Assembly (NCBI GenBank): GCA_016840855.1
Contig: JAEORO010000060.1
Coordinates: forward strand, 1 to 64,000
Source: Candidatus Thorarchaeota archaeon
GTDB lineage: Archaea > Asgardarchaeota > Thorarchaeia > Thorarchaeales > Thorarchaeaceae
Length of the DNA: 64,000 bases
Direction of reading: 5' to 3'
Numbering within the stretch: position 1 is the first letter of the stretch; every line of letters starts with the position of its first letter. Under the pieces are notes generated by a model. That model was not told the DNA's origin. It searched no databases and saw only the letters and a program-made list of their open reading frames with translations. The position numbers were made by a program, and so were the translations under genes. Positions 1 to 64,000 of this stretch are shown in pieces.

Positions 1-172
1 CAGGAATCGCAATTCCTAGAATGACCAGAATATCAGTGAAAAGTGATCCTTCAATAAAGGGGAAGAATTCGAAAGATGGAACTATTGTTGTCACTCGATA
101 TATGATATACAATGAAGCTGCAATCCCTCCAGCTGAAAAAAGGAATGGAAAAATGAATCTGGCTTTACCCAT
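1..172 (-). CDS. Membrane protein, N-terminal part (runs off window start)
   Basis: Read manually: ATG at 172 gives MGKARFIFPFLFSAGGIAASLYIIYRVTT...DILVILGIAIP, open to position 1, hydrophobic; AAGGAG upstream. Confidence 0.6.
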   Translation of the reverse strand, partial: MGKARFIFPFLFSAGGIAASLYIIYRVTTIVPSFEFFPFIEGSLFTDILVILGIAIP

Positions 173-282
173 TTTTGATACAGACTCCTTGTCTTTTGTC
201 CTATACTGGTATAGTTTGATAGTATATAGGCAATTTTGCGACGGCGATGTTTAAATCATGCTCTTTATGGTGATGCGGAACG

Positions 283-1032
283 ATGACGCTTGTAGTTGGT
301 GTGAATTCGAGTCGAACTGTAGCTCTGGTGGCGATTTTCGCGGCCTTGACTGCAGTTTTAGATGTACTCCCTGCATTTGGTTTCACATCGGGCGTCTGGG
401 ACAGTTGGGCATTTCTATTGAGTCCTATTGTGGGAATACTCTTAGGTCCATATCTCGGAGCTTATTCTGTTGGAATTGGTAGTCTAATAGGACACAGTAT
501 TTACTACCGTGAGCCAACTGAGCTTTTATTCATGATCGGATTGTCAATGGGAGCGGCTGTGGCAGGATTTGTGTATCAACGTAGGTGGAAGCCAGTCCTT
601 GGAATCTATTCAGCTATGTTGCTTGGGTATTTCATATATCCTGTTACGTGGGCTCTTCCACTCTGGGGAATCTGGGACGTCCTCGTTGGGTATGGTATTG
701 TGTTGCTCTATTCTGTTGCTACGATACGGAACACATGGGCAAACCCAAGCGAGCGGCACAATTTGCTTTTGCTCATCTTCTGTACTGTGATCGCTCTTGA
801 AACTGATATTCTATTTCGAGTCTTTGTGCTCGTGCCCGGTCAGGTTCACTGGTTATTTGGATGGACTCCTGATATTCTCTATGACATTTGGTTGGTAGCC
901 GGATTTATCACACCAATCAAGGTAATTCTAGCAGTAATAGTTATGGTGACATTAGGGCGGCAACTACTTAGAGTACTTGAGCAACAAGGCGATTCGATTG
1001 CCTTAGGTGATGCTGATTCACTACCAGACTAG
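283..1032 (+). CDS. ECF transporter S-component-like membrane protein
   Basis: 249 aa, multi-TM; N-terminal VALVAIFAAL and GILLGPYLGA motifs typical of S components. Confidence 0.6.
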   Translation: MTLVVGVNSSRTVALVAIFAALTAVLDVLPAFGFTSGVWDSWAFLLSPIVGILLGPYLGAYSVGIGSLIGHSIYYREPTELLFMIGLSMGAAVAGFVYQRRWKPVLGIYSAMLLGYFIYPVTWALPLWGIWDVLVGYGIVLLYSVATIRNTWANPSERHNLLLLIFCTVIALETDILFRVFVLVPGQVHWLFGWTPDILYDIWLVAGFITPIKVILAVIVMVTLGRQLLRVLEQQGDSIALGDADSLPD

Positions 1033-1307
1033 ACTGCAGCAGCGCTAGTATCTGAAGTGATTTCACTACTTCGCATAGGAAACCAGCCAGCCCAAGCGAG
1101 TATGAGGAAAATAACTAGCGCAATAATAGCCCAAGACCCGTAAGTCACAAGCTCATAGAGAGGATAGTTAGTTGATATTCCTATTAGAGGAAAAACATAG
1201 AGATCAATAAGAATCCAAGAGACAAACAGAGAAAATGCCCCTATTGTTCCAATGGTACGTCTATGCTTGTTACTTATCAGGTTCATCATTCTCACTAGCT
1301 GTGGCAT
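1029..1307 (-). CDS. Small two-TM hypothetical membrane protein
   Basis: 92 aa ORF with two hydrophobic helices; start uncertain. Confidence 0.5.
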   Translation of the reverse strand: MPQLVRMMNLISNKHRRTIGTIGAFSLFVSWILIDLYVFPLIGISTNYPLYELVTYGSWAIIALVIFLILAWAGWFPMRSSEITSDTSAAAV

Positions 1308-1418
1308 TAAGTGGGCTGGTTTTCTATGTTGTTCTATGGTCTATTTAGATAGTTAGACCGTAAATGAGATATCAAGATGTGACTACGCATAATTGATTCG
1401 TTAAAGGAGGATGAAGAT

Positions 1419-1694
1419 ATGCCAATACGTTTCATTTCAAGAATATCGGATTATGACAAGAAGCATTTTGGATTCTACGTCCCGAAGCATGTAACAAATT
1501 TCTATTCGCTTAAACCTGGACGTTACAAAGGTGGTGTCAGCCTTGAGTTTGGGGATGTCACAAGCTGTCCAATAAACCTAACAAAATTCAAGCATACTCT
1601 TAGGGGTAGACTGCCTCCAAATATAGGAAAGAAAGGGGCAATATCTGAAATTTGGATATACCGTGATACATGGATTGCTCCTAAAGAAAAATAG
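1419..1694 (+). CDS. Small basic hypothetical protein, possibly AbrB/swapped-hairpin-like
   Basis: Strong SD AAAGGAGG before ATG; 91 aa. Confidence 0.65.
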   Translation: MPIRFISRISDYDKKHFGFYVPKHVTNFYSLKPGRYKGGVSLEFGDVTSCPINLTKFKHTLRGRLPPNIGKKGAISEIWIYRDTWIAPKEK

Positions 1695-1788
1695 GACAAT
1701 AGTTTAATTTCTGGCCATGAAAACACTGGGAGGGAAGAATTCAGTGCTACAATTCGTGTCTGGACCCGTATAGTCATTCAGGCAGTTA

Positions 1789-2118
1789 GTGGGAATTGTA
1801 ATCGCTCTTCCATTTGTATGCTATTTCTTATCGAAAGCAAAAGTTTTGGTTCCACCTGAGAAATCTGAGGCGGACATGAGTCCACTCGGAGTTCTGGGGA
1901 TAGTGATGGCGGCAGTTCTTATACCTCCGTTATTGGGTGAAACAATCGCAGTTATTGCAGGCATCATTATGTACCCGGAGTTTTTAATTCAAACACTGTT
2001 TAGAGGGCTCAGATTTTACATGATCGCTTTTGGCTCAGTATCTATTTGCTACCTTGCAATTGTTCTACACAATAGGAAAAAAAGAAAGGCTCGAGAGGTC
2101 TCTGAGGACCTCTCTTAA
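1789..2118 (+). CDS. Hypothetical membrane protein
   Basis: 109 aa, hydrophobic segments, basic C-tail; GTG start uncertain. Confidence 0.5.
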   Translation: MGIVIALPFVCYFLSKAKVLVPPEKSEADMSPLGVLGIVMAAVLIPPLLGETIAVIAGIIMYPEFLIQTLFRGLRFYMIAFGSVSICYLAIVLHNRKKRKAREVSEDLS

Positions 2119-2128
2119 GCTATTCTAA

Positions 2129-4129
2129 TTATTTGATTCGTTCTCTGACCAGAGTTTCAACGACTGTTGGGTCAGCCAATGTTGTGGTGTCTCCAAGGTC
2201 GTCAATCTGACCAGCTGCAATCTTCTTGAGAATTCTCCTCATGATCTTGCCTGAGCGGGTCTTCGGTAGTGCATCAGCCCACTGGATTTTTCCAGGAGTA
2301 GCGATTGGACCTACGTCATTTCGCACATGGTTCTTGAGTTCAGCCTTCAGTTCATCGCTCTTCTCAATACCCATCTTCAAAGTGACAAAGACATAGATGT
2401 CCTCACCTTTTACTGGATGCGGAAACCCTACAACTGCACACTCAGCCACTGCAGGATGCTTGACTAGTGAGGACTCAATCTCAGCGGTACCCAGCCTGTG
2501 ACCAGACACCTTAAGGACATCATCAAGACGACCCATCACGAAATAGTAGCCGTCTTTGTTGAACCGGGACCCATCACCAGTATAATACATGGGATCCTTG
2601 GTTTCGGGGTTCTTGAACTGGACCCAGTATGTATCGACAAATCGCTTGTGGTCACCATAGACTGTCCTCATGAGACCCGGCCATGGTTTCTTCATACAGA
2701 GATAACCACCCTCGTTGGGACCTACGGGAACGCCATCTTCCGCGACTATCACTGGATCAACACCAAAGTATGGAAAAGTAGCAGAACCTGGAATAGTTGG
2801 AGTTGCACCGGGCAGTGGTGTAAGAATAACACCGCCTGTTTCAGTCTGCCAGTATGTGTCAACAATTGGACATTTCTCCTTTCCAATCAGTCTGTAGTAC
2901 CACATCCAAGCCTCGGGGTTGATTGGCTCACCAACTGTACCTAGTAGGTTCAGGGATGAGAGATCGTGTTTCTTAACAGGTTCGTCACCAAATCTCATCA
3001 AAGCACGGATGGCAGTTGGAGCGGTGTAGAACTGAGTCACTTTCCACCTCTCGACTTCAAGCCAAAAGCGATCGTTATCTGGATAGGTTGGGACAGACTC
3101 GAACATCAGGGTTGTAGCACCAGCTGATAGAGGACCGTATACAATGTAGGAGTGACCAGTGATCCAACCAATATCAGCAGTACACCAATATACATCACCC
3201 TCATGCCAATCAAAAATGTACTTGAAGCTTTGAGTTGTGTACACCATGTATCCACCAGTTGTGTGAAGAACTCCTTTTGGTTTACCAGTTGATCCCGAAG
3301 TGTACAGGATGAACAACGGGTCCTCTGCATTCATCCATTCAGGGTCGCATTTATCATCGACCTTTGCATACTCCTCATGATACCAGAAGTCTCGACCCTC
3401 AGTCCATGGAACATCAATTCCAACTCTCTTGATAACAAGAACCTTCTCGACTATGTCCAAGTCTGCAACTGCTGTGTCTGCACCTTCTTTCTGGGGAATT
3501 GTCTTGCCAGCTCTGTAGTACCCATCAGCTGTGACAAGCACCTTACCCTCGCAGTCTATGATTCGGTCTTTCACCGAGTCGGAGCTGAAACCACCAAACA
3601 CAATGCTGTGTATAGCACCAATCCTAACACATGCAAGCATAATGATTGCAAGCTCAGGAATCATGGGAAGATACATTGTAATCCTATCGCCCTTCTTCAC
3701 ACCGAGGTTCTTCAAGACATTCGCTGCTTTATTGACCTCACTTAGTAGCTCACTGTAGGTGTAAGTCCTTGACTCTTCTAAGGGTTCACCCTGCCAGATT
3801 AGGGCAGTCTGATCCCCCTTCCCTGCCTCGACATGCTTGTCAAGACAGTTGTAAGCCATGTTGGTTACACCATCTTTGAACCAAGAAAACCGAATGTTCT
3901 TAATATCATCCCACTCAAAACCCTTGGTTGGTTCTTTCTTCCAATAACAAAGTTCCTTGGCTGCTTTGAGCCAGAATTTATCAGGATTTTCGACGGACTC
4001 TTTCCAAATCTTCGTTCGCTCATCTTGGCTTTTTATATAGGCCTTGTCAATGAAGCTCTTTGGAGGAGCAAAAAGCCTTTCTTCCTGGCTATATACTGAT
4101 ATCTTTCTTTCTTCTGACAAGTATGTCAC
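2129..4129 (-). CDS. acs: AMP-forming acetyl-CoA synthetase
   Basis: YTSGSTGKPKG, WCTADIGWITGHSY, DTYWQTETGG and PKTRSGKIMRR motifs. Confidence 0.96.
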   Translation of the reverse strand: MTYLSEERKISVYSQEERLFAPPKSFIDKAYIKSQDERTKIWKESVENPDKFWLKAAKELCYWKKEPTKGFEWDDIKNIRFSWFKDGVTNMAYNCLDKHVEAGKGDQTALIWQGEPLEESRTYTYSELLSEVNKAANVLKNLGVKKGDRITMYLPMIPELAIIMLACVRIGAIHSIVFGGFSSDSVKDRIIDCEGKVLVTADGYYRAGKTIPQKEGADTAVADLDIVEKVLVIKRVGIDVPWTEGRDFWYHEEYAKVDDKCDPEWMNAEDPLFILYTSGSTGKPKGVLHTTGGYMVYTTQSFKYIFDWHEGDVYWCTADIGWITGHSYIVYGPLSAGATTLMFESVPTYPDNDRFWLEVERWKVTQFYTAPTAIRALMRFGDEPVKKHDLSSLNLLGTVGEPINPEAWMWYYRLIGKEKCPIVDTYWQTETGGVILTPLPGATPTIPGSATFPYFGVDPVIVAEDGVPVGPNEGGYLCMKKPWPGLMRTVYGDHKRFVDTYWVQFKNPETKDPMYYTGDGSRFNKDGYYFVMGRLDDVLKVSGHRLGTAEIESSLVKHPAVAECAVVGFPHPVKGEDIYVFVTLKMGIEKSDELKAELKNHVRNDVGPIATPGKIQWADALPKTRSGKIMRRILKKIAAGQIDDLGDTTTLADPTVVETLVRERIK

Positions 4130-4304
4130 CTAGTACTGTCAATTTTATGACCGACGAGCAAAATATTGACTATATGAAGCTTGTCAAATATCACGTCATT
4201 TTATGAAGAAATTACACATTATCGATATTGCATGTTTTAATTAAAGTCCAAAGAAAAAAGGAAGAAAGAGGTCAAGGAACATTCCTCAACCTCAGTTACG
4301 ATTT

Positions 4305-5579
4305 TTATTCTCCACGTTTGGCTTTTAACCCGAGCGTGAGTAGAACTGCAATAATAGCAAGAACTCCTGTGATTAGAAATGCAAGAGAATAGCCAGCAAT
4401 AGTACCAAAAGTTCCTGCTACTAGAGCACCCAAGATTCCAGCAATGCCATATGCAGTGAAAACAACTCCATAGTTCTTACCAACATTTTCAGAACCGAAG
4501 TAGTCAGCAGTTGCAGATGGAAACAAGGCAAAATTGCCCCCAAAACAGAATCCGATAACTGATGCAATCACTGTTACCACGATCCATGATGTACCTGTGG
4601 GAACAAATGCAAAGGCAAACATTGCAACGGCAAGGATAAGGAACATCGAAACAAAAGTGGATATTCGACCAATCTTGTCTGATACTCTACCCCAGACAAT
4701 TCTTCCTGCAGCATTGAAAATCGACATTATACCTGCAATGAGAGCGCCTAATTGTAGAGTTTCAACTAGTGTATCTATTTCGCCAGCTGCTGATACAACA
4801 TTTCCAAGTGTCATGAGACCAGCAGTTGCAGCGAAGACAAACATCAACCATAGCAGCCAAAAACTACTTGTACGAATCATCGCGCCGGGCATCATACCAG
4901 TCCCTGCGCCATCTGCTGTTGTAGTTGGAGGTGTGTAGCCTTCAGGCAACCATCCACTTGGTGGATTCACTAGCATCTGGGAACCAATTACTACAAAAAT
5001 GAAGTAAACCACACCAAGAATAATGAGTGGAATTCCAATAATGCCTCCATAGAACCCAATTAAGAATTGTTCAACATAATTGAAAATAAGAGCCCCACCG
5101 CCAAAGCCAGCAACGGCAACACCTGTCATCAGACCTCTTTTGTCGGGGAACCATTTCACAAGAGCAGCAATTGGACATACATAAGCAAAGCCTATACCAG
5201 CCCCACCGATGATACCATATGTGATTACCAAGTAAATAGTCCCTTCAATCATACCAGAGCCAAATCCTAGAATGTCGACCAGTCCGGAAAGTGCTACACC
5301 AAGACCTAGTAAGATACCACCAAATGTGGAAACTTTGCGTGGACCTACGCGGTCTTGCCAACGGCCTGCAAATATCATGAAAAGTGCAAATGAAGCCAGA
5401 CCTGCTGCAAAGGGCAGGTTTGACCATAATTTGTCCCATTCGTAGAGTCCTCCAGCAGCAATAGTCGTATACAATGCTTTTTGAAAGATACTCCAAGCAT
5501 AGATAGAACCGAGACAGAGTTGGACAATGATTGCTCCAAGAACAACCATGTTCCGGTTTCCAATTTTCTCTTCAGACAT
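4305..5579 (-). CDS. MFS transporter, oxalate/formate antiporter (OFA/MCT) family
   Basis: GSIYAWSIF, KWFPDKRGL, GRIVWGRVSDKIGR, ADYFG motifs; ~12 TM; start taken at MSEEK. Confidence 0.88.
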   Translation of the reverse strand: MSEEKIGNRNMVVLGAIIVQLCLGSIYAWSIFQKALYTTIAAGGLYEWDKLWSNLPFAAGLASFALFMIFAGRWQDRVGPRKVSTFGGILLGLGVALSGLVDILGFGSGMIEGTIYLVITYGIIGGAGIGFAYVCPIAALVKWFPDKRGLMTGVAVAGFGGGALIFNYVEQFLIGFYGGIIGIPLIILGVVYFIFVVIGSQMLVNPPSGWLPEGYTPPTTTADGAGTGMMPGAMIRTSSFWLLWLMFVFAATAGLMTLGNVVSAAGEIDTLVETLQLGALIAGIMSIFNAAGRIVWGRVSDKIGRISTFVSMFLILAVAMFAFAFVPTGTSWIVVTVIASVIGFCFGGNFALFPSATADYFGSENVGKNYGVVFTAYGIAGILGALVAGTFGTIAGYSLAFLITGVLAIIAVLLTLGLKAKRGE

Positions 5580-5732
5580 GAAGTTTTCACCCATCAAATT
5601 GTTAGGTATTGAGCGGCTGGCGGAGAACACGGTACTAAAAGCCTTCCGTCTTGTCAAAACTAGAAATAAGTCACTTGCAAATGCCTATATGTGAGTAGTA
5701 AACGGAGGAACTACCGATAGGGGTGTTTTGCA

Positions 5733-7619
5733 ATGAGTAAGATAGACTGGACCCAGAAATACAAGAAAAAGGTAGTTAATGCTTCGCAGGCTATTAAAAA
5801 AATAAAACGTGGAGCAAGAATCTTTTTGGGAACAGGCTGCGGTGTACCATACCACCTCGTTCAAGAATTAGCGAAACACGCTGGGCAGATGGCGGATAAT
5901 GAGATTGTCCACCTTCTAACCCTTGGCGACACCCCATCTGCAGACCCTAAGTTCCAGAATCAGTTTAGGCATAACACATTCTTTGTGAGTGCAAACATTC
6001 GTGAAGCAGTTTCTGAGGGTCGTGCAGATTACACTCCAATAATGCTTTCCGATATTCCAGATCTTTTCCGGCAGAAGAGGATGCCTCTTGATGTCGCATT
6101 GATTCAGATTAGTCCTCCAGATAGAAATGGCTATAGCTCGCTTGGTATTTCTGTTGATATCACAAAGTCTGCATCTGAAAGTGCTGATCTTGTCATTGCG
6201 CAAGTTAATGAAAAAATGCCAATCACTCATGGGGATTCGTTCATCGATGTTCGAGATATTGATTATTTGGTCCCATATAATGAGCCACTAAGGGAATTTG
6301 AGGCTGCGGAGATTGATGATACGATTGATAAAATAGGTCGATACGTGGCCAGACTTGTTGAAAATGAATCAACACTTGAGTTAGGAATCGGAGCACTACC
6401 ACAATCAGTCTGCAATAACCTTCTGGATACAGGAGTTCAAAACCTTGGAATTCATACCGAGATGTTTAGCGACAGTTTGATTCCGCTTATTGAGCAAGGA
6501 GTTGTGACAAACAAGAAAAAGAACCTCCATCGTGGTAAGGTGATTGCTAGCTTTGCCATGGGTTCTGAAAAACTGTACAATTATATTGATGACAATCCAA
6601 TGTTCCAGTTTCACGATACTGCATACGTGAATGACCCCTATGTGATTGGCCAAAATAACAAGATGATTGCAATAAATTCAGCACTCGAAGTGGACCTTAC
6701 TGGTCAAGTATGTGCAGACTCCATAGGCCACAGTTTCTACAGTGGTATAGGAGGTCAAGTTGACTTTATTCGTGGTGCAAAGAGGTCCAATGGAGGCAAG
6801 GCAATAATATGCATGCTCTCTACTGCAATGGATGGTAAAGTTTCACGAATTGTTCCTCGACTAAGTGAAGGTGCAGGAGTTGTGACGACCCGTGGAGATG
6901 TTGACGTAGTAATCACTGAATACGGTCTTGCGATACTCCATGGAAAGACGATTAGAGAACGCGTTCTCTCCCTCATCGCGATTGCCCATCCTAAATTCAG
7001 AAATGAGTTACTAGAAACTGCAAAGAAGATGCACTACGTCTTCGAGGACCAAGTTCCATTCCTTGTTCAAGGCACATATTTTGCTTCAGAGTATGAGATA
7101 CAGGAAACTTTCAAGACTGCTGATGGACCAATTGAGGTCGAATTCAGGCTGATTAGACCAGATGACACGGATAGAATCAAGGAACTCTTCTATGATTTGA
7201 GCGAAGAGAGCATCTACTTCCGGTTTCTCACTCCATTGAAGTCATTACGTCGACAAACACTGCAAGATTTCTATAACGTCGATCAATCAAGTGACATCAG
7301 TGTGGTGGCGGTTGTGAGAGGTGGCGAAGATGGAGAAACTGAGAGGATTATAGGTGCTGGGAGATATCTTCTAAATAGAAGCACAAATGAAGCGGAGTTT
7401 GCTCTGCTTATACAAGATGAGTATCAGGACAAAGGAATTGGCACATTCCTCCTCAACCATCTCATGAGGATTGCAAAGAGTAAGGGAGTTGGAGCCTTTA
7501 TTGCCTATGTTCATCCTCAAAACCAACCAATGATCCGGTTCATTCACAAAACTGGAAAGGTGGTTGAGAGCAAACTCTCAATTCAAGATGAGGAGTATAT
7601 CTTTCGACTCAAGTTATGA
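5733..7619 (+). CDS. Acetyl-CoA hydrolase/CoA-transferase fused to a C-terminal GNAT acetyltransferase
   Basis: LGIG, GIHTEM, SGIGGQVDF, VITEYG (4-hydroxybutyrate CoA-transferase-like); C-terminal SIYFRF, AEFALLIQDEYQDKGIGT (Pat-like GNAT). Confidence 0.9.
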   Translation: MSKIDWTQKYKKKVVNASQAIKKIKRGARIFLGTGCGVPYHLVQELAKHAGQMADNEIVHLLTLGDTPSADPKFQNQFRHNTFFVSANIREAVSEGRADYTPIMLSDIPDLFRQKRMPLDVALIQISPPDRNGYSSLGISVDITKSASESADLVIAQVNEKMPITHGDSFIDVRDIDYLVPYNEPLREFEAAEIDDTIDKIGRYVARLVENESTLELGIGALPQSVCNNLLDTGVQNLGIHTEMFSDSLIPLIEQGVVTNKKKNLHRGKVIASFAMGSEKLYNYIDDNPMFQFHDTAYVNDPYVIGQNNKMIAINSALEVDLTGQVCADSIGHSFYSGIGGQVDFIRGAKRSNGGKAIICMLSTAMDGKVSRIVPRLSEGAGVVTTRGDVDVVITEYGLAILHGKTIRERVLSLIAIAHPKFRNELLETAKKMHYVFEDQVPFLVQGTYFASEYEIQETFKTADGPIEVEFRLIRPDDTDRIKELFYDLSEESIYFRFLTPLKSLRRQTLQDFYNVDQSSDISVVAVVRGGEDGETERIIGAGRYLLNRSTNEAEFALLIQDEYQDKGIGTFLLNHLMRIAKSKGVGAFIAYVHPQNQPMIRFIHKTGKVVESKLSIQDEEYIFRLKL

Positions 7620-7666
7620 GAATTTAATTCCAGAGTAATTCTCATTGGCAAGTCCGTGATTGATAG

Positions 7667-8488
7667 CTAAATGTAAGTATGACGAATCTGAGCTGGACGC
7701 CCATTCACGTGGATAGTTTCAAGGAATGTTGATAATGAATCATTTGGAAATTCATACCCTTGATTAACAATCTGCTGTTTTAGGCTTTTGAATATCTCAA
7801 GAACAGTTTCGAATTTTGGTGCATCCAGAGCTTCACAGAAAAGCTTGTAGGTTTCATTAGACATGCCCATATTTTTCACATGCGGCGTCCACCATTTCAG
7901 TGGTGGTGTCCACGATTTCTGCATCGTGAACCATAGATTGACTGCTGCAACGACTGCACGAAAAGCATTCAGTTTTGAGTCATATACATATCCTCGTCGC
8001 TGGTTGATGTCAGTATAGCCTAAAGCACCAAGTAGTGTGCAGTATTTGTTCTTGAGACGGTCAAGATGCTCCTCCTCTGGATATCTTGCAAGTTTTTGTC
8101 GCCACTCCTCTAGTTTGCCCGATGGATCATGAATCACAACTCCCTCAACATATGGAAAGTGGTCCATGTCCAAGGGAGATTCCATCTGTTGTCTGAACCA
8201 AGCATTGGAGATTGGAGAGAAGTCAATCACAAGTTTTCTGGGTTCAACTGACTCGTCAAACTCTAGCCAGATTGTATCCTTGAGTTCAAGGCTATCATAA
8301 TATTCTTCAGTGACGTAGATCAGTGCGTCCCAGTCGGTGGTGGGGGTTCCAAAACCTGTAGCTCTACTCCCCCAAATCATCACTCCTAGTACATGTGGTT
8401 CTTTTACTAATCCCTCAAGACGGTCTCGGACCATCTTGTCATCTATCTCCGCAATGGTCTTCACAATTGGAATCCGAGTTTCGTTCAT
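7667..8488 (-). CDS. Pol-beta-type nucleotidyltransferase domain protein
   Basis: WGSRATG...DWD signature followed by a helical C-terminal domain. Confidence 0.75.
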   Translation of the reverse strand: MNETRIPIVKTIAEIDDKMVRDRLEGLVKEPHVLGVMIWGSRATGFGTPTTDWDALIYVTEEYYDSLELKDTIWLEFDESVEPRKLVIDFSPISNAWFRQQMESPLDMDHFPYVEGVVIHDPSGKLEEWRQKLARYPEEEHLDRLKNKYCTLLGALGYTDINQRRGYVYDSKLNAFRAVVAAVNLWFTMQKSWTPPLKWWTPHVKNMGMSNETYKLFCEALDAPKFETVLEIFKSLKQQIVNQGYEFPNDSLSTFLETIHVNGRPAQIRHTYI

Positions 8489-8604
8489 TTACTATCGCCT
8501 TAATCGGTTATTGTAAGTAATGAACATTAAAGCATGATTGTTTGCGCGGGAAAACAGTAGATTGATACAAGAACATAGTTGCTAGAGCGATTATAAAAAG
8601 TGAA

Positions 8605-8669
8605 GGCGCCACACCGCCGGGAAGCGGAAACGACAGACACTAAAAGTCGTGATTAGGGACCGTGGCGCT
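8605..8669. ncRNA. Candidate three-way-junction structured RNA element
   Basis: GGCGCCAC/GTGGCGCT closing stem with internal hairpins CCGC/GCGG and ACGAC/GTCGT; GC-rich island in a divergent intergenic region. Confidence 0.4.
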
Positions 8670-8750
8670 CAACATATAGGAGTTCTACTCAGGTCTAATA
8701 AAGACCTAGAATTTTGACGAGATTAAATTGAGCCTATCTGACAAATTACT

Positions 8751-8951
8751 ATGACAGACACAGTATTAATCTCATTCGTGAAACAATTTTCAAGAGAGCA
8801 GCTTCAAGCCATAGATTCAGCCTTATGCATCCTCGATCCAGATGAATATCGCGATTATCACGACCAGTTCGGTATATGCAATGCTCCAGACTGTATTGAA
8901 ACATTAAGAAAAGAGATTCGTGCTGCTCTTGAGAGGAGCACTAAGACTTAG
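8751..8951 (+). CDS. Small hypothetical protein
   Basis: 66 aa ATG ORF filling the intergenic gap. Confidence 0.55.
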   Translation: MTDTVLISFVKQFSREQLQAIDSALCILDPDEYRDYHDQFGICNAPDCIETLRKEIRAALERSTKT

Positions 8952-8952
8952 T

Positions 8953-9216
8953 CTACGCTAGGAGGAATTCTGGCGGAAACAGAATGAAATACTCAATGAC
9001 AACGGAGAGTACAATACCACCTAGGATAAGCCCCTTCCCTCTCTTTGGATTGACATCTGTAAACCAGAGTATAGCACCAATGAGTACTATGATGACCCCT
9101 GATATTTGGCCAATGAAGATTAGAAAATCCCAAATCTCAGCGAAGTACGCACCTATCATCTGTACAAAGTTCTGAAGTGGAGACTGCAAAAGTATAGGAT
9201 TCATCCTCTCAACCAA
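8953..9216 (-). CDS. Small two-TM membrane protein
   Basis: Two TM helices joined by NPKRGKGLI. Confidence 0.65.
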   Translation of the reverse strand: MVERMNPILLQSPLQNFVQMIGAYFAEIWDFLIFIGQISGVIIVLIGAILWFTDVNPKRGKGLILGGIVLSVVIEYFILFPPEFLLA

Positions 9217-9267
9217 CGAGTGTGTGTTTGTATAGTGATTTAAGGTCCTAGCAGATTGAAAGAGAAA

Positions 9268-9711
9268 TTACAGGAACGATTTTGCTCCATAAAACCGACG
9301 CGCATCTAGAGTGAGTAATGCAATAGCTTCAGCTGCTGCAAAAAGGTCAATGACAAGGTATAGACCCATGAGATAGCTTGTGACGTAAATGAGAATCGAG
9401 AAGGTTAATGGGGTCAATAGGGTAATTATCGTACTCATTGCTATCCCATATCGCCAGCCATTCAAACTCCTCTTCCACACCCAGTTTACAGTAAGTATGT
9501 CTAATGCTCCTATAATAAAATAGATTGAAGGTGGTGATATTGCCATAAGGTCAAGTCCTGGTACACCCAGACGACTAGCAAATTTAACAAAGATAATCCA
9601 ATTGAAGACGATAAGGAGCATGCCTCTAGTAGTTTGGAGTAATGTACCTAATATAACACCATTTGATCTTGGTGGACGAGTTTTAAACTCCTTTTCAGAG
9701 AATTCCCTCAA
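9268..9711 (-). CDS. Hypothetical four-TM membrane protein
   Basis: 147 aa, hydrophobic. Confidence 0.6.
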   Translation of the reverse strand: MREFSEKEFKTRPPRSNGVILGTLLQTTRGMLLIVFNWIIFVKFASRLGVPGLDLMAISPPSIYFIIGALDILTVNWVWKRSLNGWRYGIAMSTIITLLTPLTFSILIYVTSYLMGLYLVIDLFAAAEAIALLTLDARRFYGAKSFL

Positions 9712-9784
9712 TCTCTTTTACCCTCTAATCAATCAGATGTACAGTTCTTCTGTTTTGTGGTTAGAGAATGAATTAGATGAGCAG

Positions 9785-9893
9785 TGGTGGGCCCGGGGAG
9801 ATTTGAACTCCCGACCCCCGCCTTGCAGAGTGAAAGAGCTGAAGCTCAAACACGTATCAGAGCGGTGCTATAACCAGTCTAAGCCACGGGCCC
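9785..9893 (-). tRNA. tRNA-Ile(GAU) with 31-nt intron at 37/38 (9824-9854)
   Basis: GGGCCCG acceptor, CCGCT-CT-GAT-A[intron]A-GGCGG, GGGAG-TTCAAAT-CTCCC, encoded CCA. Confidence 0.92.
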
Positions 9894-10013
9894 ATGAGCA
9901 AGAGTTGCTGGTGCGGTCTGGATAAAAAGATTATGACTGCGCAATCTTCGAATTGCTCAGCAATACATCAGGTGTCAGAAACTGTTTAGTGTCAGTTTTA
10001 TTGAACCACCTAC

Positions 10014-10097
10014 ATGAAAAAACTAATCGCAGCTGGCATTCTGATTGTCCTTGTTATTGTTGTTGGAATATTGTTTTTGTTAGGGAGTGTCAATTAG
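10014..10097 (+). CDS. 27-aa single-TM microprotein (not in ORF track)
   Basis: MKKLIAAGILIVLVIVVGILFLLGSVN*: basic N-terminus plus an uninterrupted hydrophobic helix. Confidence 0.45.
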   Translation: MKKLIAAGILIVLVIVVGILFLLGSVN

Positions 10098-10133
10098 CAA
10101 ATTGGGAGTATGTTTGATATTGAAGTATTATTC

Positions 10134-11027
10134 TCACAATACTTCAGGAGCAATTTTCCTGATGAAATCAAGAGACTCTCTTGCTTCATTCATACTCAGT
10201 TCAAAAATGATAGGACCATCAAACTTGTCTTTTACCAACTCCAGTAGAAACTCGCGTAGCAATTTCTCGCCCATTATTCCTCGACCGAGAGCGATGTGAT
10301 CTTCATTAACAACCGTATCGTCATCCTCCTTGGCAGCATCCTGCAGATGAATCTCCACCATTCTATCTTTGTGTGTTTCATAGAAGTCCATGATTGACTC
10401 AGTGCCAGACATCTGTGCCAAAAGGTGTGCCGTGTCGAAACAGATGCCAGTGTCTAAATCGTCAACTACCTCTCGCAGGATATGATAGGGAAAATCCACA
10501 TTCTCAATAGCCAATTTGTGTGGGTTGATTTCTGTTCTACTGACTATATCTTCAACGCTTGCAGCTGCAAACCCAGCCAATAGTTGTCGAATCAAACGAA
10601 TCAGATTTGAATCATAATTTTGGTTTGAGAAGTTAGCAGCCATATCACCTGATGCATGTAAAACATAAACTTCTGGCTCAAGAAGTTTGGCAAGTTCAAT
10701 TGCTTCAATGATACTGTCAACACTACCTTTTCTCACATGTTCGTTGAAAGTAGCCAGTTCTAAGGACCAAAATGGGAGATGTGCAGTATAAGAGAAACCT
10801 AATTCATCCTTTAGGTCTAACAGTTGACTGATTGATTCTGGTGTGATTGAGCTTGGAACTATGTGTTTCGCATCCATTGTGATTTCTATAACTGAGTAGG
10901 AATCTAACATCGCCTCTCTTACAACGTCCGCAACATTAAGACGAGAAAAGTCAGGAACACCATCGACCACTACTTTTTGAGCCACTTCAAGAAATTCTAG
11001 AGCTGTTGTACCAAACTTTAGAGGCAT
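10134..11027 (-). CDS. AP-endonuclease-2/sugar phosphate isomerase TIM-barrel metalloenzyme (CbiR-like)
   Basis: FGTT, YTAHLP, VLH, IEN, FDTAH, EIHLQD and DH metal-ligand pattern. Confidence 0.75.
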   Translation of the reverse strand: MPLKFGTTALEFLEVAQKVVVDGVPDFSRLNVADVVREAMLDSYSVIEITMDAKHIVPSSITPESISQLLDLKDELGFSYTAHLPFWSLELATFNEHVRKGSVDSIIEAIELAKLLEPEVYVLHASGDMAANFSNQNYDSNLIRLIRQLLAGFAAASVEDIVSRTEINPHKLAIENVDFPYHILREVVDDLDTGICFDTAHLLAQMSGTESIMDFYETHKDRMVEIHLQDAAKEDDDTVVNEDHIALGRGIMGEKLLREFLLELVKDKFDGPIIFELSMNEARESLDFIRKIAPEVL

Positions 11028-11132
11028 AAATTAGGCATCTCCATTCTGTTCTCATAGAAATCCTCCCGATAAATGTACCATAGTATGAAAGACATATACG
11101 TTGGTTCTTCATCAAATCTTACAGTGACAACA

Positions 11133-11810
11133 ATGACAATTACCATTCGATACTTAGCACATGCGAGTTTTCAAATCAAAGATGGAAATCAGAATATATA
11201 CATCGACCCTTCTACCAAAAACACAGGTCTCAAGAAAGATGCTTTTCAACCAGCAGATTTGATATTAGTCACTCATGGGCATGAGGATCATTTTGACAAA
11301 GACCTAATCAAGAAGATTCGGAAGCCGGGGAACCCTGTACTTGCTTCAGAGAGTCTAAAGAAAGAGCTGAAAGGAGTAGCAGTGTGGGACATGAGTCCAG
11401 GACAATACATGAAAATGCTGTTCAGCGACGCTCAAATTTGGGCGACTGAGGCCTATAACGTAAAGAGAGTTCGACCAAATGGACAACCATTTCATCCGAA
11501 AGGATTTGGCATGGGATTTATCTTAAAGATTGGAGAGAAGAGAATTTACCATGCCGGTGACACTGATTTGATTCCTGAGATGGAAAAACTGGCAGAGATT
11601 GATTTGGATGTAGCTCTTCTTCCTAGCGGAGATACATACACAATGGATGTCAATGAAGCTGCAGAAGCTGCATTGATTATCAAACCCAAGGTCGCAATCC
11701 CAATGCACCTGAAAGGAGCAGATGCAACAGTCTTCAAAGAAAAGGTGGAGTCCCAATCAAATATCAAAGTAGTCATTCTTGGTGAGGGAGAAGAATATAC
11801 TTTGGAATAG
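11133..11810 (+). CDS. Metallo-beta-lactamase-fold hydrolase
   Basis: HASFQI, THGHEDH, YHAGDT, PMH motifs. Confidence 0.88.
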   Translation: MTITIRYLAHASFQIKDGNQNIYIDPSTKNTGLKKDAFQPADLILVTHGHEDHFDKDLIKKIRKPGNPVLASESLKKELKGVAVWDMSPGQYMKMLFSDAQIWATEAYNVKRVRPNGQPFHPKGFGMGFILKIGEKRIYHAGDTDLIPEMEKLAEIDLDVALLPSGDTYTMDVNEAAEAALIIKPKVAIPMHLKGADATVFKEKVESQSNIKVVILGEGEEYTLE

Positions 11811-11822
11811 AATCGAATAGAA

Positions 11823-11847
11823 GAGCAGGTAGCTTAGCTACCTGTTC
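11823..11847. terminator. Hairpin between convergent genes
   Basis: GAGCAGGTAGC-TTA-GCTACCTGTTC inverted repeat. Confidence 0.45.
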
Positions 11848-11866
11848 ATTCTAAGCGTGTTTGTGT

Positions 11867-12343
11867 TTACATTTTTCGAAGAGCATGAGATTCTATGACG
11901 GGATCCACTTCAAGGACTTCAACCTTGAGCATCTTGTCACCCTGGTGTATACTCTTGACAACATCCATACCTTCCACTGTTTTTCCAAAAACTGTGTGCC
12001 CACCATCTAGATGTTTGGTCTTTTCTCTGGTTAATACTACGAAAAATTGGCTTCCAGCCGTATCTTTTCCAGCGTGCGCCATCGAAAAGGATCCAGGTTC
12101 ATGTCTTTGTCTTGGACCACTGGTTTCACATGGAATGCGATATCCAGGGCCACCAGTCCCATTGCCAATGGGGCAACCTCCTTGAATAACAAACTCTGGG
12201 ATGACTCTGTGAAAGGTAAGACCATCGTAGTATCCACTCTGCGCGAGTGTCACAAAATTCTTGACCGTGTTTATTGCATCATCATTCCATAGTTCCCCAA
12301 TGATGTCCCCACGATTCGTCTGTATCTTTATTCTTGTTGGCAA
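11867..12343 (-). CDS. Cyclophilin-type peptidyl-prolyl isomerase
   Basis: [38 protein letters not shown]. Confidence 0.95.
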
Positions 12344-12440
12344 ATTCAGTCGCCTCTCTATCTCGGTCGTCCCAACCTTCTTAGAAGTTCCGGAAGACGC
12401 GATATAATCATGGCGATGCCTATCTGCTTATTAGCAATTC

Positions 12441-13667
12441 TTGAGCTTCTTGCACGAGCAAATGCCTATCGAGAAAAAGTACACTGAAGGAAGGACTACA
12501 TTCCTGAGTGCAGATGTTGAATATTATAGTGGACAAAAGAAACAACCAACTGCAAGTTTGCCTGTGTTCTACAATCCAAGAATGCAACTAAACAGAGACC
12601 TCTCTGTACTATTTCTTCGAGCCTACATGATGAAACATCCTGTTGAATTAATGTGTGAACCATTGACAGGCTCTGGTGTCAGGACTCTAAGATATCTCAA
12701 TGAGTGTCGGGGTGACTTCAAGGCTATACTATGCGATGCCAACCCACTAGCTGCGGAAACAGCACAAAAAAATGTTGAAGCACTTGGATTTAGCAATCGA
12801 GCTGAAGTCGTCCATGGCGATGCCAAACTATTGTTGATGTCAAAATCAAGAGAACAGCGTTTTGATTTTGTTGATATTGATCCATTTGGGACACCTGCTC
12901 CTTACCTCTATGCAGCGGTGCAGTCAATAAATCCAAGAGAGGGCTTACTGGCGATAACTGCAACTGATATGCCAGTTCTATGCGGAGTTCATCCTAAAAT
13001 CGCGCTAAGAAGATATGGAGGGTTCTCTACTCGAACACCATACACTCATGAGATTGCAGTCAGACTTCTCAACGGGTTCATATACAATGTTGCTGGTGCT
13101 TGTGATTGTTCAATAAAGCCCCTTGCAGTATTAAGTACCGATCACTATGTCAGGACTTGGGTAAAGATTGAAGCAAATAGAACTGAGGCTAATCTCCAAG
13201 CGAGAGAAATAGGTACTATCCTATATTGTACAGGATGTATGCATTCGGAGATAAGAGCGCTTTCCATGAAAGTAGAAGATTCAAGTTTTGAGCACCAAAA
13301 GGATGGATGTACTGGACCTATTCGTGTTGCAGGACCTTTGTGGATTGGGGAGTTATTTAGTACCGAATATCTCATGGACACTATAAAGGCACATGAGAAT
13401 GTTGATAGGGAAACCTATCATCGAAGAGTTCCTGATATGCTTGAAAAAATGATGGGGGAGTCTGCTCTAACAAACAGACCATATATTGACATTCATTCAT
13501 TGTGTGATTTATACAATTTAACACCACCAAAAAACCAAATCATTATCGATGGGCTAAAAGAGCAGGGATTTGAAGTTACTAGAACCCATTTCAAACCCAC
13601 AGCAATCAGGACAACTGCTCCAGTGAGTGAAATCACGAGAATCATTATTGAACATACCAAGAGGTGA
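12441..13667 (+). CDS. trm1: tRNA (guanine-26-N2)-dimethyltransferase
   Basis: VFYNPRMQLNRD, DIDPFGTP, TATD, GPLW, THF motifs. Confidence 0.93.
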   Translation: MSFLHEQMPIEKKYTEGRTTFLSADVEYYSGQKKQPTASLPVFYNPRMQLNRDLSVLFLRAYMMKHPVELMCEPLTGSGVRTLRYLNECRGDFKAILCDANPLAAETAQKNVEALGFSNRAEVVHGDAKLLLMSKSREQRFDFVDIDPFGTPAPYLYAAVQSINPREGLLAITATDMPVLCGVHPKIALRRYGGFSTRTPYTHEIAVRLLNGFIYNVAGACDCSIKPLAVLSTDHYVRTWVKIEANRTEANLQAREIGTILYCTGCMHSEIRALSMKVEDSSFEHQKDGCTGPIRVAGPLWIGELFSTEYLMDTIKAHENVDRETYHRRVPDMLEKMMGESALTNRPYIDIHSLCDLYNLTPPKNQIIIDGLKEQGFEVTRTHFKPTAIRTTAPVSEITRIIIEHTKR

Positions 13668-13674
13668 CTATACG

Positions 13675-14301
13675 ATGGGACGACCACGAGGTGGGCAGAG
13701 AGAGCGAAAGAAAGAGCATTATTATAAAGCAGCTAAAAGGGAGGGGTATCGGAGTAGGTCTGCATACAAATTGAAGCAGATTGCCAAGAGCCACAAGCTC
13801 CTTCTGGGAGTCGATCGAGTGGTTGAACTCTGCTGCAGTCCAGGAGGGTGGACACAGGTTCTAAAGGAGCTCGATGCTAGTCTTCAGATTGTGGCTGTGG
13901 ATTTAGATATGATGTCACCATTAGAAGAAGTCAAGTTCATTCAGGGGGATATTCTTGATGAAAATGTAATAGAGAGGATAAAGCTACTCACAGGAGGTAG
14001 TGTTGACTTAGTTATTTCAGATTGCTCACCAAAAGTGAGTGGACATTGGGACTTGGATGTAGCAAGGCAGCTATCACTTGCAGAGGGAACTATCGATATT
14101 GCATTCAAATTACTTGGAAATAGAGGAAAAGTATTAGCTAAAGTATTCCAGGGTCCTGGATTCCAAGAGTTTCATCAGTCAGTCAAAAACAGATTCAACT
14201 CTGTGAAACTGGTCAAACCAGACGCGTCGCGTAGAACTAGTGCTGAAATATATCTTCTTGCAATAGGACCTCGTGGACGAGGCTCGCAAAATAGTTCCTA
14301 G
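13675..14301 (+). CDS. rlmE: 23S rRNA Um2552 2'-O-methyltransferase (RlmE/FtsJ)
   Basis: YRSRSAYKL, SPGGWTQV, KVFQG, ASR..SAEIY; SD GAGGTGA. Confidence 0.93.
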   Translation: MGRPRGGQRERKKEHYYKAAKREGYRSRSAYKLKQIAKSHKLLLGVDRVVELCCSPGGWTQVLKELDASLQIVAVDLDMMSPLEEVKFIQGDILDENVIERIKLLTGGSVDLVISDCSPKVSGHWDLDVARQLSLAEGTIDIAFKLLGNRGKVLAKVFQGPGFQEFHQSVKNRFNSVKLVKPDASRRTSAEIYLLAIGPRGRGSQNSS

Positions 14302-14657
14302 CTAGTCGCTTTGCCCAAGTCGGTGCCTAGCCATTCCTCAAGCTCTCTACATGTGACTGGAGAGTCCGGTTGTCTGATTCCGCATCTGCCAATCTTCAGG
14401 CAATGGAAACACGGGCAACCATTCATATCGGATAGACCACCGGCATCAGCATCCTCAACGACGTGAGTTCTTATGATGTATCTTTCTTTTTCGAGTTCTT
14501 GTTTCTGCATTATTCGTCCCTCAGACATTAATGTGGTGATTATTGGTGCAATCTCTTGAGAGTCGATACCAAGCCTATCCGCGAGTTCCCCGATGAGTAG
14601 ACCATTCTCACCTGCGTCGCGCAGTGCGTTCAGGATCTGGTCGCTATCATCTTTCAT
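14298..14657 (-). CDS. Rpc34/TFE-beta-like winged helix with C-terminal Fe-S Cys cluster
   Basis: N-terminal wHTH; CPCFHC..C......P..C...EEWL C-terminus. Confidence 0.8.
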   Translation of the reverse strand: MKDDSDQILNALRDAGENGLLIGELADRLGIDSQEIAPIITTLMSEGRIMQKQELEKERYIIRTHVVEDADAGGLSDMNGCPCFHCLKIGRCGIRQPDSPVTCRELEEWLGTDLGKATS

Positions 14658-14787
14658 TGAAATGACCTTGAATAGACACGTGGCAACATCAAACGAACTA
14701 CACAAGATGATATTTAATTATCGGAAGCTGCTAACCATTATCGTCAAATGTCGTATTCAATTATGCATAAATGTACACTAGTGTACA

Positions 14788-15033
14788 TCAATTTTTCTTT
14801 AGGTAAAGCATCTGGCCAACCATTTTTGACGTGTCCAATCCAGATCGTGGGCGAACAGAAACATAAGGCTCCTTAACAGGTCCAAAGACATCAATGATTA
14901 CACCAACTTCTTGTGCTTTGCTATCAAGCACGACAGAGCGAGACCCCACGGATGGTGTTTTATCTGTACGTAGAATTATCGATCCACGCTTAGAAATATG
15001 AAGAACTTTTCCCAAACGCCTCAATAGACACAC
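14788..15033 (-). CDS. gar1: H/ACA RNP protein Gar1
   Basis: LGKVLH, VG.IIDVFGPVKEPY motif. Confidence 0.9.
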   Translation of the reverse strand: MCLLRRLGKVLHISKRGSIILRTDKTPSVGSRSVVLDSKAQEVGVIIDVFGPVKEPYVSVRPRSGLDTSKMVGQMLYLKKN

Positions 15034-15047
15034 CTACTCAACCAGGA

Positions 15048-15404
15048 TTATTTTCTGCGTTTCTTCTTTCCCTTTTTCTTCTTTTCAGCAAGAGTCCGAG
15101 CTGATTCTCGTTGAGCTACAGCTCTTCTAACACCTTTCGCGAGCATGAGTAACACTCGCTTTTTCTTATGCTTCTCAGGATTTTCTACAAGCATATAGCC
15201 ATTATATTCTGTAAAACCACGAGGGTATTCTTTGTTGGATTCGCTCTCATACTCAAAACCTGACGACTCAGCAGCTGCCTCTAGGATTTTCAAGGTGACA
15301 TTTGAAGCAGCCAAATTACTTGATACTCTACGACCTTGCATCCTTGTGAGATTCTTTTCGAAATATGCAGGCCAAATAATCAGCTTCCCATCGTGTTTTC
15401 TCAT
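15048..15404 (-). CDS. srp19: Signal recognition particle protein SRP19
   Basis: IIWPAYF..NLTR.QGRRV and K.YPR motifs. Confidence 0.9.
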   Translation of the reverse strand: MRKHDGKLIIWPAYFEKNLTRMQGRRVSSNLAASNVTLKILEAAAESSGFEYESESNKEYPRGFTEYNGYMLVENPEKHKKKRVLLMLAKGVRRAVAQRESARTLAEKKKKGKKKRRK

Positions 15405-15562
15405 TCTAAGATGCTTCCAAGTTCTTTTCATTCTCTCAAGTTCTGATGCTCTTTTTACCTTTCGCATCTGAGGATTGATATTGAAAACATTCTCGAGAAA
15501 TGATGAACTTGATAAGTCAGTAAGCTAGCCACCTAACAACTGAACCAGAGGATGAAACATAC

Positions 15563-16036
15563 TTGACCAGAAAGAGCAAGGATATTTACTTTGCAGAGAT
15601 TGCAGATTTGGTTTCTTCACGAAGTACATGCTTGAGAAATCAAGTTGGAGCAGTTATCGTTAAAGATTCCCAAATTCTTAGCACAGGATATAATGGTGCT
15701 CCTAAAAAAATTCCACATTGTGAAGATATAGGATGCCTTAGAGAGGATCTTGGTGTAAAGCCTGGAGAACGTCATGAGTTGTGTAGGGGCTTGCATGCTG
15801 AACAGAATGCCATCATTCAGGCAGCATTTCACGGAGTAAGTGTAAGTAATGCTAAGATTTACTGCACAACACGGCCTTGCAGCATCTGTACGAAGATGCT
15901 CATCAATGCAGGAATTCATGAGATTATCTACATCGAGGAATATGAGGATGAACTAGCTGCACAACTTGTGAAAGAAGCAGGTCTTAGTCTACGTCGTGTT
16001 GAAGTTCCTAGAAAGTATGGTAGGAATTCAAAATAG
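15563..16036 (+). CDS. dCMP deaminase family protein
   Basis: RSTCLR..VGAVIV, GYNG, HAEQNA, PC..C. Confidence 0.92.
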
Positions 16037-16112
16037 CTATATCCGTGAGGCGCTCATCTGGAAAGGTTAAAGAAGAAGATTGGTTTGTTCCAGCTTGAGT
16101 GGGTGTCGTCAT

Positions 16113-17027
16113 ATGGGAGAACTTCAGAATCTGATTAGTATCCATGACTTGGATAGGAAGATGATAGACCATATCCTTGACACTGCAGCAGAAATGGAGT
16201 CAGTTGCAGTGAATCGAAGTAAGATTCTAGACTCAAAAATCATGGCGGTCTTATTCTTCGAACCTTCTACACGTACGCGCCTCTCTTTTGAGAGTGCGAT
16301 GCTTAGACTTGGTGGAAGTGTTATTGGTTTTGCAGAAGCAGGGGTGTCAAGTGCAGGCGGAAAAGGGGAAACTCTTGCTGATACAATACGAACTGTTGAA
16401 AGATACGCGGATATTATTGTTATTCGCCATCCATTGGATGGATCTGCAAGAGTGTCTGCTGAGTTTTCTAAGATTCCTGTAATAAACGCTGGTAGTGGTT
16501 CTGAAGAGCATCCAACTCAAGCTTTGCTCGATCTTTATTCGATTCGTAAAATGAAGGGGAAAATCGACGGTCTCTCTATATCCCTCTGTGGAGACCTCAA
16601 GTATGGTCGGACAGTTCATTCTCTGGGAATGGCGCTTAGTCATTATGATGTCAAAATCAAACTTGCTGCACCTCAAGCACTCAGAATGAAGCCAGCTATT
16701 ATTGAACAGATGAAAAAATCTGGAGCTGATGTCGTAGAAGTGGAAACTGTCGAAGAGGCTGTGAAAGATGTAGATGTGATATATACAACACGTATACAGA
16801 AGGAACGTTTTCCTGATGTTCGAGAATATGATAAAGTAAAAGACAGATTCCGAATTACAGTAGATGATTTGAACTTAATGAGGGAAGACACGATAATATT
16901 GCATCCTCTACCAAGAGTGGATGAACTTGACCCCGAAATTGATAATACGCCTCATGCAAAATACTTCGACCAAGTATACAATGGAGTAATCCTGAGGATG
17001 GCTGTGTTAAAGCTGATTCTTGGTTAA
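16113..17027 (+). CDS. pyrB: Aspartate carbamoyltransferase catalytic subunit
   Basis: FFEPSTRT, HPTQALLD, GDLKYGRTVHS, HPLPR. Confidence 0.97.
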   Translation: MGELQNLISIHDLDRKMIDHILDTAAEMESVAVNRSKILDSKIMAVLFFEPSTRTRLSFESAMLRLGGSVIGFAEAGVSSAGGKGETLADTIRTVERYADIIVIRHPLDGSARVSAEFSKIPVINAGSGSEEHPTQALLDLYSIRKMKGKIDGLSISLCGDLKYGRTVHSLGMALSHYDVKIKLAAPQALRMKPAIIEQMKKSGADVVEVETVEEAVKDVDVIYTTRIQKERFPDVREYDKVKDRFRITVDDLNLMREDTIILHPLPRVDELDPEIDNTPHAKYFDQVYNGVILRMAVLKLILG

Positions 17028-17749
17028 GTTGGTTCTATCGCTCTTAAATCACGTGTCAGGGTTTCAATAGACCCAGCTTTGCTCACAGCTAATGGGATAC
17101 GCATTTGTTCAGAAAGATCCAGAGCCAGTCTATCAACTTCGGAAACACCATGAAGGATAACAAGTGATGGTTTGAACTCTTGTGACTTGATAGCAATCAT
17201 CGGGGCTCTGCCCGTATTTACATTGGTGAATAACAGACACCTCTCTGTTGTAGCACCGAAAAGTTTCAGGAATGCATCGCTGCTTAGCTCTTTCACAGCT
17301 CGTTCTACGTCGACCAGAGTATAGCCATAGAGCTCTCTGTCAAGAAGCTTTTCTCCTGCCTTTACAACACATTTTAGACGCTGACAGAACTCTTTTGCTG
17401 TGATAGGGGAAGAAAAGTCACTCATTGCTAACACAATATTGAGGTCAACAAGACTAACATCCATAAGTCGAACAAATGCAGCAACAACCTGACCTCCATT
17501 TCGTTCATCTAGTGTTAGCAAAGCCATGACAAAACGTTGTATTGTTGAAGTACCTGGAGATTTTCTTCGTCCAGACTCATAATCACTAATCACGCTTGGA
17601 CTGATGCCAAGATAGTCCGCAAGAAGGATCTGTGGTAATCTAAATCGCTCTCTCCAGATTCGCATGGTCTGTCCTGGATGTTCTGATAAAGTAATCTCAC
17701 CAGCAATGCGACGAGCAAGACGCTCCCGGACAGACGACTGATACGACAT
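17024..17749 (-). CDS. Conserved archaeal HTH transcriptional regulator (COG1709-like)
   Basis: IAGEITLS, SPSVISDYESGRRKSPG, TGRAPMIAI. Confidence 0.88.
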   Translation of the reverse strand: MSYQSSVRERLARRIAGEITLSEHPGQTMRIWRERFRLPQILLADYLGISPSVISDYESGRRKSPGTSTIQRFVMALLTLDERNGGQVVAAFVRLMDVSLVDLNIVLAMSDFSSPITAKEFCQRLKCVVKAGEKLLDRELYGYTLVDVERAVKELSSDAFLKLFGATTERCLLFTNVNTGRAPMIAIKSQEFKPSLVILHGVSEVDRLALDLSEQMRIPLAVSKAGSIETLTRDLRAIEPT

Positions 17750-17856
17750 TGAACGAAGTTTCTAGTGTTTTGAACATAAGGATTTCGACTATTGACGATG
17801 TAATAATCCCTTAATAAATAGAAACAGGTTACAAACATGGAAAGAAGAAGAATTAG

Positions 17857-17963
17857 TGGTGGGCCGGCCCGGATTTGAACCGGGGATCCCTTGGAGTCTT
17901 GCTAACGGACATCAGTCCGTATGACCCAAACCAAGAATCATAGCCAAGCTAGACCACCGACCC
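17857..17963 (-). tRNA. tRNA-Pro(UGG) with 29-nt intron at 37/38 (17896-17924)
   Basis: CTTGG-TT-TGG-G[intron]T-CCAAG, CCCGG-TTCAAAT-CCGGG, encoded CCA; BHB-like helix TTTG/CAAG. Confidence 0.92.
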
Positions 17964-18011
17964 TTTCGGTGGTGTCAGCACCAAGTTACGGTTATAAGAA
18001 TAGCGTTGGCA

Positions 18012-19706
18012 TCATTTAGAAATCTCGAAAATTACGCCTTGGTAAGGTTCAAGGAAGAGAGTAGTATCTTTGATTGAAGATGTGTCAGCTATGGTGGAGA
18101 ATAGAAGCCTTGATTTTGGAACTATTTCTCTAATCGGCACTAGTTTTTTTGAGGGATTCAGCCAGATTTGGACTACCTGTTTTTTGAGTATCCTCTGATA
18201 CGAGAGAAGATTTCCAAAGAGGAAGGACGGTAATAGATGGAATGAGCCAGAATGAAGAGCAGGTGTGGTCTTGCGGAGTTGCAGAAGTGATTTGTAACAG
18301 CTCAAGAGAGAAGTGGAATCAGACTCTTCAAAGTCAACGTTGAGTGTTTCATGCCCTGGACTAATAGGTAGCCATGATTTCACTTCCTCTGAGCAAAAGC
18401 CAGCATTAGGGGAAGAGTTCCATTGCATTGGAGTCCTGCAGTTATCACGATTGAGCGAAATAGAGCCACTTCTTGTGATTAGGTTGACGAGAAACTGAGG
18501 AAGCCAGCTGTATTTTTGGCCAACAGGGTCTAGTGCAGTCTTCAGGGGAAGTCTGTGATTTGACATTCCAATCTCTTCACCATAATAGATGAAAGGGACC
18601 CCTCTTGCTGTTAACTGTAACATCGCATTGAGCTTGGCTTTATCTTGATTGTTTCCTAGTTTGGTGATTCTTCGCACCTGGTCATGATTTGAGAACACCC
18701 AGGTAGGAGTGTAAGGTTCAGGGAAGACCTGTTCATACCTACTGATTAGTCTTCGAAGTTGCTCAGAATCAAGTTTCACATCAAGTGACTGAAATTGGAA
18801 TGTCATGTTAAGACCATCAGTTTCATCTTCGTTCCTAATGTCACCACAATACTTTTTGAGCACTTCAAGCGAGGCTGTTATCTCTCCGACTAGAAATCGT
18901 TCAGGGTCTGAGTATTCATCTATCACATTCTTGAGTTCCTTCACGAAATCAAAATTGTCAGGATGATTAGTCGTATAGATTTTATTTTGGAAAAAGCTCT
19001 TGTCATCGCTCTCTGATGGAAACATCTTCAAGGCAAAAGGATTGTTTCGTAGGGCGGCATCTTCAAACATGGTATTGATTATGTCCAAACGAAAACCATC
19101 TACTCCTTTGTCAAGCCAGAAGCGAACTGTATCAAACATCTCTTGTTTCACTTCAGGATTACGATAGTTGAGGTCTGGTTGAAAGGGGAGAAACTGCGCC
19201 CAATACCACTGATCGGTTTGTTTGTCATAGTGCCATCCAGGACCACCTACCATAGCTTTCCAGTTGTTTGGAGGCTTCTTACCGCCTGGCTTTTTTCCAT
19301 CACGCCATATGTACCAGTTCCGTTTTGGATTGTCTTTACTTGATCTTGACTCAAGGAACCATGGATGTTTCTCACTGGTGTGATTGAGAACCAAGTCAAA
19401 AACAACATACATCTCTCGATTGTGAATCTCCTGAATGAGTTTCTCACAATCAGACATTGTCCCATATTCTGGTGCAATATTTCTGAAATCACTGATATCG
19501 TAGCCAAAATCTGCTTGAGGACTTGAAAAGAAAGGTGAGAACCAGATTGTTTCTACGCCTAGATTCTGAAGATAATCTAACTCCGAGATAATACCAAGAA
19601 TATCTCCAACTCCATTTCCAGAAGTGTCCTTGAAGCTTCGCGGATAAATCTGATACACAGTGGATTTTTTCCACCATGGTAAGCTGCTACGATTTGCCTT
19701 TGACAT
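18012..19706 (-). CDS. GH13 alpha-glucosidase/oligo-1,6-glucosidase
   Basis: YQIYPRSF, DLVLNHTS, QPDLN, GFRLD, NHD, YYGEEIGM, RTPMQW. Confidence 0.94.
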   Translation of the reverse strand: MSKANRSSLPWWKKSTVYQIYPRSFKDTSGNGVGDILGIISELDYLQNLGVETIWFSPFFSSPQADFGYDISDFRNIAPEYGTMSDCEKLIQEIHNREMYVVFDLVLNHTSEKHPWFLESRSSKDNPKRNWYIWRDGKKPGGKKPPNNWKAMVGGPGWHYDKQTDQWYWAQFLPFQPDLNYRNPEVKQEMFDTVRFWLDKGVDGFRLDIINTMFEDAALRNNPFALKMFPSESDDKSFFQNKIYTTNHPDNFDFVKELKNVIDEYSDPERFLVGEITASLEVLKKYCGDIRNEDETDGLNMTFQFQSLDVKLDSEQLRRLISRYEQVFPEPYTPTWVFSNHDQVRRITKLGNNQDKAKLNAMLQLTARGVPFIYYGEEIGMSNHRLPLKTALDPVGQKYSWLPQFLVNLITRSGSISLNRDNCRTPMQWNSSPNAGFCSEEVKSWLPISPGHETLNVDFEESDSTSLLSCYKSLLQLRKTTPALHSGSFHLLPSFLFGNLLSYQRILKKQVVQIWLNPSKKLVPIREIVPKSRLLFSTIADTSSIKDTTLFLEPYQGVIFEISK

Positions 19707-19828
19707 AGTGGACACCTTTAGGGACTAAATTGAGACCTCCTCTTTTCTCTTCTCACCTGTATCATCTTTAAGATAAAATCAATTTTTCAGACATAAATAA
19801 GGTCTTAACAGATAGTTGGTATTCGGTT

Positions 19829-20080
19829 ATGAGTGATATGAGTCTGCTTGGACCTGATGATTTCGACTTGGATAGAAAAGGTCGAAAAAAGAAGCTGGCA
19901 AAGGATTTAGCTCCTTCGGTAGCAAAAGAGATTGAGAAATGGCTAGATAGAGAGGACGATCCTGAAGCTTTTAAGAAAGTTTCAGACCTGGTAGGTCCGA
20001 AAGAAGCCGCACGTTTGTTTAGTCGACGCCGACAACACGGACAAAAATCGAAATCTAAAGACCCCCTGCTCGAAGATTGA
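19829..20080 (+). CDS. Small charged hypothetical protein
   Basis: 83 aa ATG ORF directly upstream of the next gene. Confidence 0.6.
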   Translation: MSDMSLLGPDDFDLDRKGRKKKLAKDLAPSVAKEIEKWLDREDDPEAFKKVSDLVGPKEAARLFSRRRQHGQKSKSKDPLLED

Positions 20081-20084
20081 TGAA

Positions 20085-20456
20085 GTGACCAACTTGGCTG
20101 CAGAGACACCTGATCTTGATGAGCACACACGTCAGAGTAATCTCAGGACATCACTGGCTTTTATTCGCACGATTGATGCGGAAAAAAGAACTCATTTGGC
20201 AGAACTTAGAACAGGAATAGGCATCCTGACAATACCGTTGTCTCTTTTGACCATCCTAATCGCTACATCGAATTACTACTCTGTCAGTCATGTTCTAGGG
20301 TTCATCATAGGTCTCATTGTTGGTATAATACTGCTTTTCTTGATTGGAGGGTATCTCGTCGTATCATCCCTTAGAAAGATTCGTTTAGATGACCACCTTC
20401 GATTGAAATGTGATGACCTCTCACATTTAGTTACTGAGTTTAATAGTGAACAATAG
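20085..20456 (+). CDS. DUF202-like two-TM membrane protein
   Basis: RTSLAFIRT...AEKRTHLAELRT repeats followed by two TM helices. Confidence 0.65.
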   Translation: MTNLAAETPDLDEHTRQSNLRTSLAFIRTIDAEKRTHLAELRTGIGILTIPLSLLTILIATSNYYSVSHVLGFIIGLIVGIILLFLIGGYLVVSSLRKIRLDDHLRLKCDDLSHLVTEFNSEQ

Positions 20457-20492
20457 AAAAGGTGAATCCTAAGGTGGGATTCGAGTTCCAAT

Positions 20493-20864
20493 CTAAATAT
20501 TATCCAAATCAGGGTGTTGTTCTACTTGGCTGGTTCGAATGTAGTCTATCACTGCCCAATACCATAGTGCAAAAAGGACGATTATTAGGTAGTATCCAAA
20601 TATGAGAAAAGTTCCACAAATAGCAATCCCGATACCAGTCACAGTTGTTTTAGCCCAGGATTTCTGTCGCCATATTGGTAGGCTTGCACAGAGAGATACT
20701 ATTCCAAACACCATCATGAGGATTCCAAAAAGAGGGTGGAAAGTATATGGGTCTGTTATTGCGAAGTAATATATCTGAAAACCGGTATACACTAGAAATA
20801 GCCCTCCCAGAACCATTAAGATAGTAGCATTTTTGACACCAGAAGGCATTTCAACCTTATTCAA
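20493..20864 (-). CDS. Hypothetical membrane protein
   Basis: 123 aa, 3-4 TM. Confidence 0.6.
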   Translation of the reverse strand: MNKVEMPSGVKNATILMVLGGLFLVYTGFQIYYFAITDPYTFHPLFGILMMVFGIVSLCASLPIWRQKSWAKTTVTGIGIAICGTFLIFGYYLIIVLFALWYWAVIDYIRTSQVEQHPDLDNI

Positions 20865-21146
20865 TGATTTTCACTCAATTCGATGTTTTCATTATCGTAT
20901 GTCTAAGGTTCCTGATAGACTTTGTTAGTTATGATGGTTGAAGAATAGTTCAGGTAGATGTTCGATTAATAGGTGGAGAAAATGGAGTCCTTAGTGAAAC
21001 ACGAGATTTCATTCCATGATGCAGACATTTCTTGTAATATCAAGAGTTTGAGGAAAGTTTGAGCCCAAAAGGAGCTGCGTTGTAGACAAGTCATATAGTT
21101 ACACAGAGCCTGTATCTAATGAATCAAATATCTTGATGTGATAAAA

Positions 21147-21455
21147 ATGACAACTAAACTCAAAATCACAGTAATGAAGACTTTCGGACCAGAGGAAGTA
21201 TTCGGACACACGATGCTACGAGATGGTAAGGCAATACAAGCATGTAGCTACAAAGTGGGAGAGGAGTTCATTATGGACAGCCATCTCGATAGACCTAAGG
21301 ATTTCTGTGGCAGGGCTTGGCAAGACCTCTATACAACTCTGATGACATATTACTGTGGTGGGGATTATGATTATCCTGAACAAGGCGTAACGTACCAACC
21401 GTGTGGTGATGGGATAAGACCAGTCATCTTCAAAATAGAGAAGATGAGTGAATAA
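21147..21455 (+). CDS. TIGR04076-like protein
   Basis: KLKITV, C...GEEF, P.DFC..AW, C.DG.RPVIFKIE. Confidence 0.82.
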   Translation: MTTKLKITVMKTFGPEEVFGHTMLRDGKAIQACSYKVGEEFIMDSHLDRPKDFCGRAWQDLYTTLMTYYCGGDYDYPEQGVTYQPCGDGIRPVIFKIEKMSE

Positions 21456-21466
21456 ATAGGAAAGAG

Positions 21467-21606
21467 TGGAGCCCCAGGCGGGATTTGAATTCGCGCTCCA
21501 TGGCGCAGACGTCCATGAAGTCCCGCGGCCTCCTCCTTTATGGGAAATCATCAGTACGATAATTCCTTACCAAGGAGGCGATCTAACCGGTCTAAGCTAC
21601 TGGGGC
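21467..21606 (-). tRNA. tRNA-Thr(GGU) with two introns: 37/38 (21538-21567) and 53/54 (21490-21521)
   Basis: GCCCCAG/CTGGGGC acceptor, CCTCC-TT-GGT-A[..]A-GGAGG, GCGGG[..]TTCAAAT-CCCGC, encoded CCA. Confidence 0.88.
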
Positions 21607-21777
21607 ATCCGTAAGACAACCGAGGGCTGTCACTTCGCCTTCGGCATGAAAATCCGTGATAAAGATTTCTACAGTGGCTCTATTCTTCGAGGAGCACAAC
21701 GCCTAATGAAACAGTTGAATCTGTAAATCAGAACAGAATGGAGGTGCAACGAGTGCCATGGACTCAAAATCGAAGAA

Positions 21778-22662
21778 GTGATAAAAACAAGATGCCCATA
21801 CGAATGTTGGAGATTGGAGCAGGTGGAAGACTATTCGGATGTATCTGAGCCCAAAAAACCACTCGGAATACGAGCTTATGGCATATCTGGTTCAACTCTA
21901 AGAAAAGAGATTGAGAGTATCACTGGTGTAAATCCCGGGAATAAGGCGGTGTATTCCAAAGAAACCGGCCGCGTTTCAGTTGAGTCTGAAGTGTTTGGCG
22001 CCGGAAGCTGCGGTGGGGGTGGGGGTGATTGCTACTGTGGCGGCGGTGGGGGTGGGGGTGACGAAGGCGTTGCCATCTGCCTCATTATTGTTCTGGCAGT
22101 TATGATTGCCTTTACAATTGTATGGTTCATTGTGATGCTTGCCTTCTCAATCATGACGATAGGAGGCTTCTTCAAAAGACGGTTTCGGACTCTTGTTGTG
22201 GTCGAAAATGAGAACAAGGAGTTTATCGGAAAACTTGCTGCAGCCACAGTGCAGAAACGAGGTGCTTTAGATTATTCATTCGGACAGCTTGAGTATGATG
22301 ATTGGATGACCCATACATTTGGATTGTATCACAGGTTGAAACTTCTTAGGCAAGTTGGATTCTTCTTTGGGTTTTGGTGGGCAGTTATTGAAATCGCATT
22401 CAAGTTGAACGAGTATATTAATCATCAAGGCGGTTATAATCTATGGCCGCTTCGCTATGTGATGATAGTAATCTTTCTCCCCCTTCTACTCTATAGTCCA
22501 ATACTGGAGATACAATTCAGGCACAACTTTGAAGCTGGAGATGAGATGATTCAACGACTAATTAGTCATGAGCCTGCATACTCACCAGATCAACCCATGA
22601 TGTTCTCAGAAACACCAATTGAAGTGGGAAGGATATCACCAAATGGTACGAAGAAGGACTGA
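21778..22662 (+). CDS. Hypothetical membrane protein with Gly/Cys-rich linker; true 5' end uncertain
   Basis: 294 aa ORF with GGGGGDCYCGGGGGGG followed by TM segments; frame continues upstream past one TAA. Confidence 0.65.
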   Translation: MIKTRCPYECWRLEQVEDYSDVSEPKKPLGIRAYGISGSTLRKEIESITGVNPGNKAVYSKETGRVSVESEVFGAGSCGGGGGDCYCGGGGGGGDEGVAICLIIVLAVMIAFTIVWFIVMLAFSIMTIGGFFKRRFRTLVVVENENKEFIGKLAAATVQKRGALDYSFGQLEYDDWMTHTFGLYHRLKLLRQVGFFFGFWWAVIEIAFKLNEYINHQGGYNLWPLRYVMIVIFLPLLLYSPILEIQFRHNFEAGDEMIQRLISHEPAYSPDQPMMFSETPIEVGRISPNGTKKD

Positions 22663-23559
22663 CTATTTGAACAGATTATGGAGTTGGATGTGGTACTCTC
22701 CGAGTTTCCCACCATAGTTGCCGGCGGTCATCTTTGTGATTCCTGAGTGGCTGCACACTGCTTCTATAGCGGCCTTCATAGCTTGAGCAACTGCAGACTC
22801 GCTGAGTCCATTGATGACGATTTCTTGAACAAATTCACTTCCCTTGGGTACAAGTGTGTTGGGAATCAGTGCACGCAGAGTTGGACAGAACTTCTCATTT
22901 GTGGAAGCAAACAACACCTTGTATTTTGATGATGGCTTGGATCCTGAACCAACAAGACCTCCAGGGAAGGGCGTGTATGCACCTTCTACTCCCTCGATGG
23001 CTTTCACGGCAGCCATTCCACTGGTCATACCACTCTCCACATCCTCGCAACAATAGATTATGTTGCCACCTGCCACTCCCTTCACACGGCCAAACATGTT
23101 ATCCATAATGCATGTACCACTCATTCGTGGAATAAACCAGAGGACTCTTCCATCAATGGGACCCTTCTTCGTCTGGAACCCATCACCAAACATGGCAATT
23201 TTCTTTCCAATCTCATACAATTCTTGCGCATTAGGAGTATCATCATAAGCGGAGGCAGTTGGACTTGTCAAGACACATTGTCCAAGTCTTGCAAGTAACT
23301 GTGGCTCAAGCGCCTTTTTTGATCCCACAGCAAAAACAACTCGGACACCAGGTCGTCCATCAGGAGTCTTTTCAGGGGGCAATACATATTCGATTCCAGC
23401 CTCTGCGGGAGCCATAATCACGGAGGTTCCAAAGCCTGTTGCCTCCGTAGCTGTTATTCGTGCCCATTCCTCGGTGTAAGCTGTGATTATAGTGCGATTC
23501 ATATGCATGCTGAAAGCTTCTGCAAATGTGTCTTCAATTGGAACTCCATTTATTTCCAT
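22663..23559 (-). CDS. ftr: Formylmethanofuran:H4MPT formyltransferase
   Basis: MEINGVPIEDTFAEAF, TPDGRPG, GVAGGN, GSK..SKY, AGNYGGKLG. Confidence 0.96.
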   Translation of the reverse strand: MEINGVPIEDTFAEAFSMHMNRTIITAYTEEWARITATEATGFGTSVIMAPAEAGIEYVLPPEKTPDGRPGVRVVFAVGSKKALEPQLLARLGQCVLTSPTASAYDDTPNAQELYEIGKKIAMFGDGFQTKKGPIDGRVLWFIPRMSGTCIMDNMFGRVKGVAGGNIIYCCEDVESGMTSGMAAVKAIEGVEGAYTPFPGGLVGSGSKPSSKYKVLFASTNEKFCPTLRALIPNTLVPKGSEFVQEIVINGLSESAVAQAMKAAIEAVCSHSGITKMTAGNYGGKLGEYHIQLHNLFK

Positions 23560-23682
23560 TTCATTCCACCAGCTACGTGAAATTTCAAAGCAATGGTACC
23601 TTTTCTCTTTTCCGTCAGACTTAACCTGCAAAAGGCTTTATCAGTGGGATAAACATCACAAGAATTCTAGGTGGTTGGGCTA

Positions 23683-24537
23683 ATGACGGTGATTTTGTCA
23701 TTAAGAAAGGCTCCCGATATCCCTCTGGAAGCAGACACAATTACACCCACCCAATTTGCGGGAAAAGGTGTGAAAGAAATAGGAGAAATCCCTGTTCAGT
23801 GTGGTAATGAAGTCCTCAAACTCAAAGACTTCTTTGACGTGAGCGGAAAAAGTGCTCCGACTGCTGATGAAACCGAGATACTAGTCAAGGGAGATCTCAG
23901 AAAAGTCAAGATGATAGGAAAAGGCATGAATGGCGGCCAAATCACTATTGAAGGAGATGCAGGAATGTATCTCGGTGCTGAGATGATTGCCGGGCGCATT
24001 AATGTCAAAGGGTCAGTGGGACATTGGGCTGCTGCAGAGATGGAAGGAGGCAATATCCAGATTGAAGGGGATGCAGGAGACTACCTCTGTTCAGGCTATC
24101 GGGGGACACCCGAAGGCATGAGAGGTGGACGTGTATATGTAGCAGGGAATGTTGGTCGTGAAATGGCATCCCATATGCGAAAAGGGCTTATCGCCGTAAA
24201 AGGGAATGTTGGACCGCAATCAGCAATTCGTATGATGGGAGGTACAATAATAGTAGTTGGCGATATGGCTGAACGTGTCGGAGTACAAGCCACAAAGGGA
24301 ATGATTTTCTGTCTTGGAAAGCTTGAGTCGTTGTTTCCAACATACAAGTTCAGTGGTAGCTCAGAGAGAGAGTTCATCAACTACTACCTTCGATACCTGA
24401 AAGACCGGAGACCGGATTTTCTTTCTGAGAATATCAGTCCTTCTGAGAAGTGGGTGAAGTATATGGGAGACTTTGCTGAAGCAAATCCCGGGGAAGAAAT
24501 CTATGTTCGTACTGCAAAGAACCAACACTTGATTTGA
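23683..24537 (+). CDS. fwdC: Formylmethanofuran dehydrogenase subunit C
   Basis: PLEAD.ITP, L.DFFDV and repeated G..M.GG.I.I.G beta-helix; YRG...GMRGG. Confidence 0.92.
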   Translation: MTVILSLRKAPDIPLEADTITPTQFAGKGVKEIGEIPVQCGNEVLKLKDFFDVSGKSAPTADETEILVKGDLRKVKMIGKGMNGGQITIEGDAGMYLGAEMIAGRINVKGSVGHWAAAEMEGGNIQIEGDAGDYLCSGYRGTPEGMRGGRVYVAGNVGREMASHMRKGLIAVKGNVGPQSAIRMMGGTIIVVGDMAERVGVQATKGMIFCLGKLESLFPTYKFSGSSEREFINYYLRYLKDRRPDFLSENISPSEKWVKYMGDFAEANPGEEIYVRTAKNQHLI

Positions 24538-24548
24538 GGTGAAAACTA

Positions 24549-25508
24549 ATGAGACTTAGTGTGAATGAAGGTGCACTTGAGATTACCAAGGAGATAATGA
24601 ATGGGAAGGATGAGTTAAACTGCAATGTCAGTGAACTAGGAAATGGTACAACAATTATCGATGCAGGCATTGAAGTGGCTGGAGGAGAGGAACTTGGCAG
24701 ATTAGTTGGTGAGGTCTGTCTCGGTGGTTTAGGAGTAGTTCGGCACACCAAGATGCACATTGGGGATATGGACCTTCCAGCTGTTGTTGTAAGTTCAGAC
24801 CATCCAAAGATTGCATGTATGGCATCACAATATGCAGGTTGGACTATCAACGTTGACAAGTACTTCGCAATGGGGTCAGGCCCAGCAAGAGCACTAGCCA
24901 GAGTCGAAAAGAAACTCTATGCAGGACTTGGTTACGAGGATGACGCATCAGTCGGTGTGATTTTGCTTGAAACAAGAGAGGTTCCCTCTGAGGCAGTTAC
25001 TCAGTATATTGCAGACAAATGTAGCATCTCGCCATCAGACCTCTACTGCATTCTAGCTCCCACAGCATGTGTTGTGGGTTCAGTTCAAGTTTCTGCTAGA
25101 GTTGTTGAAGTGGGAATGCATAAACTACATGAACTAGGATTTGACCTTGATCGAGTAAGGTCAGGATATGGTGTAGCCCCTATAGCTCCTGTGGCAAAGA
25201 AGGATGCTAAAGCGATGGGGATAACCAATGACTGCATCCTATATGGAGGACGAACATTTTACTTTGTACGCTCAGATGACAAAGACTTGAAAGAGGTCAT
25301 TGAAAAGGTACCATCATCTTCATCGAAGCAATACGGTCAGCCATTCTACGACCTTTTCAAAAGTGTTGAGTTCGACTTCTACAAAGTGGACCCGCATCTA
25401 TTTAGTCCAGCTGAGATTACATTCAATCATATCGAGAGCGGGAAAGTATACCACGCTGGAAAACTTAATGCGGACATACTGAAGCAATCACTGGAAAGTG
25501 CAAAATAG
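24549..25508 (+). CDS. mch: Methenyl-H4MPT cyclohydrolase
   Basis: LSVNE, SQYAGW, MGSGPARAL, GSVQVSARVVE, NDCILYGG, DFYKVDPHLFSPA. Confidence 0.96.
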   Translation: MRLSVNEGALEITKEIMNGKDELNCNVSELGNGTTIIDAGIEVAGGEELGRLVGEVCLGGLGVVRHTKMHIGDMDLPAVVVSSDHPKIACMASQYAGWTINVDKYFAMGSGPARALARVEKKLYAGLGYEDDASVGVILLETREVPSEAVTQYIADKCSISPSDLYCILAPTACVVGSVQVSARVVEVGMHKLHELGFDLDRVRSGYGVAPIAPVAKKDAKAMGITNDCILYGGRTFYFVRSDDKDLKEVIEKVPSSSSKQYGQPFYDLFKSVEFDFYKVDPHLFSPAEITFNHIESGKVYHAGKLNADILKQSLESAK

Positions 25509-25513
25509 AGGCC

Positions 25514-27046
25514 TTAAGTGACTTCCAGTTCACGGACTTCTTTTTGTTCTTTTTTAGTTGCGAGAACCAGCTCCTCAGCTTTCGGTATCGGATTATTGAA
25601 GGCCGCCCACACCATCACTACGGATATTAGAGATATGACCGCGCAAATCAAGAATGTAAGTAAGAACCCTCCAGTGAAAGGAATAAACCATCCAAAAAAT
25701 GCAATGAGTGGCATGGAAACTAGCATGACAAGTGTGGGTTGTAAAGAATACATAGAGTTTCGGATGCGGTTGGGAATAACATCAAGCATCACTCTCTGAG
25801 TTAAGATGTCCGCAATTGCACCAAACATATTCAGGCCTACAAAGAGAATAAAGAGGAGAATTACTGGGATGACTGTCTGAACAGGAACCTCAATTAACGG
25901 GAGGTTCGTGAAAGGTATTAACACTGTGTAGAACTCAATGGTCGCTGGGTCAGTTCCTGCAGGTATGCCTGGAAAGACATAGACTATGACTGCAAGAATC
26001 AAATAAAACACAAAACCCGTGAACTGAAGTAATCTGAAGCGAGGAATCCATTTCTTTGGTTCGAATCTCTTTGCCAGCACACCGCTTCGCTCATTCGCAA
26101 GAGCCTGCGGAAGGAATACTAAGGTCCTGAAAGCAGAAACCGCGACCTGAGTTACAAGGAAACTGAAATAGAGAGGGAATAACAAAATATTCCACCAAAC
26201 AGGCCCTATACTCCACATGACGACACCTCCGAGCATAATGAGTGTGACAAACTTACTGGACCAGAGAAAGCGAAAACCATCCTTGAGTAGAGACATATAC
26301 TCTCCAAGTGCAGGTCGTTCCGCTTGTTCATCCCTCACGCCAGGTAGGTCTCTGACAAGTCTGAATACGATAATAGCGAGAAATACAGAAAAGACTGCCT
26401 GTAGACTAAAGACCCAAGTTTCCCCATATAGATAAGCGAGCCAAGACCCAGGCAGTAGAACTAGGGTTGCTGAAACTTGCCACACCATTCCAAGTCGTCC
26501 TTGGAACACGCCATATTGTTTACGATCAGTATCATGCGGCATAGCAACGCGATAGTTGTTATCAAACCAGGCACTGAACGCACCACTCTCCTGTGAAGAG
26601 CCAAGTCCAAAGAGAACATAGATGGCTATGTATAGCCAGATAGGACCAGGCGTGTTCTTAACTATCATTGATGAGAGACCGAACGCAGCTGCATAGCATA
26701 GAAGAGCTGAGGCTATCACATATCGCTGTCCGATCCAGTCTCCAATCGCCCCAGTAGGATAATCCAACGCAGTCTGAATGGCCATTTGAATGACAACGAG
26801 AAAACCAACGAGTGTGAGTCCTGCAAAATAATCACCATTGCCTAAGGACTCAGCGATATATATCATCCAGAAAGTCGTGCTGATTTGAAAACTTGCCGCA
26901 AAGGTTGGAAGGAGTACAGATAGAATCGTGACTAAGCGAACTACATTCTCAGTAGGTTCAGCAATTCCAAAGATTCTTGCATACCTGCTTGACACAACTG
27001 CAGGTTCCTCTTGCTCGCACTCCACAGCCATGACCTCGTATAACAT
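25514..27046 (-). CDS. MFS transporter
   Basis: DYPTGAIGDWIGQR, SGAFSAWF, IPNRIRNS; ~12 TM. Confidence 0.85.
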   Translation of the reverse strand: MLYEVMAVECEQEEPAVVSSRYARIFGIAEPTENVVRLVTILSVLLPTFAASFQISTTFWMIYIAESLGNGDYFAGLTLVGFLVVIQMAIQTALDYPTGAIGDWIGQRYVIASALLCYAAAFGLSSMIVKNTPGPIWLYIAIYVLFGLGSSQESGAFSAWFDNNYRVAMPHDTDRKQYGVFQGRLGMVWQVSATLVLLPGSWLAYLYGETWVFSLQAVFSVFLAIIVFRLVRDLPGVRDEQAERPALGEYMSLLKDGFRFLWSSKFVTLIMLGGVVMWSIGPVWWNILLFPLYFSFLVTQVAVSAFRTLVFLPQALANERSGVLAKRFEPKKWIPRFRLLQFTGFVFYLILAVIVYVFPGIPAGTDPATIEFYTVLIPFTNLPLIEVPVQTVIPVILLFILFVGLNMFGAIADILTQRVMLDVIPNRIRNSMYSLQPTLVMLVSMPLIAFFGWFIPFTGGFLLTFLICAVISLISVVMVWAAFNNPIPKAEELVLATKKEQKEVRELEVT

Positions 27047-27130
27047 TCATCACATATAGAGCTTCATGCTTGAGTATAAATCAAGCACTTTATCAACCGT
27101 TCCCTCACTCTTGGCGAGTGGTAGTGCAGA

Positions 27131-27409
27131 ATGAAAGTCAAGCTTCAGTTCAGAGGACCACTAGCTAAAAAATTACAGGATGGATTCATTGAGATTGAGC
27201 TAGAAGATGATGCAAATCTCTCAGACTTATTGGTTCAGGTGATTAAGAGAGAATCCGATGTGAGAAATCTTTGGTCCAGTCCAGAAGTGATTGATCGTGA
27301 TGCAGTAATTCTTTGCAATGAAACAGATATAGGTCTGAGTGGGGGACTTGAAACAGAACTCACTGATGGCGATGTTGTTATTGTCCTACCATTGATTCAT
27401 GGCGGCTAG
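27131..27409 (+). CDS. Ubiquitin-like MoaD/SAMP/Urm1 family protein
   Basis: Beta-grasp pattern ending DGDVVIVLPLIHGG. Confidence 0.88.
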   Translation: MKVKLQFRGPLAKKLQDGFIEIELEDDANLSDLLVQVIKRESDVRNLWSSPEVIDRDAVILCNETDIGLSGGLETELTDGDVVIVLPLIHGG

Positions 27410-27930
27410 ACAAGTTCAGCTCCAACATGGATTGCCTTGATGTCTATCTCAAGAGCTTTCACACTAATCATATCCGCAATTGCTTTCTCAAGGTTCTCAA
27501 GTGGAAAGAGACCTGACTTTTTAACCAGCGCACCCAGCATTACCATGTTGGAAACCAGTCTTAAGCCCAACTCATCAGCAGTTTTCATTGCTGGAATCTC
27601 GACAATCTCATAGCCTGAGATGTTTTTAGTATTCACGAGGTCAGGGTCTACAATGATAGTGCTATCTTTCTTTGCTTCAGGTAGATACAGATCAAATGAC
27701 TTTTGTGACATCGCAATAAGGTAATCGGACTCTCGGACCTTTGGGTATCTGATAGGCTTGTCACTTACTATCACTTCACTCTTAGCAGTAGTTCCTCTGG
27801 CTTCTGCGCCATAACTCTGGCTTTGGACTGCCTCAAGACCGCTATATACGACTGCTGCGTACCCGAGAATGTCACCAGCTAGAACAACGCCCATACCTCC
27901 GGTTCCAGCGATACGAATCTCTTTTTTCAT
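27406..27930 (-). CDS. 2-oxoacid:ferredoxin oxidoreductase gamma subunit
   Basis: IRIAGTGGMG, QSYGAEARG, NMVMLGA. Confidence 0.92.
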   Translation of the reverse strand: MKKEIRIAGTGGMGVVLAGDILGYAAVVYSGLEAVQSQSYGAEARGTTAKSEVIVSDKPIRYPKVRESDYLIAMSQKSFDLYLPEAKKDSTIIVDPDLVNTKNISGYEIVEIPAMKTADELGLRLVSNMVMLGALVKKSGLFPLENLEKAIADMISVKALEIDIKAIHVGAELV

Positions 27931-27936
27931 CAGATA

Positions 27937-28776
27937 TCACTCCTCCAGATTGCTGAGAGTTGAACGAAGCAGTTCAGTAAACGGAATGTCGTGTCTATCT
28001 GCAAAGACTCCAAGGTCCATTCCTTCTTTTGTGGGAATTCGTTGGTCTATAGGGTCGCCTTTCTTTCGAACTGGTAATTTCTTAAACCATTGCAACATTT
28101 CTGGTGGATCACCTGCTCGTGTTCTTCTGCCATATGCAGTCGGACACTGAGAGATCATCTCAATAAAGGAGAATCCTTCTCTTTCAAGTGCAGTCCTGAT
28201 GGCCCGGGCAGCCTGAATTGGGTGAGCAGTGGTCCATCGTGCAACGTAATTAGCCCCAGCTGCTGCGACCAGTCGAGCCAAATCAAATGGTCGTTCTGGG
28301 TTTCCGTAGGGAGTTGTACTAGTACGGTCTCCAGTGAATGTTGTAGGACCAACTTGTCCACCAGTCATTCCATAAATGTAATTGTTCACACAAATCACAG
28401 TCATGTCCATGTTGCGTCGTGCCGCATGGATTAGGTGATTTCCACCAATTGCGGCTAGATCCCCATCTCCGCTTATGACTACGATTTTCAATTCAGGACG
28501 AGCGAGTTTAAGACCAGTCGCAAATGCAATCGCACGACCATGTGTTGTATGCAGTGTGTCTGCTTGATAGTGCGGAGATGGAATCCAAGCACTGCACCCG
28601 ATTCCAGAAACAAACGCGAATCCAGAGAGGTTCTCATGTCCTAGGTCTTTTGTGGCTTTAAGAAATGCATTGCTCACTTCTCCGGCTCCACAACCAGGAC
28701 AGAAGGGAGAGGGTAAGGATTCTTCACGTAGATAATACCGTGCAAAGTGCTTCGAGTTAGAGGTCACTGCATTCAC
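27937..28776 (-). CDS. 2-oxoacid:ferredoxin oxidoreductase beta subunit
   Basis: FCPGCG, SGIGCS, HGRA, GDGD..AIGGNH, YGMTGGQ, CPT. Confidence 0.94.
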   Translation of the reverse strand: MNAVTSNSKHFARYYLREESLPSPFCPGCGAGEVSNAFLKATKDLGHENLSGFAFVSGIGCSAWIPSPHYQADTLHTTHGRAIAFATGLKLARPELKIVVISGDGDLAAIGGNHLIHAARRNMDMTVICVNNYIYGMTGGQVGPTTFTGDRTSTTPYGNPERPFDLARLVAAAGANYVARWTTAHPIQAARAIRTALEREGFSFIEMISQCPTAYGRRTRAGDPPEMLQWFKKLPVRKKGDPIDQRIPTKEGMDLGVFADRHDIPFTELLRSTLSNLEE

Positions 28777-28882
28777 CTTCGTGCAAGTGCGTTCGTGTTA
28801 TGCTAGGTTAATAATCCATTCTTTAGGGAAGTTGTGTGTTTCTGCTCTAGCTGACAACCAATCAGATTTGTAGCTCCATATC

Positions 28883-29572
28883 TTACTCAGGAATTGTGAT
28901 AAGATGTGGGGACACTTTTTGTTTGTGGTTACTTTCTCTATAATACCAAGGATTAGCAAACGCAATTGCAGTTAGAATCATTGAGATAGTCAATAATACA
29001 TCAGGAACATAGAACAGAGATGTGGAAAGAAGCGGGACTCGAAGAATCTGGCTTGCCATTCCGAATAAAACGGATATAACCATGAGTTCACTTCTTACCT
29101 CTTTGAGCCGACCTGTTCTCCAAGTTATAATGAAGGTGAACATCATCATAATTCCCAGAATTATCATCACTGGAATAGCAAGAATCATGATTAGTTCTTC
29201 GTGAGAGCCAAGGAGAACTATTGATACCCAGTATAAGCCGAGCAAAAGGACAATCCTGTTGTGATATTTTTGAATAGATGGGGCCCAAATCTGAAGAATT
29301 ACACCCAAGATTGGAATGATTGACCCGCCAATGGCAATCGACCGAATTCTGAAAAATATCATTGATGTCTCGAGCAAGCCAATATGTTGAATCGTGACAA
29401 TCATAATATTGAAGGATTGACTCACAAATGCGATTGCAAAAACCAGTGGGAGGTCGGTAAGAAGCCGGACCTGCTGAGAGAGCCATTTCCGACCAAGGTA
29501 TGAACCAATCACTGCTGAGATGAACACTGTTGTGATGCTCGAGATAACAACTAATTCTGTACCCATCTGCAT
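28883..29572 (-). CDS. Hypothetical ~7-TM membrane protein
   Basis: 229 aa, about seven hydrophobic segments. Confidence 0.65.
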   Translation of the reverse strand: MQMGTELVVISSITTVFISAVIGSYLGRKWLSQQVRLLTDLPLVFAIAFVSQSFNIMIVTIQHIGLLETSMIFFRIRSIAIGGSIIPILGVILQIWAPSIQKYHNRIVLLLGLYWVSIVLLGSHEELIMILAIPVMIILGIMMMFTFIITWRTGRLKEVRSELMVISVLFGMASQILRVPLLSTSLFYVPDVLLTISMILTAIAFANPWYYRESNHKQKVSPHLITIPE

Positions 29573-29575
29573 TTT

Positions 29576-30550
29576 TTAAACCTCTTTAATGTTGATACTT
29601 CTATTGTTCTCATTTTCAAGGACTGGTTGTTCTGTACTGTTGTTCTTTCTGAAGATTCGATGCCACATGGCTGTGAGTTCTTCAATTTTGTATCTCCATA
29701 AGATAATGCATAGAGGGATGAATGTTAAGAGGAACATCAGAAAAGTGGCTATCATCAATCCAGGAGTTGAAAAGATAAGATCGGGGCCTTGAATCACTGG
29801 TTCAGGACCAATCTTGAAACATTCACTGATGAAATTGATGAGTGTATGGACTGTTATTGGACCGACAAGAGACTGACAAGCATTGAACTTCTCATAGTAA
29901 ACACCGAAGAAGATACCCAGAATAGAAGTGAAAAAGACCATAGAAGTAATTTCACTTAAAGCATCAAGACCAATTGCTCCGTTCACGATTGGCCAACCTG
30001 CATGCCAAAAACCAAAAATAATTGCAGATAGTAAAATAGCTCTATTAGCAGTTTGGCGTGTTTTGAAACCATTAATTAGTAGTCCTCGAAATAGGGTTTC
30101 TTCGAGGAAAGCATTTGTCAGAAAGAAAAGGAGTGTATATCCAAGAAGCCATTCGTTTAGAATATGAAGCTGGAGTGAATAAGTGGGGTCAATTAGGGCA
30201 GCATAAACAATTGTGCCGCCAAAGTCAATTCCTAGAGATATAACTAGACCAATCAAAACCCCAAATACTAGTTGAGCTTGTAAGTTGTTTCTTGACAAAC
30301 CAAGAACTGTTTCCACTTCTCCTGAGCGATATTTCTTGAAAAATCCGAGGATGATTAGAAAGGGAAAGAGCTTTGAGGGGAGGATATTCATCCAAGTGTT
30401 ACCTAAGCTCAAGACAAATTGATCTACCAATCGCCACGCTACAGCGATTGTTAACATTATTCCTCCTATCTTCAGGAGACTTATAGATGACCATGTGGAG
30501 ATTTCTACATGTTCTGGGTCAATTGTTTCTTGAACTTGTGTTATTGCCAT
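29576..30550 (-). CDS. CPBP (Abi/CAAX) intramembrane metalloprotease
   Basis: EETLFRG, FGFWH, H...N motifs. Confidence 0.88.
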   Translation of the reverse strand: MAITQVQETIDPEHVEISTWSSISLLKIGGIMLTIAVAWRLVDQFVLSLGNTWMNILPSKLFPFLIILGFFKKYRSGEVETVLGLSRNNLQAQLVFGVLIGLVISLGIDFGGTIVYAALIDPTYSLQLHILNEWLLGYTLLFFLTNAFLEETLFRGLLINGFKTRQTANRAILLSAIIFGFWHAGWPIVNGAIGLDALSEITSMVFFTSILGIFFGVYYEKFNACQSLVGPITVHTLINFISECFKIGPEPVIQGPDLIFSTPGLMIATFLMFLLTFIPLCIILWRYKIEELTAMWHRIFRKNNSTEQPVLENENNRSINIKEV

Positions 30551-30762
30551 TAATTTGGCCTCTAGTATGCAATGAACTGTCATCTGGTGATTGTTTGTAC
30601 AATTTAAACACCGATAGACCAAGTAAGGAAGGAAAAATGTGTAATTGTGTCCATGAGATGAGAGAAATACCGTTTTGAGATTGAATTTGTGCTAGCATCA
30701 ATTTTAAAACGGCATGACTGCGCCTTCCAATCTGATTTCAATCACATTAGTGGTGAAACTAA

Positions 30763-31194
30763 ATGTCTGAGGTCGCAGCAATGAGAGCATTCAACCGTGA
30801 GCTTGCAGCGGTTGTTGGAGCAACAGTTGAGGTAGTAATCAACACAGGCAAGACATATGCAGGTACCCTAAAAGGAATTGATCAAAACACTTTGAGTATT
30901 GTCCTCTCTGAAGTGGTAGCTGATGGTGAAACTAACATTCCAAAGATATTCATCTATGGGAGCAGTATAGTATCATTTTCGGTTGCAGAGAAAGAGGTCA
31001 GTCTTGAGGGGCTTGCGAAGGAGCTAGAGAAAACATTTCCACCTGGTGGAGTGCAGTTCTATCCTGATACAGGGATAATACTCGTCATGAACAAAATCCG
31101 TATCTCAAAGGATGGCATTGAGGGTAGTGGTCCTCTATATGAGCGAGTTGCAGTCATCGCAGATGACTGGTTAAAAGAACACGGTCTAGCATAG
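30763..31194 (+). CDS. Sm-like protein with C-terminal domain (SmAP3 type)
   Basis: Sm1 (GKTYAGTLKGID) and Sm2 (IFIYGSSI) motifs plus C-terminal FPPGGV...GSGPLYERV. Confidence 0.85.
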   Translation: MSEVAAMRAFNRELAAVVGATVEVVINTGKTYAGTLKGIDQNTLSIVLSEVVADGETNIPKIFIYGSSIVSFSVAEKEVSLEGLAKELEKTFPPGGVQFYPDTGIILVMNKIRISKDGIEGSGPLYERVAVIADDWLKEHGLA

Positions 31195-31300
31195 TAGTCA
31201 CTATGACCATATGAGCATGTGACCTAAGTGTATCTTTGAGTCAAAACTAGGTATAGCTAGAATTACCGCTGCGACATGAAACATTATTGAAGACTATTAA

Positions 31301-32560
31301 CTAGAGAAGTTTTCGGAGACCAAGTTCCTCAATATCTCTCTTCTTAACCTCTTTTTCTTTGGCTGGCTTTCTAGTTAATGTACGTTCTAAAGGTTTTAGA
31401 CGGTCTTCCCAAGACCTTTCTGTGGATTCAGGAATTTTACCGAAAGCGCGTGATCTTGCTTCCCTAGAACCAAGTGATGTCGTCTGAGAACTGATTATTC
31501 CATATTCTGCAAGACGTTTTGTTGTTGAAGTTAGAGTGCTCTCTTCTTTTGAGCGAGCTAGAAGCTGGGGACTCTTTACACCTGTGAGAATAAGCATCAC
31601 GCGAAGGATGCCACCAAGCCGGGGATCAACACGAGCCCCCCAGATAACATTGGCATCAGGACTCATTTTTTCAGATACGAGTTCTCCCACCTTGTTTGCT
31701 TCTGCGAGACTCATATCTGGACCTCCTGTGATATGAATCAGAGCGCCGGTTGATCCACTCCATTCCACTTCGAGAAGAGGACTGTTGAGAGCGTTCTTTA
31801 TAGCTGCATTAGCACGGTCTGCTCCAGTTGCTTCACCAAGTCCTACTAGTGCAACTCCACCATTACAGATTATTGAACGAACGTCAGCATAATCTAGATT
31901 GATCAGACTCGGCATGGTTATTGTTTCAGTTATGCCCTTTACCATATTCGCAAGAACCTCGTCTGCAACCCCGAATGCTTCCTCTAATGGAAGATCAGGG
32001 ACAAGCTCCATTAGTTTCTGATTATCAATAACAACTGCAGTATCAACATTTTCCTGCAAACGTGCCAAACCTGCTTTTGCCTTATCAATTCGAGTCCTTT
32101 CAAGATTGAAAGGCATAGTAATGACACCTACAACTATAGCATCATTGTTTTTCGCGATTTCTGCAACGACAGGTGCGCTTCCTGTACCAGTACCTCCACC
32201 CATCCCAGCAGCAATGAAGACTAAGTCAGCATCTCGTAGAAGCTCAGTCAGCTGCCCGGCTGATTCTTCTGCCGCGGCTTGCCCAACATGTGGGTATCCA
32301 CCAGCTCCTAAACCACGAGTAATTCTCTCACCAATCAGAAGCTTTCTGTGGGCAGTTGTGACTGCTAAGTGTTGGCGGTCTGTGTTAATAGCAATACATT
32401 CGGCACCTTGCACCCCTATTGTCATAAGGCGTTTTACTGTATTATTTCCAGCACCGCCGCATCCAACAACGACAATTCGAGCTTGGCCCATATCACGGAC
32501 TGTAGACATGCCTCGCTCTCCTCGACTGTGTTCCCGTGCAGCATCAATCAATGATTTCAT
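31301..32560 (-). CDS. ftsZ: Cell division GTPase FtsZ
   Basis: GCGGAGNN, GLGAGG, GMGGGTGTG, NLDYAD; start overlaps the upstream stop (TAATG). Confidence 0.96.
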   Translation of the reverse strand: MKSLIDAAREHSRGERGMSTVRDMGQARIVVVGCGGAGNNTVKRLMTIGVQGAECIAINTDRQHLAVTTAHRKLLIGERITRGLGAGGYPHVGQAAAEESAGQLTELLRDADLVFIAAGMGGGTGTGSAPVVAEIAKNNDAIVVGVITMPFNLERTRIDKAKAGLARLQENVDTAVVIDNQKLMELVPDLPLEEAFGVADEVLANMVKGITETITMPSLINLDYADVRSIICNGGVALVGLGEATGADRANAAIKNALNSPLLEVEWSGSTGALIHITGGPDMSLAEANKVGELVSEKMSPDANVIWGARVDPRLGGILRVMLILTGVKSPQLLARSKEESTLTSTTKRLAEYGIISSQTTSLGSREARSRAFGKIPESTERSWEDRLKPLERTLTRKPAKEKEVKKRDIEELGLRKLL

Positions 32561-32742
32561 TATCCTATTACCTCGCTCAGCTTTCCACTGATGTTCATGT
32601 TGCCATCCCATAACTCTCGTTTTAGCAGGTCACGGATGGCATTTCGAATGGCTTCTGATCTGTTGGGATAGAGACCTTTGTCAACAAGACTTTGAATGTC
32701 CTCAACAATCTTTTCCGGCAAATGTACTGCTATGAGACGCAT
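32560..32742 (-). CDS. Ribbon-helix-helix regulator (CdrS-like)
   Basis: MRLIAVHLPE...LV..GLYPNRSEAIR.AIRDLL; directly upstream of ftsZ. Confidence 0.88.
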   Translation of the reverse strand: MRLIAVHLPEKIVEDIQSLVDKGLYPNRSEAIRNAIRDLLKRELWDGNMNISGKLSEVIG

Positions 32743-32869
32743 GTCTACTCCTCAGAATTGCTGAGGAATTAGTGAGATATGGTTCCTTGTAATACTCGGA
32801 TAAGTGTCTAATTTGAGTTGTAAAAAGAGAGAGAAGAGTGAGAGGGGACCTCTCGCCTCTTTGAACATT

Positions 32870-33592
32870 TTACTTGGTTTTGCGTCCGGTTCGTCTGGCG
32901 GCTATATTTCCAACCTTACGACCAGGTGGTGCATGTCTGCTAACAGTAGATGGTCTACCAGGTGACTGGTGAGAGCCACCACCATGCGGATGTGATGCTG
33001 CGTTCATTGCCGCACCTCGGACAACAGGCCACTTTCGAGCTTTTCCTCGAACATGATGCCATTTTGCACCAGCTTTCAGGAATGGTTTCTCTTGTCTACC
33101 ACCACCAGCCACGATACCAATTGTTGCACGGCATCTGGGACTGAAAGCTTTCTGTCTACCGCTTGGTAGTCTAACCATAGCCTTGGTCTTGTCGATTGAT
33201 ACTATTGTAGCAGCAAGACCAGATGATTTTACATATTTGCCTCCATCTCCGGGACTCCCTTCAATGTTATAGACAGGTGTTCCTTCAGGGATGTGTTCGA
33301 GTATCAATGTGTTACCATTCGCAAGTGTTGCATCATCGCCACATTCGATTATTTGACCAACCTGTGCTCCTTCAGGTGCCACCATGAAATGAACCTTGGT
33401 TTCTCCCTCGTATTTGATTTCTGCGAGGGGCGCGCCTCTTCCGGATTCATGATGAAGGTTTACAATAGTACCAATGTAGGTTTTACTTGGAGCCCACTTG
33501 GGATGTCTTGCTGGAGCTATCTTCTTGTGGCTTGGAGATCTCCACTGAGTAGTGCCACGACCTTTTCGTTGTACCAGAACTCGTTTACCCAT
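32870..33592 (-). CDS. rpl2: 50S ribosomal protein uL2
   Basis: MGKR...QRKGRG, RLPSG, VRGAAMN...HPHGGG. Confidence 0.97.
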   Translation of the reverse strand: MGKRVLVQRKGRGTTQWRSPSHKKIAPARHPKWAPSKTYIGTIVNLHHESGRGAPLAEIKYEGETKVHFMVAPEGAQVGQIIECGDDATLANGNTLILEHIPEGTPVYNIEGSPGDGGKYVKSSGLAATIVSIDKTKAMVRLPSGRQKAFSPRCRATIGIVAGGGRQEKPFLKAGAKWHHVRGKARKWPVVRGAAMNAASHPHGGGSHQSPGRPSTVSRHAPPGRKVGNIAARRTGRKTK

Positions 33593-33604
33593 TCACAAGC
33601 CTCC

Positions 33605-33868
33605 TTAGAATATCCCGAGGTTGGTTGCAACCTCGGCAGCACTGTACTCAGGCGCTAGTCTCACTAATGCCTTCTTTTGTCCGTTTGGCATTATGAGAGT
33701 GTTGACTTTCTCAACCACAACTTCGTAGAGGGTTTCAACTGCCCACTTGATTGTGTTTTTGTTTGCAGTTCGAACAACATAGAAGATGAGCTTGTTCTCT
33801 GCGTCCACAGCCTCAAGACTTGATTCTGTCACAACAGGACGAATAATGATTTCATTTGGATCTCTCAT
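33605..33868 (-). CDS. rpl23: 50S ribosomal protein uL23
   Basis: PVVTE, NKLIF.V...ANK..IK.AVE, KVNTL, KKALVRL. Confidence 0.95.
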   Translation of the reverse strand: MRDPNEIIIRPVVTESSLEAVDAENKLIFYVVRTANKNTIKWAVETLYEVVVEKVNTLIMPNGQKKALVRLAPEYSAAEVATNLGIF

Positions 33869-33878
33869 TTTTCTCACC

Positions 33879-34670
33879 TCAAGCGAACAGATTCTCCTTC
33901 TCGAGTCTGTCAATAGCAGATTTTGTCCAGACCACTAAACGGCCGGAATGCGTCCCAGGAGCAAGAAGTTCTGCATTTAACCCATGAACTTCAACAATAT
34001 CAACTCCAGGGAGGTTTCTTACAGCTTTTGCAATACCCAAGTCTGCACCCACAACGATGAGTGCTGATTTGGGAGTCTTCATCTTTCGACCTCGCATCTT
34101 ACCTTTACCAGCTCTGATACTGCGACCATCTCTGGCTCTATCTAAATCATCACTGAGACCTAGGAAAACCAGTGCTTCAAAAGCATCCTTTGTAGTTGTC
34201 AAAGACTCTAGCTTATCGTCTACAACCAATGGTATCTCAGGAACATTGTCAATCTTGTGACCTCTCGATTTGACGTGCTGTGGGTTTGCTGAGGCTGCAA
34301 TTGCTGAACGAATGGCAAGTCTATTCTCTTTCGAGTTGATCCGCTCAATGAGAACCTTTCTAGACTCTGGAGGATGAGCAACTCTTCCTCCTACTGTACC
34401 AGGTGCGAATCCAGCTTTGTTTGCTGCACCAGTCCCACTTCCTTTGATTCGAGGCACCCTTGACCTGCCGTGTCCAGTCTGCCAGCTTTGCGCTGTATTA
34501 CGTTTACCAGCAAGCTCGTCAACACCTTGGGGTTGATATCTCCGCGATTGGAGCGCTAAAACAGCCCTCTTAATCACATCTGGACGATAAGGCGTGTCAA
34601 ACTGTGCGGGAAGTTTGACTGATTCTTTAGTGGCTTTCCCCTTCAATGAATATGTCTTTACGTTCACCAT
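33879..34670 (-). CDS. rpl4: 50S ribosomal protein uL4
   Basis: RPDVIKRAV, GGRVAHPP, RAGKGKMRGR, LAPGTHSGRL. Confidence 0.96.
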   Translation of the reverse strand: MVNVKTYSLKGKATKESVKLPAQFDTPYRPDVIKRAVLALQSRRYQPQGVDELAGKRNTAQSWQTGHGRSRVPRIKGSGTGAANKAGFAPGTVGGRVAHPPESRKVLIERINSKENRLAIRSAIAASANPQHVKSRGHKIDNVPEIPLVVDDKLESLTTTKDAFEALVFLGLSDDLDRARDGRSIRAGKGKMRGRKMKTPKSALIVVGADLGIAKAVRNLPGVDIVEVHGLNAELLAPGTHSGRLVVWTKSAIDRLEKENLFA

Positions 34671-34685
34671 GATTATCAACCTCCA

Positions 34686-35693
34686 CTATTGCTTTGAAGC
34701 AGTGCTGATGTAGCTTACCTGAGTAGGTGTATCCACGTGTCCCTTCTTAGGACGAACAGCCAATCTCAGTCTCACTGGTCGCTTTATTGTACCAGGGATA
34801 GATCCATGTAGCATTAAGTAGTCGCCACGAATTATGCCGTAGTTGACAAACCCTCCGGAGGGGGTAATTTCCTCACCACGTTCACCCATCTTTAACACTT
34901 TATTGTTGAAACTAGTTCGGGTATGGAAACCTGTTTGTCCTGGTCGTGGTACGGTATATCTGATATTTGTAGGAGTCCATGGACCAATGCAACCGATGCC
35001 TCGCTTTGTTTTTCGAGACTTGTGTTGCAGTATTCTTACTCCCCATCGGCGTACTGGACCCTGAAAACCATGACCCTTTGTCACAGCTATGCTGTCTACA
35101 AGAATCCCTTCATTAAGGATATCTGCGACTCTAACATCAGTTCCAAGAATGCTCTGAGCGTATTCAAAAGCCTCCGTCACGCTAGATGCACCTACCTTGT
35201 ACTCTGTGATATCGGGCTTCTTCTTTGGTACTCCCGCAAGTCTTGGTTGAGTATGAACTAGCATTCGAATCTCAGATAGCTGGTCAAGTTTCTCCTCAAA
35301 CTCCTTCAGCTTCGCACTATGATCATACTCTTTCGGAAAAGGCATGGCTTTTCGAAGATCTTCTGATAGGTTCTCTGCAATGACTTCAATGGCTAGTCTA
35401 AGACCATATGGACTTGCTTCATAGCCACGGATTGAGAACGGTCTGATTGGCGGAGTATCTATGACTGTGACTGGAATCACAGTTTCCTGTCCCTTGAAAG
35501 GACTATTTGGACTATCGATTGTCATAACCGCATGTGTCATGCCTGCCTTGTAACCAACAAAACCAAGCAGTTTTGCGGAACTGCCCTCGTAGGAAGGCCA
35601 ATTCTTGATTCTGGGTACGAACTTTGATGCTCGTCCGCGAGGTAGGTATGCAAGACTTCCTCGTCTTGGAGCATTCTTCTTCCTATGTGCCAT
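34686..35693 (-). CDS. rpl3: 50S ribosomal protein uL3
   Basis: PRRGSLAYLPR, GYKAGMTH, TKGHGFQGPVRRWG, GGFVNYG. Confidence 0.97.
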   Translation of the reverse strand: MAHRKKNAPRRGSLAYLPRGRASKFVPRIKNWPSYEGSSAKLLGFVGYKAGMTHAVMTIDSPNSPFKGQETVIPVTVIDTPPIRPFSIRGYEASPYGLRLAIEVIAENLSEDLRKAMPFPKEYDHSAKLKEFEEKLDQLSEIRMLVHTQPRLAGVPKKKPDITEYKVGASSVTEAFEYAQSILGTDVRVADILNEGILVDSIAVTKGHGFQGPVRRWGVRILQHKSRKTKRGIGCIGPWTPTNIRYTVPRPGQTGFHTRTSFNNKVLKMGERGEEITPSGGFVNYGIIRGDYLMLHGSIPGTIKRPVRLRLAVRPKKGHVDTPTQVSYISTASKQ

Positions 35694-35704
35694 CTTGTGT
35701 CACC

Positions 35705-35780
35705 TGTAGTTTTGCAGCCATCGTGGTACCAAAATCATCACAAAATCGAATAATCACACCACTAAGCTATTCGTACTACA
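35705..35780 (-). promoter_or_regulatory. Candidate structured 5' leader of the rpl3 operon
   Basis: Nested stems UGUAGU/ACUACA, UAGCU/GGCUG and GUGGU/ACCAC on the - strand; encloses GUGAUGA; abuts SD AGGUGA. Confidence 0.45.
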
Positions 35781-35858
35781 CTGCGAGCCGACTCAAGGTG
35801 TGTTTTTAAAACTTATCCCTTGACCAAATAGGACCGACGAATGTACATCATATACGTG

Positions 35859-38225
35859 TCATATTCGTTTTTGTTCTGTCCGAGCGATGATCTCATTCTG
35901 TAAATCCTTGCCAATATTGACAAAGTAGTCGCTATAACCTGCCACTCTGACTATCAGATCTTGGTGGAGCTCAGGATTTTTCTGAGCAGACTTTAGTGTA
36001 TCAACATGAACTACATTGAATTGTATGTGATGTCCGCCTAATTTGAAGTAGGTCCGTACGAGGTCTCCAAGCTTTTTCCTGCCCTCTGTATCAGCTAATA
36101 CTTCAGGCATGAACTTCTGATTAAGGAGAGTTCCTCCGGTTTTCCAGTGGTCAATCTTAGCAACAGACTTGATGACAGCTGTAGGTCCATTTGTGTCAGC
36201 ACCATGACTGGGAGAGATACCATCAGAAAGCGGCGATCCAGCATTCCTGCCATTTGGAGTGGCGCCAGTCATTTGACCAAAGTAAATATGAACTGTCGTA
36301 GGAAGGAGATTGACCCGGTATTCGCCACCTTTTGTATTCGGACGCCCATCGATTAAGTCGAAGTAAGCATTGAAAATGTCTTTTGCAATTGCATCAGCAT
36401 AATCGTCATCATTACCAAACTTTGGGGTTTTAGTGAGGAGTATCATCCTCATAGCTTCGTTGTCCTTGAAGTCAGAATTTAGCCCATCAAGCAACTCTCT
36501 CATTGAGAAGTGCTTCTGTTCGAAGACGTGAAATTTGATAGCAGAGAGAGAATCTGTTATGGTACCCATTCCTACGCCTTGAATGTAAGTTGAGTTATAA
36601 CGTGGACCGCCATCATGATAGTCTTTTCCACGGGTAATGCAGTCATCAAATAACAATGACAGGAAGGGAGCAGGCATATACTCAGCATAAAGACGTTCAA
36701 TGATGTTGTTGCCTTTGATTTTCAAATTGATGAAGTACTCAAGCTGTTTCCTGTAGGCGGAGAACAACTCATCAAATGTCTTGAAACTTGTCGGGTCACC
36801 TGTTTCAATACTGACTTTCTCTCCGGTTCGAGGATCAGTTCCATTAAATAGAGTGATTTCTAGAATCTTTGGCCAATTACAGTAACCAGTTAAGATACAA
36901 CTCTCTTTGCCAAAGGCACTTATTGTCACACATCCACTGGGACCTCCAACACGAGCATCCTCTATGGCTTTTCCAGCTCTGAGAAACTCCTTAATTATTA
37001 CATCAGTGTTGAACATGGACGGTTGTCCAAAACCTTCCTTGACAACATCAACCGCACTCCTGAGAAATTGATCGGGATTATTCGTACTCAATTGGATACA
37101 AACACTTGGTTGGATGAGTCTCATCTCATTACAGACTTCCAAAATGAGATATGATAATTCATTCACACCATCTTTTCCATCGCGCGTTAATCCGCCAGTG
37201 TTAATCAAAGCAAAGTCTTGGTAAGTTCCACTCTGCTCTTCTGTGATTGAAACCTTAAGTGGGGCTGGTTGATTGTTGAATTTCACCCAGAAACATTGGA
37301 GCAGTTCTTTGGCAAAGTCATTTGTTAGACTTCCTTCTTCAACTTCTTTCTTATAGAATGGATATAGATTTTGGTCGAGCCTACCAGGATTGAAGCTATC
37401 CCAGACATTGAGCTCAGTTATCACGCCCAGATGAACAAACCAGTAGGATTGCAGTGCCTCCCAGAAGTCACGAGGTGCGTTTGCTGGAACATGTTGGCAG
37501 ATATCAGCGATGCGCAAGAGCTCTTTTTTCCGTACTTTGTCTGGCTCAGTTTCAGCTAGGTCGCGCACCATCTCTGCATGCCTTTGAGCAAATGATATCA
37601 TTGCATTTGCTGCAATCTCCATTGCCTTCAATTCTTGCTCTTTGCTGTATGCCTCAGAATCTCTGAAGTAGTCGAGCTCCTTCAGATGTTTGTTAATATC
37701 ATCAATGAAATCTAATAGTCCTCTATGGTATATCTTATCGTCGAGGATGGCGTGTCCTGGGGCACGCTGCTCCATGAACTCGGTGAAGACACCTGCGTCG
37801 AATGCTTTCATCCAACCATCTGACATGGCTGAAAATACTCGGTCACGCATAGTGCGACCATTCCAGAATGGTATAATCTCATCACGGTATGTATCTCTTG
37901 TGTCTTCGTCAGAGAGGAAAGGAGTTCGTTCACGCGAGTTGGCAATATCAAGATCCTTGAGGGAGTGGCAACAGAGTTCAGGATAGGTTGGTGTAGCCCT
38001 AGGAACGGGACCTCGTTCACCAACAATGAGTTCTCCATCATTAATGCAGATTGTCTTATTCTCTAGTATATGTTTGAATGCTAGTGCTCGAGCAACTGGA
38101 GTGGAAACTAAGTCTGCACCTCCACTTTGATAGAAGTCGGTGAGAAGCTCTGCCCTCTCAGTAGAGATATAGGGCTTTGTGCTTACACTCTGACTTCGAA
38201 GACGCTTCACTCTCTCGGACGGCAT
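35859..38225 (-). CDS. Glycyl radical enzyme, HypD (4-hydroxyproline dehydratase)-like clade
   Basis: FTEFMEQRAPGH, ELNVWDSFNPGRLDQ, SGTYQDFA, GGPSGCVT, LPTT.HIYFG, RVAGYS glycyl-radical loop. Confidence 0.88.
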   Translation of the reverse strand: MPSERVKRLRSQSVSTKPYISTERAELLTDFYQSGGADLVSTPVARALAFKHILENKTICINDGELIVGERGPVPRATPTYPELCCHSLKDLDIANSRERTPFLSDEDTRDTYRDEIIPFWNGRTMRDRVFSAMSDGWMKAFDAGVFTEFMEQRAPGHAILDDKIYHRGLLDFIDDINKHLKELDYFRDSEAYSKEQELKAMEIAANAMISFAQRHAEMVRDLAETEPDKVRKKELLRIADICQHVPANAPRDFWEALQSYWFVHLGVITELNVWDSFNPGRLDQNLYPFYKKEVEEGSLTNDFAKELLQCFWVKFNNQPAPLKVSITEEQSGTYQDFALINTGGLTRDGKDGVNELSYLILEVCNEMRLIQPSVCIQLSTNNPDQFLRSAVDVVKEGFGQPSMFNTDVIIKEFLRAGKAIEDARVGGPSGCVTISAFGKESCILTGYCNWPKILEITLFNGTDPRTGEKVSIETGDPTSFKTFDELFSAYRKQLEYFINLKIKGNNIIERLYAEYMPAPFLSLLFDDCITRGKDYHDGGPRYNSTYIQGVGMGTITDSLSAIKFHVFEQKHFSMRELLDGLNSDFKDNEAMRMILLTKTPKFGNDDDYADAIAKDIFNAYFDLIDGRPNTKGGEYRVNLLPTTVHIYFGQMTGATPNGRNAGSPLSDGISPSHGADTNGPTAVIKSVAKIDHWKTGGTLLNQKFMPEVLADTEGRKKLGDLVRTYFKLGGHHIQFNVVHVDTLKSAQKNPELHQDLIVRVAGYSDYFVNIGKDLQNEIIARTEQKRI

Positions 38226-38291
38226 TCATTAATCCTCATTATCAATTGTCTATCAGGTTTCTTCTATAAAGCTCACGCATGGCGAAAATAA

Positions 38292-39149
38292 TCATTTGTA
38301 AAATCCTGGTTTAGCCATCATTGTGCCCATAGACGCGTTCAACAAACCAAGACTCACAAACAATGCTTCTTCAAGACGAACAGTTTCGGTTCCTTGGTCA
38401 GGAATAGTGTTAACCCAGAAATCAATCAGGGATTTCAAAATCTCTCGCTCCTTCCCAAAAACCTCAAGGATTCCGTGACTAGGACCGCCAAATATCGCCA
38501 AGACTGACTGTGTACCCGCGATTGTTGATTTCAAATCTTTCTCAAGCTGATGGAAAAATGGTGCGTTTCGTGAAAATCCAATTCTGGTAGTATCATCGGA
38601 CTCTTCAAGGAGTTTTTCTAGATTGGTCACTCGCTCGACTTCAAATCCCCAATAATCGCTTACATCCTCTCGCTCGATTATTTCGAGAAGTGTCTGTGGT
38701 TTAGTCTTTAATACTTTGAACAGAACGGGGTCACGTTCGCTCAGAATTTTGGAATAATTGACAAGCTTGTCAAGTCCCAAGTCAATCTGTCCTGGTCTGA
38801 CTTGTAAACCCCATCTAATTGTACCTTCTTGAAGGTCGTTAATTTTAGTTTCTAGCGGATGACTTTTTGTTCTGAGAGGTGGAAGAAGACCTGCAAACTT
38901 GAGTGACTGAGACTTGGGAAATCTTTGTTTCCGCAGATATTGTGGAGTGTCCATGTATCTGAGAATCTTACTGAGAAGACCTGCATCCCGTTTCATGCCA
39001 TTGCTTAGTATTCCTGTTTCATAGATATACACAGTTTCAACACGAAAAACAGCCAAGGCACGAGCTAGAGAACCAGCCTTTTCGGTTTTTTGACGGAGAT
39101 CAGGGCAATCGGTTAACGAGGTATCAGGAATCGCAACTTCCAGAGTCAT
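38292..39149 (-). CDS. SPOUT-family RNA methyltransferase (COG2106-like)
   Basis: ARALAVFRV, TPQYLRK, AGLLPPL, NTIPDQGTETVRLEEA. Confidence 0.92.
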   Translation of the reverse strand: MTLEVAIPDTSLTDCPDLRQKTEKAGSLARALAVFRVETVYIYETGILSNGMKRDAGLLSKILRYMDTPQYLRKQRFPKSQSLKFAGLLPPLRTKSHPLETKINDLQEGTIRWGLQVRPGQIDLGLDKLVNYSKILSERDPVLFKVLKTKPQTLLEIIEREDVSDYWGFEVERVTNLEKLLEESDDTTRIGFSRNAPFFHQLEKDLKSTIAGTQSVLAIFGGPSHGILEVFGKEREILKSLIDFWVNTIPDQGTETVRLEEALFVSLGLLNASMGTMMAKPGFYK

Positions 39150-39161
39150 TCTCTTTTCCTC

Positions 39162-39593
39162 CTAGAGATCAAGGGTGAACCAAAGGGTCGTACGATTAGG
39201 CTCCTGAAGGATTTTCATGTCGGCATAGGTCATTGCTTTGACCTCTGTCCTTGTGTCATGCTTCTTGTGGTCAATATCCTCGCCCTGAACGTGGGCTTTT
39301 AGTAAGTCACCATCTAGGGTGGATTCAATTAGGTCTACATGAAACTTACAGTAGAATTGGTGATTGATGTCAATAAGTGCGATTAGTTCACCAATCCATT
39401 CTACTAAGAGCTCCTCAAGGTCCGCCCCCATGACTGAAATGGCAATAGTATCTTTTGGTTCCACAGTAGATGTATCAAGGATAACTTCGAATGTGGCAAT
39501 GGCTGCTTGTTCAAACGCCTCAATCAGATTTGGAGCCCAGCATTCAATCGTGATGTCAGCAGTATGGTCGTGAAATTTGAAACCGCGCTCCAA
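39162..39593 (-). CDS. Archease
   Basis: DHTAD, EVKAMTY, C-terminal LDL. Confidence 0.93.
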   Translation of the reverse strand: MERGFKFHDHTADITIECWAPNLIEAFEQAAIATFEVILDTSTVEPKDTIAISVMGADLEELLVEWIGELIALIDINHQFYCKFHVDLIESTLDGDLLKAHVQGEDIDHKKHDTRTEVKAMTYADMKILQEPNRTTLWFTLDL

Positions 39594-39664
39594 GAGTTTA
39601 GTTCACCTTCTCAGTCAACCACGACAAGAAGCTTAAAAGGCATTTCCAACGGTGGCAATGCTGA

Positions 39665-39814
39665 GCCGAGGTAGCCAAGCCCGGATTAAGGCGCCGGTCT
39701 TGAAAACCGGTTTCTTCGGAAACTGGGAAACAAGTTAACCGGTGTCCTATGGACGCGTGAGTTCAAGAGTTTCGTCGGTCCGACGAGATTGAACAAATCT
39801 CACCCTCGGCGCCA
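39665..39814 (+). tRNA. tRNA-Ser(UGA) with two introns: 37/38 (39705-39736) and 58/59 (39767-39796)
   Basis: GCCGAGG/CCTCGGC acceptor, G73, long variable arm GTCC-TAT-GGAC, central helices CTTG/CAAG and GTTC/GAAC, encoded CCA. Confidence 0.9.
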
Positions 39815-39910
39815 TTTTCTCAATGCCTAAATTCATATCCAGTCGTAGAAACTGTGGATAAGCCCTTTATTTAAGGCGGGCTACTTGTCAAATCCTGCAA
39901 GAGACGTTGG

Positions 39911-40468
39911 GTGACATTAATGCAGGAGTTAGATTTACAGACTATTTCGATAATAATAGCGGCAATGAGTGTCGTGATAGGAGTAATCATGAGTGTACTT
40001 TCTATTAGAAATTTAGCAAAGTCAAGACGCGCATCTATATTCTTGGATTTTCATAAACAGGCTGACCAAGAGTTCCTTGAGGATATGTTCGAAGTAGTGG
40101 GGGAGTGGAACTGGAGCGACTATGAACAGTTCATGGCAAAATATGGACCAACTGCAAATCGGAAGAATTGGGCAAAGTTCATCCACGTTAGCTCCTTTTT
40201 TGACTCGATGGGAAAGCTAATCGAAGACAAGATTACTGATGCAGAGATAATACCTGAAGCGATGGCAGTAATGACCATGGCATGGTGGGAGAAGATTGAA
40301 CCTATTCAGGCAGATATTGCAAAGCGTTGGAGATCATCAGAATCACTTGACTCCAGTAAGGTCCTATATCAAACTCTCAAAAAGCTTGGATACCATTCTC
40401 CAGTTCCACGTGAACAGAGAGAGCTTAATACTGATAGGGCTCTGACTGAACATTCTTCAGAGAGCTAG
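39911..40468 (+). CDS. Hypothetical protein with N-terminal TM anchor (DUF4760-like)
   Basis: One TM, then FF..MG.LI and WW.KI.P pattern. Confidence 0.65.
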   Translation: MTLMQELDLQTISIIIAAMSVVIGVIMSVLSIRNLAKSRRASIFLDFHKQADQEFLEDMFEVVGEWNWSDYEQFMAKYGPTANRKNWAKFIHVSSFFDSMGKLIEDKITDAEIIPEAMAVMTMAWWEKIEPIQADIAKRWRSSESLDSSKVLYQTLKKLGYHSPVPREQRELNTDRALTEHSSES

Positions 40469-40512
40469 AAGATGGAATAGATTCATGAAACCACCCAAAT
40501 TCACGCTCAACG

Positions 40513-41793
40513 CTATGCATCTAAGTTTTCAATTACAGTTGCGACTCCCTGTCCACCGCCAACACAGGCATTGGCAACTCCATACTTTGCCTTTTCATCT
40601 TTGAGAATTCTTGCCAAGGTTCCTGTTAATCTGATCATAGTAGAACCTAGAGGGTGCCCAATGGCAGTTGAGCCACCCATGACATTTACCTTCTCCTCGG
40701 GAATTTTCAGCTTATCCATGCAATTGAGAGCGACTATGCAGAATGCCTCATTTATCTCCCAGTAATCAATGTCATCAACACTTAGTCCAGCATGTTTGAG
40801 GGCTTTGATAGTAGCAGGTACAGGACCACGACCCATGACTGTGGGATCAACACCAGCCCATCCCATGGAAACAATTCGTGCCATAGGTTCAATCCCTCTC
40901 TTTTCAGCCTCCTTAGATTCCATTACAACAGCAGCAGTAGCGCCTGCATTTAGTGGTGAGGCATTCCCAGGAGTGATTACTCCTTCATCTGTGCCCTCGC
41001 GTTTGATATACCCCTCTTTTCCTCCATTCTTTTCAAGAAAGAAAGGTGTCGACACTCTGGGCAGGGTTGCAACCTTCTCAAGAGTTGAAAGTCGAGCACT
41101 CAAGTCTCTGTCTACAAGTAGGGGTTCGTCGACATTTCCCGGTGTATGTCCTTGCATAGGTATGATTTCACCTTTGAACCATCCACTCTCCTGATTCTTA
41201 ACTGTCAGATTATGACTCCTCACGCCAAATTTGTCCATGTCCTCCTTGGTGAAGGTGGGAACCTCCTCCTCATACAATTTCTGCGCGGTCTGCAGCATAT
41301 TGAATACAGTATTGACATCTAAACCAGGTCTATAGAACTCAGAGGTTTTATCCCCAAAGGAGAAGTTTGGTTCAACCCCCGTTCCCCTAACCCGGGTCAT
41401 ATGCTCAAATCCCGTTGAGAGCACAATTTTGCTGAACCCTGTCATGATTTCCATTATGCCAATATGCATACCCGACCCAGCAGACCCGCATTGCCGGTCA
41501 ATAAAGATAGAAGGTACATGATGTGGAAATCCAGACAAAAAGGCGGGTATTTTTCCTCCATATGTCCAGTTCTCAAGGACTCCTGCAGCCACTCCGACTG
41601 TGATTTCTTCGATATCCTTTTTCTCAATCCCTTTTTCCGCCAATGATCCATCAAAGAATTTTATGAGCAAACGGGATAATAGCTCATCTCCTCTGATTTC
41701 ACCGAACGCATCATTCTCCGGATCTTGAGGACGTGATCGTGAGAATGGAGTTCGTGCATAGTCAACCAACCATACATCCTTCAGCTCTGTCAT
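40513..41793 (-). CDS. Acetyl-CoA acetyltransferase (thiolase)
   Basis: DRQCGS, NEAF, AIGHPLG, CVGGGQG. Confidence 0.95.
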   Translation of the reverse strand: MTELKDVWLVDYARTPFSRSRPQDPENDAFGEIRGDELLSRLLIKFFDGSLAEKGIEKKDIEEITVGVAAGVLENWTYGGKIPAFLSGFPHHVPSIFIDRQCGSAGSGMHIGIMEIMTGFSKIVLSTGFEHMTRVRGTGVEPNFSFGDKTSEFYRPGLDVNTVFNMLQTAQKLYEEEVPTFTKEDMDKFGVRSHNLTVKNQESGWFKGEIIPMQGHTPGNVDEPLLVDRDLSARLSTLEKVATLPRVSTPFFLEKNGGKEGYIKREGTDEGVITPGNASPLNAGATAAVVMESKEAEKRGIEPMARIVSMGWAGVDPTVMGRGPVPATIKALKHAGLSVDDIDYWEINEAFCIVALNCMDKLKIPEEKVNVMGGSTAIGHPLGSTMIRLTGTLARILKDEKAKYGVANACVGGGQGVATVIENLDA

Positions 41794-41934
41794 AGTCTTT
41801 TACGAAGTAGTCCTTTGTTTTAACTCTTTATTAGGAAAGGTGTTGAGATTGGATGGCAAAAATATGTAAATTATTATCGGAACACGTGTTCTAAATTCAT
41901 CATCCTTTTTTCCTTGTTCTGATATAAGATAGAC

Positions 41935-42729
41935 ATGCCATTCATTCAGACTGGAAACATCAGAACTTACTATGAGATGCATGGCGAGGAAGGACCAGTG
42001 CTTGTATTCTGTCATGGAGCTGGTGCTTCTCATGATATGTGGCAGCCACAGACTGAACACTTCTCAAACAATTATAGAGTTCTGACATATGACATAAGAG
42101 GACACCAACAATCTGAAGGCTCGGACGAAACATACACCTGTGAACTTTTCGCAGATGATCTCTACTTGTTGTTGGAGCAGCTTGACATATCAGAGCCGGT
42201 TGTTATTGGCCTGTCACTTGGAGGGATGATAGCACAAGAATATGCTGTGAAGTACCAGTCGAGTATTAGAGGATTGGTTCTGGCGGATACAGCAGTAGCA
42301 GCAGCCCTCACAAAATCTGACAGACTCCTGAAGGCAATGTATCCGAAGTGGTTGGTGAAATGGACTATCAACAGAATGAGTGATGAGAAATATGCTGATT
42401 GGTCATTCAAGTACTTTGATATGAATAACGATGTGAGAGAGTATCTCAAACAGGAGCAGCTGAAAATGAGCAAAGAAGAGCTGCTGAAAATTACTGATGC
42501 TATCTACACATTTAAGCTACTTCCCTTGGAAACGATTAGAGTGCCAACTTTAATCATTCTGGGAGAGAATGAGAGAAAAGCAGTATTTCCTCATGCTGGT
42601 AAGATGGTGGAACTGATTAAGGACTCTCAAAGAGTAGTTATTCCAGATGCAGGGCATGCCTCCAATCTTGAAAATCCGCAGGTTTTCAATATAGAGCTAG
42701 AGAAATTTCTTAGAAGTATAAGTGCATAG
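41935..42729 (+). CDS. Alpha/beta hydrolase
   Basis: HG, D.RGH, GLSLGG nucleophile elbow, AGH...E.P. Confidence 0.9.
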   Translation: MPFIQTGNIRTYYEMHGEEGPVLVFCHGAGASHDMWQPQTEHFSNNYRVLTYDIRGHQQSEGSDETYTCELFADDLYLLLEQLDISEPVVIGLSLGGMIAQEYAVKYQSSIRGLVLADTAVAAALTKSDRLLKAMYPKWLVKWTINRMSDEKYADWSFKYFDMNNDVREYLKQEQLKMSKEELLKITDAIYTFKLLPLETIRVPTLIILGENERKAVFPHAGKMVELIKDSQRVVIPDAGHASNLENPQVFNIELEKFLRSISA

Positions 42730-42734
42730 ACAGC

Positions 42735-44339
42735 CTAGAGAAGGTTCTTTGCTAGATAGGGTCCAACATCAGTAAAACCAAGAGATCGATAGTATTCTTT
42801 GACTCCAATGGCACTGTTTACGAGGATTTGCAATGCATCAAAATCATTTCGTCCAATGTCTTCAGCTGCGGACATCATTTTTTCTCCTAGACCCAAATGT
42901 TGCCAAGCATCACGATCCCTTTTTCCAATGTCCACCACAGGACCATACACTCTTAATTCACGGATGATGACTGAGGATTTCTCAATCATCTCGATTCTTT
43001 GTGAATCAGAACTTGGACTCCTTAGACGGAGAAAGCCAAAAAGCACGTCTAGATTTGAATCTTCCAGTGAGAGAAATACCTCTGTTCCATCAGAGGATTC
43101 ATAGTCATGTCGAACAAGTCGTATATTGTTCGGATCAATTTTCTCCTCAGACCTCATTTGAAAGTGGCCAATCTCTCTGTATCTAATTGTTGGGTTTCTC
43201 TGACCTTTAGTTTTCATTCGTTCATGAACTAATTCGCGGAGATTCCCGGAGTTTAGACCTGCTTCAATCTGATGTAGGGGGATATCCCGTTGCATCCTCT
43301 GTATCCGTACATATCCCGGCATATCACTGACTGCATCTGAAACCAGACTCACTACCTGTTCAGTTGTATAAGGACTATATTCTCCCGATTTCCACCAATC
43401 ATATAGTTTCGTGTTCTTGACCACAATCGTTGGATAGATTTTCAACATATCAGGACGAAATCTTGGGTCAGCAAATAGCTGAGCGAAGGTCTTTAGGTCG
43501 CTTTCAACTGTTGCCTTGGGAAGTCCGGGCATAATATGATAACACACCTTTAATCCACTGTCACGGAGCATTTTGGTTGCATTCGATGTTTCCTTAACAC
43601 CGTGTCCACGCTCTACTTTTTGAAGAATTTCATCAGAGAGAGTCTGCACACCAATCTCTACCCTTGTGGCACCCATATTGAGCATGTTGTCTATACTTTC
43701 TTGGGTCACCCAATCGGGTCGAGTTTCAAAAGTAAGTCCGACATTGCGAACCTCTGCTGTTTCGTTAATCTTTTTTGCTTGTTCAATATCTTTGCTGACT
43801 GATCGATTCATTGCATCTAGACAGCCTTTAACGAAGAATTTCTGGTACTCAGGTGGTTTCGAGCACCAATCACCACCCATAACAATCAATTCGACTTTGT
43901 TTATGCTGTGGCCAATTGTTGATAATTGTGTGAGTCTGCTCTCCGCTTGTCTATATGGGTCAAAATCATTCTGAATCCCTCTCATGGTGGCAGGCTCGTG
44001 CCCAGTATAACTCTGAGGAACTCCGAGATCAGGACCTCCAGGACAGTAAGCGCATTTTCCATGGGGACACTCATGAGGGGTCGTCATAGTGGCTACAACT
44101 GCAACTCCCGAAACTGTCCGTACTGGTCGTTTCTGTAGAAATGGACGAAGAATCTCTGATTCTTCTGGTACTGTAACTTGGAGTATGTCGGCATTTCTAG
44201 GGGTTTGTGTTAGCTTGTATTTAGCAGAAACCTTTGTCTTGATTCGGTTAATCACCTGTTTGCTAAGGGGTTCGGATGACCCGAGCAGCATGTCAACTAT
44301 CTCTCGGTAGATATGATAGTCATCTACAGGCGCTTTCAT
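42735..44339 (-). CDS. elp3: tRNA uridine(34) acetyltransferase Elp3 (radical SAM + KAT)
   Basis: RTVSGVAVVA, CPHGKCAYCPGG, ETRPD, QRDIP, RELRVYG, WQH.GLG. Confidence 0.96.
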   Translation of the reverse strand: MKAPVDDYHIYREIVDMLLGSSEPLSKQVINRIKTKVSAKYKLTQTPRNADILQVTVPEESEILRPFLQKRPVRTVSGVAVVATMTTPHECPHGKCAYCPGGPDLGVPQSYTGHEPATMRGIQNDFDPYRQAESRLTQLSTIGHSINKVELIVMGGDWCSKPPEYQKFFVKGCLDAMNRSVSKDIEQAKKINETAEVRNVGLTFETRPDWVTQESIDNMLNMGATRVEIGVQTLSDEILQKVERGHGVKETSNATKMLRDSGLKVCYHIMPGLPKATVESDLKTFAQLFADPRFRPDMLKIYPTIVVKNTKLYDWWKSGEYSPYTTEQVVSLVSDAVSDMPGYVRIQRMQRDIPLHQIEAGLNSGNLRELVHERMKTKGQRNPTIRYREIGHFQMRSEEKIDPNNIRLVRHDYESSDGTEVFLSLEDSNLDVLFGFLRLRSPSSDSQRIEMIEKSSVIIRELRVYGPVVDIGKRDRDAWQHLGLGEKMMSAAEDIGRNDFDALQILVNSAIGVKEYYRSLGFTDVGPYLAKNLL

Positions 44340-44436
44340 ACTCTCAAATATCAGAGAACGTGGTTTAATAGACTGTGGTGTGACTCTCGTTGACGAAAAG
44401 TTCATAACCTGTGCAAAGGTGGTGCTTCTAGCCATA

Positions 44437-44574
44437 GGGGTGGTGGCCTAGTTCGGTATGGCGACGGGCTCCAGATCTAGGTGCGTAACGCACCTGAATT
44501 GGACGGGGTCAATAAATGACCGTCGTCATGAAGACACTCGTCGATCGGGAGTTCAAATCTCCCTCACCCCACCA
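44437..44574 (+). tRNA. tRNA-Trp(CCA) with 61-nt intron at 37/38 (44475-44535)
   Basis: ACGGG-CT-CCA-G[intron]A-CTCGT, GGGAG-TTCAAAT-CTCCC, encoded CCA. Confidence 0.9.
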
Positions 44575-44648
44575 TACACGTTTGTTGGTTTTTCTACTAC
44601 CGATCTAGAATCCGTGATGATAATAAGTCTCAGGGCTGGATGTAAACT

Positions 44649-45338
44649 ATGGTCAAAACAAAGACACAACTGTATGGCATTTGCGGAGTCGATGAAGCAG
44701 GTCGAGGACCAATGATTGGGCCTATGGTAATCTGTGGGGTTGTCATCGATCCAGATTGTATTCAAGAGCTTCAAAAGCTGGGCACTCGTGATTCGAAGAC
44801 TCTTTCGCCCTTGCGTCGTACTGCACTAAGTAAAAAAATCAAGAAAATAGCTGTTGCTACAAGATTCAGATCTATCTCTGCTGTAGATATCGATAGGCGT
44901 AGAAAACATACGACCCTGAATGAGATTGAGGTTGATGAGTTCGTTTCTATTTTACGTGAGTTAAAACCAAAGACAATCTATTTGGATGCTGCTGATGTGA
45001 AAGCTGATAGATTTGGTAGGGTAATTGGAGAGAAGAGTGGTCTCTCAGTAAAGGGAGCAGTAATCATATCGGAACATAAAGCTGACTCAAGATATCCCAT
45101 AGTTTCTGCAGCCTCAATCTTAGCTAAGGTTGAACGAGATCGAATCATTAGCAACCTACATGAGAAATATGGTGACTTTGGGTCTGGATATCCGTCTGAT
45201 CCCAAGACTGTTGAGTTTGTGAGAGACTTAGTAAGAGCCAACAAGAAGCTGCCACCGATTATCCGAAAAAGCTGGGATTCTGTTAAGAGAATTATCGATG
45301 ATGAATCAACTAAACAAGCCGCCCTTGACTCATTCTGA
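44649..45338 (+). CDS. rnhB: Ribonuclease HII
   Basis: GVDEAGRGP, DSK, HKAD, SAASILAKV.RD, GSGYPSD. Confidence 0.96.
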   Translation: MVKTKTQLYGICGVDEAGRGPMIGPMVICGVVIDPDCIQELQKLGTRDSKTLSPLRRTALSKKIKKIAVATRFRSISAVDIDRRRKHTTLNEIEVDEFVSILRELKPKTIYLDAADVKADRFGRVIGEKSGLSVKGAVIISEHKADSRYPIVSAASILAKVERDRIISNLHEKYGDFGSGYPSDPKTVEFVRDLVRANKKLPPIIRKSWDSVKRIIDDESTKQAALDSF

Positions 45339-45339
45339 T

Positions 45340-46305
45340 TCACTGGCTTGATCGTTCGTCAATTATCTTCTTGAGTTCACGTGGTTTCTCAATACCATCA
45401 AGCTCAAGCTGCCTAATCACCGGTAAATCGGATACACTTTCACCAGCTTTTCCTTCTTCAACGATTATGACTGCATCAGATTCTGTCACTTTTGAAACAC
45501 TCTTGAGAATTTCCATCCGTTTCTTAAGAGTCCAACTTGCGATAGAACCGACTCCAGACATTAGTGGTGGTCCTTCTTCTTTTGCTGCAACATGGAATGG
45601 TGCCCGGTTTGTCCAAAGGACTTTCATTCCCAAGCGTTCAAAGAATTCATTCACACGTTTCTCTAGTTCAGGTGTTTCTTGCGGTGGTTTATCCAACTGT
45701 CGATATGGTTTCTCCATCGGTTTCTCTTGCAGCAAATCAATGGGAATCATCAGATCTGTTTCAAGTACCTTTTCAAGTCTTTCAGCAATGTCGGAACTGA
45801 CATCCATCTCATCTTTTTCATATGCGAGTACTGCTCTTGCAGATACCTGAATACAGTCAGCAAGCTCTTCTGTCGTCATTTGTTGGTTAAGTCGAGCCTC
45901 TCGAAGTTTGGACCCATCGATTGCAACGAAACGACCACCTCTCTGAATAAACTCTCTAGGTAGCTGTCTTTCTGCAATCATGCTCTGAAAACTGGGAGGA
46001 GCGATTGTGGATACACCATATCTCTTGTAGACCACTCCAGGGTCCAACTCTCCTCGCCTTGTCTTAGTTCCCACAACAAGAGGTGTTGCATTGAAGAAAT
46101 GTGCTACTAGTTGAAGAGCAATTGCATCTTCACTACTAAGGGCGTCAATGTTTGCAAGTACTTTTACCAGAATGAGCTGTTCATCCCTTCGTGCGACAAG
46201 ATCAAAGCAGCTTGGTCGAACATCACATTGTGAAGAAAGTCTAAACCCAGCATCCTCTAGATGGTTAACAACTTCCTGCATTAGCTGAGTTCTTGCTTTA
46301 GTCAA
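45340..46305 (-). CDS. Conserved archaeal HTH regulator (COG1395-like)
   Basis: CFDLVARR, KVLANID, GVVY.RYG, RGG.FV.IDG, HTH, APF. Confidence 0.87.
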   Translation of the reverse strand: MTKARTQLMQEVVNHLEDAGFRLSSQCDVRPSCFDLVARRDEQLILVKVLANIDALSSEDAIALQLVAHFFNATPLVVGTKTRRGELDPGVVYKRYGVSTIAPPSFQSMIAERQLPREFIQRGGRFVAIDGSKLREARLNQQMTTEELADCIQVSARAVLAYEKDEMDVSSDIAERLEKVLETDLMIPIDLLQEKPMEKPYRQLDKPPQETPELEKRVNEFFERLGMKVLWTNRAPFHVAAKEEGPPLMSGVGSIASWTLKKRMEILKSVSKVTESDAVIIVEEGKAGESVSDLPVIRQLELDGIEKPRELKKIIDERSSQ

Positions 46306-46386
46306 ATGTCTTTACCACTGCTTTCTCTATTTCGAACCTTTTTCAGCATATCTAATAGTGAAAATATGGCCCTTGCTTCCATTTTA

Positions 46387-46848
46387 TCAATCAAAATTGA
46401 AACTTGAGTCTTCTTTTGACGAAATAACAATTCCAATGGTGGTTGTAGATGGCAATTTTTGTCTGAGTATTTGGACCTGAGGTCTGGCTAGTTTCTCAAC
46501 CGGTTTCCATCCGGAGAATTCTTCCCACCCTAGGTCAACATATCCTATGATTCTATGGATTAAAAATAATTCGATTTTGTTGCCAGCTACTGTATAGATA
46601 CCATGTCCATAATCTAGTCGTCTGAGGATTACAATTGGCAAGTTGATGTCTTTATGGAACTTGTTTGGTACTTCAAGACTGATTTTTTCTATCTCTTCAA
46701 TCTGGAATACTGAGATTTCTCCAATCCGTGTCCTAAAGTGTGGTGAAGTAACACCAATCAACTCGCTCAGAGGAACTCTTGATTCAGGGAGGTGGTCGTT
46801 AAGCGTATCAATATCATGCTCAATCATCTTGTCAATGAACTTGCTCAC
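46387..46848 (-). CDS. DUF61 (UPF0216) family protein
   Basis: LNDHLP..R..L..L, LPIVI, Q.LR.KLPSTT; GTG start overlaps the fibrillarin stop. Confidence 0.8.
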   Translation of the reverse strand: MSKFIDKMIEHDIDTLNDHLPESRVPLSELIGVTSPHFRTRIGEISVFQIEEIEKISLEVPNKFHKDINLPIVILRRLDYGHGIYTVAGNKIELFLIHRIIGYVDLGWEEFSGWKPVEKLARPQVQILRQKLPSTTTIGIVISSKEDSSFNFD

Positions 46849-47543
46849 GTCAGTTCCTCCGTGACTCGGCAAACAATGAATCGGTGGTCCTTTTCAAGAG
46901 GACTCAGGTCGATGTTATCAACCACTTGAAGCCCAAAATTATCAAGTGTCGCTATTTCTTTGCTATAAATCTCATCGAGATCAGATGCTGAATCGATGCT
47001 TCTTGCTTTGATTGCCAACATGCCCCATGCACCAAAAGAACTGAATGTTTTGAGGTTCTCATATAGAATGGTTGCTTGGTTTGGTTGTGCAACATCTTGA
47101 TAAACCACATCAATTGGACCAGCAACCACTGATGCATATCGTGTAGGATGTCTCGCGTCTTCGACAATAGGGATTATGTTAGGACGATTCGCAGCTAGAT
47201 GAATCAGCTCTCTTGCAGTTCTCTCTGAGAACTCTACTGCGTAAACTATGCCGTTTTTACTCACTATGTCAGAACAGTGACTCACAGTAGTGCCTGACGC
47301 TGCGCCAAGGTAGAGAATCTGAGAACCAGGCTGAATTGGCATCTCTGAGAGACCATTCCTTATTGCGGCGGAGAGTTTTGATCTCCGAGTAGACCAAATT
47401 CGATATTCTTTTTCTTCATAACTAATGAGTTTCTCACCGTACACACTGATGCCAGGCGCAATTGACTCTGTACAGAGTGATGTGCGCTCATCATCCTTGA
47501 TTGTATAAACTCCAGAAAATTGATGAGGAAGTACTGTTACCAC
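46845..47543 (-). CDS. flpA: Fibrillarin rRNA/tRNA 2'-O-methyltransferase
   Basis: VYGEK, RSKLSAAI, LYLGAASGTTVSH, DVAQPNQ. Confidence 0.96.
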   Translation of the reverse strand: MVTVLPHQFSGVYTIKDDERTSLCTESIAPGISVYGEKLISYEEKEYRIWSTRRSKLSAAIRNGLSEMPIQPGSQILYLGAASGTTVSHCSDIVSKNGIVYAVEFSERTARELIHLAANRPNIIPIVEDARHPTRYASVVAGPIDVVYQDVAQPNQATILYENLKTFSSFGAWGMLAIKARSIDSASDLDEIYSKEIATLDNFGLQVVDNIDLSPLEKDHRFIVCRVTEELT

Positions 47544-47544
47544 T

Positions 47545-48777
47545 CTACCTACCTCCACGTCTTTTCTTTGACCGACCTCTGCTTTCGCGTTTTTTCTTAG
47601 GTTCAGGTTTGGGTTTTGGTGGTTTGGGAGGGGGCGCCTCAGGGTTTTGTTTCCGTATCTCCTCTACCCTCGAAATGAACTGGTCTCTGAGATTAGCGCC
47701 TACATCTCTATTGGAATAGGCATCGATTCTTGCCGCTATTGAGAGTTTCCCAGCAAGAGATCGTGCAATCTTCCCTCTTTGCCAGTATGGTGCGTTGTTC
47801 ACTTCTGGAACTCGATAGATAATACCATGTTTAGGAGGGTCTGCACCAGTTTTCAGGCTCCTGAAGAGAGCTTTCTCTGCACCGAAGACCTGAATTGTAC
47901 TAGATGGCTTTCTAGCAAGCTCCTTCAAAGACCCAGCCAGACTAATCAAACGGGCTCCAATCATTGGCCCTGCGAGTGCTCCAATATTTGGAGCTACAGT
48001 GCTCATCATTGTACTGATGTAGGCTTCTAGCTCAGTTCTCATTTGTAATAAGCCATTCACACTCTTAGCAAGGTTGGTTATTATAGCAAGATCAGTGTCC
48101 AGTAATTCAGCACCGATATCACCGGTTAAAGCTTTGAGCACCTGTTCTGTAACTGCATCAGGTATCCCTACCGATTGCATACAATCTTTGTTGATGTTGG
48201 TCTTTCCAGCACAAGCATCTAGAATCTTAGCAAATGCTACTTGGTCTTCAACCAATCTATTTAGTGATGGATGATGTAATGAGTACCATTCACGCAGACG
48301 CATAATTAGCACATTGATTGATTTGTCTATCTCATCAACAGCATCTATTGCGTTCTTTATGAGAAGATCTTTCTCTTCACTTGCTGCGCTTACACGCTTC
48401 TTTGCTAATATGAGAGCGACCTCACGTCTGAATGCAGAGATGTCTTCAGATGTTGGTGTAATTCCCGCTTGAATCAGGTAGTCATCTTGGCTATCTCTGA
48501 ACCATTTTAGAGCAGCTCCCTCCTCTATCCGTACATTGAGGTTCTTGATTTTTGAAATGGTCCGGGCAAACATGGCATCCTCAACAATAATTTCGTTTCC
48601 TTCAATTCCCTCCAGACCACCTTTAATTGTGTCAGTAGCAGTTTCATCAGTGATAGCCATCAGATTGGTAGCGGCTAAGTCAGAATCTGGATAGAACAAA
48701 TATTTAGAGGTCACCTTTCCTTTCTCATCGAGAATGAAGAGCCCAAACACATTGATTGAAAGATAGACTGACACCAA
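47545..48777 (-). CDS. nop5: Box C/D RNP protein Nop5 (Nop56/58)
   Basis: RLREWYSLH, APN, GARLISLAG, PSSTIQVFGAEKALF, PKHG. Confidence 0.96.
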   Translation of the reverse strand: MVSVYLSINVFGLFILDEKGKVTSKYLFYPDSDLAATNLMAITDETATDTIKGGLEGIEGNEIIVEDAMFARTISKIKNLNVRIEEGAALKWFRDSQDDYLIQAGITPTSEDISAFRREVALILAKKRVSAASEEKDLLIKNAIDAVDEIDKSINVLIMRLREWYSLHHPSLNRLVEDQVAFAKILDACAGKTNINKDCMQSVGIPDAVTEQVLKALTGDIGAELLDTDLAIITNLAKSVNGLLQMRTELEAYISTMMSTVAPNIGALAGPMIGARLISLAGSLKELARKPSSTIQVFGAEKALFRSLKTGADPPKHGIIYRVPEVNNAPYWQRGKIARSLAGKLSIAARIDAYSNRDVGANLRDQFISRVEEIRKQNPEAPPPKPPKPKPEPKKKRESRGRSKKRRGGR

Positions 48778-48892
48778 TTATCCTTCCTATGGAAATCTGA
48801 CTGTTGAAAAGGTTGAACTCCGGATAAGTTTGTTGTCATGACTCCACTTAGCTTATTACAGAGCAGTTGGTAATCCTGTACAAGGTGTCAGA

Positions 48893-49768
48893 TTGAAAAT
48901 CACAGGTTACTGGCTAGCTTCTGGGGTGCTCGGGGTTACAGCCGCTTCCATGGGCCGAGTGATAGAATCTGGAGCAGATGTGGTTGTGACAAAATCCATT
49001 AGCCTAAACCCTCGACAAGGCCATTCAGGTCCAGTCATCGCAACATCTCACGAAGGACTCATCAATGCGGTGGGTCTAACAAACCCGGGAATAGATGCTT
49101 TCAAAGAAGAGATGGAAACTCTAAGAGAACAGAATATACCTGTGGTCCTTAGTATCTTTGGAAATTCGATTGAAGAAATTAGAGAAGTGGCTCTCAAAGG
49201 TGTCCAGCTGGAGCCGTCAGCCATTGAACTAAATCTCTCTTGTCCTCATGCAGAAATTGGGCAAATTGCACATAGCCCAGATTTGACACACAAGTATGTT
49301 GCTGCGGTCAAAGATGTAGTAGATTGTCAGGTATTTGCCAAACTTACACCCAACGCCTCTGATGTAATTTCAGTTGGAAAAGCTGCTGAAGATGCTGGAG
49401 CTGATGCTGTCGTTGCTATAAACACGCTTCGAGGAATGAAGATTGATATTTATCAGATGCGACCAGTACTAGGTAACAAAGTAGGGGGCCTTTCAGGGCC
49501 ACCAATTTTTCCAGTCGCAGTGAGATGTGTCTATGATTTGAGTCAGGCTTTGACAATACCAATAATCGGAGTAGGAGGTGTTTCTACATGGGAGGATGCC
49601 ATAGAGATGCATCTGGCTGGTGCTAGTGCGATTCAGATTGGTACTGCACTCATTGGAGGAATGAACATTTTTTCAAAAATCAAAAAGGGCGTCGCAAAAT
49701 ATCTGGATGAAATGAATATTTCAGAAATATCTGAAATCATTGGTGCTGCATGGAGGTCTATCTCTTGA
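48893..49768 (+). CDS. pyrD: Dihydroorotate dehydrogenase (class 1B catalytic subunit)
   Basis: LASG, TKS, NAVGLTNPG, ELNLSCPH, KLTPN, INT, GGLSG. Confidence 0.95.
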   Translation: MKITGYWLASGVLGVTAASMGRVIESGADVVVTKSISLNPRQGHSGPVIATSHEGLINAVGLTNPGIDAFKEEMETLREQNIPVVLSIFGNSIEEIREVALKGVQLEPSAIELNLSCPHAEIGQIAHSPDLTHKYVAAVKDVVDCQVFAKLTPNASDVISVGKAAEDAGADAVVAINTLRGMKIDIYQMRPVLGNKVGGLSGPPIFPVAVRCVYDLSQALTIPIIGVGGVSTWEDAIEMHLAGASAIQIGTALIGGMNIFSKIKKGVAKYLDEMNISEISEIIGAAWRSIS

Positions 49769-50589
49769 GAGTGGAAAATCTCATGGGAAATCCCCAATCT
49801 GTATATGTCTTAGATGTTATTCACGAAACTGAAAACGTACGTACAATCGTTATCGATGTCAAGAAACGCATCCGAAAGTTCGCTCCTGGCCAGTTCCTGA
49901 TGGTGTGGATTCCAGGAGTTGATGAGATTCCTATGAGCATATCTTTGTGGGACCCACCGAGAGTTGGAATTACAGTTCTCCCTATTGGTGAAGGAACAGA
50001 AGCGCTTGTTTCACTACAAAAAAGAGACTGGATTGGTATTAGAGGACCTTTCGGATCGTCTTTCTCTCTTGAGTCAAGGAAAGCTTTGGTGGTCGGTGGT
50101 GGAGTTGGAGTGTCGCCTCTGAAGCCCTTAGTTTATGACCTTCTCAGGAGTGGAACTGAAGTAACAATGTTGATTGCAGCAAAAACCAAGCAGGAGTTAA
50201 TATTCTTTGGAGAGTTCTCACGATTATTGAATGAGAGATTTGTTTTAAGAACATCGACTGAAGATGGGTCTGAGGGTTTCGTGGGATTGGCTACTGACGC
50301 TGTGAAGGAGATTCTTCTAGAGAACCAATTTGATACATTATATACATGCGGTCCTGAGCTAATGATGTATGGTCTATATGATTTAGTTAAAGAAAGTAGG
50401 ATGTCATTTCAAGCATCACTCGAGCGATTCATGAAATGTGGATGTGGTATCTGTGGAACCTGTTCCCTTGATCCTATAGGGTCACTAGTATGTGTTGATG
50501 GTCCAGTATACAGTGGAAAACAGCTATCGAAAATCATAGAATTTGGCAAGTATCATAGGGATGCAGTAGGCAAGAGGAGGAAATTTTGA
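49750..50589 (+). CDS. pyrK: Dihydroorotate dehydrogenase electron transfer subunit
   Basis: PGQFLMVW, RGPFG, GGGVG, CGPE.M, MKCGCGICGTC...C.DGPV. Confidence 0.93.
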   Translation: MEVYLLRVENLMGNPQSVYVLDVIHETENVRTIVIDVKKRIRKFAPGQFLMVWIPGVDEIPMSISLWDPPRVGITVLPIGEGTEALVSLQKRDWIGIRGPFGSSFSLESRKALVVGGGVGVSPLKPLVYDLLRSGTEVTMLIAAKTKQELIFFGEFSRLLNERFVLRTSTEDGSEGFVGLATDAVKEILLENQFDTLYTCGPELMMYGLYDLVKESRMSFQASLERFMKCGCGICGTCSLDPIGSLVCVDGPVYSGKQLSKIIEFGKYHRDAVGKRRKF

Positions 50590-50635
50590 ACCTCAGTTGA
50601 AGTTAGGAGGCAGATTGTTTGCAAAAGACGTTGGA

Positions 50636-50797
50636 TTATTTTCTGACTCCAACAACTTGGCCCTTTACGTATCGTTTAACATAGTTTCTTTTATTGCGTA
50701 TTCGAGGAATTGGTGTGTGTCTCTCACGACCATGAACTTTAGGTGTGGATTCGCGAACCTTTCCAGCTTTTGTAAGTGAACCGTGTGAACCAGGCAT
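50636..50797 (-). CDS. rps30e: 30S ribosomal protein eS30 (not in ORF track)
   Basis: Manual translation MPGSHGSLTKAGKVRESTPKV...RIRNKRNYVKR (53 aa); HGSL.KAGKVR..TPK signature. Confidence 0.95.
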   Translation of the reverse strand: MPGSHGSLTKAGKVRESTPKVHGRERHTPIPRIRNKRNYVKRYVKGQVVGVRK

Positions 50798-50909
50798 TTT
50801 GTGCTCCTCTGTAAAGGACTTAGTTGTAGGTCCGAATTGTTCTCATAAAAAGCTATCCAATTGACCCCCTATTGTACGACCTTAATAACCCCGGTAGATA
50901 CCCGACTAC

Positions 50910-51488
50910 ATGACCCAGCCACGGCTGCGCTTACTAACGACTCCTTCCCACATCGAAAACCACACACCGCTTTATGTTGACGTCGATAGTGCGCGGCTGT
51001 GGAATCTTGTTGAAGATGATGCAGTTCATCTGATTCTTAGGAAGCCTGCTCTACTTGAACTTGCTCGCAGATGTGATCCTCTTCTCATGGATTACTGCGA
51101 GAACCTACTTTGTTCAGATGAATATGAAAAGTGGCTCTTAGGTGTAGACCTACTTGTGGTTATAGGCACTCCTGATGCGGTTGATCGTTTGATTCTTGTC
51201 TATGCGCAATCACTGAATGATGAGAGAAAATATGTCCTATCCATGGTTGCGAAGATTCTAACAGCTGAACATGTCAAACCTTTCAGTATCATGGTTCGAG
51301 ATGTGGCAATTCCTGGCGAACTGGATGTAACTGGATGGACAAGGACGGCTATTTCCACATTAAAAGACGCTTGCAGGCGATTTGGAATTGAAACATATGG
51401 AGATGGAGAGAGAAATGTAAGCAGGGATGCTACTGAGTCACTGGAAATTAGAAACCCTGATGAGATATCTCCGATGTCTGATAGTTGA
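50910..51488 (+). CDS. Hypothetical alpha-helical (HEAT-like) protein
   Basis: 192 aa; L..IGTPDAVDRLI resembles a HEAT/PBS repeat. Confidence 0.6.
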   Translation: MTQPRLRLLTTPSHIENHTPLYVDVDSARLWNLVEDDAVHLILRKPALLELARRCDPLLMDYCENLLCSDEYEKWLLGVDLLVVIGTPDAVDRLILVYAQSLNDERKYVLSMVAKILTAEHVKPFSIMVRDVAIPGELDVTGWTRTAISTLKDACRRFGIETYGDGERNVSRDATESLEIRNPDEISPMSDS

Positions 51489-51508
51489 GAGAGAGGATTG
51501 AACTTCTC

Positions 51509-51845
51509 TCTAAACGAGACTCTTTGTTTGCAAATACAGTTTTGTATATTCCAAATAAAGTCCACTGAATTGGGCTTGCGTTATGTGTATATTCTACATA
51601 TTTTGTTCAACTTGTGATACTCATTCTGTCGGTTATTTTCATTTTATCTCGATTAGATGTTCTATGGCTACACTATGTCAGTGATATGACAATGTCTCCG
51701 AAAGATAGAGTTGGCGAAAACGAGCCTTGGTCCGAATAGGATCTCGGATTGCATTTATTTGGAACTTCAGCAAGTACCAAATCTATATCGTCCCATAATG
51801 GGACGACTTGGTTTTTTTTCTTTAGTTGTTGTCTAAACGAGACTC
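51509..51845. repeat. 14-bp direct repeat pair TCTAAACGAGACTC (51509-51522, 51832-51845)
   Basis: Exact copies near both ends of a 430-bp AT-rich intergenic region. Confidence 0.7.
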
Positions 51846-51918
51846 CTTAAGGTCGTAAAAACAATTCTAAAATGCTAAACATAGTCATTAATGACTTGTA
51901 TTCTTGGGGACACTCTGA

Positions 51919-53904
51919 ATGAATTCTTCTGAAGGATTGACTGCAATAGTATGGACATCAGAAGAAGAATGTGAGAATGGACATCTTAAGATTGGGGAGA
52001 ATGGCATATCAATAAAGCTGGAAAGTGGGAGAGTATTATCAAGTCAAAAACCAAGCAATTCACTCTATAGATTGATTGATGGCCCATTTATGATGGCAAA
52101 TAGAGTCTTCTTCGATCCAATCTTGTTTGTAATACGCCCATATGCAGGAGATGTAGGTCATGTTGTAGAAGATGTGTTTCCTCCTTCTAGTGGAGGGTTT
52201 TATGGTAGAATGAAGCTAGGGGGAAAAAAAGCAGTTTATGTTGTTCAACAGATTGAAGGAGATTCGAAACTATGGTTGCTTATAGGAGACCCGAAAACAG
52301 GAGGGGTCTTCGAGTCTCAAATGATACATGCCTATGAGGCAGAGGCAATTAAGTTGCTTGAAAATAAAGACTTCCAGAATCTGCTTGACTGGAGCATGCT
52401 TGAAAATGATTTAGAAAAAGATAGAATTGACGTGCTTGAAGTTCTGGATGAGCCTTCTCCATCATGGGAGGATATTGCGAAGCTCGTTAGTGATGTGACG
52501 ATTGACAACTTGAAATTAGGAGTTTCGATGAGAGACACATTATCGCAATTTGTACCAGACTCATTTCCGGACTCGATAAGAGAAGAGTTAATGGCATTCC
52601 TCGCGTTTGCCAACAGACCTGAAATATTAATGGAAGACCCTGTTGATTTCTCATGGCGCACATATTCGTTCCAGTCATTTGGAAATCTGATACGTGGACA
52701 TCTAAGATGTATTCTTTCTGATAATCCTTGGCCACCATATATCAAATATCTGAGATTGGCAGAGAAAAAACGATTACAACGACCAATAGTGACGTTAGAT
52801 GCAAATATAGAATCACCATGGGATATTTTCAGACAGAAGGTAAACGAGGCTTTTCCTAATTGGACTGGTATCGCTATTAATTCTGCAAAAGATTTGACAA
52901 AGTCAGGGAAAGTTATTACAAAGATGCCAGCGACACGTTCTCGTGCTAAGAAGTCTAAAAGAGTGTGGAAAGAACGTTTGGCTGCTGTTTCTTATGGCTT
53001 GAGGATTCGAGGTCATATAAATTCAGGTACCATCGGACTCACAGATCTTGTGTATCTGGGTGCAGCATATAGATGGCCACATCGCCATATGAAATTCATC
53101 ACAAAATTAGGTTCGTCAGAAAGCAATCCCCCACACATACATGTAATGACAATGCCAAAAACTGCAGCAGAGCGTGTCAAGAGATTTCTACCAAATGTAA
53201 TGGAGGTTGCATGGTCTGCGCGGACAGCCAATCTTGATTTGTATGATCACACATCAGAAAGTTGGTATGTATCTGTAAGTCGTATCGTGGAGTCAATCGA
53301 TAGAGAGAGTTCGAGGAGAAGACTAGTCAAACGGTTCACCAGAAGTTCTCAAAGAGATACATACCAATTGAATTTCGATGAGGCAAAAGTCGCTGGATTG
53401 GTTTCAAAAGATATCTTTCTAGTCGATTTTGAGAAACCTGGACGTTTCAATTATTGGGGTTTGAGTGGAAATCGGATTCACTCAATTCTGGCAAATCTGT
53501 ACCAAAGAGGTATTGTTGATATCACATATGGTGTCAGCGATGCACAGCTTGTGTCTATTGCGACCGTTGCTCAGGGCAAGTCCAAATACATTACCTCCCT
53601 AACAGAATCGTTCTTGGATTATTCAGCGACATCTTTGGCAATGCTAAACAAGAGCTCAGATATGGTAGTGATATTATCCATGTTGCCCGAAGAAGCGGCT
53701 TATGAGCTAGTAGCAGAACTGCCAAGATATGGAATCTTGAAAGATGTGATGATTCGATGTATGAGACCAACGGCGTTCCGTAGCTTCACATTCGACCTTT
53801 ATCATCGCCTCCTCAAAGATGATGGAACTTGGGATGACGATGTGACTGCATTTCTCTCACAGGCTCGTTCTAAGAGAAAAGAGTTGTCAGAGAGTAACGC
53901 TTAA
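51919..53904 (+). CDS. Large hypothetical protein (661 aa)
   Basis: Long uninterrupted ORF; no family recognised with confidence. Confidence 0.8.
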   Translation: MNSSEGLTAIVWTSEEECENGHLKIGENGISIKLESGRVLSSQKPSNSLYRLIDGPFMMANRVFFDPILFVIRPYAGDVGHVVEDVFPPSSGGFYGRMKLGGKKAVYVVQQIEGDSKLWLLIGDPKTGGVFESQMIHAYEAEAIKLLENKDFQNLLDWSMLENDLEKDRIDVLEVLDEPSPSWEDIAKLVSDVTIDNLKLGVSMRDTLSQFVPDSFPDSIREELMAFLAFANRPEILMEDPVDFSWRTYSFQSFGNLIRGHLRCILSDNPWPPYIKYLRLAEKKRLQRPIVTLDANIESPWDIFRQKVNEAFPNWTGIAINSAKDLTKSGKVITKMPATRSRAKKSKRVWKERLAAVSYGLRIRGHINSGTIGLTDLVYLGAAYRWPHRHMKFITKLGSSESNPPHIHVMTMPKTAAERVKRFLPNVMEVAWSARTANLDLYDHTSESWYVSVSRIVESIDRESSRRRLVKRFTRSSQRDTYQLNFDEAKVAGLVSKDIFLVDFEKPGRFNYWGLSGNRIHSILANLYQRGIVDITYGVSDAQLVSIATVAQGKSKYITSLTESFLDYSATSLAMLNKSSDMVVILSMLPEEAAYELVAELPRYGILKDVMIRCMRPTAFRSFTFDLYHRLLKDDGTWDDDVTAFLSQARSKRKELSESNA

Positions 53905-53932
53905 AACCAAACGTGTAAGACGAGCGACTTGA

Positions 53933-54047
53933 TGGCGGCCATAGGGAGCCGTGAAACACCTGAACCCGGCCGAACTCAGAAGTTAAGACGACTCCCGTTA
54001 GGAGAGATGTGCGCTGCGCGAGCGCGTGACAGGCTCCTAAGCTGCCA
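53933..54047 (+). rRNA. rrf: 5S rRNA (stand-alone)
   Basis: TGGCGGC/GCTGCCA helix I, GGCCATAG, AAACACC, CCGAAC, GAAGTTAAG, GCGAGC hairpin, pyrimidine-rich tract downstream. Confidence 0.9.
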
Positions 54048-54137
54048 CATTTTCCTTCTTCGTAATCATCTTTCGATTAGAAAATGTAGAGATAGAAGTG
54101 ATTAAAAGAGCAGCGAACAAAATCGGTTTTGATATAG

Positions 54138-55256
54138 ATGCAGCTAGGAGAACCAAATGAATTCAGTTGGATAATCAACATTGCATTCTTTGCCTTCATT
54201 ATAATCTTCAGTCTTTATGGAGCAAAGTTCCAGATGTGGCAATGGCTGAAGCAGATTGAGGCAGGTTTGCATGAACTGAAGCGAATGTTCATAGAATCAC
54301 GGCAAACAGCCATTGATGCATTCAAGGAATATGGCAAATCTGAAGAAGAAGTTGCCAAAGATTTGGACCGATGGATGGATTATTTCACAATAATGCCAGT
54401 AGACTTGGATCCAGCTGGCATCTTGAAACGACTTGACCACCTCCTTGATGAACGCAGAGATCGTTTCCAAGAGTTTGTTGCGGACTTAGCCCCTGAATCA
54501 ACAGAAGGGATGAATCAGAACCTAGAGAATACATTGGAAGTAACGCAAGTTCTAGGTCTCATCTTCAGGGTTGTCAGACACTTCTACCTCTTAGGTAAAA
54601 AGACTGGTAGTCAGATAATGATTATGCAAATCCAGATGCAGATGCCAGACCTTCTTAGACTTGCAAAAGCGTACTATGATGCCCTTAGTGCATTCGCAGA
54701 TGGTAAGCCAATTGGCGATGGCATTGGTCCACTGGTCATTACCAAGTTCGCTAGAGAGTATGGTGGCACATCAGAAAACTACAACCATGAGGTTGCACGC
54801 GAAGTTGGGTACTACGAGGTTAAAGCCGAGGGAAGAACTGTATATGCCCTAAGAGCAACTGGACCTGGTGGCACAGTCGGAAAACCGGGATTTGCTGTTA
54901 AGAACCTCGTTGATAAGTATGGGAGCAAGATAACTCGAATCATAACAGTGGATGCTGCTTTGAAACTAGAGGGTGAGGAGCTCGGACGGGTTTCTGAAGG
55001 AACAGGTGCTGCAATAGGGGACCCAGGTCCTGAGAAACATGCAATGGAGCAGACTGCGACAGAACGCGGAATTGGTATAGAAGCCATTGTCATAAAGGAA
55101 GATGAGGCAGCTGCTGTAGGAATCATGGACAAACGAATCTTAGATTCTGTTCCTGAAGTCATTGAGAGAATCAAAGCATCAATCCTCAAGCGTACGAAAC
55201 CAGGCGACAGTGTGATTCTTGCGGGAATCGGGAACACGATTGGAATTGGTCTCTGA
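54138..55256 (+). CDS. DUF1512 family protein
   Basis: I.PVDLDPAGI, PIGDGIGP, A.GPGGTVG.PG, VDAALKLEGE, GIGNTIGI. Confidence 0.85.
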   Translation: MQLGEPNEFSWIINIAFFAFIIIFSLYGAKFQMWQWLKQIEAGLHELKRMFIESRQTAIDAFKEYGKSEEEVAKDLDRWMDYFTIMPVDLDPAGILKRLDHLLDERRDRFQEFVADLAPESTEGMNQNLENTLEVTQVLGLIFRVVRHFYLLGKKTGSQIMIMQIQMQMPDLLRLAKAYYDALSAFADGKPIGDGIGPLVITKFAREYGGTSENYNHEVAREVGYYEVKAEGRTVYALRATGPGGTVGKPGFAVKNLVDKYGSKITRIITVDAALKLEGEELGRVSEGTGAAIGDPGPEKHAMEQTATERGIGIEAIVIKEDEAAAVGIMDKRILDSVPEVIERIKASILKRTKPGDSVILAGIGNTIGIGL

Positions 55257-55267
55257 GGTGAATATAG

Positions 55268-55630
55268 ATGGGGATTGTAAGTAAACTTCTAGGACTTGTT
55301 TTCGCAGCATCAGGATTCATCATCCTTTGGTGGGGTATGGGAACAAATGATGCACTCTCATTCATCTGGTCATTCATAGGCATGTTCGTTATGGCTATGG
55401 GATTTGCACTACTGACCTCAGGAAGAGAGCAAAAAGAAGCAAAACCACCGCCGCCTACAGTCACAGAAATCAAATGTAATAGCTGCGACTTCAAGGAGAT
55501 TAGAGATTTCCAGAAAGGTGATTATGTCTTGAAAGCTGTAGAAACCACCTGTCCAAAGTGTCAGAGCGCCATGACAATTGAAGGCGTATACATTGTAAGA
55601 GAAGAAACGGATGACAAGGACAGGATTTAG
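55268..55630 (+). CDS. Two-TM protein with C-terminal Zn-ribbon
   Basis: CNSC..R.FQKGDYV...CPKC...IEGVY. Confidence 0.75.
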   Translation: MGIVSKLLGLVFAASGFIILWWGMGTNDALSFIWSFIGMFVMAMGFALLTSGREQKEAKPPPPTVTEIKCNSCDFKEIRDFQKGDYVLKAVETTCPKCQSAMTIEGVYIVREETDDKDRI

Positions 55631-56526
55631 TCCAGTTTAGTCAGGATTATGGGACCATCCTCTGAGATAAAGACTGTGTGCTCAGTCTGACTCACGGGAC
55701 GTCCCTTCTTTTCTATCTGCATAGGATAACCACGGATTGCTCGCGCATTGAGCAGCTCTTTGATTTCATTAATAACATCAACTTTTTTGGTCGATGTGCC
55801 AATCCAACGAGATGCAAATGGAAGAGGACCATATTTGTCACGTAGATACTTTCGGAGCTTCTCAGTTGTACCTTCTAAGGGTTCATCAATCCCGGTGTTT
55901 GCAAAAATATAGACGTACTCGCTATCAATGACTGTTCCGGTTCCAGTTGTGGCGAATGGTTCGATTGCATAATATTCGCCTACTTCTACTGTCCCGACGT
56001 TCCTTTTCTTGACATTGGGGACAATCTTTCCTGCATGAAGACGGTATTTCTTGAGATTGTGTCCTGATAGGTTCTTGACTGGTTTGAGTCCATAATCTTT
56101 GATTACTCTTTCAATGATTTGTCCAACATCTCCAAGCTCTGTACCAGGTTGCATCATTGTTATCGCCTCATTCAAGGCATCATCAGTAGCCAAGACAAAA
56201 CCCTCTAGACTTTTGTCGATGTCTATGGTACATGCTGTATCAGCGATAAACCCGTCAATATGTACACCAACATCCAACTTTACTAGACCAAAATCAGGAA
56301 TCTCACTCTTGTCACCCCTTGGCGATGTACTATGAGCGGCTATATGATTTATAGAAACATTGAGTGGGAACGCGGGAGTACCGCCATATTCCTTGATTTT
56401 TTTCTCAGCCAGGGCACAAATCTTGATGATCTTCTTACCAGGCTCTATCTCAACACTGGTTTCGTTCAAAACACGTGCTGCAATTTTCCCTGATTTTATT
56501 GCTGAAGGGTGTAAGGCAGAAGACAC
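55627..56526 (-). CDS. map: Type II methionine aminopeptidase, copy 1
   Basis: AFP.N.S, AAH, KLDVGVHIDG..AD, GH, AIEPF, QTEHT. Confidence 0.93.
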   Translation of the reverse strand: MSSALHPSAIKSGKIAARVLNETSVEIEPGKKIIKICALAEKKIKEYGGTPAFPLNVSINHIAAHSTSPRGDKSEIPDFGLVKLDVGVHIDGFIADTACTIDIDKSLEGFVLATDDALNEAITMMQPGTELGDVGQIIERVIKDYGLKPVKNLSGHNLKKYRLHAGKIVPNVKKRNVGTVEVGEYYAIEPFATTGTGTVIDSEYVYIFANTGIDEPLEGTTEKLRKYLRDKYGPLPFASRWIGTSTKKVDVINEIKELLNARAIRGYPMQIEKKGRPVSQTEHTVFISEDGPIILTKLD

Positions 56527-56581
56527 ATTTTCACCTTAAATGGAGAATGAAAACTGGCACTCTTAAGAGGTTCCATGCACG

Positions 56582-57499
56582 CTAGACTTGTTCATCTTCC
56601 CGCCGAGTAGATATAATGGCACCATTCTGGCTTACATAGATGCTGTGTTCAAATTGAGAGACCAGTCCGTTCTTACCCTCATACAGCACAGGATAGCCAT
56701 GAATAGCACCAGCTCGTTGAAGATTATTGAGGGCTGCAGCTATATCTATACTACCACCTTTTGCATGAAGCCATCTTCCCGCCCAAGGAAGACTTCCGAA
56801 TTTCTGCCGAGCAATGTTTCGAACCCTCAATGTTGTCTTATCGAGTTTCTTTTTGTTTTTCATGTCATTAGAAAAGATGTAAGCTTTGGGCCCACTTTTG
56901 ATTGTGCCATTACCATCTGTGGCAAATGGTTCTATAGCAAAGGTTTCGCCAAGACGCATCTTTGCTGTCATCTTCATTCTAACATTTGGGACATTCTTAC
57001 CAGCATGAAGGTTCCATGGTTTTAATTGATGTCCTGAGAGTTGGTGGATTGGTTTTAGACCATGACGTTTTACGGTTCGCTCAATTGCTTTTCCAACATC
57101 ACCTAGGGAAACGTCAGGATAGACAATCTCAATGGCTGACTCCAAAGCTTCTCGGGATGCTTCAACATATTTCTCAAGGGATCCATCCAAATCCAATGTG
57201 AGAGCTGTGTCAGAGATATAGCCATTCACATGAGCACCAAGGTCTATCTTCACGAGGCCTTTGTCTGGAAATGTTTTGGTATCACCAAAGGGACTTGTAT
57301 AGTGCGCTGCTTCATCATTGATGGATATATTACACGGAAAAGCAACTCCACTGGCACCTAATTCAAGTATTTTCTTCTCTGCTTGCTGACAAATCTTCAA
57401 TACTTTGACCCCTGGACGTACCATTGGAGCTACGAAACTCAATGCATGTGCGGCTATCTTTCCAGCCTTCATGAAGTCGGGATGGGGCTTTGTATCCAT
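56582..57499 (-). CDS. map: Type II methionine aminopeptidase, copy 2
   Basis: AFPCNIS, AAHY, KIDLGAHVNG..SD, GH, AIEPF, QFEHS. Confidence 0.93.
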   Translation of the reverse strand: MDTKPHPDFMKAGKIAAHALSFVAPMVRPGVKVLKICQQAEKKILELGASGVAFPCNISINDEAAHYTSPFGDTKTFPDKGLVKIDLGAHVNGYISDTALTLDLDGSLEKYVEASREALESAIEIVYPDVSLGDVGKAIERTVKRHGLKPIHQLSGHQLKPWNLHAGKNVPNVRMKMTAKMRLGETFAIEPFATDGNGTIKSGPKAYIFSNDMKNKKKLDKTTLRVRNIARQKFGSLPWAGRWLHAKGGSIDIAAALNNLQRAGAIHGYPVLYEGKNGLVSQFEHSIYVSQNGAIISTRREDEQV

Positions 57500-57623
57500 A
57501 AGTAGTCACACTATTTTCGATAACGCTGGTTGGTATTAACTTTCAGATTGAGCAGGATTGTTATTCATAAGGGGAAAACATAGAAAGGGCAAACAGTAAA
57601 AGTATGCTGGGAGACATTGAATC

Positions 57624-58295
57624 ATGAAAATCACGTTTCTGGGTCACGCATCGTTTAAGATTGAAGAGGATGGAAAGATTGTCTATGTTGACCCTTGGCT
57701 CACCGGTCCAACATCACCACTAACAGTGGATGATGTGGATGAAGCTGATATTGTACTTGTCACTCATGACCATGGTGATCACGGTTATGCTGAAGCACTA
57801 GGAATCTGTAAGAACACTGGAGCATACCTAGTTGCAATCAATGAACTCGCACATAAGGCGGGTTCACAAGGCGTTGAAAGTATTCACACTCTTAATATTG
57901 GAGGAAGCGTGAACATCGGTGGTGTGGTTGTAACCCTAGTTCAAGCATTCCATTCATCAGGTGTTGGAGCTCCAACGGGCTTTGTGGTAAGGTTTCCAAG
58001 CAGTACTTTCTATCACGCAGGAGATACAGGCGTATTCTCGTCTATGGAGCTTTTAGGAGAATTATATGGTCCAGTGGATGTCGCTCTACTACCCATTGGT
58101 TCATACTTCGTAATGGATATCCATCAAGCAGCTTTAGCAACGAAACTTCTCAAACCAAGAAATGTAATTCCTATGCACTATGACACATTTCCAGTCATAG
58201 AGGCAAATCCAGAGAAGTTCAAGGCTCTTGTTTCTGAAACAAGTCCAGACACAAAGGTGGTCATTCTCAAACCTGGAGATGAAACAGAAATCTAA
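57624..58295 (+). CDS. Metal-dependent hydrolase, MBL fold (UPF0173-like)
   Basis: LGHASF, DPW, THDHGDH, A.HSS, YHAGDTG, PMHYDTF. Confidence 0.9.
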   Translation: MKITFLGHASFKIEEDGKIVYVDPWLTGPTSPLTVDDVDEADIVLVTHDHGDHGYAEALGICKNTGAYLVAINELAHKAGSQGVESIHTLNIGGSVNIGGVVVTLVQAFHSSGVGAPTGFVVRFPSSTFYHAGDTGVFSSMELLGELYGPVDVALLPIGSYFVMDIHQAALATKLLKPRNVIPMHYDTFPVIEANPEKFKALVSETSPDTKVVILKPGDETEI

Positions 58296-58296
58296 G

Positions 58297-59045
58297 TTTA
58301 GATGGTGGTCGATGCCTGTAACCCTTCACACTAACTCCCAGAATCATAGCATCAGATGGTACATCTGGCTCCACTGAGCTGTCTCATGTTGGGTGCTCTG
58401 ACATCGACCGGCCTGCCAATGTACGAAACCGGGGTGACTCACTCTTCATCTAAAGGACAAACATCCCCATCAAGCGAGTCCGTTAGGGCTCGTCCTTTTG
58501 GTGCTTAGCAGGCATTTGTCCAAGATGTGACCCGCCCTATGCGCAACACCTCATTGGTATAACCTCAGTGCGCCCTCGAGAACGGGACTGAATACTCCTG
58601 AACATGAAAAATCTGTATTTCTATAGTTATTAGGATTATCACATGGCGCGAATCAGACCATTCTTGGTAGCAGCAGTGACTCTCTATGTAAGGCATCTAT
58701 GGCGATAACGACATCTTCAAATACGCTGGGGAATCAAACCCCGTGTATAGCACAAGTGATAGAGTCACAGCTGTGCTTTGTAAATCATCATATAATCATA
58801 TCATAGCGCCACGCGCTCCCGACTACGGACCCAAAGAGAATAGTCGGTGAGAGCACTGCGCAAAGTCTTCGGACTATTATCATTCACAGGATTATCATCA
58901 CGATTATCTTAGCATATGTTCGGGCATGGGTTTGAGTAGTATCATACAGGTCTTATTCCAATCATAGAATAGATGCATAGGCCAATCTGTGACAAGACGC
59001 AGGCGGAATCACCTTGGTCTGTAGGGCGAGAAAACGTGGCAGCAT
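58297..59045 (+). ncRNA. Candidate large multi-domain structured RNA or 5' leader upstream of dnaG
   Basis: No credible ORF; more than ten nested helices, several with G-U pairs valid only on +; cUUCGg tetraloop at 58867-58872; AUCAU repeat cluster. Ends are approximate. Confidence 0.65.
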
Positions 59046-59061
59046 AACATAGGAGACGTGC

Positions 59062-60357
59062 ATAGAAATAGGAACAGACTTCGACCAGAGTGCAGCCAAA
59101 TATGTCATTCGCGCTAGAATCGACATCGAAGGTGTGGTTGACAAACCTGATGTTGTTGGAGCTATATTTGGACAGACTGAAGGGCTACTCGGAGAAGACC
59201 TTGATTTACGGGAACTTCAGCGTACTGGTCGTATTGGAAGAATTCAGATTGTGATAAAATCAGAAGGTGGAAACAGTACTGGAGAGATTGTGATTCCAGT
59301 TTCGTTGAACAAGACTGCTACAGCGATTCTTGCTGCGTCATTGGAAACTGTTGATCGAGTAGGCCCATGCACTGCAAAAGTAACTCTTGAGAAGCTAGAG
59401 GACATAAGGGGTGCAAAGAGGAGAAAAGTAGTAAGCAGAGCAATTAGCATCTTGAAAGGATGGGAAGAAGATATCTCACCTGGTACTGATGAGATACAGA
59501 CTGCTGTTACTAAAGGGAGTAAAGTTTCGGTATCAAAATATGGTCCAGATAGCCTACCAGCAGGCCCAGGGCTGAATGAAAGCTCTGACATCATAATTGT
59601 TGAGGGTAGAGCTGATGTCATCAATCTCATGAAATGTGGAATAACAAACACAGTTGCTGTAGAGGGAACTCACATTCCTAAGAGTATTGTAGATCTCACA
59701 AAGAAAAGAGGAAAGAAAATCGTCGCTTTCCTTGATGGAGATAGAGGTGGAGACCTAATTCTAAGAGAATTAATGCAAGTAGCAAAAGTCCACTTTATTG
59801 CAAGAGCTCCGGAAGGAAAAGAGGTTGAGGATTTGACACGGAAAGAGGTCACAAAAGCACTTCAGGCTCAGATACCGGCTGACCAAGCACTCGCATTAGT
59901 AAAAGAGAGAAAGGTAACTCCAACAAAGAAAAAGCGACCAGGAAAGAAAGTCGCAAGAACTAGAAGGGAACCGAAGCTAGTAGGTGAATTTCAAGAACCA
60001 GAAATGGTTGATGAAGAACAAGCTCCAAGCCGTCGAAGAGCAGTGACGAGAAGAATACCAGTAACTGTTGATGAAGTATATGTTTCTAGAATTGGGAACA
60101 TTAAAGAGTCTTTCAAAGCTCTTCTGTTCGGAGAGGACAAGCAGGTCATAGTAGAATGTGGAGTAGCTGAACTAGCAAAAACTCTAGAAGAGCAAGAAAA
60201 GGTACCTACAATTGTATTCGATGGCGTAATTACACAACGACTAGTTGACATTGCAAGTAAGAAAAGGACTGAGCTGATGATTGGAGCAGCTGTTGCAGAT
60301 ATTGAAAATAAACCTAGTAGTATGAAGATTGTCACTTTTGATGACTTAGGTCATTAA
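59062..60357 (+). CDS. dnaG: Archaeal DnaG (TOPRIM primase-like, exosome-associated); probable ATA start
   Basis: KYVIRARI...GVVDKPDVVGAIFGQTEGLLG, LRELQ..GRIGRI, IIVEGRADV, DGDRGG, FDGVITQRL. Confidence 0.93.
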   Translation: MEIGTDFDQSAAKYVIRARIDIEGVVDKPDVVGAIFGQTEGLLGEDLDLRELQRTGRIGRIQIVIKSEGGNSTGEIVIPVSLNKTATAILAASLETVDRVGPCTAKVTLEKLEDIRGAKRRKVVSRAISILKGWEEDISPGTDEIQTAVTKGSKVSVSKYGPDSLPAGPGLNESSDIIIVEGRADVINLMKCGITNTVAVEGTHIPKSIVDLTKKRGKKIVAFLDGDRGGDLILRELMQVAKVHFIARAPEGKEVEDLTRKEVTKALQAQIPADQALALVKERKVTPTKKKRPGKKVARTRREPKLVGEFQEPEMVDEEQAPSRRRAVTRRIPVTVDEVYVSRIGNIKESFKALLFGEDKQVIVECGVAELAKTLEEQEKVPTIVFDGVITQRLVDIASKKRTELMIGAAVADIENKPSSMKIVTFDDLGH

Positions 60358-60478
60358 TACTGATAGAGTAGTGGCCTTGTATCAATTCAAGGCCATACCA
60401 CTTTCTAATTCAGCTTAGATAATCGAGTAATACTCACAATTATCTCACTGCTCTCTTGATTCATTATATGCAGTAGAC

Positions 60479-61933
60479 ATGAGGTTTTCGAGCGTGATGT
60501 CAATCATCGATGGGTTGGAAACAACTGAGCAAGTGAAAACAACCAAAGATCCATTTCAGATGATTGTAGGCCAAGAACATGCTGTATCCTTGGTTCGATC
60601 CGCAGTTAAACAACGAAGACATGTCCTGCTCTGTGGCGTGCCTGGCATTGGCAAGTCAATGTTAGCAAAAGCAGCATATTCGCTTCTTGATCAGCCTAAA
60701 GATGAGATTGTCCTTCGATATGATCCACTTCATCCTGACAGACCTCAAGTGATAGTCAATCGACCAACTTACTCAAATATGAAAAAGACAAAGGCAGAGA
60801 GTCGTATTCGTGATTTGTTTTACATTACTCCTGATAGACTCCCGTTCGATGTATCAATCAAAATGGGCTTTAGGTGTCCCTCATGTGGTCACATATCTAA
60901 CCCTGAAGCCAGTGTATGCGTCAATTGCGAGTCCGAAAAAAGGTTTGATTGGGCCCCTGGAGAATCCTATCATGGATTATTCAGAATGCTTGATGTTGTT
61001 CGGGAACCAGCACTCAAAACTATAACAGCACTTGAAGAAATCAGTGGTGAAACCTTTCATATCACGTATGAGCGAGTCGAGTCTGGTGAAGTCAAAGTAA
61101 CTCAACAAAGAATGACATCAGAAGAGAAGCGTCAGGTTGCGAGCCAAAATCATCAGGAGAGAGTTCTTGTTGCGCTTGATTCGATTCGTTATATTCGAGT
61201 TAGTGGAGCGAGTCCAGTCGAGCTGTTGGGAGATGTGAAACACGATCCTTATGGAAGTGCTGAAACCATTGGATTAGCGGCACATCAGCGAGTAGTGCCT
61301 GGGGCAATACATGAGGCACATGAAGGAATTCTCTACATCGACGAGATTGCATCACTTGGTAGCTATCAAAGTCACTTATTGACTGCAATGCAAGACCGGA
61401 TTTACCCAATCTCAGGACATAACCCATTAAGCTCAGGGGCCGCTGTACGTGTCGATAATGTACCCTGTGATTTTATCCTGTTTGCATCGTGCAACTTGGA
61501 AAATCTCAAGAACATACTGCCGCCACTTAGATCACGAATTCGGGGTTATGGATATGAAATCATGCTTGACTCTTGGGTCTCAAAGAGTCAGGAGATCATT
61601 AATGATTTCGTGCGATTCATGTCACAAACCGTGGAGGAAGATGGAAGAATTCCACATTTAACTGTGAAAGCTGTGGAGCGTGTTCTTGAGGTTGCAGAAG
61701 AGATGGCATTTCGACTTGATGGTCAGAAAGATGCATTAACATTGCGTCTGCGTGAGCTTGGGGGACTCATCAGGATAGCAGGTGATATCGCAGTGAGAGA
61801 TGGGAGTGACCTGGTTCTTCAAGGTCATGTTCAACAAGCAGAAGTTTTGAGCAAGGGTATCGATGAGAGTAATCTCCAGATTATGCGACACAAAAATCAA
61901 GAATCAGCAATTAGCAGAGACTATTTCTTCTAA
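60479..61933 (+). CDS. LonB-type AAA+ ATPase lacking the protease domain, with Zn-ribbon insert
   Basis: GQEHA, GVPGIGKS, LLGDVKHDPY, GAIHEAHEGILYIDEI, PLRSRIRGYGYE, LRELGGLIR; ends after the lid domain. Confidence 0.85.
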   Translation: MRFSSVMSIIDGLETTEQVKTTKDPFQMIVGQEHAVSLVRSAVKQRRHVLLCGVPGIGKSMLAKAAYSLLDQPKDEIVLRYDPLHPDRPQVIVNRPTYSNMKKTKAESRIRDLFYITPDRLPFDVSIKMGFRCPSCGHISNPEASVCVNCESEKRFDWAPGESYHGLFRMLDVVREPALKTITALEEISGETFHITYERVESGEVKVTQQRMTSEEKRQVASQNHQERVLVALDSIRYIRVSGASPVELLGDVKHDPYGSAETIGLAAHQRVVPGAIHEAHEGILYIDEIASLGSYQSHLLTAMQDRIYPISGHNPLSSGAAVRVDNVPCDFILFASCNLENLKNILPPLRSRIRGYGYEIMLDSWVSKSQEIINDFVRFMSQTVEEDGRIPHLTVKAVERVLEVAEEMAFRLDGQKDALTLRLRELGGLIRIAGDIAVRDGSDLVLQGHVQQAEVLSKGIDESNLQIMRHKNQESAISRDYFF

Positions 61934-61960
61934 CGTGTAGACCAGCCAAGAGGTGACCGT

Positions 61961-63049
61961 TTGAAAATCATAAAACAAATCCTGAAGGAAGGCAGGATTG
62001 TTCTGAAGATTGAAACATTGGATGACCTTTGGCATCTATATAATACAGTTGGTCCCAACGATGTTGTTATTTCAAAGACTTCTCGAAGAGTTCGGATAGG
62101 AGATGAAGATAGCCGAAAACAAGAGAGCACACGAAAGACAATGGTGCTTAAGTTGCAGGTGGAAGAGGTTTCTTTCCATAACTTTTCCAATAGAGTGCGG
62201 CTAAAGGGCTTGATTCTCGAAGGTCCAGATGACCTTGTCAACATTGGTTCATATCATACTATCAATGTTGAAACAGGTGACACTCTGACAATTATTAAAG
62301 AGCATTGGCCAAAGTATGTGCTTGACAGACTCAAAGAAGCAATGAAAGCTCAGCTCCGGCCAATGTGCCTTATTGTGACTATTGAAGATGGTACTGCAGA
62401 GCTATTTCTAGCAGCAGACTCTGGTATTCAAGAAACAGTGCGGGTTCGAATGAGTATCTCTAGAAAAAGAGGAGATCAGAAATCATATGATGCCACAATG
62501 AGAGATTTCTTTGCAGATACACTTCTAGCATTGCAATCTCAAATGGAGCAGCATGAATTTGGTCTGATTGTCATTGCAGGACCGGGGTTTGTCAAAGACC
62601 ATTTCAGAGATTTTTTGATGGCTGCAAAATTGAAGGCGTTGCCCCCTATTGTCGTTGAGAGCACAAACTCGATAGGAGTCCCAGGAGCTAAAGAAATACT
62701 CTATCGGGGGGTCATTTCAAAAGCCGTGACTGAATTGAAGGTGGAAACTGAAACTCGTCTTGTTGAATCACTGATTGAACACATCTCGAAAGATGATGGC
62801 CTTGGAGCATATGGAACTGATGAAGTTGCCAACGCTGTACAATATGGAGCCGTGGAAGAGTTACTTATTACAGACAAGAAGCTCAGAGAGGGAGAAGACA
62901 AAGAAAGACGCTGGATGGACTCACTGATTAGAGACACTGAAAAGACTCGAGGCTCATTCCATATTGTATCTACGGAGCATCCTGCTGGGGATCAGCTTCA
63001 ACGTCTGGGAGGGATTGCTGCAATATTACGCTTCAAAATCACACATTGA
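61961..63049 (+). CDS. pelA: mRNA surveillance protein Pelota/Dom34
   Basis: ETLDDLWHL, G.YHT, AGPGFVK, AYG, GAVE.LL, LGGIAAILRF. Confidence 0.95.
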   Translation: MKIIKQILKEGRIVLKIETLDDLWHLYNTVGPNDVVISKTSRRVRIGDEDSRKQESTRKTMVLKLQVEEVSFHNFSNRVRLKGLILEGPDDLVNIGSYHTINVETGDTLTIIKEHWPKYVLDRLKEAMKAQLRPMCLIVTIEDGTAELFLAADSGIQETVRVRMSISRKRGDQKSYDATMRDFFADTLLALQSQMEQHEFGLIVIAGPGFVKDHFRDFLMAAKLKALPPIVVESTNSIGVPGAKEILYRGVISKAVTELKVETETRLVESLIEHISKDDGLGAYGTDEVANAVQYGAVEELLITDKKLREGEDKERRWMDSLIRDTEKTRGSFHIVSTEHPAGDQLQRLGGIAAILRFKITH

Positions 63050-64000
63050 TTATAACGGGTTGAAAAGCGTCTGAAGTCGGTCCCATGTAGGATATTCAAA
63101 TGCAATACCAATCTCGAGATTCTTGATGTTTCTAAGTAGTTCTTTGAGCTGTTCTGATATCTCTTCTAAAACCCAAGGAGCTACTTCGACCCTCATCCTT
63201 GTTTCATCCATATTATGAAGGTCAGAGGGGACATCGAATTGACTTTGAAGAATTGTACATATTTTTGCCAATTGTTCATGATCAAGTTGGCTCCCATGAA
63301 CTGCTCGTATTACTCCAAGAATAAGTAGAGGATCATTCTCATCTCGCTCCTCAAATTCTCTTATCGTTTGTTCGAGCCTACGCTCAAGTCTTCTTCTCAT
63401 CTGGATGGCGTCCTTGTAATGAGCAGAGCAAAAATGCACTGAGAGCTTCTGAAGATTGTGCACAGACCATTCTAGGACTTCTTTGGCAGTTGAGGCACTA
63501 CCCTCAATGCTTGAACTCCTCATATTCGTCAAACGTAATCCCATTGATACCAGTTTACTAAAGTTAGTTTCACTAGCTTCCAACTCGTTTATGTTAAGGA
63601 AAGAAACCCCAATCTCTTCGGCTCTTTTTGCAACTTTCTTTAGGTCTTCACCTTTTCTGGGGATAGCTGGAACCTCAAGACCAACCATCATATCCATGTC
63701 TACCGCTCGTTGAATTCCTGACCAATCATTGGTCTGCGGATGAAATCGAATCTCATCAAGTCCAGCATCGTGAAGTTTGTTCAAGACTTTCTGACTGACA
63801 TCGGTCTGACTTGTGTATAGATGAAGGTGAAATCCGGAACCAAATTCCTGTTTCAATAGTGAGATGTACTTCAAAGTACGCTCTAGATCGCAGAGTGGGT
63901 CACCTCCACTGATACCCGCTCCTTCGCCTCTGATTGCTCGTGCTTCAAAGAGAATATCAGCATCGTCAATTACAGGCATCTCGTCTGCGAAAGCATTCTC
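63050..64000 (-). CDS. Radical SAM protein (COG2108-like), 5' end outside window
   Basis: GISGGDPL, HLHLYT, AGLDEIRFHP, E.PAIP, FLNINELE.SETN, HFC...KD..Q; frame open to window end. Confidence 0.82.
   Translation of the reverse strand, partial: ENAFADEMPVIDDADILFEARAIRGEGAGISGGDPLCDLERTLKYISLLKQEFGSGFHLHLYTSQTDVSQKVLNKLHDAGLDEIRFHPQTNDWSGIQRAVDMDMMVGLEVPAIPRKGEDLKKVAKRAEEIGVSFLNINELEASETNFSKLVSMGLRLTNMRSSSIEGSASTAKEVLEWSVHNLQKLSVHFCSAHYKDAIQMRRRLERRLEQTIREFEERDENDPLLILGVIRAVHGSQLDHEQLAKICTILQSQFDVPSDLHNMDETRMRVEVAPWVLEEISEQLKELLRNIKNLEIGIAFEYPTWDRLQTLFNPL

Follow-up and report, generated by a model that had tools for sequence, protein, structure and literature searches.

An intergenic gap upstream of dnaG

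The 64,000-nt stretch of Candidatus Thorarchaeota DNA analysed here (the window) contains a 749-nt gap directly upstream of dnaG, and the question is what, if anything, this gap encodes. An initial annotation had proposed a large, unrecognised structured RNA on the plus strand. From the stop codon of the upstream gene (58295) to the dnaG frame, no ORF exceeds 50 aa, in agreement with the view taken there that no credible ORF is present. A protein-coding gene was rejected on the basis of the short ORFs (≤50 aa), indels that do not come in threes and the covariation of stems. A repeat or mobile element was likewise rejected, as the region is single-copy in its own genome and its internal repeats are short only. 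The AT-rich linker and the repeats had also suggested a replication origin, for which neither repeated origin-box-like elements nor a cdc6/orc1 neighbour was found.

A search of Rfam at gathering thresholds returned no match anywhere in the gap, and RNase P RNA, SRP RNA, introns and riboswitches gave no Rfam match there at E ≤ 10. The genes for RNase P RNA and SRP RNA lie elsewhere, on contigs C183 (163.9 bits) and C216 (87.7 bits) of the genome, respectively (archaeal covariance models), and both RNAs were rejected as the identity of the gap, consistent with the earlier remark that their signatures are lacking. The description of the region as an unrecognised, conserved and structured RNA also held, with relatives both conserving it and showing covariation in it. 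The gap was confirmed and is subject to selection, yet it does not represent a single 750-nt plus-strand RNA of a new class. It probably comprises two units: a minus-strand gene for an H/ACA-type small RNA (unit 1) and a divergent dnaG upstream region (unit 2). A split near 58600–58640, which had been considered possible, was rightly placed.

A small RNA gene on the minus strand

Unit 1 is a three-hairpin H/ACA-type small RNA gene of ~300 nt at 58300–58603 on the minus strand, identified by strand preference, a covariance model, covariation and RNA-library contigs. Its 5′ end is predicted at ~58603 and its 3′ end at ~58300–58306, followed by a T-rich tract. Comparison with shuffled sequences, put forward as a check in the initial annotation, gave a divided outcome: the whole 749-nt gap folded at shuffle level (z = −0.86 on the plus strand and −1.23 on the minus strand), but the 306-nt left part folded better on the minus strand (−108.8 kcal/mol, z = −1.98; 4 of 100 shuffles equally good) than on the plus strand (−89.4 kcal/mol, z = −0.51). 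RNAalifold on 58300–58603 gave −81 kcal/mol and 87 pairs for the minus strand versus −45 kcal/mol and 56 pairs for the plus strand, folding energy of the left part was lower on the minus strand in 23 of 25 relatives, and A-C mismatches on the plus strand are G-U pairs on the minus strand. The single-sequence MFE fold of the minus strand contained the same three domains as the covariation-supported fold. An RNA on the minus strand is clearly favoured at 58300–58603, and the plus-strand preference expressed earlier was wrong for this segment.

A BRE/TATA box reading GATAATCCTAATAAC occupies minus-strand positions 58626–58640, with the first stem base ~31 nt downstream, and matches the GACAAT-CTTAAA type boxes that precede the tRNA, 5S, SRP and RNase P RNA genes of the genome. 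The TTATTAG within it is conserved family-wide at a fixed distance of ~21–22 nt from the RNA, with a spacer that is not conserved. On sequence grounds the AT-rich linker is the predicted promoter of the minus-strand RNA gene, and unit 1 would be transcribed from this box of its own.

Metatranscriptome coverage, another check proposed initially, was found but was silent on strand: short contigs from four metatranscriptome-labelled runs of three studies cover 58310–58593, two of the four runs being flagged as probably DNA and strand not being readable from the contigs. One 286-nt contig in run X2 equals the unit 1 RNA, and one further contig piece lies at 58842–58908. No contigs were found on either flanking gene or over most of 58600–58840, which is not evidence of silence. 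No conclusion on habitat is drawn because the runs with matches had small word shares only (5–9%).

These data also bear on the proposal that upstream of dnaG lies either one structured plus-strand RNA of ~750 nt belonging to a new class or a pair of plus-strand RNAs. Every complementary pair listed for it is present in the sequence where it had been placed, some G-U pairs are possible on the plus strand, and the gathering-threshold Rfam search was without a match. We nevertheless consider the proposal extremely improbable, as the well-structured 300 nt of the left part lie on the minus strand with a promoter of their own, the RNA-library contigs end at 58310 and 58593, an IS605-type tnpB element is inserted between the two halves of the gap in one species with both halves still conserved, and the closing helices of the proposed domains 1, 2 and 4 do not covary. 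The first of these helices, TTTAGATG/CATCTAAA, has a variable 5′ arm outside the RNA and is unsupported in relatives, as is the second, GGACAAA/TTTGTCC; the third, TGGCGC/GCGCCA, is invariant. Among the other proposed pairings, GCGAGTCC/GGGCTCGT is displaced by covarying pairs of the minus strand, one arm of GTGACTCT/AGAGTCAC falls in a non-conserved stretch, and a long-range pseudoknot found no support in relatives. Covariation supports CAGATG/CATCTG, CCCG/CGGG and GCGCA/TGCGC (the latter two both in hairpin 1), GGTCGATG/CATCGACC (the outer helix of hairpin 3, compensatory in 10 of 10 pairs) and GGGG/CCCC with the neighbouring hairpin at 58750–58776, and, by eye only, CCGACTA/TAGTCGG.

Conservation across the Thorarchaeia

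Of the 24 other genomes in the genus, 22 gave a blastn match to unit 1; of 16 genomes outside the genus, none did. A 213-nt covariance model built on hairpins 2 and 3 (R1), which scores 235.9 bits at 58304–58516 on the minus strand of the window, matched 80 of 86 family genomes, nearly always in single copy, and all 16 genera. All 23 high-quality family genomes were matched, and the six missed genomes are 52–81% complete; the class has one other family, whose sole genome was also matched, at 56 bits. Across 39 aligned homologues, 95.2% of cells were paired and compensatory change was seen in 44 of the 66 modelled pairs, a level reached by none of 500 shuffles, with slid controls at 33–46%. Unit 1 is linked to dnaG throughout the family and adjoins it again, in another arrangement, in three genomes of another family, and its pocket sequences hardly vary within the class. 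In Thorarchaeota it is a housekeeping gene for a small RNA. An RNA that is conserved across the class Thorarchaeia and mostly single-copy has yet been wholly missed by Rfam-based annotation. Asgard archaea are the closest known relatives of eukaryotes; to our knowledge, their guide RNAs for rRNA modification have hardly been described, and a literature search for Asgard with Cbf5 or ACA sRNA returned no paper.

Box H/ACA anatomy of the three hairpins

All three minus-strand hairpins consist of a lower stem, an internal loop (the pocket) and an upper stem, supported by covariation. An ACA is positioned 0–2 nt 3′ of each of the three lower stems, its A positions conserved in 39 sequences for hairpins 2 and 3 and in 22 sequences for hairpin 1. 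Putative kink-turns read CACUGAGG/CCAAUGAGGUG, UGAU/AGAUGAA and UGGAGC/GCUAUGAUG, and their GA dinucleotides are at least 90% conserved in all three hairpins. An extra covarying helix encloses each hairpin together with its ACA, an architectural variant that could bear on RNP assembly, RNA stability or target choice. Unit 1 is built like the box H/ACA guide RNAs of archaea and probably belongs to this well-known functional class; the new kind of RNA that had been suggested is not supported.

Hairpin 1 (D1) spans 58518–58603 on the minus strand, with an outer helix at 58596–58603/58518–58525, a lower stem at 58580–58584/58533–58537, kink-turn GA pairs at 58565–58566/58551–58552 and the ACA at 58527–58529. 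Its lower and outer stems show compensatory changes across 22 family sequences, and its inner part is missing in 6 of 21 genus sequences. Hairpin 2 (D2; 58411–58513, minus strand) has its outer helix at 58505–58513/58411–58419, lower stem at 58487–58493/58423–58430, upper stem at 58472–58480/58436–58446, the UGAU/AGAUGAA kink-turn and the ACA at 58420–58422. In hairpin 3 (D3; 58307–58409, minus strand), the outer helix at 58400–58409/58307–58316 is followed by a lower stem at 58391–58393/58322–58324 plus inner pairs, an upper stem at 58374–58378/58337–58341, kink-turn GA pairs at 58370–58371/58344–58345 and the ACA at 58317–58319.

According to the rules given in PMC4652768, the ACA of an H/ACA RNA lies 14–16 nt from the pocket-closing pair, and the GA stem has 8–11 layers, 10 in productive folds. 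Hairpin 2, whose 3′ pocket and lower stem make up the 13 nt before the ACA, falls within these rules with the ACA at 14 nt and 10–11 layers stacked between its pocket and the GA pairs. Hairpin 1 can be read with 12 nt and 10–11 layers or with 14 nt and 8–9 layers, and hairpin 3 with 17 nt and 8–9 layers in an HgcG-like fold or with ~14 nt and 12–13 layers in an alternative fold.

By this anatomy, L7Ae would bind the three kink-turns and Cbf5-Nop10-Gar1 would bind every lower stem and ACA, and the two pocket strands could base-pair with the flanks of a uridine in a target RNA, this uridine then being converted to pseudouridine. Genes for Cbf5 (421.7 bits) and Gar1 (39.1 bits) are present in the genome, which is 92% complete and gave no match to the Pfam model of Nop10.

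Comparison with known RNAs

The canonical archaeal H/ACA RNAs of Pyrococcus and Haloferax, as described in PMC4652768, share with unit 1 the stem-internal loop-stem arrangement, an L7Ae-type kink-turn in the upper stem and an ACA after a lower stem of ~7 bp. They differ in that the ACA of unit 1 is a 3-nt link to the outer helix, with no free 3′ end or hinge, that hairpins 1 and 3 depart from the 14–16 nt rule depending on the fold, and that unit 1 lacks a canonical guide-target duplex in the rRNAs searched.

The sole Rfam family matched repeatedly across homologous loci was HgcG (RF00064), with same-strand, sub-threshold matches to the homologous RNA at 6 of the 26 loci scanned. The scores were 31.6, 29.2, 25.0, 23.8, 19.3 and 18.4 bits, four of them with E < 0.01, and no homologue reached the gathering threshold of 77 bits. 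The RNA of the window itself gave no HgcG match even at E ≤ 10, nor did the HgcG model match anywhere in the whole genome at E ≤ 10, a threshold at which bacterial control genomes also match. Unit 1 resembles RF00064 (HgcG/Pab40/Pf7/Pho40/Afu4) without qualifying as a member, and this remote similarity likewise speaks against a new RNA class. Like unit 1, the members of RF00064 measure ~280–320 nt and form three hairpins, in each of which a pocket and a kink-turn or K-loop are combined with a 3′ ACA. The Rfam model could be aligned with hairpins 1 and 3 of distant homologues, and the aligned portion contains CGAGG and GUUAG-type strands of the pockets as well as the kink-turn strand GAUGA. The Rfam consensus, however, shows no enclosing helix at hairpins 1 and 3, whereas unit 1 has one per hairpin, and the hosts are Thermococcales and Archaeoglobales as opposed to an Asgard archaeon. 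For Pab40, PMC2377435 reports an experimental assignment of 23S targets, and the pockets found here are unmatched to the positions named there (2588, 1932 and 2016).

With eukaryotic H/ACA snoRNAs, unit 1 has in common the multiple guide hairpins per RNA and an ANA/ACA box 3′ of each. It differs from their hairpin-hinge-hairpin-tail layout by its L7Ae-type kink-turns, its three hairpins, the lack of an H-box hinge and the presence of enclosing helices. The protein core, consisting of Cbf5/dyskerin, Nop10 and Gar1, is the same in eukaryotes.

A box C/D sRNA, defined by a C box (RUGAUGA) and a D box (CUGA) at guide spacing and a terminal stem, was rejected, as the UGAUGA-like motifs of the minus strand are without a conserved CUGA at proper spacing. 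The sole box C/D match was a weak snoR53Y-like one at 58569–58649 on the minus strand (21.9 bits, E 0.34), straddling the promoter and the 5′ end of the RNA.

Search for guide targets

The search for targets was incomplete because the 16S and 23S rRNAs of the genome itself are not assembled; the rRNAs searched came from a congener (23S) and from a confamilial genome (16S and 23S). Hairpins 2 and 3 had no canonical target in these rRNAs. Naive pockets, flexible boundaries with gaps and an alternative pocket of hairpin 3 gave no convincing target, none was found among 24 tRNAs, RNase P RNA, SRP RNA and 5S rRNA, and a genome-wide search for target motifs stayed at chance level.

The candidates for hairpins 1 and 3 are weak. 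At a 23S site, CUUGC[UU]CCUCGA, the family-consensus guide of hairpin 1 pairs 10 of 11 positions (4 of 300 shuffles as good), but that of the window itself pairs only 9 of 11 (37 of 300 shuffles as good). Hairpin 3 could pair with the helix-69 loop by 7+5 bp, leaving four unpaired bases and not two, and 19 of 200 shuffles did equally well; where helix 69 shows a compensatory change in another genus, the guide shows no matching change. A complementarity of 13+6 nt between hairpin 1 and 16S rRNA was rejected because both strands of the lower stem take part in it, so that it mirrors a GC-rich rRNA helix, not a pocket interaction. The genome that supplied this 16S is also apparently without hairpin 1.

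The paucity of targets raises the alternative that the minus-strand RNA is an H/ACA-like scaffold RNP and no rRNA pseudouridine guide, with a role in, for example, rRNA processing or a chaperone-like role that the clamping helices and invariant loops would serve. In addition to the lack of a canonical target in the available 16S, 23S, 5S, tRNA, RNase P and SRP RNAs, the near-invariance of the pockets across the class, the strong covariation of the enclosing helices and the linkage to dnaG, family-wide and beyond, would be in keeping with such a role. The missing rRNA of the genome itself, the exact guide geometry of hairpin 2, the existence of candidate targets, even if weak, and the experimental 23S targets reported for the related Pab40 (PMC2377435) point the other way, and we regard a non-guide RNP as rather unlikely. 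Even more doubtful, and offered as speculation, is an extension in which the clamped RNA, its ACA boxes locked into the enclosing helices and its gene kept beside dnaG in at least two families of the phylum, would form an H/ACA-scaffold RNP of Asgard archaea that serves mainly for something other than rRNA pseudouridylation. Such an RNP could be a forerunner of eukaryotic non-modifying H/ACA RNPs (e.g. in processing) and might even couple to DnaG and the exosome through the conserved AUCAU-rich leader of the adjoining dnaG. A guide RNA remains our preferred reading of unit 1.

The dnaG-proximal part of the gap

The second unit, at ~58640–59067, is most likely a long structured leader of dnaG, or a second small RNA followed by dnaG. 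The very long dnaG leader considered in the initial annotation suits this right-hand part, but not the left 300 nt with their minus-strand RNA. A promoter-like box (BRE and TATA) reading CGACATCTTCAAATA lies at 58709–58724 on the plus strand, with a putative transcription start at ~58746; no other island of the right-hand part is as well conserved within the family, and the box is nearly identical to the one that precedes a tRNA-Cys gene of the genome. Small conserved hairpins of unassigned strand follow within 58727–58847 (58727–58745, 58750–58776 and 58819–58847), with compensatory changes at genus level that were partly judged by eye; across the family, the position of a hairpin is kept and its sequence differs. 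One conserved hairpin separates the putative TATA box from the putative start, a position that the promoter reading leaves unexplained. Clusters of ATCAT/GATTATCA repeats within 58781–58911 (58781–58804 and 58873–58911; strand unassigned) are conserved family-wide. Per-sequence folding had no clear strand preference, the plus strand being favoured 15 to 9 in one comparison and 12 to 13 in another. In the leader reading, the plus-strand transcript would run from the promoter-like box through the small hairpins and AUCAU repeats to the ribosome binding site and an AUA start.

Alternatively, ~58746–58925 could be a separate plus-strand sRNA with a stable-RNA-type promoter, in which case a second promoter near 58900–58940 would give dnaG a short leader. 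The near identity of the box to a tRNA promoter, the conserved hairpins and one 158-nt contig at ~58767–58924 from run X1, of the same depth as the H/ACA RNA contigs and with none over dnaG, are consistent with this. The contig is however a single one, from a run flagged as probably DNA, no T-run terminator was seen before dnaG, folding is without strand preference and there is no Rfam match; we therefore hold a separate sRNA to be possible, but tentative. It is also conceivable that the right-hand part acts as DNA only, its GATTATCA/ATCAT motifs and palindromes being regulator binding sites for the divergent promoters. The repeats are similar to the BRE-like promoter half, the hairpin between TATA box and predicted start would fit a DNA element, and the absence of strand bias in folding would too. 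Compensatory changes keep the hairpins while their sequences differ across genera, a pattern expected for RNA stems that therefore counts against protein-binding sites, and we give this possibility little weight.

DnaG is an RNA-binding subunit of the exosome and also a primase subunit, and the conserved leader and apparent AUA start are small leads on its regulation. The dnaG frame is open from 59053, and conserved residues are encoded upstream of GTG 59134, the first canonical start, which is not conserved. A putative ribosome binding site, GGAGA, at 59052–59056 precedes a likely non-AUG start, ATA, at 59062 or 59068 on the plus strand, and from its sequence context dnaG seems to start at AUA. 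Across the family, the aligned start column reads ATG, TTG, ATA or ATC.

Conservation of the region upstream of dnaG

A gap of ~760 nt separates the dnaG reading frame from the stop codon of the preceding gene (223 aa, 57624-58295, plus strand), and the initial annotation proposed that it holds a large new class of plus-strand RNA. The gap lacks a credible ORF, the longest being ≤50 aa, and the complementary segments on which the proposal was built were all found at the coordinates given for them. The finding is real, but it is reinterpreted here: instead of a large plus-strand RNA of a new class, the gap holds a small RNA of H/ACA type on the minus strand, made of three hairpins with clamping helices, together with the upstream region of dnaG. 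When folded as a single molecule, the whole 749 nt were no more stable than dinucleotide shuffles (z = -0.86 for the plus and -1.23 for the minus strand).

A blastn search with the gap DNA gave matches in 22 of 24 other members of the genus and in none of 16 genomes outside it, always upstream of dnaG and with a varying neighbor on the other side. The alignment revealed two conserved blocks, at about 58300-58605 (left block) and 58625-58915 (right block), separated by an AT-rich stretch; there is also a non-conserved stretch at 58655-58697. One species carries an IS605-type tnpB (402 aa) exactly between the two blocks, both of which are still conserved.

At Rfam gathering thresholds, the window yielded one 5S rRNA and two tRNAs, with no match in the gap, where only noise-level matches appeared at E ≤ 10. 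The gap is also free of RNase P and SRP signatures, as initially noted, and both RNAs are encoded elsewhere in the genome, on contigs C183 (RNase P RNA, 163.9 bits) and C216 (SRP RNA, positions 1871-2179, 87.7 bits, full-length to the archaeal Rfam model). The SRP RNA score lies below the gathering score of 96.5, and standard annotation would miss this gene. The two tRNA matches (9788-9893 and 44437-44571) measure 106 and 135 nt versus a 71-position model, a length that suggests that both genes carry introns.

A minus-strand RNA in the left block

The plus strand had been favored initially. For the left block, the minus strand instead folds better: RNAalifold gave -81 kcal/mol and 87 pairs on minus versus -45 kcal/mol and 56 pairs on plus, the window sequence alone gave -108.8 kcal/mol (z = -1.98) versus -89.4 kcal/mol (z = -0.51), and in 23 of 25 relatives the minus fold was the more stable one, with a mean difference of 15 kcal/mol. 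Positions that form A-C mismatches on the plus strand read on minus as G-U, intermediate between compensatory pairs.

R1, a covariance model built on a 213-nt core that comprises hairpins 2 and 3 of the RNA, matched 80 of the family's 86 genomes, almost always as a single copy, and all 16 genera were represented. All 23 high-quality family genomes had a match, and the six genomes without one are 52-81% complete. The class has one other family, whose single genome was matched at 56 bits, and among 151 genomes sampled from the phylum there were five weak full-length matches outside the class (21-42 bits). Both the conservation and the covariation expected of a structured RNA were present for this block. 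With 39 homologues aligned to the model, a fitting that favors the pairing figures, pairing holds in 95.2% of cells and, of the 66 pairs, 44 have changed on both sides; none of 500 shuffles reached any of these measures, and slid controls paired at 33-46%. The same compensations were recovered in independent MAFFT alignments not fitted to the model.

H/ACA anatomy and comparison with HgcG

The ~300-nt RNA (58300-58603, minus strand) consists of three domains, hairpins 1 to 3 in 5' to 3' order, each composed of a lower stem, an internal loop and an upper stem that bears the sequence signature of a kink-turn (CACUGAGG / CCAAUGAGGUG; UGAU / AGAUGAA; UGGAGC / GCUAUGAUG, respectively). An ACA lies 0-2 nt from the lower stem in each domain, and the ACA and GA dinucleotides are conserved among homologues. 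Published H/ACA rules require 7-9 bp in the lower stem, place the ACA 14-16 nt away from the closing pair and allow the GA stem 8-11 layers, with 10 in folds that are productive (PMC4652768). Hairpin 2 conforms to these rules (ACA at 14 nt, 10-11 layers), and hairpins 1 and 3 agree with one rule or the other, varying with the choice of closing pair. The genome encodes Cbf5 (421.7 bits, C183:32492-33852) immediately beside, and in the same orientation as, the gene for RNase P RNA, and a Gar1-domain ORF (39.1 bits) lies at 14791-15018 of the window on the minus strand; the Pfam model of Nop10 had no match in the genome.

At loci of distant homologues, the sole Rfam family with same-strand hits over the R1 match was HgcG (Pab40, RF00064), detected in six of 26 loci scanned (31.6, 29.2, 25.0, 23.8, 19.3 and 18.4 bits; four with E < 0.01). 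As all of these fall below the gathering score of 77, the left-block RNA is not filed as a member of this family. In a distant homologue, hairpins 1 and 3 of the model align to the first and third domains. HgcG/Pab40 is described as a Pyrococcus three-motif box H/ACA guide RNA with experimentally assigned 23S targets at 2588, 1932 and 2016 (PMC2377435). In contrast to HgcG/Pab40, each hairpin and its ACA are here enclosed by a further helix, so that the ACA forms a short link from the lower stem to the outer helix. This helix covaries at 7 of 9 pairs for hairpin 2 and at 10 of 10 for hairpin 3, and shows compensations for hairpin 1. The inner part of hairpin 1 is absent in six of 21 sequences of the genus. 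Searches of the openly available literature on non-coding and guide RNAs of Asgard archaea returned no published description of such an RNA.

Candidate targets

The genome's own 16S and 23S rRNAs are unassembled, and targets were sought in the 23S rRNA from a congener and in both rRNAs from a confamilial genome; no canonical bipartite site for hairpins 2 and 3 was found in these. For hairpin 1, a candidate 23S site is CUUGC[UU]CCUCGA, to which the family-consensus guide forms 10 of 11 pairs (equaled by 4 of 300 shuffled guides) and the window guide 9 of 11 (equaled by 37 of 300). For hairpin 3, 7+5 pairs can form with the two sides of the loop ACUAACU[AUGA]GUCUC, which we take to be helix 69; this pairing leaves four unpaired bases, not two, and is equaled by 19 of 200 shuffles. 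The hairpin 3 guide does not track a compensatory change of helix 69 in another genus. No targets were found in tRNAs, RNase P RNA, SRP RNA or 5S rRNA. Since these searches gave no convincing site, we infer guide function from the anatomy, by which the left-block RNA quite probably works like an H/ACA guide.

In a sister-family genome (locus L065), the 23S rRNA is split into two model matches, the second ~880 nt longer than the model, and the stretch immediately preceding the conserved motif 3' of helix 69 is replaced by unrelated sequence. This suggests a putative intron or insertion near helix 69.

Probable promoter and expression of the left-block RNA

The box GATAATCCTAATAAC (58640-58626, minus strand) precedes the first stem base by ~31 nt. 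Throughout the family, its core TTATTAG is conserved and keeps a fixed distance across a non-conserved spacer. The box matches those of GACAAT-CTTAAA type that precede the genome's genes for tRNA, 5S, SRP and RNase P RNAs, and is near-identical to that of one tRNA-Glu gene; a T-rich tract lies 3' of the last stem. The stable-RNA promoter consensus of the genome, a GACAAT-like BRE followed by a CTTAAA-like TATA, is located ~32-39 nt ahead of the mature 5' end and could serve in searches for additional RNA genes. The IS200/IS605-type element with the 402-aa TnpB-like ORF that separates the two conserved blocks in one relative (locus L015, 1936-3290) lies directly upstream of the TATA box of the small RNA.

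Metatranscriptome-labelled public runs account for a small share only of the 951-nt query, with contigs placed from four runs in three studies; the contigs, which give no strand and come in two of the four runs from data flagged as probably DNA, are all short and span 58310-58593, plus a single additional piece at 58842-58908. One 286-nt contig record equals the left-block RNA with 9 differences. Among the placed contigs none lies on either flanking gene, and their restriction to the left-block segment fits a discrete, stable RNA.

The right block and the start of dnaG

The right block contains several elements with family-wide conservation, namely the island CGACATCTTCAAATA (58709-58724, plus strand, pointing right), the island GCGCCACG, and ATCAT / GATTATCA repeats in two clusters (58781-58804 and 58873-58911), as well as small hairpins in which pairing is kept while the sequence changes. 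Given the near-identity of CGACATCTTCAAATA to the BRE/TATA box of a tRNA-Cys gene of the genome, a plus-strand start is predicted near 58746. The TGGCGC/GCGCCA helix, initially taken to close a fourth domain, is invariant, and one of its arms would lie upstream of this predicted start. Folding showed no strand preference, plus being better in 15 of 24 and 12 of 25 sequences, and a single 158-nt contig from a metatranscriptome-labelled run (X1) extends over about 58767-58924. The simplest interpretation is a divergent promoter pair, driving rightwards either a ~320-nt conserved dnaG leader or a ~180-nt small RNA followed by dnaG. The hairpin at 58727-58745, between CGACATCTTCAAATA and the predicted start, is unexplained by the promoter reading.

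The annotated GTG start of dnaG (59134) is not conserved, and the sequence upstream of it already encodes conserved residues. The reading frame opens only at 59053, after a stop at 59050, and contains no ATG, GTG or TTG before 59134. The start column of the family holds ATG, TTG, ATA or ATC, 3' of a conserved GGAGA, and the start in the window appears to be a non-canonical ATA at 59068 or 59062, behind GGAGA. In another relative (L008, 2092-2494), a segment of ~190 nt from the region upstream of dnaG, corresponding to ~58900-58980 of the window, is duplicated or interrupted.
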